Shown: positions 1 through 64,000, numbered from the stretch's first letter. The stretch: DNA of 64,000 bases from Eutreptiella sp. 'Long Island Sound 2002' (GCA_964036045.1 OZ038378.1:182218001-182282000); one strand, 5' to 3'. Notes: generated by a model from the sequence alone, not told the origin. Numbers and translations are program-made.

Positions 1-804
1 GGGATCTTGAGTGTGCTGCATTTGGGTTGCCAGTTGGTTCGCTTAGCCCCACTTTTTGGAAGCCCAAAATGGTGGGGGTATTAGTGTGTGGATTCCCCCT
101 CATGCTGCTCCTCACCAAGCAATTCACGTGCCCCAGTATGCCAACAAATTGCTGGGCCGGGTGTCACAGCTAGTTTCAAAGACCCGGCGTTGCAAGGGTC
201 TTGTAGCGACTTTGCACAAGGCGGCTTCAAGCCATTCAGCGCCATGGCGAAGGTTTGGGACGGGGGGCTTGTGTGTGTGCGTGTGTGCGCGCGCGCATTG
301 TCCAGATGCACCGTCAGTGAGCCTATTACCAACGGACGGTGGGTCCAGTGCCCAGTAGGCGTGTGTGGCTGCCGCTATCCACGGGGTAGTGCACCGTGAC
401 CCTCCCAGCCTGAGCTGCGAGCCTGGAGGGTGGCATCATGGGTTGTATCTAGGGCATTAGATGCGGGCACTGCCTCTCGCACGAAATTTCCTATTTTCGT
501 TTTTGTGGCACATAAAGCCATTCTAGACTGGCTGAGGGTGCAGTGCACAAGCTGGGACCTGTGGGGGCTGATGTAGGGGATTTGGGGTGGTGCGTTGTTG
601 CCTTTCGTATTCAATGTGATGGGGGGGATAATAAATCCTTCCCTCCGCTACCAGTCGCACTGAAAATGATGGCAACAGAGCCTCTCGTTGTACTGACGGG
701 CGTTGTACACACGCACCCTGAGAAGACACAAGCAGCGATAGTAAGGATGGGCAACAACACCTCGTGTTGTCCTGTTTGTCGCACGTGGGTTCAAGCGCTG
801 CAAA

Positions 805-840
805 GGGCAAGGGCAAGGGCAAGGGCAAGGGCAAGGGCAA
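805..840 (+). repeat. (GGGCAA)6 hexanucleotide microsatellite in the GST intron
   Basis: Six perfect GGGCAA units; source of the KGKGKG ORF in the track. Confidence 0.95.
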
Positions 841-1105
841 AGACAAACGCAAAGAGCCTCAGGGTTATTCCTGGCGCGAGCAAAGGCTAGAGCTGGTTAA
901 CACTCAACTGTCTTTACCCCCCGGTGAAGGAGGGAGGGAATGGTCAACAGTGGGCTGTTTATTCGCGTCGACAGCAAGAAGGGGAGTGGGACAGGTCGGA
1001 GGCCCCTCATTGGGGACACGCCTTCTCTCCCCAATACCTGGCCTTCGCAGCAACCGCCCCTTTCCATAGTCAATTGGACCCCCAGCTTTTCACGCTTAAC
1101 GGCAG

Positions 1106-1397
1106 GTATCTGACCGGGGACAAGCCAACAGCTATGGATTTGCGGCTGTTCATGACTTTGATCCGCTTTGATGCGGTGTATTTCGTGTACTTCAAAACAA
1201 ACAAGAAAAAGATCCGCGAGTATCCGAACCTGTTTGAGTATTGCAAGGACATGTACCAACTGCCCGAAATGGCCCGTGCCATCAACATGGACCATATCAA
1301 GATGCACTACTTCACCAGCCACCCCAGTCTCAACATGTACGGCATCATTCCGAAGGGTCCTGATGTGGATTACCTCCAGCCACACAATCGTGCATGA
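1106..1397 (+). CDS. ECM4/yqjG-like: Terminal exon of a glutathionyl-hydroquinone reductase / omega-like glutathione S-transferase (ECM4/YqjG family), C-terminal domain; upstream exons lie outside the window
   Basis: Acceptor ...cttaacggcAG at 1104-1105 (phase 2). Translation (R)YLTGDKPTAMDLRLFMTLIRFDAVYFVYFKTNKKKIREYPNLFEYCKDMYQLPEMARAINMDHIKMHYFTSHPSLNMYGIIPKGPDVDYLQPHNRA* carries the family motifs YLxGD, DxRLFxTLIRFDxVY, HIKxHYFxSH and GIxPxGP. Confidence 0.92.
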
Positions 1398-4020
1398 GCA
1401 CTGTGTTACGCCGCTTTACCGCTTACCCCATGTGGCCCCGGAAGCCGAGCACTTTGTCAAGCCTGCCTTTCCATTCAGCCCGGTCCCCGGGAGCCACCAA
1501 TGCTCTCTGACGTAAGTCCCCTTACTGCTTTTCAATCTCCGCGAGTCTTTGCGGCCTACATGGGACGGATTGGGCTGCAGAAGAGTACAGTGATGGTTCC
1601 TCCCATGCGGCGAATGCAGAGTAGCGCCCGGTGTGTACGCACTTCGGAAGGGATTATTTCTATGCACAAAGTTATGATACAGCCAAAATTTACCAACACA
1701 CCGCGAGAGTCTCGTTCGGAGTGGGTGCACTCTAAAATCCAATGATTCCAAACTTTTTCTTTGCACCCCACTTTGGGGTGCACAAGACTTCAATTCAAAT
1801 GGTCACAACTGCCGAGTTGCCTCATGTTTTTGTTGAAAATCAGAGATTCATGCGACAGGGGTCCCAGATGCAGCCGAGCTTGGTTTCCTTTTCTACAGTA
1901 GGGCCTAGGACAAAACGGCATCGCTCTCCCCTGGCTCTCCACTGGCTGGGAACCTTTTACAAAATTTGATACTGGTTATTGTTGCTTTCTTCGAAAGCGG
2001 TTATTTCTGTTTTCTTAAAATTTCAACCGGCTATCGGTTTGGATTGAGAATCGGTTAAGCGCCAATTTACTCCCTGGCCTGGCCTTGAAAGCTGGATCCG
2101 AGGCAAGGCCGAAGGAATGATAGAGTTCTTGTTCCTGTTCATCATGATCATCATGATAGAGTTCGGGTTGTTGTACATATATGTTGTTTGCCACCAGTGC
2201 GGCCATTTGCATCTTGGGGCCAGTGAGGTGCTGTGGCCCCAACATGCAGAATGGCATGGCGTGGAACAGTGTAAGAATGCGCCGTTGTGGATGCATCATC
2301 GATTCAGGGCAGAGCAACAGATAGCGGGGGGAATGTCATGTCATAACGGGCTATGTTCGCATCATAATTGCTTCAGATTTTGCAAGGAACTTTTTCCGAA
2401 ATAAATGTCCAGGAGTGCCACGCTCACGCTAGTGTGTCCCGAATACCAATCCGCTGGGGCAGGTGGCATTCGACAGCCTGAAATATCGACGGATCTGTGG
2501 AAGAGTTGTAGTAGTGTGGTTTATTCGTCAGATGCAAGGCCGTGCAGCGTTGACATGGTGATGGAGCATGTTTAATGCACACTGCCACATGCACGAGTGG
2601 TGCACAGGCACTGAAAGTGTTGCTACAATGGCAGGGATGCATATCTACACACATATTGTGCTGTGCTTGTGCCCTCCGTTCTCCTGGCAGGGTTTGGGCT
2701 ACACGATGGTCTTCAACATGTCTGCAGACGACTGGTAGGCAGCTTTAAACATGCAACGACCTGCAGCATTCTAGGGTGGGGATGCACGTCTCCACAGCAT
2801 GCCCACCACAGCTGCATGGTCTCCAAATTGAGTACATCTAAGGCCAGTGGAAATGTTTTGGCAAAAGGCTGGATAAGGGCAACCAAAAGGTGGTGTGGTT
2901 CAGATTGCCCCCTACCAAAATGCCACAAAGCACACTGGGACCCCATGGAATGGGCGATTCAAACAACCGACTGACGCCCCACTACAGGAGAGCACGGGGA
3001 ACCAGTCCTGAGTGTTCCGTTTGGTCAACCTGGCCAGAGTCGTCCATAACTTGCCGAAATCACTGTCCTTTTGAGCAACGCTTCCCCCTTTGTGGGACGA
3101 TGACACGAACATTTTGAGCCCCTTTGATGACAAAAATTGATGTGGTTCGGATTGGTGGCAGAGCTGGAAAGTGTTTTCTCGTCAATGATGGATAAGCTGC
3201 CATGGGCAGGGAGGGATAGGGGGGAAACAGGTGGATGGCGACTTGGGGGGGGGGGGCTAAGGGAGTATGCATCTGGCTGCACTCATGGCATTGCAAGCCT
3301 GGAATTCCGATCCTGCTGGTGACTGCACTCACTCATAGCTTGATGTGGATGGCAATGCTGGTGCACTCAACACGTTTCGGTAACCCGTGTTTCATTTTTC
3401 GTGCAGTGTGTGGACCAAACAAAAATCAAGGAGAAAATGCAACTGTTTGTTATTTCATATGGGTGTCTGTGTGACATCATGAAATGTGTTTCCGGATGGT
3501 AGCACGACAGCAAGAATCCTGCCGGGGGCTCCAAGTAGAAGGGATGGCAGAGAACATGTGGCAATGCTGCTGGCTTTGCCTGTGCTACTTCTGCTGCCAA
3601 CAGTGTTGTTCATGCAGCCTCTTTTGCAAAATGTTTACATTGACTTCACTCATAGAGCCCCTATGTCCTAAGATCAAGGGTAGGCGTGAGCACCATACAT
3701 CCCCCCCTTTGGGGATATATGCATGGCATACTCCCGCGTGTTATTTTGGATGTTTTAGAGGATGTTTACTGAGCTGGGTTTCCCAGTGGAGGTTTTACAA
3801 CCCTTTGGTCCAAGGTGAGCAACATATTTCAGCAGCAACAAGCAAGCAAGCAGCAAGCAACAAGCAACATGCACACAAAAAGTCTTTGTGGGGACACCGT
3901 GGCTTGAAACTGGCATCCAAGTGGCTCAAAATGACCGCAGAGCAAATGTGCATCACATGAAACGATGTGCTTTAGCGCCGTCCACCCCATTCTATGGCTG
4001 ATTTGGTGTCCAAAAATGAC

Positions 4021-4512
4021 CATTTTCAGCCGGTTTTTAGGACGATTATCCTGAAAGTCAAGGACGATCGCTAGTGTGTCAAGTAGGTCTCCCCACTGAG
4101 GGTTGCCCTTCTTTCATATGATTGGGCCATCAATGTGTGTTGAATGACGTGTCTCTGATGACGTGGTGCCATGCAGTGCTCCATTTTGAGGTGAGAAAGA
4201 GCCTCTTTTCAGCCTGTTTTGGGAAGATCACCATGAAATTACACGACAATCATTATTGTGTCATGCAAGTGTCTCCAATGAGGGGAGTTCTTCTGCCACG
4301 GCAATTGGGGTATCAAATGATTGTAAATGGGGTTTCAATGAGGCGTCTCTCACACCGTAGTGCCATGTGGTGGTCCAGCTTGTGGTGTTAATGAGCATTT
4401 CTTTGGCCGTTTTTGAGGACAACTGTCTTGAACGTTGAGGACCATTGCCAGTGTCCCAAGCAAGCGTCTCCCATGAGGGCAATTCTTTTTCCACAACGAT
4501 TTCATATGCAAT
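4021..4512. repeat. Diverged tandem repeat, about 185-190-bp period, about 2.6 copies
   Basis: Recurring unit starts near 4021 (cattttcagccggtttttaggacg), 4205 (cttttcagcctgttttgggaag) and 4396 (catttctttggccgtttttgaggac), each followed by gtctcc...gaggg; the gtctct...gtgccatg block recurs near 4150 and 4345. Confidence 0.6.
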
Positions 4513-5206
4513 GAGCAAGACGAGGACCCTGCTCGGTCCTAGTCGAAAGTCTTGATACCCATTTTGGCTGTGCAAACGCTTGCAACTTGTCCTCCAACCG
4601 AAGTACGGGTTTGAGCTCCTTCTTATCCTCTAGCTATTCTTTGAGCTCTAGTGATGAAGCCAAGGATGAATGTTCAAATCACTATTGTTTTATCAATGAT
4701 TGATAGGTGTGTGAAAAGAATTATCTCAGCTTCTGTAGAGGAGGCAAGGACAGGTACACTGCACATTGCACACCGTTGTTGGTTGGGAAACTGTAGTCAT
4801 GATTAAGACCAGTTGCTACATTGCTAGCCTTCATCCTCATTGCACCACGAAGCAAATACCCATTGCCATCAAATATGTCATGCAAGTGCTGAACTCTTGA
4901 GCCACCATTGTGGCAAATGATTGGCTTTATGTACCCTTATGCACGCCCCATACCACACACTCCACAGTGCAAAAAATTTCAAATAGCCCCTTGTGTAGTA
5001 CCTTCTAGAAAGCCAAAATGCTTGGGGATTCAAGTCTTGTCATCATGGATCCGGGTACAACCCATAGTCATTTTCCCAAGACAAGAAATGATTGTCCAAA
5101 TTATTGCTCTTGGTCTGAATACCTTCCCCGTTTTGACAGTACAAAAAGCCTCAGTTTTCCGTCTTGGGGAGGGCATGCAGGCTGTAGGTGGTGTGATGTG
5201 GGATTG

Positions 5207-5640
5207 TTATAGCCTAACAATGGCAAAGGCACTCTTGGTGAGCACCAAAGAAAAGATGTGGCACCAAGAAATGGAACATGGCTGAATGTTAAAGCTACCG
5301 TTGAAGCTGTGTCCAAGAGGAAGGCCAGTACCATGTGGTTTGGAGTTGGGTGGTGCCAAGCTCCTAATGGGATCTCCAACCTGTGAATCATCTTGGATCT
5401 GTATTGTGTGAACTAGCATGAAGCTCCAGAAAGCATGTGGTAGCTTGGATTGGCATTGTGTGAATTGGCTTGCAATTTTGCCATTTTGTGAGCCAATCTG
5501 AATGTCCAATGTCTTCAATAGCTTGGATCTTTGATCCATGATCTCCGGTATGATCTGTCTTGGAATGTGTAAAGTGGCTTGGGTCTGCATCATGTGCACT
5601 AGGTTAATTCTGCCACTCTTGCCCCAAATCCTCACATAGA
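5207..5640 (-). pseudogene. Possible degraded non-LTR (LINE-like) retrotransposon remnant
   Basis: GRINLVHMMQTQATLHIPRQIIPEIMDQRSKLLKTL loosely resembles the post-RT GRxxLxxxx region of LINE ORF2. No clear RT core motifs are recoverable. Confidence 0.25.
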
Positions 5641-8112
5641 GTGGCTAGCAAGGTGTTAGAAGGGCGCAAGTACATGGAAACCAAGATGCATGTGGCAACA
5701 GGGCAAGGGAGGATGATGGGAAAGGTGAGTTTGTGGTGTGTAGTAGTGGCCATGAATGGGCATTGTGCAAAGGCACGGTTGCTGACCTGTGGGCCCGACC
5801 ATTCAAGCCCAAGCGGAGGACAACCATCCATTGGAGATGTCACCTCTGTAAGCTAGGTCTGACAATGTTGCCTTGCTACCAGGCCCTAGGCCCATGATTC
5901 CGGTTCCAAAGGGGTCCTCAATTTCCACAACCCTTTGTTTGTGCAATACCTGCCTAAGAGCTAAAAAAAAAAAGAAGGGTTATTTTGAACATGTAACATT
6001 TCAACGACAATGGCACATTTGAAGCTAGACACTTTCGACTCCTTGTTAGCAGGGCTATCAAGGAAGAAGGGTATGTCATCATCCCCTAAAATGTGGGGGT
6101 GGACCTTCAGCATACAAATTCCACTGTAGCTGGCAAGGCCACAAATGAGGCCAATGATGGTAGCACCTTGACTGGAAATGAACCATGAGGCTAGAGTCAC
6201 CCCAACGAATCTAGTAATGACGCGAATAATGATGCCGACAGTCGAGGTATGGTTCTCAAAAGCATGCGTCACAAATAGCCTCCTTGACCCGCTCGAAACA
6301 ACCCATGCAACATTTGAACGCAAGACTCGTTGAATGGGACTCATTGAAAAGCCCTTGTTCAGCTCCTCCAGCAGCCGCATCACATGCAATGCGCTTCCAA
6401 TCGTCACGTTGCTGCACCGTGGGTGGTTGTCATTGTGGCACTAAAATCAAGCCCAGCCATAATGCCTTTGATTCAAGCAGTTGGCGGTCTTCAATTTGAA
6501 GAAATTCAATAAGTGCATGACGTACCCCCCCTGCGCAAGCACGGCTGCGTCTAAGCATGGGGTGGGCATTGAACTGCCGTTTTGCCTAGTTTTCTGAGAC
6601 TGGTGCTTTTGTGGTCGTGAATTTAAGATTGGGCATTTGTGAGGTGGTTGTAGAGGGAAAGAGGGGCCCATTCATCTCATTCATTATTCATTCATCATGA
6701 TTGTTCATTCTGTCCACAACAACATTCTACCACACATTTTTGAGGGGGCTTCATCAGTCTTCCACGACGGTAAGTTTTGCGCCCCCAATAAACATGGTGG
6801 AGCGCCGGATCGGGCAAATGTAGCTATTTTCAATTGAATATCTCACTGATCAACCGCAACAAGGTGGCTAGAAGTGTTGCACACTGATGGGCCATTAGTT
6901 TGGCGAACTGTTTAGACAAGGATTTGAAACTTCTCGCAGATCTCTTGAGCCGTCATGTTCAAGTGTGAAGTTATATTTCTCACTGGAGCATAGGAGCAAG
7001 CAAACATTTGGGGATTTGTCCTTCGCTTTTGTTTGTGCCATGTGATTTCGCCACAGGGAATACAATAGGCCTTTGCAGTGTGTGTTTTTGTATGATGTAA
7101 TGCTATATACGAAATATCATATATCATACAGTGGAAAAAGTTGATCAAAATTCACCGCCTTTTGGGCCATTGGAGGAGAAACAATCTCGTAAAGGAGGTA
7201 GAAACGAGACCGTTTGAATAGAAAAAGTAGCTGAATTACAAAATGGGGCACGTCAAACTGCCGCGGGGGGGGGGGGGGGGGGCATGTGGCGTATGTGTGG
7301 ATGCATGTTTTTGTGCGCTGGGGACTAGGCACCCAGGGCCAACCTCTGGGCCCTTCTCGCACCTGTGTATAGAATGCTTACAACGTTGATGCGTGCAAGG
7401 GATCCAGCGCTCAATGGACTTCTATCAGGCAGGGAAGGGACCGTCAACCATACTGGGGTGGGATGAACCAAGGACGGCGGCAGCAGCACAGTGCTAGGAC
7501 ACCCACAACCACGCACATGCACGTGACACCCACGAAAAGCAGAAAGGTGCTTATGACACCTGCAAACTCCACAAAGGAGCACACAAAACCCACAAACACC
7601 AAACACGTGCATGTGAGCCTTGCGCCGTACACACACACCCATAGACGGCACCACGGACACCACTAGCAGGATGGCGGTACGTTAGTTTACCAGGTGGAGG
7701 AGGGGCGCTGCGGTGGCAAACCCATGTGGACAGGGCAAGGAGCAGTCTAGCAACACGGGACACACGGGACTTGCACAATTTAACGGCCCCCACATCACCA
7801 ACCCCAGGCCCAGGACGAGCTATTGGGCCCTTGTCACACAACAACGTCCCCCACGGCACCAGCCACGGGTGTATGTTGTAATCTATGTAATTTTTTTTTT
7901 GCTGTAAATGCGTGTCGCAAAAAAGCCGTCACATCATGTATTTTTTTTTCGGTAAGTCGTGTAAACCTGTTACACGCATTACCACAAAAAAAAATTACAT
8001 GACCTGACAATTTTGTTTTTGCACACGCATTTACCGCAAAAAAAATAGCGCAATGTGATGATTTTTTTGTGACACACATTTACCGCAAAAAGAAATTGCA
8101 CGAAATTGCAAC

Positions 8113-8375
8113 ACTTCTAATTCTGTCCCGCGCTCTGAAGCGTTGGGGACCCCCCAGGCGGCAGGGGTTATGTAGCCACACGGCCCACTTGTGGGCCACT
8201 ATTGATTCTGTCCCCTGCTTTGAAGCGTTGGGGACCCCCCAAGCGGCAGGGGTTATGCAGCCACCTAGCCTACTTTTGGGCCACTTCTGATTTTGTCCCC
8301 CGCTTGGAAGCGTTGGGGACCCCCCAAGCGGCAAGGGTTATTTAGCCACTTGGCCCACTTGTGGGCCACCTGTGA
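8113..8375 (+). repeat. 3 x 85-bp tandem repeat (left subterminal array of the MULE-like element)
   Basis: GAAGCGTTGGGGACCCCC begins at 8137, 8222 and 8307 (exact 85-bp period). Confidence 0.92.
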
Positions 8376-9160
8376 TTCTCTTTGCGCCTCCACCTATGGC
8401 CATTGTGCCACAGAAGAAGGTTAAGGGAAAGAAGGCCCCGCCAAGTGCACCCCTATTGACCCTTCCACTTCCAAAAGGCGCACTCGGAGAACCATCCATA
8501 GTGAAACAACCCCTTTTGGGGGTGGGACATTGGTTGATGGACAAGGATATCTTATGTTGGTTGAACCAAGAGCCCTGCCACGTGGAAATCGATCAACCAC
8601 ATGCGTGGACTCTTGTGGTTCTTGAGATCAAGAGACTGTCTAGTTGCATGTGGATGGTTGAATCTGGCACCACACTAGACAACATGGCTTGGAGCCGGCG
8701 CCACATTTTTGTGGTCAATAGTGATGAGAAAGAAGTGTGTGCCTTCGATTGTCGTGTCCGGTTGGAGCGTTTCATTATTTGGGTTCGGGAACCTCTAAGC
8801 TCCATTCATTTTATCCGTCCTTTCTTGACGGCAATCGAGAAGCTTTGCTCAACAACCAAGCACCGGGCTTTGGCATTCCAAAAGGAAGGTTGGTCTTGTG
8901 GGTTTTAGAGCTTGCTTTCAGAGCTTGAACATCACAAACGTGGTTCCCGGATCACCGGGGTTCTTTTTCGGATGTGCCCCTCACCCCAATGGGTCCCGGT
9001 CATGTGGATTATGTATTGAGCATTGTTAATGCTGATCGCGCTATGCGGGTCATTGAACCGCCTAGTGAAGATTTGGAGGGTGTGACTGAGCTTCCTTGCC
9101 CTCCTGAGTCCCCCCCTAGCACCCAAGTTGATCCCGCCCCACCATCGGTACCGCCGGCGG
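8372..9160 (+). pseudogene. Ulp1/SENP-like (peptidase C48, clan CE) cysteine protease pseudogene, copy 1
   Basis: GHWLMDKDILCWLNQ (WLxD-like motif), HIFVVNSDEKE[GLHWF missing]VCAFDC, WVREPL, FQKEGWSCGF. After a 13-bp duplication carrying a stop and one frameshift it continues FQSLNIT..DHRGSFSDVPLTPMGPGHVDYVLSIVNADR into a Pro/Glu-rich linker. The catalytic His is lost by an in-frame 15-nt deletion relative to copy 2. Confidence 0.75.
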
Positions 9161-9839
9161 ATGGGTGGCGTGTCTCGTCTTCATATTTTATTTTTGGATA
9201 TGTAACACCGGCGCCTCTGGCAGACAGGGGACACATCTCCTCCTCATATTCCTCTTCCGGGGTTCAAACTGGCGACTCCATAGTGGCAGACGGCTGCACT
9301 GCTGCTGCACTTGGAGGCCAAAACCTAGCCTTCCGGTCGGCAATTTTATGGAAGCAACATGTAGGCACGTCAAGCCAGCCCCGTCTAGAATTATGCATCA
9401 CTGAGGCTGGGCCTACGCCCCCCCCACACACCAAACCAAACACCACAACGCTTGTGCACACACTAGCTACATGTGCTGAAACTTAACTAGTCACGGTCAC
9501 GGGTAAGGCCGAATGAGTGCCATGCGTAGCAGCCCGGAGACAGTGGATGTGGTAGTATATAGCTCGCTTTAAATGAGCGCTCCAGGATTGGGTTCAGGTG
9601 CTAGATAGCAGTGACCAGTTAAACACGATGCGGCACCCACTGTACGGCCACTCAGCAGTCCGCGTGTATATATGATAGTGGAGCACCTCAACCAAGAAGG
9701 GGACACGAGCCATTGTGTGTTGATGTCACTATTGGACTAAGGGCTGAAATAGTCTATGGTGGGGACATTCAGTCAATCAGAACCGACATTGTTCCCCAAG
9801 TTGAAGGTGCACTTTTGGGCATCGAGGAGAGTGTTCATC

Positions 9840-10160
9840 CCACTCGAAGGCAAGGAGGCCCCCGGTGAGCAAAGAGTCCCGAGGCTAAGGCCCGACCTTC
9901 CATGGCCACTCCCACAGAGGGGGACACCCGTCCCAAGGTCCCCATCCGTGGAGAGTGGCGCAAGGTGCCGGATGGCCACCCGACAGATGCATGTGGCCTG
10001 TTTGGAGCGTGACCAGCTTTTCATCAATGACCCGGCCAAGCAGCTAGTAGTGGAGTTGCACACCGCTTGTCAGCTTGACACCAATCGTGGTGCGAAGCCC
10101 AAGTCTAGCGACGCAAAAGCTGACTTGATCCACAAGCGTGCATCTTGCAAGTACTTGTAG
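9840..10160 (+). pseudogene. Probable C-terminal part of the element-encoded protein, with a SAP/HEH-like helical motif
   Basis: Frameshifted LEGKEAPGE..PEAKARPSMATPTEGDTRPKVPIRGEWR.., then DQLFINDPAKQLVVELHTACQLDTNRGAKPKSSDAKADLIHKR, resembling the SAP pattern LxxxELxxxCxxxGLxxxGxKxDLIxR. Confidence 0.4.
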
Positions 10161-10190
10161 CGGGTGCATCTTTTGTGTGCTATAGTTTCC

Positions 10191-10605
10191 CCCATCCCAG
10201 TGCCTTGGTGGCTTATAATGGTGGCACTAATGTTGGCCATGGCCCTGTCACGACTCTTTTCTTGAGCTTGATTTGCTCCCAGTGCAGGCACACTAGATGT
10301 TGGCCATGGCCCTCCCTGTCAGGACTCTTTTCTTGGGCTTGGTTTTGGGTTTGGGGCCAATGACACCATGTGAAACAATGTTATATTGCATGCTACAATA
10401 TTGGCCCCATTCCAGTGCTGTGGTGGCCTGTAATGGTGGCACTAATGTTGGCCATGGCTCTGTCAGGACTCTTTTTCTTGAGCCTGATTTTGTTCCTAGT
10501 GCAGGCACAATGGATGTTGGCCATGGCCCTGTCAAGCCTCTTTTGTGGGGCTTGATTCTGTGTTTAGTGCCAATGACACCATGTGATAGTATGTTATATT
10601 GCCCG
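10191..10605 (+). repeat. 2 x about 215-bp tandem repeat with internal ATGTTGGCCATGGC sub-repeats (right subterminal array of the MULE-like element)
   Basis: Units start ccccatcccagtg (10191) and ccccattccagtg (about 10406); each holds two ATGTTGGCCATGGC blocks and ends gccaatgacaccatgtga...atgttatattgc. Confidence 0.88.
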
Positions 10606-13600
10606 AGTCCCAACTAATTGGTGGCCACATAGAGTACTTGGTGCACTGTGGACTCGGCGTCCCATCGGTAAGGTCGCTATGGGGTGCCGTACAGAACCGG
10701 TAGTTGTACATATTGAATGTGTTGCAAAAGTTGCATTTCCCCCCCAATTTTTCAATTTTTTTTAAATAGTTTTATTTACACGACTTACTGCAAAAAAAAA
10801 TTTCCCGCGCTTACCGCAACAAAAAAATATACGACTTGACAATTTTTTTTTGTACACCAGTTACATTTTTCACCAGCCATAGCCCCACAGGACCAACTAC
10901 CACCGGAGGATAAATTTATATGGGGACAAAGTTGATGTGGACCAATTTGGAAGCCCTCCCTTCTACCAAAAAAATGTTTCTTGCAATTTTGAGGATCCTT
11001 TGCTGCAAAATGTGTGCACCGGAGCCCATCCAGTGACCATCCAGAGCCCATCAGGAAATAGCAGCAACCATCCACTGGGAAACAACAACAAGGGACCTTA
11101 TACCAAAACCTTACTTCATTTCTAAGGAGTAGCACCAAGATTTTCCCCTCCTAATTTTGGCCCTTCCAAAAAAAAAACCTCAAATTATTCCCCCGGCAGT
11201 ATTGGGCCGCACACACGAGCAAGCGGCGTAGCCAGACACCAACCTGAAGGCCAAGGAGACAAGGGTGACTCGGGGCACTGTGCAAAGGGAAAAACAGGTT
11301 ACGTACAGGCTCCCCTAACGCAAAATCACTGCAAGACAGGACACATTGTCACATGGTGGGGATATGCTGCCGTCTTCGTCACGAAGGGGGTGTCAGTGGG
11401 AGGGACCCCCCCCCGCAGGGCTCCAAATTGACACAATGAACTGAGAGTTGTGCCTATGACCATATACCTGTGTCACGGGGGTGTATGCGAGTCCTGTATT
11501 CGTTGCTCATGGCTGCAGGTCTCCAACCTGCACACATGTACAGTAGGTGAAGAACTGGGCGGGTGACATGTCACCTCCAGCACTTTCCACCACCCAGGTG
11601 GGGAGGGGAGGGGTTGCTGTAGCGCATACAAAAGGTCATGCCTTGGAGCTCACATGCACTGTTGTGGCTCTGCCTGTTTACGGTCGAAACAGAGTGGGCC
11701 AGTTGATGCACACTGATGAGACCTTGAGCCCTTTGGTCCTGACAGGGATGTCGCCAGCCGTGCCAGTTGCTCAACAACAACGTGCACCTTCACGGTTGGG
11801 CAGGGGTGGAGAAGGGAACGCTAGCAGCACCCCTATGCTACCAATCGGCAAGGAGCCTGGCCTGGTGTGCCCCACATGTGCCAAGCATCGTGGGTCTGCC
11901 ACGCTGCTCTGTCGTCACATTGGACATGCGAGGTGGGTGGCAGTGCTGAGCACGTTAGGGGCGGCGGCACGAGGCCAATAGTCTAGGGACTGTACACACA
12001 CGGAAATTATATGGGTGTGCTATTTTCACCTACCTTGTCATTTTCAAATACCTTGCTTATCCTAAATTATGCAACTGTCAAGACCTGGGTACCAAGTTGG
12101 ATTGCTGACCTTTTTCTTCTTTGTCCTCTTTTTTTATTCTTCATGCCAAAGGAGTATCACATCTCGCTATATAACTCTTGTCTTGTCGCAGGCCCCGTCA
12201 AAACTCATAGGAGGCCTGCTGTAGGCTACACCTTCCATCTCATTTATACGGTGTCTTGCAATCCTCTGGCAGTTCTCTGCAATTTTCTAGTAATTCTCTG
12301 GCAATATCTGGATACACTCGTCCAGCACATAGAATGAACGACTGTTGGTGTGAGTATGATTCATGTAAACAACAGAGTGACACAGGAAACAATCATAATC
12401 TCTGGATAAAATCCTGTTCTGATTAGTTACATGATTGCCATGCGCCTGCACTAGCGGCATTGGTGCAGCACACAGCCGGAGTTGAACATCATCATGTCCA
12501 ACAGGCCCAACAGGCAACCATGCCAGCATGGTAGCATGCACATCACAATCATCACCCATATGTCGTCCCCCAACAAGCAGCAGCTCAACAAGCAAGGCTA
12601 TCATCCTCCTCTTGTAACCCGGAGCCGCTATGTCACAAATGTACGAGCGTCGTGCTTGCTGGCAGCGAGGGGGCATGCATCCAGTTGCTAGAGTAAATCT
12701 TTGGGGCCGTCTTGTCTGAGATAGGACAAGAAGGGAGTTTGCTGCACGAAACAACGAAGCCCTGTATTTTCTCATAATACTTACTAGCACGCACAACAGC
12801 AGCATCCGTGCACTCACAGGAAAAGAAAATACGAATCACCATGCATATGTATGGGAGTTGGACAGGGGGTGGGGGTGAATCCGATGCATTTTCAGTTTTC
12901 GGCTGACTTCTCAAAAATATCCTTCTGGAGGGGGTGGGGTGGGGGGGTATGTTACACCCTTCTGAAATCTCCAAGAAAAGCGCATTTCGGAGAGGAATGG
13001 GTTATGCAGGGTAGACGGCAATATTTTTGAGTACCAAAGCTGAACTTTTCGGCATGTCATGGCCTCCAAGGTTTTGCGCGCGTGTGTGCCAGACGGGGTG
13101 TCCGGAGTTTTTATCGGTCCACGTAGCCATCATGTCTTCCACATATCAAATGCAACAAATCCATTTGTTGGCTTCACCCTCAGAGGACCATATGTTGGAG
13201 GCTTGGGGCTGGCAAGGCTGAGACACCCCCTCCAAATTTGTTCTGGTGAGCAAATGTTTTCCAAAATGGCCCAAGTTGCCAGCTTTGCCCAGGCCCTCCA
13301 CGTCCAAATTTGGGGGGACAATAATCGCCCCACCGACAACACAGAGAAATTCAAAAAATCGTCAAAGAAAGGCCGACTTTGCGCTGTTTTGGCCAGTATC
13401 CCCCCCCCCCCCCCGTCCAACCAGATTAGTCAGCGCCAGCCTTGGTGACATCTGTCAGTGTTCTGTACGGGCGGCTGCACTCATTTACTCTTGTGGGTGG
13501 GCTGGCTAGGAGCGGGCACGTGCAGGGGCTTTAGGACCAGCCGGACTGCAGTGTACCGCTTGCGGTGTTCTTAATGGCTAATCGACGCCGTGGGTGGGAC

Positions 13601-14970
13601 AAGCTGACTCGTAGGAACAGGGTTCAGTTGGTCCTCTACACATTTTTTCGGGTTTTATTTGGCCCACACATTCCCCAGTGTGCACACTTCCTGTACATCA
13701 GTAGGCTGTCCCAGCGGTAATTGTCGTGATTCTTGGGCCATTATCGTTAGTTCAAATCGTGCAATCCCCAATGTTGATTGGGGCCAAAAGTTGATTGGGA
13801 TGCACCACTACCAAGGGGTAATGCCTGGTTTGATGCCCTGAGTGGATCAACATGGGAGGAAGCTGGGGATCGTCTCTGCCCCCGGGTGGTGGTAGACAAG
13901 GTAGGCAGCATATCGGCTGGGGTCGCAAGAGCTAATCCAGGCGTGATATGGGGGCTTACCCAACAGCTAACCTAGGCGGCCCATGAAACATTCGATTGCT
14001 GTGCTCGCTCAGTGACCTCAAGGCAACATTCGGTGCTGGTCTGGTTTGCACTGTGAGAGTGGCCGGGCAAAAGAATTTGTGGTTGCAGAACATTGCGAAT
14101 TGAATTGTGTGAGTCTGGTATGAGGTCAGGATCATGCTGGCTATTTCAAAACCTGACGTCATGGCCCTGTCCAACCCCCATATACATGACAACATATGCC
14201 ACGAAATAATACAGACAAGTATATGGGGAACAAACCGGGGAGCAGCACTGACGGTGGCGGTATCAAATATAACAATAGCAGTCGTAATAGTAGCTCACAT
14301 AATTCATATGGGGCCTCCAGTGAACAGTTGGTTGGTTGGGGGGGATGCATCCTGTCCTAACCAGGAGCCCCCCCCCCCCCCCGCTTCCGGTGTGGCCATT
14401 GTGTACAGGCATGATTTGATGCTGCTGTGTGAGGCCACATCTGCTTGTACCTTGTGGATCAGGGGGTGGTGCTTGTCCGTAAGCATACATGGCATGGGGT
14501 TGGGCTGGTGGTGGGTCGTAGTTGTGGGTGTTGGCCCAGCAAAAGGGGCACCTTCGAGGACGGACCCTGCAGGTACTGCAATTTTGTGCGTCGTGCAGGG
14601 GGCAGGGCATATCTACCTGGCATCACGATGTGTGGGACTCCCATCGCTCTTGTGGACAGCTTTGTCGCACGCATGTGCTCGTGAGACGGTGACCATGCTC
14701 ACTGCAGCAATGCAATGAGCATCACGGAAAGCACCGACGGCGAAAGCGGTGATGGTGACACCACCGATAGGCCTAAGGGTAAACACGTAAGTGTGCACAC
14801 TGCAAGCCCCAGGTGTGCATTCGTTACACCGACGGCAGCAGGGGACGATATGTGTTGTAGACTGGACCTCCCAGGGGGGGGGGGGGGGCTTCGTGGCGGA
14901 AAGGGGGTTTGTCTGCAACACCGCACGCAAGCATCCGCACTAGCCGCTGTGGCGGTGGGTGTTGGTGAGT

Positions 14971-15292
14971 GGCAAAAATTCCCATTTTTCCGTCGGTGTG
15001 TGCGGTGAGCCGATTTTTACAAAGGGAACTGCGGGGAACATCTTCGACTTCCAGAAAAGTGGGGGAAATGGGACTATGGAAATGGATATTTTGTCCGATT
15101 TTTCTCCCTTTTTTGTCCCATTTTTGTCCCATTTTCCTCACCCACATCCTGCCACAACCCTCCACAACCCACATCCCGTGTGATATGCCCGCTATTTCCC
15201 CATTCCCCCCATCCCCCCCCCCCCCCCCACCATTTCTCTCCATTTCCCCCATTTCCCCCATTTTTCCAGACTCCAAAATCCTGGTTTGGTGA
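14971..15292. mobile_element. GGCAAAA-starting foldback-type insertion (AAATGGGG / CCCCATTT arrays), family shared with 43299-43860
   Basis: Flanked by GTTGGTGAGT at 14961-14970 and 15293-15302; G-rich and C-rich complementary sub-repeats inside. The flank motif also occurs in a local repeat, so the duplication could be coincidental. Confidence 0.55.
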
Positions 15293-15829
15293 GTTGGTGA
15301 GTTCAGTGGCGGTGAGCGCGGATGCCTGCGCACGCAATGGCCACGAATGCCACGCCAGGCCATGGGGGAGGAGTGTAGAGCGCACGAACCCGACACTTTA
15401 AAGAATCAGCTTTAGACGAGGGCAGACGAGGGCGCAGGGGGCTAAAAAGAGGTTGGGGGTGTCTGTTGAGGGACTGACCCGACCAGGCCTTATTGCGGGG
15501 TGCGTCTGGGATGCGGCAGGAGCTCCCCCAAAGGGTGGTCAGATGTGATGGGGGGTGCGACAGGAGGGATGGGGGGCAGGCGAAGTCGGTGTCCTACTGT
15601 CATGTGTCTGACAACTCCCTGCTGTTGGCAGGGTTGGGGTTGAGGGGTCCTCGGTTGGGCCCTCTATCCAGCCGGCTGCCGCTGACGAAGGCTAATTTTT
15701 TGCAAGGCTCACTGATGGCCGAATCACTAGTGGTGAGATGGTGCGGGGGGGGGGGGGGGGGGCAATCCCTTGCTCCCGTTCCGCGGCCACAGTCTGTTGG
15801 AACTGGTAGTACACTGTCGACATGACAAG

Positions 15830-17230
15830 GGTTTGTTGTGCACCATTTGGTGCATTCAAAAAGAACCGAAAAGGAGACATTACGGAAATGATGTCGCTCG
15901 AAGAATACAGATGGTGATTGCAAATGTGGCGACGAATACCGCCGGTTCAGCAGAGCAAGTGTGGGGTTGGTGTCAAGGACCAACGGTGAGTAGCAGGCTG
16001 CAGGATGCCACAGCATGCCGCAGCAGCTGAAAATGGCACTTCATTGGTTAGGTGTTGTTGCAGCACGCCGCAGCATGCCGCAGCGACCAAAATTTTTTTT
16101 GGTGTGGTACATTCATCACGGCAGTGATGCATTTTATTGGTGTTTATCCTTCCGTCGGGTTTTCGTGTACTGTGTCCCCACAGCGTCACATTTATCGTCT
16201 GATTGTTGAAATGTCCAGTAAAGAGGACAAACGTGAAATTGGTGCCCAGCATCGTGATACCCCCTCATCTTCCAGATCCATAGACTGTCCTTTCAGGGTG
16301 CAGGTGGGTGTACTGTGCCTCAGCGGGAGCACTGGGGTTTTGCACCGCTGCTGCTTGACAGTGATGCGTACAAGAGGCTGTCGGATGTGCCATATGAGGA
16401 CCTGTTTGCCACGGAGACCCAAGAGGAGGTACACAGCCGCATCAGAAAGCATGCCCGCATACAGAGGTGTGATGAAGCATTCCAGAGAAGTGCTCGGCCA
16501 TGTTACGGGCAAATCGGTTTTTTCTTCGGTCAATCATCACAATTGTACGCCCTTTATACCCTTTGCATGAGATCTTTCTGGGTCTGTTAAAGATTAGAAT
16601 TGGCTCTTAAACAGCCTCAACGCAGCTCCTACAGCCCCCATCCCTGAACACCACCACCACACCAAGGAACCCTTGCGGAACAAGGTCTGCGCTTCGGAGG
16701 TCGACAATCATGCCCGGATGATCCCACAGGAAGTCATCCACGCCTCTAGTAGGGGCGCCGCTGACGCCGTATGCAATGCTCGGTATTGGCCCCACATCCC
16801 CGTTGCAGAAGGAGATGGGTGGCTCCCTATCGCTTGTTGTTGGATCTGCGCAAGGGGTATTTTACGAACCTTGGCACAGTCTAGCACAATACATTGATTC
16901 GGTTTGATACACTTCATAATTATGATACATTCAGTACATGCAATTATACCGTTCACAATTATGATCATCATGATGATTGAATTACATTGGCTGTGATTGC
17001 TCATCCGCATTATCTTTGTTCGGTCTGGGTAGGTCACGCTCCCCATCGAATCATCCTCGTCTTTTTTGCGCACGTTCTCCAAGAGGGTCTCTTTTTTGAT
17101 GTTGAAGAATTAGAACTTGAGGAACTAGATGGTGCCAGTCTCTGTGAAGGAAAGTCTTGAAAATGGTCCACGCATACTACTGGAGATTGTTTTGCGCCAT
17201 AAAAGCACCATGCTCCGCGAGTTGTTGCGG
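15830..17230 (+). pseudogene. Degraded, apparently spliced coding remnant of unknown (probably transposon) protein
   Basis: Protein-like blocks GAFKKNRKGDITEMMSLEEYRW*.., RHIYRLIVEMSSKEDKREIG, VPQREHWGFAPLLLDSDAYKRLSDVPYEDLFATETQEEVHSRIRKHARIQRCDEAF and FFDVEELELEELDG..LLEIVLRHKSTMLRELL, separated by GT..AG-like gaps, stops and frameshifts. No family recognised. Confidence 0.35.
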
Positions 17231-17926
17231 TAGAGTTGAAATTTCCTCGATTAATGGTGGCGCATTTGGAATTTCGTTGCATGCATTTGCAATCTCTTTT
17301 GTCAACTCAACACTACACATTGTTTGCATTCAAAGATATGCTGTTTTTTTTTTTTGCAGCATGTGCCCACTCCCGCGCTGTTGCGGATGTTGCTGCTTGG
17401 TTCCCTGGGGGACCCTGTGCACGAGGGTCCCTAGTCATCTGGGCGTTCTAGTCACCCTGTGCGCCTTGGGGGGGGGGGGGGGGCACACGCTGACGTTCGC
17501 GATCTTCATGGCGCTAACTGCAGAAAAAAGGAAAAAAACAGTTGCAATGAATAACGGATCAATATTCCTACACCCCCCTACCCCAAAATTTGAGTTTTAG
17601 TTTACAATGTACAATCTTTTGGTTTATTCATTATTGAATGTCATACGTTTCATAAGTACTTTCGGGTTTGGGTCACATGCATTATGCATACCCTTTTCTG
17701 ACACTCATTACACAAACAGAAATTGGACAAATTCTCGCCGATTGAAGCATGAGGAGCAACCAAAGCAACGAGCGTGTGGAGCTGTGAGGGGCCCAAACCT
17801 AAAACCCCAAAGGCCGCCGTAATCGACGACTTTCCACACGCCTGTTCTGGATATCCCATGACATTGAACGGTATTAGCGTGGATTTCATCGCCATTTAGA
17901 TGGGACACGGTACAATTGAATGCATA

Positions 17927-18161
17927 CAGGGGGGGGGGGGATTTTCGTGGCAATTTAATTTCGCGTGGGAAATTTCGCGTTTCAAATTGACCGCGAAATT
18001 TCCCACGCGAAATTCCGGGTTCTCCGCGAATTTCTCGCACACTAGCAGTACACACTGTGGACTCTGGCGGGGGGTGATCCGCTCAACCCAGGGGGCTCTG
18101 CGAAGTTTACCACCGCGAATTTGACTTGGCGCGACACTCCCCCCCCCCCCCCCCCCGCCTG
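17927..18161. mobile_element. Tc1/mariner-like MITE (235 bp) with TA target-site duplication
   Basis: TA|CAGGGGGGG... at 17925-17927 and ...CCCGCCTG|TA at 18161-18163. Internal perfect 23-bp inverted repeat 17957-17979 / 17992-18014 with a 12-nt loop. Confidence 0.75.
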
Positions 18162-19162
18162 TATGAGACGTAATGCTGGTGAATTGACACGTGGTAAACG
18201 AACTGTGATATCATTTGATAGAGATTGCTGCGGATGAATTCGTATTATCTTACGTTATATTGCACCCCCCTTCCCTCCTCATCCCTGAACACCACCCCCA
18301 TCACCCTTCGTTTTAGCAAGTCGAGTCATTTGAGACGTGTTCCGCAGCCCGGTCCTGTTTCTCTTTCAGTGGAATCGACCTGAAGGACCGCAATGCCACA
18401 CTCTGTAATGAGCTCCTCACTGCAGTATGTTGTATTGGTTGTGGATGGAGGCTGATAGCCCTTCAGGCATGCAGTCGAAAGGATTCGGGAGAATCGCCAT
18501 CCGCGGCTTTGCTGGACAGGACGTATTGCGATACATCCGGCACCTCTTGACTAGCATCCCCGCACCACGACAGGGGGGTTGTGCTGGGACGTGGCATCCC
18601 AAGCACAGCACCGTAACAAACGCACTGCAAGCGACGAGAAGGAACACGGGTGAATGTTCGGCACCCCCTATGTCAAGGGGGTTGCCATAAAGGCTCAGGA
18701 AGTGTCAGTGGGTACTTCTATGTGCAGGCACTTGTATGGGTGAGGAGCGGGAGGCCTTAGCCCCCCTGGACATGTCCCGTGCCACCACCAGCCGCTCCTG
18801 CAGCTTCCGATAGCAGCAACAGCATCGGGTACTTCTACACAACACAAATGCCCTCTGCACCGCAGGACTATGCACAAGCCTTGATCATCAGTCATCACTC
18901 CCTCTTGCACAACATGGGGGTAGGTCTGGCTGTCCGACTCAAGACCCCTCCGGCTCTCCGAAAGCACGGTCCCGCCTATGCCACAATACACAACACACAC
19001 GTATCACACAACTGCGATGGAGGACCATGAAAGGCTCATGCCCCGCCCCGCGCTCCGTCCCTCTGCCGGTCTCTCGCTCAAGGGGGTCGCCAGCTCCTTG
19101 ACTCCGAAGCGACCCCCTTGACACTGGAGCCATGATGCCCTGCCCCCGCCCACATTCCACAG

Positions 19163-19201
19163 GTTGAAGAGACCATCACGCGGTACCATGCCCTCAAAAA
19201 G
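19163..19201 (+). CDS. Coiled-coil protein of unknown function, internal exon (first of 4 recognisable; 5' exons not found)
   Basis: ttccacAG|GTT..AAG|GTactg; encodes VEETITRYHALKK, phase 0/0. Confidence 0.6.
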
Positions 19202-19310
19202 GTACTGCCCCCCCGCCACGTGTTGCTGTGTCTCTGGGCCCGCGGCCATGCCGACCCGGTGGTGCAGGTGCGTTGCAACTGCCGCCGCCCGACCTTCTGC
19301 ATCTTTGTAG

Positions 19311-19352
19311 GAGCACGCGCTGCACCTGAAGCACCACGATGAGCTGCGGAGG
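19311..19352 (+). CDS. Coiled-coil protein, internal exon
   Basis: ctttgtAG|GAG..AGG|GTatat; encodes EHALHLKHHDELRR, phase 0/0. Confidence 0.65.
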
Positions 19353-19439
19353 GTATATCTGTGCGCATCCAGGGCACATGAGATGTGTTTTGGGGGGGGG
19401 GGGGGGGGGCTTGTGGTGTTTGGTGGGACTTTGTTCGTG

Positions 19440-20480
19440 TTTGATTTCACTCTTTTAGTGTTTGATTAGAGTATTATTGTTGCTGTTTGGTTGACCGTTT
19501 TAGTTGGTTGGACTGTGTGTGTGTTTGGCTGGTTATTTGCACTCTTTTCAAACACATCGAACCTAACACGAAAAAGGACACCCAAACACTAACAGAGGAA
19601 ATGCAACCAAACTCAAAAAGACCAACCAGGCATAAAAAGACCCCACCAAAAACAAGACACGTGACAAGAGTACAAGCAAACACAAAAAACAACAAGACAC
19701 GAACGACTCCAACCAAAACCGAAAATGACCCAATCAGCAAAGAAAACGGCTTTAGAGACACGAGAAGAATCGCACCAAGCACTAGAAGAGGCCAACCAAC
19801 CACGAAAAGAGTCCAATGATTCACTGAAGGAGTCAGACCAACCAGGAACTGAATCCAAGCAAACGCTCAAACAGTCCAAACGGGCCGAAACCGAGTCCCA
19901 TCAACCACGAAAACAGTCCAGCCAAACACTAAAAAAGTCCAAAGAGACACGGAAAATGTCCAACCAAATACTATACACGTCCACCTCTATGCAAAAGAGT
20001 CAAAACAAGCAGCCTGACCAAACACTATGATAGTCCAAACAAATACGCAAAGAGTCCAAATAAACAGGAAAAGAGCCCAACCAATTACTACCACAACCCA
20101 ATCAAACACTCCCCCTTTTGTGTATCGTTGGACTCGTTTAAAATTTGGTTAGACTGTTTTATTGTTTGGTTGAACTTTTTTCGTATTGGGTAGGGCCGGT
20201 TTTGTCGCTGTTTGTGTTTGATTGCACTCATTTCGTGTTTGGTTGGACCTCTTAATGTTTGGTTGGGCTCCTTCCGTTTGGTGGGGTTTTCTGCCTGTTT
20301 GGTTGCAGTCGTTTCATTTTTGGTTGGGCTGTTTTAGTGGTTGGTGCCATTCTATTTGTGTTTCGATGGACTCCGTTCGTTTTTATTTGGACTCTCTGAG
20401 TGTCTGGCGGGACGTTTTTGATGATCTGTTGGACCCTTTTGTCGTTTGCTTGGAGTGTTTTCGTGTTTGAATGGACCCTT
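19440..20480. repeat. Foldback (imperfect palindromic) minisatellite element of AAAGAGTCCAA-like units within the coiled-coil gene intron
   Basis: A/C-rich arm about 19545-20110 (e.g. caaagagtccaaataaac 20048-20065) mirrored by a T/G-rich arm about 20120-20480 (ttttatttggactctctg 20381-20398); centre near 20112. Confidence 0.75.
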
Positions 20481-20693
20481 TTTCCTGCTTTCTTGTGACA
20501 ACCCTGGTCGCCGACGCTGCGATCGTTCCTTGGCATGCCGTGTGGCGTTGTCGTGCCTTCCAAGACGTTGCGTTGCATTTGGAGTGCGGTTGTGTGTGGC
20601 AGAGCACATCCAGCGCCACAATCTCCCCTCCTTTGCCGTCGCCGAAGGCTGCTAAGCCCGACCCGCGTCCTCCCCCTCCCTCTCTCGTGACAG

Positions 20694-20792
20694 AGCGGTG
20701 TGATGTACAAAAAGATGGTTGGGCAACTGCTTGCGGATGTGGACACCCATGAATCCAAATCGGAAGACATCCGACGGCATATGCGGAAGCGG
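20694..20792 (+). CDS. Coiled-coil protein, penultimate exon
   Basis: gtgacAG|AGC..CGG|GTattc; encodes SGVMYKKMVGQLLADVDTHESKSEDIRRHMRKR, phase 0/0. Confidence 0.75.
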
Positions 20793-20825
20793 GTATTCCC
20801 CCTCTCTGCCATGCCCTCGGATGTG

Positions 20826-20961
20826 CTTGGGCTTTTGGGCTTTTCGGCTTTTGGGCTTTTGGGCTTTTGGGCTTTTGGGCTTTTAGGCTTTTGGGCTGTT
20901 GCGCTTGGGGCTTGGGGATTGGGGATTGGGGCTTGGGGCTTGAGCTTGAGCTTGGGCTTGG
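20826..20961 (+). repeat. Degenerate G-rich tandem repeat (GGGCTTTT[G], GGGG[A/C]TT, GAGCTT units)
   Basis: Directly visible inside intron 20793-21134. Confidence 0.85.
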
Positions 20962-21134
20962 GCATTCTGCAGCTTCCGCAATACACAAAAAGCAACATAC
21001 CTCCACAGCACACAATGCGCCAAACAGACCCCATAACACACCGAACGCGCAGCACGCAACACACGATGCGCCACGCGACGCATGACGTGCGAGGTGCAAT
21101 ACACAATGCACAGCATACCCTCCGCCCGCTGCAG

Positions 21135-21311
21135 AACGAGTCCGTCAAGAAGATGTACGATCAAGTGTTGGTCTCCAAGGCAGAAGTCATTGAGCAGCTT
21201 CACGAGCGCATCCGCGACGTGGACAGCGGCCTCGAGGCCTCCCGGCAGAAGCTGGACAAAATCAAGACTGTGATGCGGTTCGTGCAGCTGCAGCGCCACA
21301 TCTGCATTTAA
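21135..21311 (+). CDS. Coiled-coil protein, terminal exon
   Basis: gctgcAG|AAC; encodes NESVKKMYDQVLVSKAEVIEQLHERIRDVDSGLEASRQKLDKIKTVMRFVQLQRHICI*; heptad-like spacing and GC3-rich codons. Confidence 0.8.
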   Translation, partial: NESVKKMYDQVLVSKAEVIEQLHERIRDVDSGLEASRQKLDKIKTVMRFVQLQRHICI

Positions 21312-24300
21312 CAGATGATGATGCACCCCCCCCACCCCCCGCTCTGCTAACATAACCTGCTACCCGACCCTCTCGCTCTCTTTGAATCCGCCTCCTTCAC
21401 CCCCAATCCAACGGGTGGACAACCAACCCCCCTATCCACGCGTGCAAGATTCCCTCCGCAAAGGTGAACCAGTGCGTACACCCGGAAGTACCAACCGGCA
21501 TACTCACTCAGCCTTGATCCCCCCCCCCCCTTTGCTTGCGGCCATAGCAGTCAAAGAGTCTGTGGCATGGGTGGCGTTGCATAGCCTTGGAGGTTCAAGA
21601 GTCTCCTGCTCTGTTCCTTTAATCACTGCCACTTCCACCATCACCTTTGGAGTCGGGACAAAGGCTCCGTTAGGATTTCCGGCCCATACGTGTGCCTCCT
21701 CTGCATCCGGTGGCCCCTCCAGTGGGAGCGGCGAGGGCCAAGAGACGTAAGTCTTCCATGGCCTCTGCCCGGAGCAGTCTCGCTGGTGGTGATTTGGTCC
21801 GCGTAGTTAATCTCGTCATCATCAGCGCGTGCAATATCAGCCACTTCATCATCAACCAAATGCAGGGAGAGCTGCAGATGAGAGTGTCATTGGGCATGGC
21901 CAGGCTACCTGCCGGCATCAGTTGGGGTCCTCAAAATGCCAGCAGTCTTGGGTCTTTTGGCCGGTAGTACGATGTTAGTGCATCCGGGAAGCATTAATGC
22001 ATGCCTTTTGCAATCCTTGCATATCAAACCTTACTCATAGTCCTTGGTGGCTTTTCAACAATCGCCTTGGTCACTATGGATTGCAAGGCTCGTGGTGTTC
22101 CATGTGGCCCTTTGCCCCATATATTGATGTGTTCCTAGCCTCTGTTTGGTGGGCAAGATTGTCTGGTGTTTTTTTTCCTTAATGTGGTATCTCCACCACC
22201 CTCTTTTGACGAGGCGAGGCCCTTGCAAGAGATGCATGGGGTCACCAACCCAGCCAAAGAATTTCTCGGGCTGCCTCTTGATGATGGCAATATGATATGG
22301 CACTAGCAGCTGAGCACCTTAACCCATGGGTGCAATTTACCAATTCGCATGACCAAATCGCTCTTGCACGGGGGACAAGAACAGCCACCACCCGACCTTG
22401 GGACTTCTTTGCAAATGGCGCTGCCAAAAGAGCCGATCAAATGCAATTTCTACTGTCAGATTGGTCTGAGTCACCTTTGTCACTAATACTCCACCAGATA
22501 TGCTGATGCAATTATTTGAATATGTGTTCATGCAGTGCTGTGGAGTCCGAGAGCGGTGCACGTCCGCCTGCTGATGAGTACCATCCATTACTGGCCGACG
22601 AGGAAGCAATTCCAACGCTGTACAATTTAGTGCCCAAGGCTTTGAAGGTCCACCTCTCTCGGCATCCAATCGTTCTGTGAGAATTCGGGTTGGTTTGGCT
22701 GTGCTTTTTCTTGTGATAGTAAGGAATACTGGTGCAGGACTGCTGGTGATAGTGGCATAGCAAACGTGTCGTTGATACTGTTCATGTTTTCTATTGGCAA
22801 GTGGAAAGTTCATTTGCGTGGTTGAGCCGTCGAGCGACGAGCCCCACCCATCACCCCTCCGTTGCGCCCTCCAAACTTCACCATCATCCGAATTGAACGC
22901 CCCCACCCCCCACCCCCCACCCCCCGCCCTCCCTCCGAGCACTGGACACTGGGTGTGCTGCACAGTGCCCTTACCAAGGGTTGAGAAAATTAGCTGGGGA
23001 TAGCTTTCAAGGGGGAAAAATATGCGTGAAGGTTTGGTGTGTAATTTTCCCCCCTACTTTTAAGGATTTCCAAGTCTGGTCGGGCTTGACCTTGAATTAT
23101 GCTTTCACAGAACCCTATAGATTTTGTGTAGCCCCCACCCCCCCCCCATTTTTAAGGAAAGTTGCATTTTTTTCCCCGACAGGTTTTTTCAGAACATAAT
23201 TTCGCACGCACGTATTTTCTCAATTCCGGGTACCAGCCGTCACCCTCCCAAGTTGCGCAAATGGGGCCCATTCGGAGTCTACAATCACAAGAAGCGGGAT
23301 TTGCCTGCGGACGCTGTTCGCCTCAGTGGCATTGCATGCACAGGAAGAGTCTCCTCCAGCCTCCATTGAGCGGCGGGGCGCCATTCCAACCCATTCCTGT
23401 AATAGGGCCCCGCAGGTACATGGTGGTGCTGATGGCAAAAGCAATGGCGATGGCAATGGCGACGGCGACGGTCACTTTTTGACACAACGTCTCCAACACT
23501 CTCTGCCCTCATTCAAATGCCCACAAACTGTTGCTTCACGAAAAAGATTACAATTTTGGCCGGTGTTGGCCAACTGTACCGCAAACCGTGCGGATGATAT
23601 TCCCTGGGCCCGAGACAGTCCCCTTCGGTGGGAAGTACAGCGTCGGGACAAGCCGCAGTCTCAACTCCGTCATTCTGCTTTTGGCGGGTCGTGGTAGCCT
23701 CTGGTGCCTCTAATCCCCGCCGCCTTCCATGCGACGGCCACAACGGGCAGCATTGCAAATCAATACAAAGGCGGCTGCAGAACCCCAAGGCGAAGGCGCG
23801 CTGTCGCGGCAGTTCTCTCACCACATTTTTGCACCTCAGGAGAGTCCGGTACCTCCGCACCCGCGGTGGTTGGTGCGTTCATGGAAGTGCGGCCCTGGGG
23901 CCCTTGCGCCGGGCTCCAGCTTAACGAGTGCATTGTTGACCTCTCGGAACGCCATTTCCAATGCCCCCCCATTGTGCCCTTGCCTGTACCCGTGGCTTTT
24001 CAGGTGCCACCTCAAGCGCAACTCCCCTCTGCCACGGCTCTCGCAAAGTTTCTTGACAGTGTCCAAGGCCCAGGTGTGCCCAGACGTCTTTGCGTTATTT
24101 TGTTGTTGTTTGTCAGGGGGGCTGCAGGGCCTGTGGGGAACTGCAGTGTCACAGATGTAGTTCAGTGCATGGGCAGAGGTAGGACAGGGGAACTGCTGAT
24201 GGCTGTCCAGGCCTGAATGAAAGGGTTCTTTGGTGATCGGTTTTTAACGATTAGCGGTGGGCTTTGTGAAAGTTATCGCCAACATCACATTTCTTGGGCT

Positions 24301-25212
24301 GCCGCGGTTTTGCACATTTCGTACACATGATGTCACTGACCTTTCGGTGGGTTCCTGGGCTCTCCTGGCTTTCCTGTTCATGTGTGTTGGTGGGTGTGGT
24401 TAAATGTTGGTGAGTGATGGGTGTTGGCGGCACCAACACTCACCAATGCTTCCCGACGCTCCCTAATACGCCACAACAACCACCCACACCAATATACACT
24501 CATGATTGCTCCAGGCACCCTTCAATATCCCCCAACACTACTGGCCACGTTAACATACGCCGACATTTACTTCTCAACAACACTTCCGAACACTCACCAA
24601 CATCCCCTGACACTCACCAACACTACCCTGACATTCACCTGCGTGCGACCAGTGTGCCAATCACTAGAGCCAATGGCTTGTGGAAGTGTGGTTTTGGTGT
24701 GGAAGAGGATTGCAAACATGATATGTCATCATTGTCCATCACCACAAGGCCCCTGGAGGCGATCCACGGCCTTCGAAGCAGTCAAAAGCAGCCATAACCT
24801 GCAAATTTGCTCATTGTGGGGTCAATTTGAGTCATTATGGGGCCAAAATACGGGGTTCTATTGTGCCACGTGGGTCAAAAGGGTGCAAAACAATGCTTCT
24901 TTGGATTTTGCAAGCATTTACTGTGTACGACCCCTTCCGCAAGCATCCTAGGCACCCAAAATTGTTGAAAATGCAAGTTCAGTTGATATTTAATAGATTC
25001 TGAGACCTACATCTGCCATTTGTAGCACCAGTTTCCGGCCGCCACTATCGAGTTTCTTGCTCGATCTGTGAGGGGTTGGGTAGTGTGGTGCTAAATTGGA
25101 CTATTGGGGCTAACCTGCACGTAGGCAGTACTGATGCACACTGCCTCACCTCTGCCACAGAACAAAAGACGTCTCTTCAGCTGCTTTTGTGTGCTTTATT
25201 CGCGTTCTTATC

Positions 25213-25215
<3 letters not shown>

Positions 25216-25247
<32 letters not shown>
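25216..25247 (+). repeat. (GT)16 microsatellite
   Basis: Directly visible. Confidence 0.95.
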
Positions 25248-25248
<1 letters not shown>

Positions 25249-26489
25249 GAACTGAATGTTCTTCCTGTGTGTGTATGACTAGGTGGGGGCACCCAGCACG
25301 GCATGTCATGTATATGAATGGCTCTGGTTTGAACAATCACGAAGGACTCCTCCGTGGATGCATCTAGGTTTAATAAAGGGCTGTGCTTGCCTCATGTTTG
25401 CGATACTACTGGTGACTTTGGTCTGAACGAGAACTGGTTATACGGGTCTGGCGCAATCCAGATGACCCAATTGGTGAAGCAACGCTGTTCTGACCACGTG
25501 CTATGCGCAATACCACCCCTCCCAAACCCCCAGTCGGGGCCGGGGGTGTCAGGTGCCAGCAAGCGGGGTACACAGTCTTCGTGCGCATTGCACACATGGG
25601 ACACGGCACACATAAGCACAAGCAAGCTGCATGCAACCCATACACACTTTGCACATTTTGTACATGAAATCCCGTTGCTTGGAAACCTGGGGTGGCGTAG
25701 CGGTGGGGGATTGGTGAAGGGGATAGGGGTGAATGACTGCAAGCAATCCCCTGGGGCTGACATCATGCACGGGCAAGGAATTGAAAAAAGCAAATCCTAT
25801 GCCCTTGCTAAACTGATGAACACATTAATTCTTAAAAACTCAGGGATTGTGTGGATGGGTGGGTGAAGTTTTCAGGTGGGGTATGTCGAAAGAGCAAAGC
25901 CCATTTGCTCAACACTTGGCACAAAACAAACAATTATGTGTACAGTAAACTGTCCAGAGTAGGTCGCAGCCAAAGGCTCTGCACACTTGGCACAGGGCAG
26001 GTACATAAGGTCCAGCAGACGGACAGTGTGGGCCTCCAGCAGACTTACCCTGTTCAACAGAGCCGTCCATTGGGTGGCAACTGGAATCAATTCACCGAGG
26101 AGGCATTTGCCTCTCATACAACTTTGCTGTCCCTTTTGGCGAACAACTGCAGTAATTGTGCTTGCTATGTGCCTGACCTTGCCTTGGCAGCACCTGCGGA
26201 ACATCCCTGTGCAAGTGTCAATGTCCTCACGGCATTAGAATGACCAAACAGTTCGAGATATTCTGGCCTCCCACAGTCCAATTCACACATGACACACACA
26301 CATACACTATGTTACGACCAAAACAGAAGCGCGAAAGAAGAATTCTCTCACTCTGGAACAGATACTCTAGAGTATGGGGCATGCTAGCCGGCAACTGCCA
26401 GCAAGGTGTGCAGTGTTGCTTCCTTGTCCTGACGGCTTGGCTGCATATCTTTGGAGGTCGTTTGCGCCAACGGGATCCCTGCCCCACAG

Positions 26490-29400
26490 CGTCCATCATT
26501 CTCTCGACGAATGTTGCATCACAACTGATGCAGAAATCAAGGTCTCAAAGCCGTCCGAGTCAAAGCCGCTTAAGCCAAATCCGGCGCAGTCCCCTGAGGT
26601 CGAAGAACAGATGTACCCTCTGGATTTTGAGCCTCCCGAGCCCGGCAGCGGCGGCGAGGTGCGCCTCTCACATCCCCCGCCTCCCAATGCAAATCCTCTC
26701 GATCCAAACTCAGAGAACACGAGGTTGTTGCCATCAGGCCCGCGGCTGAGACCAGGAACGGGGACTTTGGTGAAGTGCAACATGGCAACACCCATGCGGC
26801 TGTGTCCGTACCCCCCGCCCCCTGCCCCTCAACACGCACAAAACGAAACGCACGAGCCACAACCACGACGCACACACAACCCACAACCGCAAACAGCAAA
26901 ACGGCACTGCTGCGTCGCACCGCTGTGTCGCCACACCCCTGCATGGCCAAAAATTGCACACAGCACACATGCACAAATACACGCGCGCGCGGAAAAGTGG
27001 AGCATTGGGGCACTTCTTCAAGGGTGCATATTTGGTGGGGTGTCCCGTGCAAATATTATCTATTTGCGAGAACAATTAATTTCCAGCACAAGATTGTGTT
27101 TTACCGCAAAAAAAATCGTTTTTTTTGCCCCCGCCCCCCCCCTTCTGACTTGAACACACCTGTGCAGCATGGTGCATCACTTTTCTTCGTTGCCTCCCTT
27201 GCTTGTGTATGCTATGGACTGCAAGCTCAGAGTCCAAGTGATCCACATTTGTATGCCTGTAGGAATGGACTGCAATCCCAGAGTCCAAGGTACCCCAGGT
27301 CTTTTTTAGTTGCGCCCCCCCCCCCCCCCCTCCAGGGGGCCAAACGCAAAATTGAAATTCAAACCCAAAGAAATCTTTTGGCTCAGTCAACCAAAAACGG
27401 CACCGCAAAATTGAATACCCCAGAAAAACCGTCGCAAAAATGAAACAATTTTCCCCTACTTTGGTGTTGTCGCAAAAGTTTTGCGCAAATAAATTTCAAA
27501 ACACCCAACGCAAAAATTAGTATTCCGCAAAACGTCAATGTAGGCATAGATCCACGCTGTATTCAGGTGACCACCTCTTCTGGGGATCAACCTTGGTGGA
27601 GTTTCTAAGCTGCCTACCGCTTTCTAGGAAGCCCATCCATGATTTGCTCCACGTTGTATTCAAGCAACCACCTCTTCAGGGCTGCAGACATGCATCATCT
27701 TGAAGCGACCCTTGTTCTGGGGGCAAACGTGGAGGGCTGTTTTGTACACAAGTCACCTCTCATGCCACGGCTCCATTGCTTTCCCCATGCTGATTTCAAT
27801 AACAATGCGCGAATGAATAATAAAATTACCCAAAATGTCCGCTGGGGCTTTGTGCTTCACCTCCTCCGGTCGCAACGGCAGTTGTTGGGTTCGTCTTTTT
27901 TTTTTTTTTTTTTTTTTTTGAAAAAAGGTGTATGCAGGTTACAGCAAAAAACAGTTGTTTTCTCCCTCACTTTTTTGGTACACGGGTTACATAAAGAATA
28001 CAGTTTAATCATACAGCAAAACAAGAAAAGCACACGGCTTACGCTTTTTCCCTTGCGCAGGCTGCATTTTCCACCGTGATCTCTTTCTCGGACAAGAGGT
28101 TGGCCTTCAAGTCAGACCATGAGTCCGCCAATTGAAAGGCCCAGAACTGACGGACCCCATCAAGGGATGCATCGGCCTCAACTACGCTGTCCTTGCTTTT
28201 TTGTGGGATGAAGCATACCGATTTTCCTCTGGGGCAGTGGAGATGATTTGGGCGTCTCACACACATGCGCGCGCATGTGCTCTCGTACACACGCACACAG
28301 CCTTTCTGTAGGAGACTGTTGCACTGATGTAGCCATTTGTGCAGACCAGACCCCCGTTCGGATGTTCCCTGCTTCCAGTCCCCCGCTGCTCGCCCATGTG
28401 AACCCATTTCCAAATGCAGTGCATGAGCATCCCACTTTTTCAGAGAGAACTGTCTGTGGACGTCCATGCATTAACTCCTCGTGGCCAGCTCTCGGCAGCA
28501 GCAGCAGCAGCAGAAAGAGTTACGACTCCAACTTTTTTGCGCTGGCAGGCGCTGCAGGTGCTGCTTTCCTGCGCCTCATTGCACAGGGATATTCCTGTAC
28601 CCCTACTGTTGCCATGTTGTCAATTTGAATTACTCATCATCGCTGGAGGTGCCAACTTCGAAGCCAATAGAACAGAGAGCTGGATTGTCCGTGAACAGGA
28701 GTAGATCATATCGACGCTCTGCACCATACTGACTGACATCCAACTTCTTCTTCTTCTTCCACTGCAGAAGCAGCCCTAACTGCAGTAAATGATCTGTGCA
28801 TAGGCAATCTGGACATAGGTGAACCTCACAGCGTTCTTCAAGGCACAACAATTGCTTTTGCCGAGCACACGTACGCCCTCTGAGAACGCCACCCTGGGTT
28901 GGGGGTTGCGAGCCCTCGACCCCAGCCCTGCCGCACCCAACACCCACCCTACCCTACACCACACCACACCACCCGAGATTCCTCTTTGCTCGAGGAACCA
29001 TTGTTTGCCTTCCGGCTTTGGGCCCTGCAATACAGCTGGGGTTTGCGGCAATTGCTTGCTTCTGCGCTCCGGGCATCTGATATTGCAGGGTCATGCACGC
29101 ATTGTTTGCCTCCTCACTCCAATACCCTCGCACTCGTACTGCACTTGGTGCGATGATGATCAGTAGCATACAGACTCAAGTGATGATGAGGGGGTGGAGG
29201 TCTGTCCACTTCTCTCTAGACATATGGAAACCCCTTTTGCGACCAGCAACAGCGGTACTGGCAGAAACAGCAACAGCAACAGCAAAGTGCCGATTATGTG
29301 CCGCATGTTTTCAGTGAATGTTGTTGCTTCATTTTGTTTGGATGAATGCATGCGTGGCTGGATACAAAATTGTTCCCTTGGCAGCAAAACGAGGGCAGAA

Positions 29401-31773
29401 AGCCACGGAAGAGGATTCACCCCATTGTAGTGTGTAGTTCCAAAGCGGAGACCGTTCCGCCAACTGGTTGGCGGGTGGCGTCTTACCAATAAACCGGAGG
29501 CGCTCTTGGTACTTCAACAAATTGCAACTCCAACACTCCGACAAATTATTCTGGGGCGCACCTCCAATGCATTGGATGCTCCCTAGAGTGCCCCCAACAC
29601 ATGGAATATCCAACATCCTTTGAAGAGTACCTGCAATTGGAGGTACTCCCAAGGGCATGTCCAGTCCTCCAATGCATTGGAAGTACTCCTGGTCCCCCAT
29701 GGTGTCTCACTGCACGACTCCTGTCCACACCACAACGGAATCCCATCGCCCCCGCCCGGCAGCAGGATGCGTGTGCAACGTTCGGACAGGGCTCCACGAT
29801 GATCGAGCCCGAGAATGACGAGCAGGTCAGGGGCAATGCAGCCCTTGAGAGTACCGGGGAGACTGGCAGCGATGACGACCCCGAGCGGGCCTACGGGGTG
29901 AACTTGGACGGACAACCGAAGTACGCTGTTCCCCGTGGTGTCGCCGAGGTATGCAGTGTGCTTTATAGGATGGGCTGTGGAATCCCGCCCTACAGGCGAC
30001 GACACGGATAGGGATCGTTGGCGTCCGGTTGGTGCGCCGAGCATTCTTTTTCTCAGCAGTGGAGGGGAAATGGGCTGAGGTCTGCGTTGTGACGGCCCCA
30101 AATCGATCTGATCAAGGGGGCAAGCACAGCGTTACATTACAACGCCCACAAAACCAACAACGCACACCGAAACACACGGTGCACTGCACCCCACGCAATC
30201 CGTGCTGACTCGACGCGACTCGAGTTCCAGTCACACCAGTCGCAAAATTTGCCACAGATGAAAATTGGCATTGTTGGCCTCATTTTATGGGGATTCTTTT
30301 TGCGGTTATTTTGGAACCCGTTGGAAAGGGGAGGCGACGTGACACGAGTGCTGTGGGGCTTCGTGACCCATCAGCAATGCATCCCTGTCTGCCTTCAGCA
30401 GCTCTTGGACGTTTACACGTGCTTGCCCAACGGCATTGGGGGGGGGGATGCAAATGCATTTTGTTGCTTTTTTTTTTTGCATCTTCGTTGCTGCAGTTAC
30501 CGTTGTTTTCTTGTGGCAATCTATGGACAAATTTGTGTCACGTGCCGCTGCAAATGATGCTGGTGCTCATGTTGATGAAGCCCCTCAGCTGCCCAGTGGT
30601 GAAAGTGAAAGTGAAGATGACTTAAAAGAACCGGAGGAAACAGAAGGTGAAATGGGTCCAAAACCACACCAGCATCAAAGGCACAGCAGTGTTTTTCCAG
30701 TGCGTTTGAAGTCCGAGGTGACAGCATGTGGCGTTGTGCATGTCAGAAGCCAATCTGCTGCAAAACATGTCTTGCATTGCTCCATGTGTACACTGTTTCT
30801 TGGGTTGCATTTGGGTTGCATGATGCGTCACCTCGTGAGCCAGAGGGGCTGCACGCGGGCTGCTCCCTTGCGCCCTTCCCAGGGAGACTGTGTCGGCAAA
30901 CTTCCCGCCAGCACATGCTGGGCGCCGAGCAACCACAACCACTACCACTACGCTGCCCCTCTCCATTCCTGCACCATACACCCCCCCTCCCCCTCCTACC
31001 CTCGTCCCTTGGGGAGTAATGAGGGGCAACAAAAGACCCCCTGTTGTTTTAAGGGTGGGCAATACACCTGACATCCGCTCGAAGAACGCCTCGGTGGCAT
31101 GGGTGCAACCCGGACAGAAGCTAGCCCTCGGTGCTTTGTAGCCTCGTTCACCACCGTCCAGAGGTGCACAGGGGGCTGACTTGCAGGAGGGGCACCGGCG
31201 TGAGTAGATGATGCCCAAAAAACAAGGTAGCCCCAGTGCATGCTCTGTCACAACAGTCCCCAGCAAAAAACCCAGTTTTGAGGGGGAGACTAATCAAGAA
31301 AGACTTGGGACTGGCAAACGTATCAGTGTTCCTGGCTTATTGACTGAAAACCGCAGCTCCTCCCTGCCCCAGAGGGGGTACTGCACGGGACCCCGCTAGC
31401 CTTAGGGTGTAATTTTCAAACGGCCAGCTTCCAGCGACACTGCGCAAGCACATCAACACCCACCGCATCGGCTATGTTGTGCCGTTGTCCCAATTCTCTT
31501 CAGATTGCCTCTGACGATGAAGAAAACCAAGATGAAGAGGTATTTGACGACGTAGACCAAAGTCCAGAGAAGGCACAACCCCAATCCGCGACTCCCACGC
31601 AAAACCAAGACCAGATTGCAATCACAAGCCAATTGGAAACCCAACTTCCAGGTGAACTGCACGACAGCATTCATATTGAAATCAGGAGTGCTTCCCATGA
31701 TGTAGATACAACATTCTCCAAACCTTTGACGCCAAGAAATCAGGACCCAGCCCATTTACAAGCTTTGCCTTAA
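26490..31773 (+). CDS. Tentative spliced gene for an acidic, Pro/Ser-rich disordered protein (candidate exons 26490-26658, 29790-29948, 31504-31773)
   Basis: Three AG..GT-bounded open blocks with compatible phase-0 junctions: VHHSLDEC..EPGSGGE | GSTMIEPENDEQ..PRGVAE | IASDDEENQDEE..LQALP*. No domain recognised; the blocks could be unrelated repeat fragments. Confidence 0.3.
28630..29550 (-). pseudogene. Degraded ORF ending in a Cys-rich domain reminiscent of the piggyBac C-terminal CRD
   Basis: One reading frame with scattered stops ending ..TCARQKQLLCLEERCEVHLCPDCLCTDH.. (C..C.V.LC..C...H pattern). Confidence 0.3.
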
Positions 31774-32929
31774 TTTTCCTGTTTCTAGCCCAATCCAGGC
31801 ATCTCCTGTAGGCATATCATTATTCTGACCATCTGTAAACTCACAGTGCCTTTTGCATCCTTTCCTATTCAGTGCACCACATCCAGCTTCAGTATCCCCA
31901 GTCCTCTTAACCCATTGGGTCTTTTGATTATGAAGGATCCCCATCCGAATTTGTGCTGAACCGCAGTCTAACGATTGCATGCATTTCATATCCATTCCAA
32001 TTTCACCTCTCAGCAATGCTCTGAAGCAGAATATGCATTCTGATTGCACCGTTCTGGAACCCTTCTTCGCTGTCTGCTGGTAGATTTTTTGGGATGCTGA
32101 TATTTACCGGCTGCCTCACCACACTACCAGCACGCTGGACTATCATGTGAAGTCAAATGCAACCAAATTGAATAATCCATCCCCAAGATGGTTGTACTTT
32201 GTGACAAGATTGAATTGCACAATGACCAAAATCTGTGTGCTTCAGAGCCGCTCAGTATATGTACTTGCACTGAGCATATCTACCCATGGGCTCCCCAGAG
32301 GTCCGGCCCAGTGATATCTGTTTTTTGTGGCCTGAGATTCTTTTTGAGCTGCAAACCCAGCTGGGCAAATCCCTGTATCTGAAGCATTGCATGACTCCCA
32401 TCTGTCACTGTAGCCATGTCATGAAAAATGGTGGACAGTGGAAGGAAATCTTTTCTGGGTTTGTTTTTTTCCGTTTGAAAATGAGGCATCTGCGGAATGA
32501 AAACCCCCTATTTGCTGAGTTCAGTGTCGGCAGAGCATTATAACAAATAGTGCCAATTTTTTCGAGGTAACCGAGCAATTGGCTCACCTGGCTCACTGCA
32601 ATTGGCTCACCAGAATAGCCAGGTCCAAGTTTGCTTCTTTTGTCTAATTCTGCGCATTTCTATCTTTTCTCTCAATTGTTGGTGGTGCTCAAACATGCAA
32701 CTTTCTCCACAAAAATGACGGAATTTTGAAATTGACAAATCCAAGTTTTTTTTGACATTTTTCCGCCAATGGTCAGATTTTCTCAAACCGATGAAATCTT
32801 CACAACCACAAAGACGCGTACATTTTGGAGAATCATGATGATTTCTGAAGCAGCCCAGGACCCGAATTCTGCTGTCCGAAAACACAACATTTCAGAATGT
32901 CAGAGGTGACGCAGAAATCGAAATGGTCC

Positions 32930-33095
32930 CGGGCATCAAACTACCCCCAACTGGAGATAAAACTACCCCCCCGGGTGGTTTTATGCCCACTTTTAAGGGG
33001 GATAAAACCACCCTTTTGGGAGGATACAACCACCACTTTTGGGGAATAAACCCACCCATTTTTTTAAAACCACCCCGGGGTGGTTTTATGCCACC
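32930..33095. repeat. MITE-like array of GGGGATAAAACCACC / GGGGTGGTTTTATGCC motifs (cluster 1)
   Basis: ggcatcaaactaccccc at about 32932 is the inverse of ggggtggttttatgcc ending at 33092; several internal copies. Confidence 0.65.
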
Positions 33096-33464
33096 AAAGC
33101 AACAAATGACACAACACAACAAACAAAAGCGGTCTGAGCAATGCTGCCACAAAAGCAATGCATGTGGAAGTAGATGAATGGCAAACCCAAACCATGTTTG
33201 AAGTCCCATCTCAGACCCCACTTGTACAATTGTCCTCAGCCAGGTCAAACATCCTATAACACTTATACAAAGAGCAATGTGAAGCAAAACACTGAGTGTA
33301 AAACCATATGTCGTCCATTGACCCTCCATCACCTCTCGTACCACCCAACCCAAAATGGAAATGCAGCAAGCCCCCGCCCCCATCCCCAAGGGTGTTCTTA
33401 GACGTAAGGCAACTTGTTTTCCGGTACTGTGGTTCTGGGTTGACAGATAACATCACCGAAAAGG

Positions 33465-33710
33465 GCGATAAAACCACCACAAAGGGGTGATAACCCCCCT
33501 CCCAAAATGACCTAATGGGGGGATAAAACCATCTTTTTGGGGAGAAAACACCACCCATTTGGGGGGATAAAACCACCCCTCCCAAAAGGGGGGGGGGGGT
33601 AAAACTACCCCCGAGTGGCATAAAACCGCCCCCCGGGGTCATAAATGGCCAAAAAGGGGGTTGAGGAGTGGTTTTAACTCCCATTTGGGGGTGGTTTTAT
33701 ACCAACGTCC
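33465..33710. repeat. Second cluster of the GGGGATAAAACCACC repeat family
   Basis: Repeated gataaaaccacc / taaaactacccc units ending in the inverse gggggtggttttatacc. Confidence 0.7.
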
Positions 33711-36700
33711 AGAAGTCGAACCCATCCATGTCATCGGCAGGGTCCTGTAGTGGCGGTTGGAAAGGGTATTGAGGTGTATGGAGACGACAAGTAAAGGCGT
33801 TGGAGGCCAACTAGCACCTTTTTGCAGCTTTGTTTGTTGCTGATGGGTTTCTTGCGTTGGGAGGGACATTTTGAGTGATTCGGTGTCGAAGCTTCCTTTG
33901 GTAGTAACCTCATCTTTGGGCTTTTGCTTGGAGTCCTCCTACCAAAGTTACCAGCTATGACTACTACCATGGCGCAGAAAGCAGGATCAAAGAGACCGAA
34001 GGGGACGGGGTGCAAGTCACAGACGGTGAAATTTTTTTTGGGGGGGGTGCTCCCAATTTTTTGGCAGGAGTTCTTGAAAGGGGCTGCTTCGGCCCAGCCT
34101 TCGCCAATCTCTTTTGTTTGTTTGTAGTGTGCCTACAACGTGTCATACAGGCTCTCTTACCTTCGGGCAACCGATGTTTGAGCCAAAGGATTTGACAACT
34201 TTTTGTGAACCACGGTTTCCTACATGTTTGGCTGAGAAATGCGCTCTGCCGGTAGTGCCAATGAGCCCTCCGCTAGATGGGAATTGAGTAGGAGAAGGGG
34301 CCGAGGGGTTAGGCCCCGAGAAAAGGGATGGTGTTTGATCGTCTTCGCCTGTGGTGTAAGTAGCAGGTGTGCTTGTGGCAGTCGAAAATGCGGGAGGCAA
34401 AATGTAGTCTTGATTTCTGCTGGCAAGGAGAATTTTCCTTGCATACCACAATCTAGGGGGGCATGGAGGTTTGAGGCTCTTTACCCCCCTTTTCAGACAT
34501 TTATTTTTTCTCATCTAGGTGTGGAAGACTTGTGGAGGGAGGGGGGAAACCATGTCGCAAGAGGGAGGAGCGGGCATGGCTTCCAATCAGTCTACATACA
34601 GGTACACGGGCCACAGGGAACGCCGTGCTATTGTCCCTGTTGAGAGCACACAACCAAATCTCAAGACCTCAGCCCAGACGGCAACCAAGACAACACATTT
34701 CATGGTATTGAATGTTGTGGTTTGCATCACCGCGCATTGACAAATTGTTGCCTCCCCGACCCTGGTGCTACGAGGGAAGGCTGGGCACAACAAGCTCTGC
34801 CTCGACGTAATGGGTCATGGTGAGGCTCGTGGGTTGCTTCCGAGTCTCAAGGTTAGCTTGACTTTTGCAGACTACGCTGCCAGCAGATTTTGGTGATTTG
34901 TTCTGCAATATGGTTGACTTGAAGGGTGGGACCTGCACCAGTGGATTCGGCATAAAATTATGCATAATTTGTAGCGTCATTGAAATTTGCCACAATGAGA
35001 ATACGTTTGAGCACCGGGCCAAGCACCGTGAAAACCCTGTACGTATGCCAGACCACTAGCAGCAAATTTCCTAAAAATTGCCCTTGTTCAGGACCACAGA
35101 TAGCCCCGCCACCATTTTGTTCGGCCACGAAGCCTTGATTTTTGAATTCTCCGTGTCCAAAATAGGGGGGGACCAACTTTTGGGCAAAGTCTATACAAAC
35201 CTTGGGCCGAAAATCCAAAAATGGCAAAAAACCCGCCCACTTTGCGTCAAAACTCGAGAAATGGCCCCCACGCCCATGAAAACGGCCATATACATTGCGA
35301 TCCGTGGCCACTATAACCAACTTATCAATGGAGAAGTCCTATTTGTATGACTTTGGCTTAACGTCGTGGGGATGCACCAGCTTCGTCTAAGACTCAACGG
35401 CAAGGTCTACCATCTGCTCGGACGCCAACATCACATTGGTCTTGTAATAGACCCCATAGCCGAGACCTGGTTTTGCGGAGGAGTTGTCGCCCATTAAGGG
35501 CACAGTGAGTACCCCGTCAACGGGTTGGTGATCTCAAAGCAGTAACGGCAATAGATGACTGGCAACTACCATTCAAACGCTTTTCTGGAGACGTTGACAT
35601 GTGTGCGTGCAGTGCCCCGGGGCTCTACAGCGGCCCCATCTACATTGTCGTGGGCGTTCATTTAAAAGACTCATCAAATCTCTTCACATGCAGTATGCTA
35701 GTGGCGATTACCATTTCAAGGCTGGTCATGCCACGTAGGACGACACTCACCATGAACAGGATCAACACACAAAAAAGTTGTCCTAATGACAGCAACCGAA
35801 TTGGAAAGAAAAGGCCACACAACTCATTCCCTATTGCGCGTGAATGATGTGCACAGCAAAGATGACACAAAACACCCGGGAAACAAATGCTTTGAATCGT
35901 TTGAAAGCTTTTGGTGCTACAAAGATGGTAGAAGGTTCATTTCGCTTCGATCGTTGACGTTGTAGTCGTCAATAACGTTCAGGTCACTTCTTGGGACTGT
36001 TTTTGCCACGGTACTGTGAAGCACCGCAGTGAGGCCATACCACCCTGTTTGGCACATACTAACTTGTGCTGTTTGAGCTCTTTGCATAGGGAAGTGGACT
36101 AGACCAAAGGAAGTGGCAACATGTAGCCCCCCAGTCATGGTTGGCTGGATAATGGCAAAATGTTGAACGAAGACTTTCTAGAGTACTCTTGGCAACAATC
36201 AAAAACCTGGCACTTACACTGCCTTTTGCGGGATCCTCCGCAGCTCGTGCTGTGAAATTTTGATCTCCTCAAAACATGCGAAATGGGGATGGCGAAATGC
36301 CCTTTTTTATATTGGGAGATCCTGACATGCTCACATATACGGCGCTACATTGTAGCTTCATATCCCGACAACAAGGATCTTGTTATTCACTCTTTCCCGT
36401 ATCAGGTCTCAAAATAGAGAAAAATGACATACTGTCACTCAAAATGTGAAAAAGCATCTTTGAACCTGGGTACCTGTTTTTCCGTGCACCATTTGGTTCC
36501 ATGATTACTTCTTCGACAACTGCGCTAATTCCTAAATCGCCAAACCACAATGCCTGGCGTACTCTCCAATCAACCGATAGCTGGAGCTTTCCACCATTCA
36601 CCACCGCCCCGCTTCCCACTTGTGCCAAAGAACCGCAGCACGCAACAAGCTACCTCTGGCTACACGGCGGCTTTTTTGACACTCCTTTTTTTTTTTGCAA

Positions 36701-39262
36701 TAGAACTCGGTTTTCATGGTTTTGGTAGATGTAGGGCAACCATGAATTACTCGGGACGAAAATTACTGGGTGTTACATAACAAGATGTGCATGTGAGCGA
36801 GCAAATATACAACATGTTGGGAATATAGTGTTGAGGTATGCCGTGTTTGAAAAATCTTGCTGTATTAGCATTCGTGTTGCTATTACTTTTTCTAGTGTAC
36901 ATCTGTCAACATCTTGTTTTCTTCACCAGCCATTCCAAACTATGAGGCTCCCAACTTTGGAGCAAATTTGGTGGATTTGGAGAATGGTTGCTTGGATTGG
37001 GCTTCCACCCAGAACCTTCTTAGGACCCCTTATGGTTTGGTCACAAATTTTGCTAGATTCACAATATAATGGTTGAGGGACTGTACTGTGTGTAACATCC
37101 AGAGTGTGCTTTGTTTTGCATATGTTGAATTGGTTTTGCAACTCCGGTTGGAATTCTTGATTCCCATGCTGCTTTGACATATTTGGGGGGCACAAAATTG
37201 GTAGGTACATTAGTGGGAGACATTGGACAACAACAATCCAGAACTTCACATCATTGCTGCAACTAGCGCCACAACAACCTCCATTTCAGATCATGGTCAA
37301 TTCAAAAATCTTTGCACTACAAGCTGCAGAAGAGATTGTTTTCTGGTGGTGTAGCTGAAATGCTTTACGAAAAAGTTGGGCTTTTGAGATGTTCACATCA
37401 ATGGCATTTGGATGAGTACAACCTACCTATGATGTTACTTTCTTCTCTGCAACCTGCCTTCGACCTCTATCTGCGCAACCATGCTTCTGAACACTTCTGT
37501 GGATAACACCCTACCTGTTACTCACACTGGGAATGTGGAAAACAGTTGTTTGATCCTTGGAATGTAAGAGAGAGACTGCTGGAAAGGGAGTTATATCCGG
37601 TCTAAATTTTGTTGATGTGCTTTCATGCAGCGGAGTGCCACGGACATGCAGGGTATCAATTGTTTTTGCAAAGGCAACAAACCATTACCTATGCAGCTGG
37701 GGAAATGACATTCTTATTGCAGAGCCCTTGGGCCACGAAAAACAATTGCATTGCAAAGAAAGTACAGCAATATACATTCCTGTGGCTGACACTATTGAGA
37801 GGGAAGACCCTGAAACTGCAATCAGATCACACCAACATGGGCATAACCAAATATTTCCACTCTGGCGACAATGCATGAATTCGTGATTGCACAGAGACGG
37901 GGTTGATGGATCACACCTCAGTGTACAAGAAAATGTGGAATATGCAGCAATGGTGAGACGTTGGGTTAAATTCCCCACTTACCATTGACACTGTGAATCA
38001 CCAAGTTTACCAATGCAACATTGGATCGCACATCAGGATGAAATGTCAGGACAACGGCACTAGGTATTGATCTTAAAATGTGTGTGTGCTTTCCTTTTTT
38101 TTGCCATAATGATTGGATTGTGGAACCTTGTTGCAACTTGGCGTGCGCACATGTGGTCAATGGGGTGTGCCATGAGGCATTGTGTGTTCTGGCAACTGGG
38201 TAGATTCTGTGTGACGCACAATTAGCGTGCATGCTGCTTCCTTGCGGCCTTGGAATTGGGGTTTTCCTCTGCCCAATCCGTTTTGAATTCCCTTGGGTTA
38301 TCCTCCAACCATCCGAACAAATATGGCATGACCGGTATCCTTTCACAGGGCAAAGGTCCTTGCAAATGCCAATGCCCCACTGCCAGAAAGCAAAAATCCC
38401 CGCCATGCCTGCCCCCTCCCGCTAAACACTGAGACCTCAGAGCAGTTGGGGAGCTCAACAAAATGTTGATGTGTGGGTGATGCGAGGGGTGTGTATCGTA
38501 ATAGTGTGAAACTGGACCACACAGGCACACTGATACAACGTCCGGGCGTAAATTTGCGTTGGCATTCCCAGAGACACCCCAAGAACGCTAGGAAAAAGGG
38601 AGCAGGGGACCTGGGTGCATGTTTCATTGGGCGTGACGCATCACTTTCTGGCAATGGTGTCACTCAAGCATCTTCACGTACCATGCCCCCCCGCAAATCA
38701 CGTTGTGCAGTGATGATTCTGCAAAAATTCTCAGTTGGGCTTTTGGAGGGCGGAGGAAAAAGAAATTTGGGGGCGCACGGGTACACCGACGTGCGCCCAC
38801 ATGATGAGTGGCATCTGCTGCTGCTGTGCCTCGAACCTCGACCGTTGCTTTCAACCTGAAAGCACAAACCACACATGCCGTGATGCCTTGAAATGTTGAG
38901 GGTATCGGACCCTCACATGCAGACGGCTGCAGCTGAGTACCCCCTGGCCTCATGCCCCCCGCCCCGACCCCCGATTTCGTCCTCAGCTGCTTCGTGTTGG
39001 GTGATGCTGCGGATGCGGCACTTTTTGGGTTCATGTACGAAGACCCCAGGCGGCCAGGGGCTGCCACCGCAAAGGCTTGTGGGGCGGCATTCTCCTGGCC
39101 ACAGGGCACGGTGCTCACATCGCATCACCCCCTCAAAGCGAGACCACGGGGCCATGGCCAAAGCGGTGACGTTGGGAGGCTCGCACTACCGCTCCGAGGC
39201 GGGCGGGGGATCGATGCCGCACGTCGCCTCAGGGCCATCACCCGCGATAGATAACGTCCGCT

Positions 39263-39458
39263 TCACGGGCCCGTCGAGGCCGCAGCCCCCAACGGCGTGG
39301 GCTCTGTTTCCGTTGGTTTCTGTGCGGCCGCTGCATTGTCCTGATCGATGAGGTCCAACAGATACGACAGCGTGGGGCGTTGCGAGGGGCCCTCTGCGAC
39401 TTTGCCGTACATCAGATTCTCGACGGTTGTGAAATGGTCCCCCTCCAACACCACGAGC
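39263..39458 (-). CDS. ICME-like: ICME-like hydrolase exon 8 of 8 (catalytic His, stop)
   Basis: tcacAG|G; (R)LVVLEGDHFTTVENLMYGKVAEGPSQRPTLSYLLDLIDQD..STGP*; phase 2 matches exon 7. Confidence 0.88.
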
Positions 39459-40481
39459 CTGTGACACGGGCATCGACGACTGCATCGATCTGACCCAGAC
39501 CCCGAAAGGCCCCAAAGACCACCTCCACTGCAACTCCGCAGGCACAACGCACGTCAGTCCACTGGATCACTCACTGTCGACCACCCCTCGTCCACCCAAT
39601 ACCCCAACGCGTTCGCTTGTGTGGGAAACACCAACAAGAGAATCCCGCCGCTTTTCAGGAAATCCCACATCGACCGACGGAGGCAACAGACAACTTTGGC
39701 AGACTGGCATTCCGCCACTTGGACTTGGGGTGCGCGGGTTTTCAACTCCGGAATGGAGGGGCCAATGGCTAGACCCCTCCATCCCCCAAAAGGGGCTCAA
39801 CTCACAGGGCCCCAAAACCAACACCAGAATTCTGTGGTCTCAACGGAGGTGGGGGGGGGGGGGGCGAGGCGGCAGCAACATGTGATGGACATGCTGCACG
39901 TCGATTAAGCCCTTTTACCCAACCAACCCCCCCCCCCTTCAGTTTTTGAGACCTATACCCCCCCCCCCCCCACGGCGCTATGGGATACAGATGCGTGCGC
40001 ACGCCGTCAGACACAAAGCAGAAGTGCAAAGCAAAAGCAAAAGTCAAAGAGAAAAGCTCTTCAGTGACATGTCATAATCGCCTTTCTTAGCCAACAAGAT
40101 GGCGGATGACCAACAGTTGTGCACTATCCTATGCACTACAAGCCCCCCCCCCCCCCCCCCGCGGAGTTGAACACCCGCCGCCCCTTTCAGATGGCCCATT
40201 GCAGTGTTGAGACCTCCCCACCTGCACCCCCAAGGTGCTCCTGGGGGTGCCTTAAGCAGCCCATGCCTCCATGGCGCTTCTGCAGCAGCACCCGCGCCCC
40301 CCACCCCCATATCAGCGAAAACATCCCAACGCATCGGCGGAACATAGCGGCGAGCACACTTTTGGCCAAAGGCTTGCCCTTTGTCCACAGTCGGCCTAGT
40401 GCTCAGTCACAGCCCCACAAAATGCCTTTTTTTTGGTAATCGTACGGATGGGCTCTTTGCAGACCCATCATTTGTCAACAT

Positions 40482-40648
40482 CAGTCATTTGCTTAGCAAC
40501 GGAGGGGGGGGGGGGGGGCTAAATGGTAATCCTGAAGGGGAAATTGGGTGCTTGAATAGAGATCCAGAGGAGAGGCGGTTTTTACGTACACAAACATATT
40601 TTGCCCTCATACTCCCGTAGGGTAGACCCCACCTTAAGCAAATGACTG
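40482..40648. mobile_element. hAT-like MITE (167 bp)
   Basis: Perfect 14-bp TIR CAGTCATTTGCTTA / TAAGCAAATGACTG; 8-bp flanks gtcaacat / gtcgaaat (6 of 8 match). Confidence 0.75.
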
Positions 40649-41445
40649 GTCGAAATGTTAAAAAAAAAAAAGTCACTCCACACTCTCGTACGTCGCAGTT
40701 CGGCAGCCCTATGTCAGAGTGCAGGCTGCGCACAGAAAAGCAGGACCGACCCTCATTGCACTGTACCTCTGTCCTCTGTCTTCTTTACTGGTAAAATGGG
40801 GGCAAACCGGGGCAAATCAGTTCCGTTGAAAGGACGCAGCCGAATCACGGGGCTCTGGTGACAAATCAGGGTGCGTTGCGCGAGGCGGCCACCCACCAAC
40901 AGCCACTTCATTGCCCCGAGTCAAAGCCATGCCATTTTAAACAGGAATGGCAACGAGGGGACGTGAGCCATTGCGCATGGCGGGGGGGGGAGGGTGGGAC
41001 CCAATCAATTTGGGAGATGGGTTTGATCGAAAGACAAACAGGACCATACACAATGTAGAAAAATTGCAAAATTGACGCAATGCACTCCACAATCCGACAT
41101 GCTTTATCCTCAAACTCAGACCTGGTTGAACCTCAACAACATGACAACACGAACGACAAACTCTCGGGCGACTGAATTCGAAGAAACAATCGTTGATGGA
41201 CGCAAAAAAAAAACAGGGGTTTGACACCCGGGGTGGCGGACGTGTAGAGGCCCTCTGCACCTTCCCATGGGTGCCAATCCCCTGCCTTTATGTGTGGAAA
41301 CCGAAGAAAAATAAAAAGGCATTGCGCAAGGAGGGGGGGGGGGGGTCCGGGATCCGGAGCAAGAGATACGGATTCCTGTGGGGGTCCACGTACATCGGCA
41401 CGCGGCCCACCAGCGGACAACACACGTACACCACGACATCTCAAC

Positions 41446-41560
41446 CTTTCGGTCGTGGGAACATCTGCGGTCCGAAGGGCATCGTAGAAATCCTGCGCCT
41501 CGTACAGAGGCACCGTCGTATCGTTGTCCCCATGAAGCACATGGATCTTGGGCAGTGCGC
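41446..41560 (-). CDS. ICME-like: ICME-like hydrolase exon 7 of 8 (catalytic Asp)
   Basis: ccgcAG|GC..AG|GTtgag; (S)ALPKIHVLHGDNDTTVPLYEAQDFYDALRTADVPTTE (HGxxD.VP motif). Confidence 0.92.
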
Positions 41561-41966
41561 CTGCGGAACAATGGCCACGAAAACGTCACGGCCCCGTCAG
41601 AGCCCGGCCGCTCTGCCGCACAGTGCGCACGAACAGAAATGGGACCCGCTCAGCATGTCCCGATGACGAGAGACGGGGGACCGACGCTGGGTCGATGAGG
41701 GCGTGCGGGCACGCCCACGCAGCCCTGCCAAAATGCCTACACTTGGGGACGCGCACACCGTTGGGGGTGGTATGGGCTGCAGCACCTGCAGCGGGTCCTT
41801 TTCATTGGGCACGATCACCCGCAAGTCCGTTCCCCGTGTATACCGTCGAGGGCTCTCCCACGTGCACACTTGACCTCACTTGATGTCTGCGTCTCGCAAA
41901 CCAAACCACAGTCCGCCCAAAGGACTGAAGAAGGTGCTCCATGGAACTGCCCTGCGGGCCGGGCCC

Positions 41967-42222
41967 CAGGGATGTTTTGGATGGGCAGGGACCCTGGAGG
42001 AGGCTCCGCACGCCGTCAGGCAGGCGGTTGGAGGCGAGTACCAAAGCGGTTGGGGGCGGTCACTGTCGGTTGCAAATGCCGTTGGGGCTGGCAGTTGTGG
42101 TCAGGGCGAGAGCGGCTTGGCATAGGCTGGGGCCCTGGAGCGGGGGGGGGGGGGGGTTTGGCACAAGGCCTTGGTGGTTGGCTCTGGGGGGGGGGGAGGG
42201 GCACCCTTCCAATGCATCGCTG
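41967..42222. mobile_element. hAT-like MITE (256 bp)
   Basis: Perfect 8-bp TSD CCGGGCCC (41959-41966 and 42223-42230); imperfect TIR cagggatgttttggatgg / ccttccaatgcatcgctg. Confidence 0.88.
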
Positions 42223-42267
42223 CCGGGCCCCGAGGGTTCCGCCGGGACGCAACGCCTCTCCCGCGAC

Positions 42268-42447
42268 CAGACTTTGTTTATAAGAGGGGGGGGTGGGTCT
42301 TTTGGCTCTGAGACCCACCCACCCCAAAAAAAAAGTCTTGACCCAGAATTTGGCTGAGGGAAAATCAAATTTGAACAAGCAGCCCTTTGGGGGACCCACC
42401 CAGATCCCCCCCCCCCTTTGGTATTAATTCCTTTTAAACAAAGCCTG
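42268..42447. mobile_element. hAT-like MITE (180 bp)
   Basis: TIR cagactttgtttataag / cttttaaacaaagcctg (15 of 17); TSD cccgcgac / cccccgac (7 of 8). Confidence 0.85.
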
Positions 42448-43245
42448 CCCCCGACGGCAGCCTGACCTCTGGCACGTGTGCACAAGAGACGACGAGCACA
42501 GAACGCAGGAAGCAAAAGCGTCACCAAAGAAACACACGCTCACACGACATCCGCAATGGGATAGGGTCTCACTTGCCAGCGGACTCCAAAAACCACGATC
42601 TCCCAACTGACGTACGCGCCCCATCGTGGGACTCTCAAAACTTCTGAAAATGCTCTTGCCCGCGCCCCAACATGCCCCAACACTAATAGAGCGTGTACAT
42701 GCATCTCACGCAGGTGGGAGCGAATGGATATCCTTAGACACAGCAACAGAAATTGCCTGGCCCTTCGCATACACGAATTGCTGCGTACACGGAGGGCAGC
42801 AGACTGCACTCTCCCCCCGTGTGGGGCGTCCGCTGTCCCACCCCCACCCCCCCCACACACACGACCCCCACATCAGAAGCTATGCCGTCCCTGCAAAGGT
42901 GCAATTGCCTCCACCGCTGGCACCCAGCAGCCAGGTGACGCACGGTGGGTTCTCGCAGGGCACACTTGCACGTGTCCATCCCTCATCATGGGCCCCGATG
43001 AAACATGAAAGGCGGGCCGAGCACAGACGGCGCCTGGGACTACAATCCACGTCGGGTCTGCCCCACCATGCCACCTTTTGGCGGGGCGAACCCCCCGGTC
43101 ACGCTGTGGCATGCGACACAACATCAGGCGCGAGGCACCGCCCAGAACTCCTTGGGAGGCTGCAGATGATCGATTCGCATGCGACATTGTTTGCATGCGC
43201 CGCGCAGATCTGCGCAGGCCAAACCAACCTCTACCTCTTCTACCT

Positions 43246-43893
43246 CAGGGCTCAGAAGTACGCGGCTCCGGTGGCGGGTAACGTACCCACAAACGTACGG
43301 CAAAATGGGGAACAATGGGGGAAAATGAGGGGAAATGGGACACAAATCCAATTCCTCCAAATTTCTCCAAGTTTCCTCCGTTTTTACCCATCTTTATGTG
43401 TTTCCCCCCATTTCTCCCCATTTTCCCCTATTTTCCCCAATTTTTCTTTGCCTTGGGTACAGGGTGGTCCCATTTTTCCTCCCCTTGTTGCAATGTTGTT
43501 GTGCCTGTTGGCCAACCCCCACCCCCAACCTGTCAAACAAACGTGGTTTTTTTTGAGGGTTTCACACCATGTTTCCCCCATTTTTCCACATAAATCACAA
43601 AAAATCTCACCCCAACCCCCACTTCCGCCCATTTCCGCCCATTTTCCCCCCATTTCCCCCCATTTTCCCCGATTCTTCCTCGGGAGCTTTCGCCAATGCA
43701 CCCCCCCCCCCCCAGCCTTGTTGCCAACCGAAACCTTGTTTTTGGTGTTTTCAGCCCCAAAATTTCCCATTTTTCCACCAAATAATCTGTTTTTCCCTCA
43801 TTTACCCCCATTTACCCCCATTTTCCCTACTTTGGCCCATTTCCCGGATAGTGTTCCGCTAAACGTACCTAAAGTGGATACTTCTGAGCCCTG
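43246..43893. mobile_element. 78-bp MITE (perfect 15-bp TIR) split by a nested insertion
   Basis: CAGGGCTCAGAAGTA (43246-43260) / TACTTCTGAGCCCTG (43879-43893); 6-bp flanks CTACCT on both sides. Confidence 0.8.
43299..43860. mobile_element. Nested 562-bp GGCAAAA-starting foldback-type insertion (AAATGGGG / CCCCATTT arrays)
   Basis: Exact 8-bp TSD AAACGTAC at 43291-43298 and 43861-43868; related to 14971-15292. Confidence 0.8.
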
Positions 43894-44482
43894 CTACCTA
43901 CTTCTACAACTTCTACCTCACAAAAAAAACACTCACGGTTACTCTCCAACCGCCATCGGCTACCCCCCAACCGCCGTCGGCTACCCCCAACCTGCCTGTC
44001 AGGAAAACAAAAAGAAAATTCTGGATCCTTACGGACGGCCCTGGGTGCTACGCTCAGTATATCGTGCCGTCTCCCACAACCCGGGGGGTCCCAGAACGCT
44101 CTGGCAGTGGCCCTCATGCCTGGCAGTCTCACGTGAAATGGATTCGGGGTGAACACCCACGTGATGCCAACCTTGCAGCGAATTCCGTTTAAAATCGCGA
44201 GTGGCCCACATGCCGCGATGCACACAAGCCAGGCCACACCAAACGGTGCCCTGAGATGTGGGAAAACCAGCGTATGAATGGCTGACTTCTGGTGGACTGA
44301 GTGACGTTGCACTGCTGATGTGCATAGAACACAAGACCACAAGATCATCCCCTCCCATTCGATGCCCTGCTCAACACCCTCGATCAGCCCAAACCCAACT
44401 CACCCTCATCAGCCCAGGCCCTACTCAATACGCAGATCCCACACTCAAAGCCGTTGCCATGGACCAACGGCCAGAGACACAC

Positions 44483-44618
44483 TTTTGGCTTCCACATCAA
44501 AAGTCTTCAGCGCCTCAGCCAACTTCACGGCGGAATGTGCCAAGGGATGTCCCCCGGTAGCGGCCCACATGGCGGACAGCGTGTGGACGGCTCGGATCTG
44601 CTCGTAACCGTAATGCTC
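44483..44618 (-). CDS. ICME-like: ICME-like hydrolase exon 6 of 8
   Basis: ttgcAG|GAG..A|GTgtgt; EHYGYEQIRAVHTLSAMWAATGGHPLAHSAVKLAEALKTFDVEAK. Confidence 0.88.
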
Positions 44619-44870
44619 CTGCAAATGAACAACGTCCGGGTCTGTGGAGGTACTGTGTGTCTGGGACACCCTCATGGCCATGGAATCAGGCAAACCGGGC
44701 GGGCCTGAGGCTGCTCATGCAACCGAAAAGACGAGAGTGTGTGTGTACGTGCACATATTTGTGTGGCTGTTGTGTCTTTGAATGTTCACGTGTATTTAGG
44801 GATGTGCAAGTGAGTGAGTGTATATGTGCTGTGGATGTGTGTCTGCGTGCGCCGCATGTTCTGGAGTTGT

Positions 44871-44957
44871 GAGTGTGTGTGTTTGGGTGTGTGCGTGGGT
44901 GCGTGCGTGCGTGCGTGCGTGCGTGGGTGTGTGTGTTTGTGTGTGTGTTGGTGTGTG
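44871..44957 (+). repeat. Compound (GT)n/(GCGT)n microsatellite
   Basis: Directly visible. Confidence 0.9.
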
Positions 44958-45744
44958 GCCGTGATGTATTTCTGACAAAGTCAGGGCAGGCGTCTATCAT
45001 AGTCCTGGATGCTGGTGGGTTAGGGGCCTGTGTGGTCAGGGTGAGGGGTTACCTAAGCCCCCCCCCCCCCGCCTTTTGTGAGCCGGCGCGACGGAATGCC
45101 CTGTCCTTCCGTACTTCTGACAAGGTAGACCCTTGTGCGGCGGTGGAGCGGAGAAAACATTTGCCTGACATTTGGCACTGATTCCAGTCAACCTCTGCCT
45201 CCTGTTTGCATCCCTTGTGCGGAGTCAAAACGTCTGGTTGCTGCAGGTTTGATGAATAGTCTGTGAGGCTCTTGCTATTTCACTAGATGCCAGACAAATG
45301 ATGACTTTTGTGAGCCCCCCATTCCAGCAGTTTCTAAAATGCCATGCGGGGACCAACAGAACCATTCGATTACCGCTTGAATAGGGTGCTGCAGAAGGAC
45401 AACGCAGGAGAGCGACGTGCATGCGGTGCTGCACGCGGTGCACGGTGCTAGGATGGTCTTCCTCATGGATACAAACACCTGAATATTCTTATTCATCCGC
45501 AGAGGACAGCGACAAGGAGGAGAAGGAGGGCATTCAGTTGTCCGGATTGACGGAGGATGCTTCCAACCGCGAAATGAGCCGAAGCAACAGCTTCATGTAA
45601 ATGGGCACCCCATGAGGTTGCACAATGAAATGCGAAGCTTCTAAATCGACCTCACACGCCTGTAGGGCACGGGCTGTTGGGTCTGAGCCATCTTCCTCAT
45701 CTGACGGCTCCCCCCTGGCAGGGGGTGTGGGCGGCTGCAACCAC

Positions 45745-46022
45745 CAGGAATGTATTAGAGGAGGAGGGGTTTTGGCGGGGGAAGGGGGGGGAGGGGGTCT
45801 AGGAAGAGCCCCTCTCCTCCGATAGTCTCTGGCCTCAAGGGCCAGAGGAAAATTTCCTCAATAAATGCCGAGGAAAGTTTGCCACCGAAGGCCGAAGAAA
45901 ACTATTCTCCGGAAAATCCAACTGAAAATCTCTCGCTGGATCACGCATTGGAAGAGGAGAAGGGGGGGGGTGGGGTCTGGGGGGCTCCTCCTATGGTTGT
46001 CCGGCATTCCAATTCATCCCTG
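45745..46022. mobile_element. hAT-like MITE (278 bp), TIR family shared with 41967-42222
   Basis: TIR caggaatgtattagag / ttccaattcatccctg; TSD gcaaccac / gcagccac (7 of 8). Confidence 0.8.
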
Positions 46023-46273
46023 GCAGCCACCATTGGTGAGGAGGTAGATTGAAGGCCTCCGTTGTAGTAAAATGACCCCTGAGGCCACCGAGATAGTGCC
46101 ATTGTCAAAATATAGCAATTTATCCAAAAACAGCGGTCAAAGACTTGCACCCGGTGCGCATGTCTCTCTCTAAATGCCATGCAGGGAATGCAGAAGCAGG
46201 GGACTAACTCTGCTTCGCAAACAAAGCACGGGGCCATTCCTAGGGGCATGGGTACGCAAATAGAAGCGCCAGC

Positions 46274-46616
46274 CAGGGGGTTCCTTAAGAGGGGGAAAAA
46301 AGTGTTCCTGAACGGCAGTTTTGCAAAAAGACCGCGTGTAGCTCATATGTTCAACCATGGTTGGTGGCGATTGGCGGTTGGCGGTGGTGGCGATCGGCAG
46401 TTGGCGGTTGCCGACTGGCGGTTGGCGGCGGTTGGTGGATGATTGGTGGTCGGTGGGGGTTGGCAGTGGTCGGCAGTTGGCGGTTGGCGGTTGGTCGCCG
46501 CTGGCGGTTGGCGGCGAGTGGCGGTTGGCGGTTGGTGGCGGTTGGTGGTTGGCGGTTGGTGGTACTTAAGGGCGCCCCTTAACAAAAAAAAATCAAGTTC
46601 CTAAAGGACGCCCCTG
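46274..46616. mobile_element. hAT-like MITE (343 bp) with an internal (GGCGGTT)n array at about 46355-46565
   Basis: TIR cagggggttccttaag / ctaaaggacgcccctg; left flank gcgccagc, right flank gcgc(cgc)cagc; a related array end is at about 43935-44043. Confidence 0.75.
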
Positions 46617-46906
46617 GCGCCGCCAGCTCTCCCACATCAGTCTGTCCCTCAGCGGTGGGGGGAGCGGACCATCGCCTAAGAAGAGGAGGACGAGGGAGGG
46701 GGTGGAGGGGGTCCGGGTGGAGGAAGGGGGTCCTAAGGGACTCATTCGTGCTGCTAAATGACTAGCGTCACGTCAAAAAAACAGCCGTAAATGAACAGCT
46801 GGAGGATGTTGACTGAGAGATGTGGGAGCGTCACTGAATGGCTGGTGGGTGTGATTGGGCAGTAGAAAGGCAGTGCTGGGGGCTTTGCAGCGTTCGCATG
46901 GCATAC

Positions 46907-47197
46907 CACAATGTCATACGGAGCACTGACGGGGACGATGGCGCGCACCCTTGACAAATCCCAGTGGTCGGCCTCTGGCAGGGGCGGAATCTGGTCTTTG
47001 AGGGGGGGGCTGGGTCGAGGGCCGAACTGAGGAGCCAGTGAGAGCGGCGGCGCAGGTGGACGGTTGACATAGAGTGGAGGACCGACAGCAGATTCCAAAG
47101 GCACGTTGCGGTCCGTGTACCAGCGCCGAAGCGCCAGGCAAGTGGCTGTGAAGAACGACACATGCGGAGGGCTCTTGGGGAACCAGCGGCATGACCT
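46907..47197 (-). CDS. ICME-like: ICME-like hydrolase exon 5 of 8
   Basis: acacAG|AGG..GTG|GTatgc; RSCRWFPKSPP..WDLSRVRAIVPVSAPYDIV; 291 nt, phase 0/0. Confidence 0.85.
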
Positions 47198-48095
47198 CTG
47201 TGTGTGTCTGGACTGCGGTGTGTGTCTGCATGTGTGCGTGTGTGTGTGTGCGTGTCTCTGCCTGCGCCCCGTGTGCTCATGAATGCTTGTGCATCTACAC
47301 TCACTGAGAACTTCACGATGTGTCCAAGAAGTGCCCCCAAAAGGCCCAAAACGCCCCACAATCTGAGAAATTTGGCGTGGGTTGGGGCAGACAGCCCCAA
47401 ACCAAGGACAGGCCGTATCTTGGGCTATGTGGCTCGAAACGCGATTCTGAGGGCACCTAGAACGCCCACGACCCCGCAGTTTTTGTGGTTTCCACCCCGC
47501 AATATTACCCACAAGTACGGGAACGGAGTGGAACAGATCGACAGTTGCTTCAAAAAGCACAGCTGGGGTTTGGCATCTCGCCAATCTCGGCGCTGGCTGG
47601 CGCAGAATCTGAGTAGAAATTGTGCACTCGACCTCGTTATTGCCCAGAGCGGCTCTGCAAAAATTACCCCTGAGCGCCCTGCTGGATCGCCATGCCACGG
47701 CGTGGAGTAGACGAGGTTATACTTGAAGTCGTCGACCGAACTGCACCAAAGACACGGTCCGTAGGTCTAGGTACCTGCCTTGAAAACCGTGTTCTTTCAA
47801 TTCCGAATGTGAAACATGGGCCACATCTGGTTGTGGTATATCATCTCATTGGATGACACAGCCGCGCCCGTAAAATCGGTTGACTCCGTGCGACCTGGCA
47901 GCCTTGCCTTCACCTTCCGAGGCTCTGGCCCACCCCTTCGCCCAGGGGAATGAGTCCTGAACCTGCCTTGGATAGGAGTCCTTGAAAGGAAGAACGGTAG
48001 CCGCAGGTGCAGGTGGTTTCCGCGTTGATACCTGCGATGCACGTGCGCGTAATCCCTCGCTTCTCTACTTCATCGCCGCTGCATCGCCTCCGCAC

Positions 48096-48220
48096 CTCCC
48101 CCTTCCCCGGTCTAGCCCAAGGCTTTCGGCAAAGCGAGCAGCCAAAATGCTGCAGCGCAAGGCGCATGCCTTTGGGCATGAGTAGAGCAAGGTCGAGGGT
48201 TCCCTCCACCAAAACAGAGG
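48096..48220 (-). CDS. ICME-like: ICME-like hydrolase exon 4 of 8
   Basis: atacAG|CC..GAG|GTgcgg; (A)SVLVEGTLDLALLMPKGMRLALQHFGCSLCRKPWARPGKGE; phase 1 to 0 links exons 3 and 5 and gives GHSAGGHLAS. Confidence 0.8.
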
Positions 48221-48363
48221 CTGTATATTGATGCCGCGGGTGCTCTGCGAGGATGCTCAAGGTACCGCTTTCGGGTGTGTATGTGTGTGTGTGTGTTCGT
48301 TCATTTGTGCAGGTGCGAGACAGGGTCACTTCTGTGGCTTTGGTGCCCTACGATGGAGCATAC

Positions 48364-48552
48364 CCAAATGACCTCCTGCGGAATGCCCCACCAGATAAAT
48401 GCGATTGGGATCACCCCCGAATGCACCGATATGCTGCACAACCCAGTCCAAGACGTGCGACAGGTCCTCCACCATGTCCACCATCGTGCCCGAGGGGTAC
48501 AGGGTGTAGTTGGGGATCACTGTCACGACCCCGTGCCGTCGCATCGTGTCCC
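48364..48552 (-). CDS. ICME-like: ICME-like hydrolase exon 3 of 8 (catalytic Ser)
   Basis: ttcttAG|GG..G|GTatgc; (G)DTMRRHGVVTVIPNYTLYPSGTMVDMVEDLSHVLDWVVQHIGAFGGDPNRIYLVGHSAGGHL. Confidence 0.95.
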
Positions 48553-49033
48553 CTAAGAAAGCGTCGCATGCGCACTCCCCACAACTCTGACAAAGCCAAT
48601 CCCCCGTTGGATACAGCAGCACTGCATCGGTGGGCGGGTCACCCACGGCACACTGTGTGAATGATCCTCCCCTCTACCCTGCCCTTCCTTTATGCAGACA
48701 GCGGTTATAGGCCTAAATGCTCGCTCCTCAATGCCTTGGTGACGTTTGTTGGGTGGCTGGTTTGCAATGCTTGGGGAAAGGTTAAGGCTCGGACAGGTCC
48801 TCCCCGGCTGAGCTGCCCTCCATATCCGTCCACACGGGGGCTTTCTGTCGCCAAGTATCCATTGCTTCATTGCCCAAGTCGCACTCAAGCCCCACAAGCC
48901 GCCGTAGCCCCACAGCCCCACACTTGACAGAGAAGGAGGAGCGGGAGCAGACCAACCGTGCGGCTTGGACAACAGGCTGGCTACTCGGGTCCCGAAAACC
49001 GCAGGGATAACAAAACAACCGCATGTTTTCGAG

Positions 49034-50045
49034 GCTGGAACATGCGCTTTGGACTCAACCTGCTTCAGCTCAACGGGTGCGGCAGCTGCATGCTGCAGAT
49101 TATGATTGAAAATATTTGCAACGTCCACCAAATTGCGGCGCCTTCCGGGGCTCACGAGTCAATCATAAGCCATTGTGGTCAATAAGCTCTCCCCAGCACA
49201 ATCTACTGAAACAACTCTTTCTTGGGGGGAAAAAAGGCAGTCCCCCCCCCTTTCATGACGTCACATGAATTTCGTGTAGGGAGGAGGGACGATATGCAGG
49301 TCATCGGTGTAGTGGTACATAGTGGTAGTAGCGGTATGTCGCTTGTTTTGATCAAGAGCACGTCCTCCATCGAGTCCAGGTTTTGTTCCGGGTTTCTCTC
49401 TTCGAGGTGTGCTGGGGTGGGGAGGCCTGAGGTTTGTGGCAAGTGGAGGTCTGAGAGGTGCTGCGGTCGCGGTCCCCCCACGTGGGGTCCATGGGGCAGA
49501 TTTGAGAGCACACGCATTCACCGGCGGTCGGTACGAGTGGTAGAGGGTGGCAGAGTTCAAGGTGTGGATTTGTCGTCAGCCCAAGGGACGGCAAGCCTCA
49601 TTCAGTCTTCCAGGACCAGTGCTGAGGGCTGAGACTGGGGGCTGGGGCTGTGCCTTTGTGCTTTGTGCCATAGCCATGTACGCTTGCCATAGTCGCAGCT
49701 CTCCCATGTGTGAGATAGGGCAATGGTACATCGTGGTGGTGGGGGGGGGGGGCGGTGGCGCGTTGTGGTGTGTGTGGCACGCCCATTGGCCAAACGACGG
49801 CCTGTCCGAACCGCATGCGCTGCTGTTTTCATCACCTTTTCGGAACCGCGGACGTGGCTGTCCTTTTTTTCTGTTGAGGATGTGCAGCATCGCATTGTAC
49901 ATGTTCTGCACCTTCCGTGCTTGCAGCTGCCGCACCCGTTGAGCTGAAGCAGGTCGAGTCCAAAGCGCAGGTGTTCCAGGCTGAGCCCCGGAAGGCGCCG
50001 CAATTTGGTGGACGTTGCAAATATTTTCCATCATATTCTGCAGCA
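49034..50045. repeat. Pair of about 125-bp inverted repeats in circularly permuted order within ICME-like intron 2
   Basis: Left: A (49034-49091) then B (49092-49154). Right: rc(A) (49919-49980) then rc(B) (49982-50045), each roughly 90% identical by eye. Confidence 0.85.
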
Positions 50046-50177
50046 CGCAAGAGCACACAGCCATGCCCACATTCGTTCGTGTTTGACCTTCTCTCGTCCC
50101 AAGCCTGTCCCCACCCCCCCCCGGGTGCTGTCAGGGCGGCGCACGGCAAGCAGCGCAAAGGATGCTTTGGGCCATAC

Positions 50178-50426
50178 CGATGAGGGCATACTGGACTTTG
50201 TCTCCTTCGCTCCAAATACCACCATAAACAAAAACGACCACGGGTCGTAGCGGTTGCATTGATCCGTGAGGGATGTAGTGCACGTCCAGTGCGTTTTTGC
50301 CCTCATTGTTGGGGCTGCCGTACACAACATCCTTCTTGATTGACGCCCCGGATAAGTAATAATAGTGTATGATACGCAGGGCCAAAGGGACCGATGTGAG
50401 TTGAAAGTACAACAGCAGTAGCAACT
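50178..50426 (-). CDS. ICME-like: ICME-like hydrolase exon 2 of 8
   Basis: ttgcAG|AG..G|GTatgg; (K)LLLLLYFQ..IIHYYYLSGASIKKDVVYGSPNNEGKNALDVHYIP..PVVVFVYGGIWSEGDKVQYALI (VVYG..LDxY, oxyanion YGG.W). Confidence 0.92.
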
Positions 50427-50576
50427 CTGCAACAATCAACAGAGGTTTGCAGAAATCAGCACAGGTCAACACCAAACCCCACCAAAGACACACCCCAAAG
50501 ACCATGCAACCAGGGTAGACGTCATTTTAGCAACGGCGTGGTGCAGTATCTCGGTTTATCTGGCGCTGGGTCTCAC

Positions 50577-50616
50577 TCAGACAACAACAGACTAAGCAAA
50601 GAATCTTTCCACTCAT
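50577..50616 (-). CDS. ICME-like: ICME-like alpha/beta hydrolase (prenylcysteine alpha-carboxyl methylesterase-like), exon 1 of 8; gene spans 50616 to 39263, 1341 nt, 446 aa
   Basis: ttcAG|ATG; encodes MSGKILCLVCCCL; donor A|GTgaga, phase 1 matching exon 2. It could instead be an internal exon. Confidence 0.6.
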
Positions 50617-50792
50617 CTGAATCGGACCCAACCACCCATCTTGGGCAGTGGCTGGCTGGGCTCATTTGTACTGCTGCTGCGACCCGGTCTTGTGGTTGAG
50701 GCGACGCAGAGGCGGTTGCGTTATGCCTTTCGTCAGCACACAGACATACCACGCACGCCACACCTACTGCGCAAACCACCCCAACGACGCAC

Positions 50793-50794
<2 letters not shown>

Positions 50795-50832
<38 letters not shown>
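50795..50832 (+). repeat. (CA)19 microsatellite
   Basis: Directly visible. Confidence 0.95.
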
Positions 50833-50837
<5 letters not shown>

Positions 50838-50976
50838 CGCGAGGGAAACAAATGAACCAACGACAACAGTGTAGATGATACGGAGCACAGTAGGGCACAG
50901 TGAGCACAGGACACAAGTCTCCAAACACCTCATCAGGCCATACCGAACGAAGACATTGTTCTGAGGCTAGGCGCCC

Positions 50977-50990
50977 CACACACACACACA

Positions 50991-51059
<69 letters not shown>
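50977..51059 (+). repeat. Compound (CA)n/(CGCA)n microsatellite
   Basis: Directly visible. Confidence 0.95.
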
Positions 51060-51062
<3 letters not shown>

Positions 51063-51315
51063 GTGAAGGGGATCAGAGGACATCGGAAGCGCACCGTTAG
51101 TGAGGGCGAGAGTATGCGAGCATGACACTGATCACCAAAAACAAACTCATCAGGCCATTGAAGACAAAAAGTAGGCAAGGTCCTTTCTCCAACAGGAGTA
51201 CAGTTTGAGGAAGCACACTTATCACAGGCACTGCTGGTCACATCTGGCACCTCTAACTGATTGGCCCTGATTAGCCTGGGGTTGTGAGGTTGAGACTAAC
51301 TGCCTGCAGCGCTAC

Positions 51316-52573
51316 TTACATGTCCACTCGTATCACGGCGCAAATCTCTGGAGATAGGACATCCTCCCACTGTGGACACACGTGGTCAGGGTGGCGCACT
51401 GTGGTGGCATGGGAGAGTAGGAGGTTCCAGTCAGAGCACCAATCTCCTGAAATCCCATTTGGAGACAGGGAAAGAGGGAGAAACCAGTTGCTGTACTTGT
51501 CCCCCGCCCAGTGTGCCTGGCGACGTATCCATCCGGCGCAAAACGTTAGGTGACAGCAGTGGGGCATAGGGAGGTGAGGGAGGAGGGAGTACATGAATCG
51601 CACTGTTTGTGCCAGGGTGTTGGGGCTTGTGGCCAGCGCTCTGGTGACAGCCGAGTGTGCCGCACGGGCTACCTGTTTATGCTGGTAACCGCTCAGTAGA
51701 GCTATCTGTAACCATGCGCCCAGTGAAAGCATTTCCCCCGCCCATGTATGGCACCAGTGACGGGCGTTGCTCAGAGCGCCCGTGACAATACCTGCCAGGT
51801 AAGCGAGGTACGCAAGGGGCGGGGACAGGAGGGGAGGTCGTGACTTTAGGTTCCACGCGCTATCCAGTGCACTGGGCTGGAGGTCGGCTACCCCCATACC
51901 TGAGTGGTGGCACACCAGTGCATATTCCAGGGCCACTGTGGCCGGCTTGTAGCAAGCATGCAAGCAGGGGCCCCTAGGATTCGACATGCAGTCACACAGC
52001 ACATGCAGGTTCTAGCTGGTGCGGAGAATGTCGCACACTGTCTGTATGATCAGGGTGGAGGGGGAGTCGTTGTAGGTGGACGCAACCAGTATGTTATCAC
52101 GAAACCGGCATAGTGTGATAATCCCATGGGGTGTCTCCCAAAACGGAAAGCCCGACTCAGAAATGTGTAGTGTCCCGAGTTGACGAAACAGGTGTCTGTT
52201 GCTGCAGACCCCCGACAGACTGTCCAGGTCGGCTCCTTGGGCCGAAAATGAACCCCCCATGGGGATACACCCGTGGCGAGACCACAAACTGCCGAGTGCT
52301 TTGATAAAGTTGTTGCAGTGCATTTTGAAGCTGATGGTATCCCTCATGGCCGTTTGGGAAAGGTACCAGAATTTTTTTGCCTTTGCACGCCCTGGGCGGT
52401 CCAGTTTTTTTGTGTCTTTGTGTATGGACCACTCCACTTCTGTCATTCTCCATTTTTTCCGTGCTGCCAGCCAATCAGAGGATTTTTGGAGGTGGTCGGC
52501 GACAACAGTGGGGCGGATATTGTTGAATTGGTCTTTGCAGTCAACCTCTGAAATATACTGGGCATTGATTGTG

Positions 52574-52664
<91 letters not shown>

Positions 52665-52790
52665 GTGCAAGCCACACAGGTCAACACAGGTTAAGGGAAA
52701 CGGGGGCATGGCGCATCGGACAATGCACCCCAGTGTTTTGGATCTCAAGGGAAGGCAGGGACGCGGCGGCCTATGGGGTCACCATACGAT
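51316..52790 (-). mobile_element. Penelope-like retroelement reverse transcriptase pseudogene
   Basis: 52574 to 51316 is one frame of about 419 codons with a single TAG (52014-52012): motif A EVDCKDQFNNI, motif B' GCIPMGGSFSAQGADL, motif C LCRFRDNILV, then a thumb-like region. Upstream of the (CA)44 tract are frameshifted RIVSY.DP..SKTLGCIVR residues (cf. PLE RPIVS..P..LSK.L..IL). Confidence 0.8.
52575..52662 (+). repeat. (CA)44 microsatellite inside the RT coding region, just upstream of motif A
   Basis: Directly visible. Confidence 0.97.
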
Positions 52791-53049
52791 ACGGAGCCCT
52801 CCAATCTACCTCCCCACCAAAACCATGGCGGTTGTAGCTCTTGTGACTGTTTCCAACAGCACTGAGCACAAGTGTTCCACTGCACCAAGGGGGGGGGAAT
52901 CATGAAGATCGGTACTAATCTCTTAAATACCGCATGCAATCCATTCTATGCTTGCACCCTCTGTGGACTGAACGTACCTTCACAACCCCCGAATCTACAA
53001 GGGACAGATGGAAAGAAGCGTGTGCTAGGGCTACAAAAAAAAACAGGTG

Positions 53050-54160
53050 ACTCATGGGGAAATGGGGGAGGGGGCTCAATGCCCAGGACCGGAATGGCAA
53101 TGTGGAAAAAGCGGGGTGCGGGACTGTGAACATCCACGGTGGTACTCTTGGTCGTTGTGCTGCACCCAAACACGAGCGAAAATCAGGGACTGTAGCGGCA
53201 CACTGCAAACCTTTGACAAGCTTTTGAAACCTCCACGGGACCCGGCCCGCTGCTTTCCACAAGGCTCGCCCCAATTGCAAGGCCGCCAGCGGAAGGATCA
53301 GCAGTATGAAGGGGAGCAGCGGCAACAACACCAGAACACTGAGGCTGCGGAGGAACACGACATACGCCGCCTGCACGGCACTGGACCAGCTCTGGTAGCA
53401 CAAGGCGGAGTTCGTGCTGTCACAGAGGGAGAGCACGCACGGTGTTCACGTGCATGGGGAGGGTCATTTGCTAGCAAACCCCAGCCGCCGATCCACACAC
53501 CCCCATGAGAAAAACTTTGCGGAGGAAAAAAAAAGAAACATATTTCAAGGGCCCGAAATTGGAGGCCAATTTCAGGTACAGAAAATTTTTTTGGGGGGGC
53601 CCTCAGAAACTCCCCCCTGCGGTGGGGGGGTTTTGCCACTAAGCAATGGCCTGTGCAGGAAGGGCCCGGACTTTTCGCCGAAATCCACCGGTTTCATATT
53701 TGAATTGCGCGATTGTGGATCCGAGTCCCGTGATTGTGAGGCCACTCTTTGCTTCCACACAGTGACTGTTGCGGACACTGGCGTCAAAGCCAGTGTGCAT
53801 GGTGCTTGAGCGATGTAAACAGGTAAGTGGTGGTGCAGGACTGGGGTGTGCCAGGTGGCGCATGACGTGCTCAATCAAGCGAACCGTCAAAGAGGCTGTG
53901 CTTTTGGCCACCTGCGGTGCATGGCACAAATCATGGAGGAGTGCCCCAGTGCTGCGGGGATAGTGGGAGAGCAGTGCGTTTTGCATCCATGCAGCAGAAA
54001 AAGAAGCGACCCGAAGAGGAAAGAAAGGGTGGAACAGACCTCCTGGGCTGATTGTATCACTGCCAACCCAAAGAAGAGCAGTACCAGTGGTTCCCAGGAT
54101 CCTCATCATCACTGTATCACGTGTATTGTCATAATGCAGGAAGGCGTTGGGGGTATGCAA
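53050..54160 (-). pseudogene. Probable N-terminal part of the same retroelement ORF (possible GIY-YIG remnant), interrupted by a MITE-like insert at about 53458-53651
   Basis: Protein-like blocks ..GALLHDLCHAPQVAKSTASLTVRLIEHVMRHL.. and ..WKAAGRVPWRFQKLVKGLQC..; same strand as and upstream of the RT. The insert has ends like the CAGTCATTTGCTTA TIR family. Confidence 0.4.
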
Positions 54161-55780
54161 TCATTTCCAAAACGGCCGGAAATTGGGTCCGTCGCCACAG
54201 AAAGCGCACAAGAGTCAACAACAGCACCAAACAACAATTATCAGTGTTGCCGTCCGGGTTGGTACTGGGTGCTGGGTGTCAGCCATGAATCACACACACA
54301 CAATAGTGGAATATTTGGTTCGCATGGATGTGGCATGGCGTGCAAATCACATCAACGCTAAATGTCAGCCATTCCTCCCCCTCCCCCCCAATAATTCCAT
54401 CCCTCACCCTCGAATGCCCTGCCAAAATATAGTTATCCTGACAGTGCACAGGAAATCGCTAGGTGTCAGAGCACCAGGAGGAGCTGGACACATTTCTGAC
54501 CAGGCTGACCTGGTGTGAATGGAGAATAAGGGGTGGCAGATGCAACAGAGCCAGCCCTGGTCAGCTCTACTTGGGAACCTGGGTCAACCGGATTCCAGCC
54601 CAATATATGGTGTAATCAAATGCACGAATCTTCTTATATTATAAACCCATGACCAGATGCTGCATTGGGTGTTGCAACGCGGCTGTCTGTGTACATGTGC
54701 TGCTACTGTTCCATGTTCTATGGGATGTGCACTAGATGGGATCATGCAAAATGACTACTGTATGTAAACCCATGCAACGTGCACCATGGTCCATCCTTCT
54801 AAAACAGTACATGGAAGGGTTTGTGCCTGTGGTATAGGGCCAGAATCATGTCCTTTTGCATCCCACTATCAATATGCTATCACAACATCCCTGACTACAC
54901 CCCTCTTGGCGGGCACCACAGGGTTCTTGAGGCTGCCGTCAATGCATTCCGCGCTTGTCTCAAAAAAAAAAAAAGGCCAGAAACTGCATATGCGCCTATC
55001 CCACACGGCCTACGCAAGCCCCACAGACCTGCGACCCGAAAGAACTCATGCGGCTAGAATTGAAAAAAATAGAAAAGTTGTTTTCTCGTTGGGACAAAAA
55101 GGGGAGGTGAAATGAAAGACCACAAGAACCACTCAACAACCGAGATGGCTATAGGAGGAGGTGAAGCATATAGCACCCACAGACATTTGGGTACCTTTAG
55201 CATGGGTCAAGCAATGAAGTCGTTGCACAAAGGGTGGCTTGAGAGGAGTGGAGACAATAGAAAAAAAGAGGAGAATGTGCTACCAAACATGCACCAACTA
55301 CAACGACTCGGCGAACACATGTTTCCAGATCAAATCAGACTTCAAGTCCAATGACTTAGGCTTTGCCCGGACACAAGCCCGATAAAGATTCCGCTTTAGG
55401 TCCTTGGTCAGGTCATCACGCACCAACCAACCCTACGTGCCCTTTGGATATCCCTAGGAGCCCTAGACTTGCTGCGCACAAATGGACACGTACTATCGGG
55501 TGTCATCATACGTGGTGGGGTCAGAAGAGGCAAAGGAGTGCGGGGTTGGTGGGGGGGCGTCAACATTGCCCTTCACCGACTGCCCATGTGGGGGCAGGCC
55601 CTCAAACTTGGAGGCTGGGGAGGGAGGAGATTCTCCAGCTTTTGGCTCCAAGGAGGGGGTGGTGGCAATACTGTCCTTGGGCTACGAAAGCGGACCCTCT
55701 TCTTTAAAAGAGAGGGGCGAAGTAGATGGGGGCGGGGACTTGGACTTGCAGGTCGGTGCGGGAGGAGATTCTCCAGCTTT

Positions 55781-56149
55781 TTAGCACGTCACGTCCTCCT
55801 CGAGTCGGATTGCTTCACAGATCAATCCTTTCAAAGGCATCAGGATAACATTGATGCCCTCCAACCTTCCCTGGTGGGCCATCACCTCATCAGAAATATG
55901 CAAGGATTGATAGCCACATGACCAACAATCTTTCTGGAAACCCAAAGCCCGAGCATGTATGGAAACCCCATTTTGTTGGAAGCGTTTCAACATTGGTTGA
56001 ATCAAGGAAGTCCTAGGCAGTGGCTCCCAAATCCACACTTTGAAACCCCATACCGCCACTGTGCAGTGAATGGCACAAACAAACTAGTGGAGCCCTTCAC
56101 GATTGTCACTATCAACAACAAATACGTGCCGCTGCCTCCAAGCCAAACC
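55781..56149 (-). pseudogene. Ulp1-like (clan CE) cysteine protease pseudogene, copy 2
   Basis: GLAWRQRHVFVVDSDNREGLH*FVCAIHCTVAVWGFKVWIWEPLPRTSLIQPMLKRFQQNGVSIHARALGFQKDCWSCGYQSLHISDEVMAHQG, colinear with copy 1; His, Glu, Gln and Cys retained; TAG at 56086-56084 where a Trp codon is expected. Confidence 0.8.
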
Positions 56150-56229
56150 ACCATGGGTTGCCTAAGTGGTGTTATATTTCTTCAATTTTTGTAGGCAGGA
56201 CATATGTCACCCATACTGCATAACCCTCT

Positions 56230-56520
56230 CAAAATAGAGAAAGGTTTGCCACATTCGGTTTTGTTTTCTGGTGTAGGTCGCGTGCACTTCTTTTTTGGAT
56301 GAAGGTTGCATGTACTTTTTTTTTTGGATGTAGGTCGCGCAACAAAAAAGCGTAAGTCGCACAATAAAAAGTGTACGTCGCATATTGTTTTTGTTTTTGG
56401 CGTAGGTTGCATGCCCATAGCATTTTCAAAAAATTTTCCACACACGACTTACACCCACCCGAAAAAAAATGCACGTGGCCCACACCAAAAAAAATTAGCG
56501 ACTTACGCTTGACATTTGCC
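56230..56520 (-). repeat. Terminal repeat region of the second protease-carrying element (GTAAGTCG / CGACTTAC units with poly-T/poly-A spacers)
   Basis: Same sub-repeat and same T-rich-then-A-rich order as 7870-8110, placed 5' of the protease ORF in both copies. Confidence 0.65.
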
Positions 56521-58019
56521 AGTCAAATTGATCCAAAAAACAGAGGGAGGGGGGGCATATTTTGTAGCCGAACATAGCACTATGCTGCACACAGGCATGG
56601 CCTCGGGTCACTGCTCCCGCCTTGGCATTACTGCCACAAGGGTGGGCACTAGCTAGTGCGTGGTCTCATGCCCGTGCGGATGCCAATATAAACCCCTGCT
56701 GGTCTAGGGATCGTGTCACGCACCTCTCCCAGGAAAAACGTAAGCCCTGCAAGCAGCGAGAAGTCTGGAAATGTGGAAGCCACCACGTTGGAGCGGCATG
56801 CAACGGTAGATGCCCACCCCTAGTCGTACTATGGAGCACCTGCTAACAATGTATGCCGTGTGCTCAGTGGCCACTTCCACGAACCCCCCACATCCTCTAA
56901 ACTATCAATCTATTGTCAGAACCGTCAGCCGTCGCAACTGTTTTGGTGGCTTGCCTGCGAATCAGCTGCCATTTCCACGTTGGACACCGATCTCCTCGGT
57001 GCTTGTGTGGGGGGCCGGGGAGCATCAAGGCTCAGCAAGCGTTCTGGTTGATACTTCCGGGAACACGCACTGATTTCAATTTGCAGGAGAAACTTGTCCA
57101 CATTGCTTGTCCAAAGACGGTGGGAAATAGACGGTGCGACGCATATTTGGTGGGTCAGAGTGGGACGGACAGCTATCCCTCGGCATACGCCTCTTGGGGT
57201 CCCTCCCATGGCGAGTGCCGGCAATGCGTCATCCGAAGTCTTTCCAAGACGACGAAGTTTGGAGGGTATATGGAGAGTGGAGAGGGGTACTCGGGTGGTG
57301 GTGGTGCAGGTGTACAGGGTATAAGACACATCAGCACCAGAGGGGCGGGGGGGGGGGGCATAGCATTGTTTTTGAGTGGTCCAGGACCGCAGGGGAACTG
57401 CACACCGTCGTCTTGGTTGTGTCTCCCACGCCTCGGGATCCGGAGTTTGACATTAAAGAAATACGCGTCTCGGATGGGCAGACCAAATTGGCGATGCGGC
57501 CACGTAGAGCGTAAACCAGTGCGCCGATGATGGCCAGGCAGCCCCCGATGTGGAAAGCACTTGAGTGGAGACCCTAGGAGCGAACAACAATGACAAGTGT
57601 TCCAGCCGGATGCTCTTCGTGCCAAGGTCTCAGCTGTTTAACTGCTTCCATATGATAGTCCTCACACGTCATTGAACCATCGACACGCGTTGAGTGCTTA
57701 CACTTGGACTCCAAAACAAAGCACCTTTACTGGCCATTCGGTCATTCATTCGTTGGTTGCGTGGCGACTTAAGCCGCGCGTATGAGGGGGTGAGTTGGCA
57801 TACGGTACATCCGCGATGGAGCACTCTGCACTCCGTCGACGGGAACAGATGCACACGGGCCCAACAAGAACTGCTGCCCAACTGCCGGCCAATAAATTAC
57901 CTATAATTGCTGGTCTGTTTTACAAAAGCTACGAATTGATGCCTATGGCCTGGAGGGGGACCAAACAAAAATGCGTATGGGCTGGAAGCCCAATGGGGCA
58001 GGGGTGACCAGATACATGC

Positions 58020-59190
58020 CACATGATGATGAGGTATGCGAGATACGTCATGTGGTATGCAGGGTACATGATGAGGCATGCGAGCATTTTGCGTTTCCTG
58101 GTCATGTGCCTGGCATATTTTGTAATACGGTACCATGCACTTTGCACACCTGATTGTCTACCTCGCATATCACATCATGAACCTCAGATTGCTCATAATG
58201 CATCGTGCATGCACCATGAATCTCGGATGCCGCATCATGCACCCTGCATACCTTATCTTGTACCGAATCTTGCATAAATTATTACGCACTTCGCACGCCT
58301 CTATCATGCGCCTCGCATATCTCTCAGGGTCGGTAACATTTATCCCAACATGAAGCGTTGTCTCCTCATTTGTGTCCACTGAGTGTCCCGAAGGTAGGGG
58401 TATGTGGGGTATATTCGGAAAGCCCTTGAAAAGGGCTTTCTTTTCGGAGATGTATGGGTTAGGGGGGGCAAGCCAGACAGTGAGCTCATGGGGCAATGGA
58501 AGTGTTGCTACTCAGTTTTTGCCTCTTTCAATCAATTGCCTTAGTGGCATACATAACAGCAAGCTCGTAATACAGCGGCATTTGGGTCATGATGTGACCC
58601 ATCAAACTGAATATCTTCTCCACACGGCGTGCTACTACAGGGGATTTGCTTTTGTTTCCCAGCATTGAAAACAATCTGCGATGCTTCTTATGATTTCCTT
58701 GGTTCCGGCACAGCCTTCCACAGTCCAGAATCCTCAGACAGGGTAAACACGATGACAAAAAGACGCACTAGAAGCAGCACTAGAAACAAAATCGGCCGCT
58801 GCGTGTACTGCGGTGTACGGCTCCATAATACGGCATATACTACGGCATACTGCAGAAGACTGCAATCAGGGCAGCAAACAACGAACCACATCATATGCAT
58901 CGCATACCACATCATGCACCTCGCATACCACACCGTGTACCTCGCATACTACATGGTAAATCTCGCATATCACATCATATACCTCTCATAACACATAACA
59001 CATTGTGTACCTCACATACCAGATCATGTACACCGAATACAACATCACATATCTCACACATCACATCATGCACCTCGCATACCACATCATGTACGGCCTG
59101 GAGATGATATACATCACATGCCACACCATATACATCGCACATCACATCACATCCATCGCATGCAACATCATTCACATCGCATATCATGTT
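58020..59190. repeat. About 21-bp minisatellite (CCTCGCATACCACATCATGCA-like) in inverted blocks
   Basis: G-strand block about 58022-58085, C-strand blocks about 58160-58325 and 58890-59190. Confidence 0.85.
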
Positions 59191-60504
59191 CGCTGCCAAT
59201 TTCAGGATTGCATTGCATTTCCTACCACGCACCTTGGCTGCCATTCGAGTGCCACGCACCCTGCGTCCCGGGGAGCGTGAGGTGGCACGTGCCTCGAGAT
59301 GATCGGGACGTGCCTGGTCCCCGTAGCCGGAGGCACAGCGACTGCAATCGGGAACTTGGACGTTCGGCACGACGCTCTCACGAACCGGCGCAGACGTGAC
59401 AACGTGTGCAGTGCGTCGTATGAAAGGCCGGGACGCTGCTGAATATGGGCGCCTTTGCGGAACGACGTGCGTAAGCTCCCTGTGAATTGAGGGCCAGGGG
59501 CTGCCTGGGCACGCGGTTTAGAGCACGCGCAAAGAGACAACGCTGTGCTTGCGCAAGGGGGCGGGGGGGGGGGGGGGTGTATGTGAAGGCGGTTGAACGT
59601 CGCGGGATGCGACTGGTACTCTTTGCGGTGGTTGCAAGGCAAAAGTCTGATGGGTCCTCCTGCCGTGCAACCGACTGGCATGCATCGGATCAGCGTAGGG
59701 TGAAGGGTCTGATTAAGAGGGTGACACAACACCGCAGGGCTCATTGGTTTGGCATTGATATGCGTAAACCACGAATCTTGATGCGCCCTGAAATGCCCAC
59801 CGTCCGCTAGACAGCCTGGCTGACCTTGCGGGGCATCTTAGACCCCCCCGCATTAGAATTGGGGCTGGCGGCCACCGCAATCCCTGTCTGAGACCGACGG
59901 AGAGAGGTCTGGTAAACCTTCAGACAGGACCATGTCAATTCATGGTCCTGACCGGGGGCACTGGGGGCCCTGCTCAAAGCGGTTCGTGGAGGTATCTGCG
60001 CTCACCCACACGCAGTTCACACAACAGCTGCGCATGTCCTGTTGCGTGCCTCCGACACATGGGCAGTGGTGCACAGCCGGAGACATGATGCAAAAGGTCG
60101 GGGCCAAGCCACGAGGCCGCAGGACGGGATCTGCTTCGTAGGTCTTGAGGCTGGCGAGGCTTGCCAGAGGTCATCGCACCCACCACAGCTCTAAGGTCAT
60201 CCCGGAGGAGGCAGGGTTGCGTTAGACTGGAAGGTGGGTCCATGAGAGTGAAAGCTGCAGTTGGGTGCGCGGGGATGCACCGCTTGGCCGGATGCTCCAA
60301 TACAACCCCTCATCACCTTCTGTCCCTGGCCAGACTCCACGTGTCACATGTTGTCCTTTATCACAGGGCACTCATCAGTCACTGTTAGGGTGGCCGAGAC
60401 GGTGTGGGGTCTCTTATCGGTGTCCTCCCCACTGTCCTTGTCCGCTCTCTGGTGGCATTTCTTGATGAGTGGTCTTGGTCAGTGAGGATAGCCCCTTGGG
60501 CAAC

Positions 60505-60835
60505 CGGGCTTTCAAGTGAGGGGGGGGGGTCGATAGAGCCCCCTGGCTAGACCCCCCCCCCTCCCAAAAGGGGCTCAATTGACGGGACCCCCAAAATCCC
60601 AACGAGACTGACCCCCGGGCCCCGGAGGTGGCCCGCACCCAAAAATAGGCAAAAAAAAAAAAGAAAATGGGGTTTTTGGAATCAGCGCGTCGAGGGGGCT
60701 CAGAAAAGTCATCATTTGCGACGTATTTGGTGAAAAAAATTTGCCCATTTTTAATGCTACAAAAAAAGTGTTCATGATAACTGATTAATGGTGCCTGTCA
60801 ATTGAGCCCTTTTCCCACCCCCCCCCCCCCCGGCC
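60505..60835. mobile_element. Foldback MITE-like element
   Basis: Internal inverted pair aaggggctcaattgacggg (about 60568) / cctgtcaattgagcccttt (about 60795), G- and C-run ends; a fragment of the same family (tggctagacccc..cccaaaaggggctcaa) is at about 39766-39800. Confidence 0.65.
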
Positions 60836-61162
60836 CCACGATTTGGGGGGCTCCTGGGGTGCCTCTCACTCTATGCCAACAAAGCCATGCAAAGCAGACC
60901 CATGTACCGACCAACTCACCCACCCACATCTGAACAAGTGGAAAAGTGAAGTGGATTTAAGAAATCCAACACCTGAACAACGATTTCAGATACACAACTA
61001 TGTTTTGGCCTCTGACGTAGCCACGCATGAGCCGTTCCATCACTCGCTGACAGCAGGGCAGCAATCATTCCAAGCAATGCCCAAAGTGCTAAGTTCACTT
61101 GAATGCCTACAGACACATGCTAATGAGGATTCCCTCTCCTTCACGGTGCTCCTGGGACCCAC

Positions 61163-61550
61163 TCTTGTCAGCTCTCAGCTGATTGCCCCAGTCAGCCCAT
61201 GCCATGGCTCTGATGGCCGGTCGGCGGTTCCTTGGCTCTGTCTGTATCGAAACGGCGGTCAGGGGTTTGGTGGCGCCCCGTCCGACACCCGTCGGCAACG
61301 CACGCCCATGCCCGTCGTACCTGGTGCTCCCGGACACGTGGGTGAACAGGGCTGCGTCGTGCAGCTCTGCAACAGAAGGCACCAGCAGCAATGCGGCTCC
61401 GGCGAGGGCGCATGCCCAAAGCAGGGGCCGCATTGGGGACTTTCGGGGCCAGGACGTCGTAGTGCAGGATTCGGTAAGAACTTCGTAGGAGTGCTGGGTG
61501 CTCCACAGGTCTTGTGATATAGCCCCGGACATGGCGTCCGGGAGTGCCAT
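61163..61550 (-). CDS. First exon of a probable nucleus-encoded plastid (or secretory) protein with a euglenophyte-type bipartite leader; 3' boundary uncertain
   Basis: ctgtgtttAG|caATG. MALPDAMSGAISQDLWSTQHSYEVLTESCTTTSWPRKSPMRP-LLWACALAGAALLLVPSVA (hydrophobic) followed by an S/T/R/A/G-rich segment; candidate donor A|GTgggt at 61162. Confidence 0.55.
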
Positions 61551-64000
61551 TGCTAAACACAGCGGTCGATAGATTTATGAAGCCGTGCGTCGTGCGCCCA
61601 TGCACAACCCAAACCCCAACGAGCCCACATTTCCAGTTTCACGAAACGTTCACTGCGCATAGCGGTTCACTCATATCATCTTTTTGGCTGTCCCTTGTCT
61701 AGTACCCTTTGCCACCGTCAATCCTGTCAGCTGATGGGGCCATGGTGACCTCCGGTGCAAACCTTCAGGTGGTGCTGTGTGACCTGTCTTGTGCCACGGC
61801 GGACACTCGTGAAGCGTCGGCCTGCAGCTTGGGTCCTCATTGGTGTGGGTGGTCTCCATGTCAGAGGACAATTGGTGACCAGGGTTATGTTCTGCTAGGC
61901 AGTTGTTGAAGTGAGAATCAGAAGGGGTGTGGCTGTGCCCATCTCCCACGTCACTGCAAGGTGTCCGTGTGAGTGAGGCCCGCTACAGTGGCTGCCCGGA
62001 TGCCTACCAGCGTGGCAGTTCCAGCTGCATTTCCTGGTATCAGGTTTAGCCCATCCTCACTACGTGTGCTTTCCACTGCTGCAGAGTGTGGTGGCAGTTG
62101 TGGGACCCTCTCACAGTAAAACGTCTTGGTGCAATCCAGGCCATAAACCCTCATTCAGATACTTAATAAAACAAAAGTGTCAAACCCTCACAAATACACC
62201 TGCACTCCCTCTCTGCATTGCACACGCACCAACAACAACTACCCAGGGAAGACCATGCGAACAAAACCCGCGGATATACGGAAATAGGCAGCTGGCACCA
62301 TGCCCGCTTGGCCGATTTATGGGCCGTAGCACTGCACCACATACCCGCATGAAGCACAAATGGTCCCTTTCGCAGTGAGCACAGAAGCAGTCACATCTCT
62401 TTTACGCCCTCGACTCGAGCCTTGTTTGGACAAGGCGTTGTCTGCGCAAAGGGATGGGATGCGTCCCCTGACCGGTGCCACTCCCTGCACACTGCACACA
62501 CACCGCTCAGGGCACTGATCAGCAGTTCGTTGCAGACAGTGTCCATACATGGTCGGCACTTGGGAAGGGAAGGCTGGCTCTCTTTGAGGGGCAGTGGGGC
62601 CAAACGGGGCCGTGGTGAATAGTTGGGGTGAGGACCAGGACAACCTCCCGGAATTGAACCCGCGTTTGTACCCCTTTCAGACCTTCCGTGCTTCATTGCG
62701 TTGTGCCACGAAATGCCAGACCCTTTGAGCCATCAAGGGCCGTCTCGTCAAGCAGACACCTCCTGTCCTACATGTGAACGGGAGTGTTGAGGTTGTGCAC
62801 CACGACTACTACTGAAGAGGGAGGGTGCGGGTGCGTGCCGACCTTCCAAAAAAATGCAGAATGCGCTGACAAAGCGGTGAAAAATGCAAGGTTCTGATGG
62901 TAGACAACCAGCAATAGTGCTATATTTCTGCAACCAGGCACACGTCAAGGGTGATCCAACCTATCAAATCGAATCTCTGCCCAGGTCAGGCAAATACAGT
63001 GTCACCGGCCTGGAACAAATCATTGCATACCGAAACAACAGATTTCAGGTCCAGGTGCCGTAGGCTAGTCCTATGAGGGATTGCAGCCTCCTCTATTTCA
63101 GTTCATACACATGAAGTAATACAAATAATACATACGTAGCTTGTACATTTTGGGACTTTTGCATCATGTCTGGAGCCTTCTTGTATTTCTTAGAATCCAA
63201 ATGCCCTTGTACTTGTCGCTTGTATTGCAGCCTTGATCACAATTCATTCTCTTGGCGGCTGTTCATTTTTGTCATGAAGATTCTGCGGTTCTTAACTGAT
63301 AACTATTGAATCTACTCGTACTTGTGAATCTAGGCCAGTTTCGCAAACAAGGGCTACACACTAGCAGTGGCCTCGGACTGCTGAGAAGCAAATTCCTCTT
63401 GACCCTCAAAATAAGACATCAGGCCGAAAGGGGCCTGCCACAAAACATCAGACAAAATGTTTCAGCATGATTCCATTGTGGCTCATCATGGTCCATATGC
63501 ACTACATGTACATGTTGTGCATATGGATGCCATGCGCGTATCATGCATATGGACACTGCGCACGGTTCAGTATTGGCGCAAAGGTTGGTGTGCGTTCAGG
63601 TTACATGTCGGAACAACAACCTGTGCACAATGCCTTTCTTCCTCCTCCCCACGAAGACAGTGGTTCAGCATTTGACTGCTTACAATTCACGGCCTCAATT
63701 CCAGACAGCACCAGAAGCAGCCCCTCGGGTGTTGGGTCGGTGCAGATATCACTTCCTCACCCTTGAACCAGGAGTGCCAATATCACCTTCTCATCAGAGG
63801 TAGCGGATGCCATTGGGGTGTGCAGGGAAGTCAGTGTTTCGGGCGGGGGTAGTGTGAAAGGGCGATGGAACCCCCCAAAAGCGGAGCCGGGGCTCCGGGA
63901 ATAAGGGATTCAATCGACAGTCCGCCACTGTGCAGTCAGGCGTCGCTAATTCCATTACAGTTCCATTTGCAGCTGAAGAACTTTCCGGCGCCTCCAAATG

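Follow-up and report, generated by a model that had tools for sequence, protein, structure and literature searches.

An internally deleted, decayed copy of a probable Mutator-like transposon family in Eutreptiella sp. 'Long Island Sound 2002'

The element, its ends and its coding remnant

The window (the whole stretch of 64,000 nucleotides that was analysed) contains a repetitive element with short inverted ends, two tandem repeats and a broken coding remnant, into which another repeat has been inserted (Table 1). As the initial annotation had supposed, the element belongs to a true repeat family: a whole-element search gives at least 197 matches among 8937 first-look candidates. The family is large in the 2.28-Gb genome, and its members are 73-90% identical to the window copy.

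Table 1. Features of the window copy (positions counted from the first letter of the window; inverted pairs are numbered I1 to I8)
Feature	Position	Strand	Details
Whole element	7869..10873	+	3005 bp; GTGTATG... / ...TTTTTCAC termini conserved across copies
Left target-site duplication, CAGCCACGG	7860..7868		Directly outside the conserved 5' terminus (from 11 copies)
Right target-site duplication, CAGCCATAG	10874..10882		Conserved right terminus and comparison of duplications among copies
5' terminal inverted repeat	7869..7890	+	~22 nt, imperfect
3' terminal inverted repeat	10852..10873	-	Ends ...TTACATTTTTCAC
5' subterminal region, repeated ACGCATTTACCGCAAAAAA-type motifs in both orientations	7891..8111		Motif count, inverted pairs I1-I8
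85-bp tandem array, 3.2 copies	8112..8379	+	Tandem Repeats Finder score 396
Internal deletion junction, 85-bp array to codon ~989 of the family ORF	8377..8378		Comparison with full-length reference
Protease-like domain and Pro/Glu linker remnant, codons 989-1243	8378..9131	+	blastx 63-71% identity to intact frame
Left duplication of the nested insertion, CCCAAGTTGA	9122..9131		Same 10-mer again at 9795-9804
Nested insertion, unrelated 663-bp repeat	9132..9794	+	Missing from every other family copy
Linker and C-terminal tail remnant, codons ~1240-1366	9795..10160	+	Ends ...KRASCKYL, then stop
213-bp repeat, 1.9 copies	10190..10602	+	Tandem Repeats Finder score 606
3' subterminal A/T-rich motif region	10745..10851		Inverted pairing with 5' subterminal motifs (I2-I4)

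The boundaries follow from other copies, in which 11 left ends and 16 right ends have the conserved termini GTGTATGTTGTAAT... and ...TTACATTTTTCAC; fixed termini of this kind had been set beforehand as one of the points on which the initial reading could fail. The exact 9-bp flanking duplication described earlier does exist as sequence (CACCAGCCA at 7857-7865 and at 10871-10879), but the true duplication lies 3 nt to the right: the CAC of the right-hand CACCAGCCA is part of the element and not of its flank, since the termini of the other copies are conserved there. The pair thus obtained (CAGCCACGG against CAGCCATAG) is identical at 7 of 9 positions. The length of 9 bp is borne out by the 11 other copies with both ends, six of which have perfect 9/9 pairs and one an 8/9 pair, while two are fitted by 8 bp. 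For Mutator/MULE elements we took duplications of about 9 bp (range 8-11), and the family falls within this range.

Imperfect terminal inverted repeats were likewise recovered, the consensus 5' end and the reverse-complemented 3' end being identical at 16 of their outermost 22 nt. The family therefore has terminal inverted repeats, as Mutator/MULE elements do, in a short and imperfect form; those of classical plant MULEs (100-200 bp) are far longer. Further inwards, A/T-rich inverted motifs are present at both element ends. Motifs of the ACGCATTTACCGCAAAAAA type, which are putative transposase binding sites, occur three times within 7895-8092, where chance alone would give 0.01 matches, and the A/T-rich region at the 3' side is conserved across the 16 right ends. 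Both subterminal arrays noted before are present, though the second has a unit of 213 bp instead of 215 bp; it also occurs in other copies, where its copy number varies. In a full-length copy the 85-bp array extends over 5.5 kb (~65 units).

The coding remnant spans only codons 989-1366 of a frame that is intact elsewhere in the genome, and the window copy has no transposase, as had been stated. Between the array and the window's junction point the full-length reference has ~4.2 kb of unique sequence. The reported ORF indeed ends in ...FQKEGWSCGF and is followed by the Pro/Glu-rich stretch, but its supposed 'VN..H' motif is absent, because a 15-nt (5-codon) deletion between 8734 and 8735 has taken out the GLHWF block with the candidate catalytic His and the ORF is broken. 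The catalytic set that marks clan CE (His, Asp, optionally Gln, and Cys, in this order) is incomplete in this copy because of the same deletion. Several frameshifts are found in the remnant, one of them between 8908 and ~8950, just after a TAG at 8906-8908. The blastx alignment of the downstream remnant is split over two frames (49-55% identity) and is interrupted by an in-frame stop and a frameshift. All other copies join query position 1275 (9131) directly to 1939 (9795) with a 10-nt overlap, and the 663-bp repeat lying in between is a family of its own (at least 64 matches among 2118 candidates, with ends at query positions 1 and 663). Given the deleted His block, the stop codon, the frameshifts and the nested insertion, no active enzyme is possible from the window copy, and the proposal that its product de-SUMOylates chromatin has to be dropped.

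Full-length relatives and the Mutator assignment

It had been advised to look for copies linked to a MULE transposase, and such copies were found: full-length relatives of ~11.8 kb have a Mutator-like DDE core and the protease-like part together in one intronless frame of 1366 codons. This frame is intact at L065:3542-7639:- and interrupted by a single stop codon in a further copy (L064). It encodes, in order, an N-terminal region, the DDE core (AIDGT, SDGA, C..H..RN), a CxC finger remnant, a Cys-rich finger, the protease-like domain (HWF...WEPL...FQxDGWSCG), the Pro/Glu linker and a helical tail. The window remnant aligns to codons 989-1366 of it, with the DDE transposase upstream in the same uninterrupted frame. 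A family with the protease as its cargo is therefore not supported, and the 'protease gene' of the window is a defunct 3' portion of the one long gene that encodes the family's transposase. The fusion recurs in relatives of ~40% identity, one of which (P0056) spans the finger region into the protease-like domain. In the joined C1 stretch the full-length element occupies 6739-18502, with the satellite at 6967-12518 and unique sequence from there to the part shared with the window. Its flanks (GAGGACAGA against CCTCCTCCA) have no matching duplication, which counts against our main reading; this copy may be rearranged.

The 9-bp duplications agree with the initial assignment to Mutator, which is indicated by the duplication length, by Pfam MULE matches of relatives and by language-model neighbours. 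The family's own protein (1159-aa and 786-aa proteins, 423-aa core) does not match Pfam MULE (PF10551) or Transposase_mut (PF00872) even at E 10, and this counts against the assignment. A relative with 33% identity (P0078, E 1.6e-33) has a MULE match of 29.8 bits (cut-off 27.6), a second (P0298) one of 27.4 bits, and three more (P0002, P0266 and P0263) stay below threshold (MULE 19 bits, Transposase_mut 15 bits). Language-model neighbours of the transposase are MULE/SWIM/ZSWIM clusters at 0.94, with 167 shared features (just short of the guide value of 170). After the DDE core, where we took CxCxnCxH as the pattern of a SWIM-type zinc finger, a CTCANYC...C motif is seen at the finger position, with no His at the canonical place; Pfam SWIM does not match the family proteins.

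The protease-like domain and the tail

That the domain is protease-like was judged from the order of its motifs, from its language-model neighbours and from weak similarity of fold. In intact copies the candidate residues H1112, E1133 (Glu, not Asp), Q1163 and C1169 stand in CE-clan order, and HWF, E and Q..G.SCG are retained down to 39-42% identity. The Gln-Cys spacing of 6 equals that which Mossessova and Lima reportedly gave in 2000 for yeast Ulp1 (Q574/C580). Of 30 language-model neighbours, 28 are clusters of PF02902 (Peptidase_C48), at 0.95 and with 182-185 features in common, and by this resemblance the remnant looks like that of a CE-clan, Ulp1-like cysteine protease, as identified earlier.

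Sequence searches point the other way. Pfam Peptidase_C48 matches neither the window ORFs nor the intact proteins, the isolated domain or the divergent relatives (which counts against the identification), and a genome-wide PF02902 scan at E 10 matched other loci, with none of this family among the 57 matches listed. A search of the PDB with an 18-member profile found no protease, and for the domain itself there was no Pfam, NCBIfam or PDB sequence match at any threshold tried. The structure models are poor, which again counts against (pLDDT 36 from the single sequence; mean pLDDT 56.9 from 64 sequences, with the Cys region below 50), and Foldseek gives nothing at E <= 0.001. Its weak rows include SENP5, adenain, XopD, SseL and SENP3. 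AvrA, SseL, RavZ and CidB, which we take to be CE-clan enzymes, are among the listed VIA rows whose alignment covers over 120 residues of the domain.

In the ancestral consensus of the window's subfamily the protease-like domain is intact, and a comparison of subfamily consensuses gives a dN/dS of 0.51 for the core. In intact copies the putative protease probably provides the transposase itself with an accessory activity; that such domains take part in transposition has been suggested before (PMC2836005).

The C-terminal tail is kept in relatives at 50-66%, but the SAP-like fold once assigned to it was not confirmed. As SAP we would count a model match or a short helix-loop-helix of ~35 residues; Pfam SAP does not match the 149-aa tail at E 10, and the modelled tail is a generic two-helix hairpin of long helices (282-309 and 323-336, pLDDT 60-73), whose structural matches are generic helical hairpins. 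By eye only, a SAP-like pattern ..V.ELRAAC......G.K.DLI.KR.. can be seen.

Deletion derivatives and alternative readings

Sampled short copies share 97-99.7% identity with the full-length reference, and their breakpoints are many and varied (reference positions 9014 to 10019); they are independent deletion derivatives. No other sampled copy has the junction of the window copy. This speaks against the single non-autonomous family that had been proposed. The sample was picked with the protease part as query and cannot show preferential retention of that part; first-look candidates number 308 for the DDE core against 1898 for the protease part, about one to six.

It might be argued that, as in the Kaonashi type, a Mutator-like vehicle took up a Ulp1-like gene of its host as sole cargo, independent of any transposase-protease fusion. 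The window copy and many short copies do have the protease-like part without the transposase, the candidate ratio of ~6:1 goes in the same direction, and many young short copies retain open frames of 250-700 codons. However, such a ratio is expected from deletion derivatives that retain the 3' part, the varied breakpoints fall inside the 1366-codon frame, and the intronless fusion of full-length copies recurs at 40% identity; we consider this reading very improbable. The Ulp-like gene of KI-MULEs is separate, in a family not known to have a transposase of its own, whereas the domain here is an in-frame transposase tail and the transposase-less copies are plain deletions. The Ulp-like part is no separate unit here, being in frame with the DDE core. 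The likeness to Kaonashi (KI-MULEs) of Arabidopsis and CUMULE of melon (both cited in PMC2836005, its refs 29 and 31) lies in a Mutator-like element with an Ulp1-like coding region and many copies without a working transposase. Membership in Zisupton/KDZ instead of Mutator is, if anything, even less credible. The layout is similar (large transposase, Cys-rich fingers, C-terminal protease-like domain, the latter of SUMO-protease type in some Zisupton/KDZ members), and the family's own protein is below the Pfam MULE threshold. Yet the duplications of Zisupton measure 8 bp (PMC12730594) and those of the present family 9 bp, relatives match MULE and Transposase_mut while the Pfam scans gave no match to a KDZ model, and the language-model neighbours are those of MULE/SWIM/ZSWIM; the KDZ link drawn initially is thus not supported.

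Less remote, but still unlikely, is that the 'protease' is no CE-clan peptidase, HWF...E...Q..G.SCG being a chance resemblance in a domain with another role such as protein or DNA binding. The empty sequence searches and the lack of a significant Foldseek match would fit. Against this stand the order of the four residues, the Gln-Cys spacing, the persistence of the residues at 39-42% identity, the PF02902 neighbours, the CE-clan names among the VIA and weak Foldseek rows, and the known occurrence of Ulp1 domains on Mutator transposases (PMC2836005).

Such domains have been reported from plant MULEs as well as from hydra and lancelet Mutator transposases (PMC2836005), and an undescribed kind of element, which had been thought possible, is therefore not supported. 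The hydra and lancelet elements (MuDR/MULE; Fig. 1e and Discussion of that paper) resemble the present family in having a Mutator-type DDE transposase and a C-terminal cysteine-protease-like domain in one protein, in 9-bp duplications and in the rise of deletion derivatives. The family differs in a protease-like domain too divergent for PF02902, in Glu where Ulp1 has Asp, in short inverted ends (~22 nt) and in the large internal 85-bp satellite. In Ginger1 a transposase is also fused to a protease of de-ubiquitinase/de-SUMOylase type (C-terminal Ulp1 or OTU), but that transposase is Gypsy-integrase-like (PMC2836005), and none of that kind was found here.

Overall, we put a probability of about 0.9 on 7869-10873 being an old, non-autonomous, internally deleted and decayed copy of a Mutator-like DNA transposon family. 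An autonomous member would be ~11.8 kb long, with short imperfect inverted ends, A/T-rich subterminal motifs, a long 85-bp satellite, the 213-bp repeat and the 1366-codon frame, and would move by cut-and-paste, leaving 9-bp duplications. The window copy would have lost the ~4.2 kb that separate the satellite from codon 989, likely through interrupted gap repair (as is usual for such derivatives), and then inserted at CAGCCACGG. During later decay the His block would have been deleted, the stop and the frameshifts would have arisen, another repeat would have entered at 9132 and the duplication would have gained two substitutions. The window copy codes for nothing functional; full-length copies could at most have mobilized it in trans. 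It is a defective transposon of the ordinary sort, and no different in principle from derivatives of the Ds/Ac and Mu types, in which both ends are kept, internal coding sequence is lost and breakpoints vary.

A family whose frame fuses a transposase and a protease-like domain

Within its own 2.28-Gb assembly the window element yields at least 197 listed matches at 73-90% identity, from 8937 first-look candidates, and is a genuine repeat. A six-frame search with its 170-residue ORF gave 150 scored matches (~65% identity), many of them inside far longer open frames. The copy at 14.81 Mb of sequence C4 holds an unbroken frame of 1366 codons, and in the copy at 23.59 Mb of C1 the same intronless frame is split by one stop codon. 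The first 988 codons contain a DDE-type core (motifs AIDGT, SDGA and C..H..RN), a CxC motif at the place of the Mutator SWIM finger, and a Cys-rich finger; the window element aligns with codons 989-1366.

The full-length C1 copy was read end to end over 11,764 bp across three joined fetched stretches. Between the common termini it carries ~230 bp of subterminal motifs, ~5.5 kb of 85-bp satellite, the long frame and a 213-bp repeat, followed by the 3' end. Its termini are intact, but the flanks GAGGACAGA and CCTCCTCCA do not match each other, so this copy may be rearranged; the mismatch suggests recombination between two copies, or some other rearrangement. The satellite is present in 3 copies in the window element and in 50-65 copies in long elements. 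At the fetched locus L062 array and ORF point in opposite directions, and an in-frame deletion has removed ~950 bp of the DDE region. Rfam gave no match in the window.

Coordinates of the element, its defects and related features (window positions unless a locus is named)
Feature	Position	Remark
Element by conserved termini	7869-10873	3005 bp
9-mer CACCAGCCA	7857-7865; 10871-10879	exact
Target-site duplication, CAGCCACGG and CAGCCATAG	7860-7868; 10874-10882	7/9 identical
85-bp array	8112-8379	3.2 copies (Tandem Repeats Finder)
Deletion junction	8377/8378	satellite straight to codon ~989
15-base loss	between 8734 and 8735	removes GLHWF
TAG stop	8906-8908	after ...WSCGF
Duplication CCCAAGTTGA	9122-9131; 9795-9804	exact, 10 bp
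Nested repeat	9132-9794	663 bp
213-bp repeat	10190-10602	1.9 copies (Tandem Repeats Finder)
Repeat in right flank	~10897-11200	~300 bp
85-bp satellite in long copies	L062:815-5183; joined L066+L064 stretch 6967-12518	
1366-codon frame, C4 copy	L065:3542-7639:-	unbroken
Ends of C1 copy	joined stretch 6739, 18502	termini intact

The initial annotation had read the element as belonging to a dedicated protease-carrying family that lacks a transposase. This is contradicted by the varied internal breakpoints of the short copies: those with 97-99.7% identity to a full-length reference copy break at many different places (reference positions 9014 to 10019). It is also contradicted by the window's own deletion junction, which is absent from all other sampled copies and, being private, is ruled out as the mark of a propagated subfamily. 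The short copies are independent internal deletions, an ordinary pattern, and the many transposase-less protease-carrying elements in this genome are best interpreted as a single Mutator family with its deletion derivatives. First-look candidates number 308 for the DDE core against 1898 for the protease part, roughly a six-to-one excess of copies that retain the 3' portion. Identity to a full-length copy reaches 99.7% in some cases, so the family may have been active recently.

The nearest relatives of the window copy show 87-89% identity across the protease part. Besides the losses listed in the table, its coding remnant has a frameshift before 8950, another in the tail, and a further in-frame stop. 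The locus, for which family membership, termini, duplication length, fused frame and the copy's own defects are established, holds a defective transposon copy that is no longer alive, and annotation can simply mask it. As to mechanism, the family would move by cut-and-paste using its own DDE transposase, and short copies would arise through interrupted gap repair. The subterminal motifs are candidate binding sites, and the protease-like domain might play an accessory role during transposition.

Element boundaries and a nested insertion

Aligning 11 left and 16 right ends, all from other copies, shows conserved termini of GTGTATGTTGTAAT... at the left and ...TTACATTTTTCAC at the right. The right-hand CAC is therefore part of the element and not of the duplication. 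Consequently, the 9-mer first taken as the flanking duplication is indeed exact on both sides but includes element sequence, and the repeat annotated at 7857-10879 is real with its extent adjusted to the conserved termini. The proposed length of the duplication held up: among the 11 copies whose two ends both lie within fetched loci, 6 show perfect 9-bp pairs (~4e-6 per copy by chance), one more matches at 8/9, and an 8-bp duplication fits two. The 9-bp length is thus solid for the family. Imperfect terminal inverted repeats are also present, though short (consensus ends agree at 16/22 nt), as are both annotated arrays, the second with a period of 213 rather than 215 bp. Short motifs in inverted orientation lie at both A/T-rich ends of the window element.

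Neither flank's paralogues allow an empty site of the insertion to be demonstrated. The left flank has a single good paralogue (C11:64544229-64544657, 74% identity over 415 bp), which ends 2 nt before the element and could be a duplicated empty site. The right flank enters another repeat family ~23 nt past the duplication (1584 first-look candidates, 76-86% identity).

In all other copies, query position 1275 (window 9131) is joined straight to 1939 (window 9795). What lies between belongs to another repeat family, whose ends are fixed (TCCCGCCCCACC...GACATTGTTC) and which has at least 64 listed matches in the genome (from at least 2118 first-look candidates); here it is surrounded by an exact 10-bp duplication. 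Thus the ORF, linker and tail that had been described as continuous are split by a later insertion. Other copies of this repeat have an extra segment after position ~75, and no inverted ends are obvious.

Superfamily placement

Pfam did not recognize the family's own transposase in the long proteins, and scans of three window ORFs, the long proteins and five separate segments at E 10 returned noise only. A word-based protein search found no match with a 1013-aa protein; with an 18-member profile it retrieved just members of this family, none of which bears a Pfam domain. A full HMMER search over 1.84 billion representatives yielded 549 matches; the 150 listed are mostly fragments of the same family. 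Among those listed, P0078 (33% identity, E 1.6e-33) reaches 29.8 bits for Pfam MULE against a cut-off of 27.6, and P0002, P0266 and P0263 (40% identity over 609-670 residues) show sub-threshold MULE and Transposase_mut matches. Language-model neighbours of the DDE core are MULE/SWIM/ZSWIM clusters (up to 0.94). These matches and neighbours, together with the 9-bp duplication, place the family in the Mutator superfamily. None of the KDZ models matched in the Pfam scans, and Zisupton duplications are 8 bp long (PMC12730594), in contrast to 9 bp here.

Several other Mutator-like families in the assembly, with 31-48% identity to the DDE core (e.g. C15:33272083, C14:47984358 and C14:6011350), carry open frames 900-1500 codons long; large MULEs are thus a diverse group in this genome. 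A sister family at 40% identity (P0002, P0266, P0263, P0056 and P0051) occurs as ~5.4-kb contigs in ENA, JGI and Logan data with an identical transposase-finger-protease order, and could be transcripts from a different euglenid.

The protease-like domain and its tail

For the protease-like domain, Pfam is blank on the family and its divergent relatives, as is NCBIfam, and comparison with PDB sequences found no protease by phmmer or with the 18-member profile. A genome-wide PF02902 scan hit 57 other places, none in this family. Language-model neighbours are nonetheless Peptidase_C48 clusters in 28 of 30 cases (at 0.95, with 182-185 shared features). H1112 (HWF), E1133 (WEPL), Q1163 and C1169 (FQxDGWSCG) follow the CE-clan order, and relatives with 39-42% identity keep them. 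The spacing between Gln and Cys, 6, is presumably the same as in yeast Ulp1. In a majority consensus built for the older subfamily to which the window copy belongs, the frame is open again and contains all four residues. Comparing the consensus sequences of the two subfamilies, which cover a 755-bp part of the transposon, gives a dN/dS of 0.51 for the core. We consider a CE-clan protease-like domain the probable reading (roughly 0.85-0.9), and do not file it as a C48 member.

Structure prediction gave a pLDDT of 36 for the single-sequence AlphaFold model and 56.9 for the alignment-based one; Foldseek found nothing significant. In a wide VIA structure search the rows were taken up by the C-terminal helical hairpin. 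The last ~70 residues of the frame are conserved in relatives and modelled as two long helices, whose structural matches are generic hairpins; the SAP-like label given earlier has no Pfam SAP match and goes back to a by-eye pattern.

Ulp1 domains on Mutator transposases have already been published (PMC2836005), and the family appears to be a protist case of this recurring fusion of a transposase with a SUMO/ubiquitin-type protease, here with a protease-like domain diverged enough to escape standard models. Our literature search found no euglenid Mutator-Ulp1 elements. Many young deletion copies retain finger, protease and tail in open frames 250-700 codons long. It seems unlikely that the module is an unclassified clan-CE branch (Glu as the acid, invisible to the C48 model, with a conserved helical tail) of which young deletion copies are perhaps expressed. 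If expressed, such copies could supply protease-like activity in trans, or interfere with that same activity, much as truncated P-element proteins act as repressors of transposition.

True Pfam Peptidase_C48 matches in the assembly recur in open frames that span 985-1182 codons and exist in multiple copies (e.g. C1:197535377, C1:84247907 and C11:30342262). These probably represent another transposon family, one whose Ulp1 domain is canonical.
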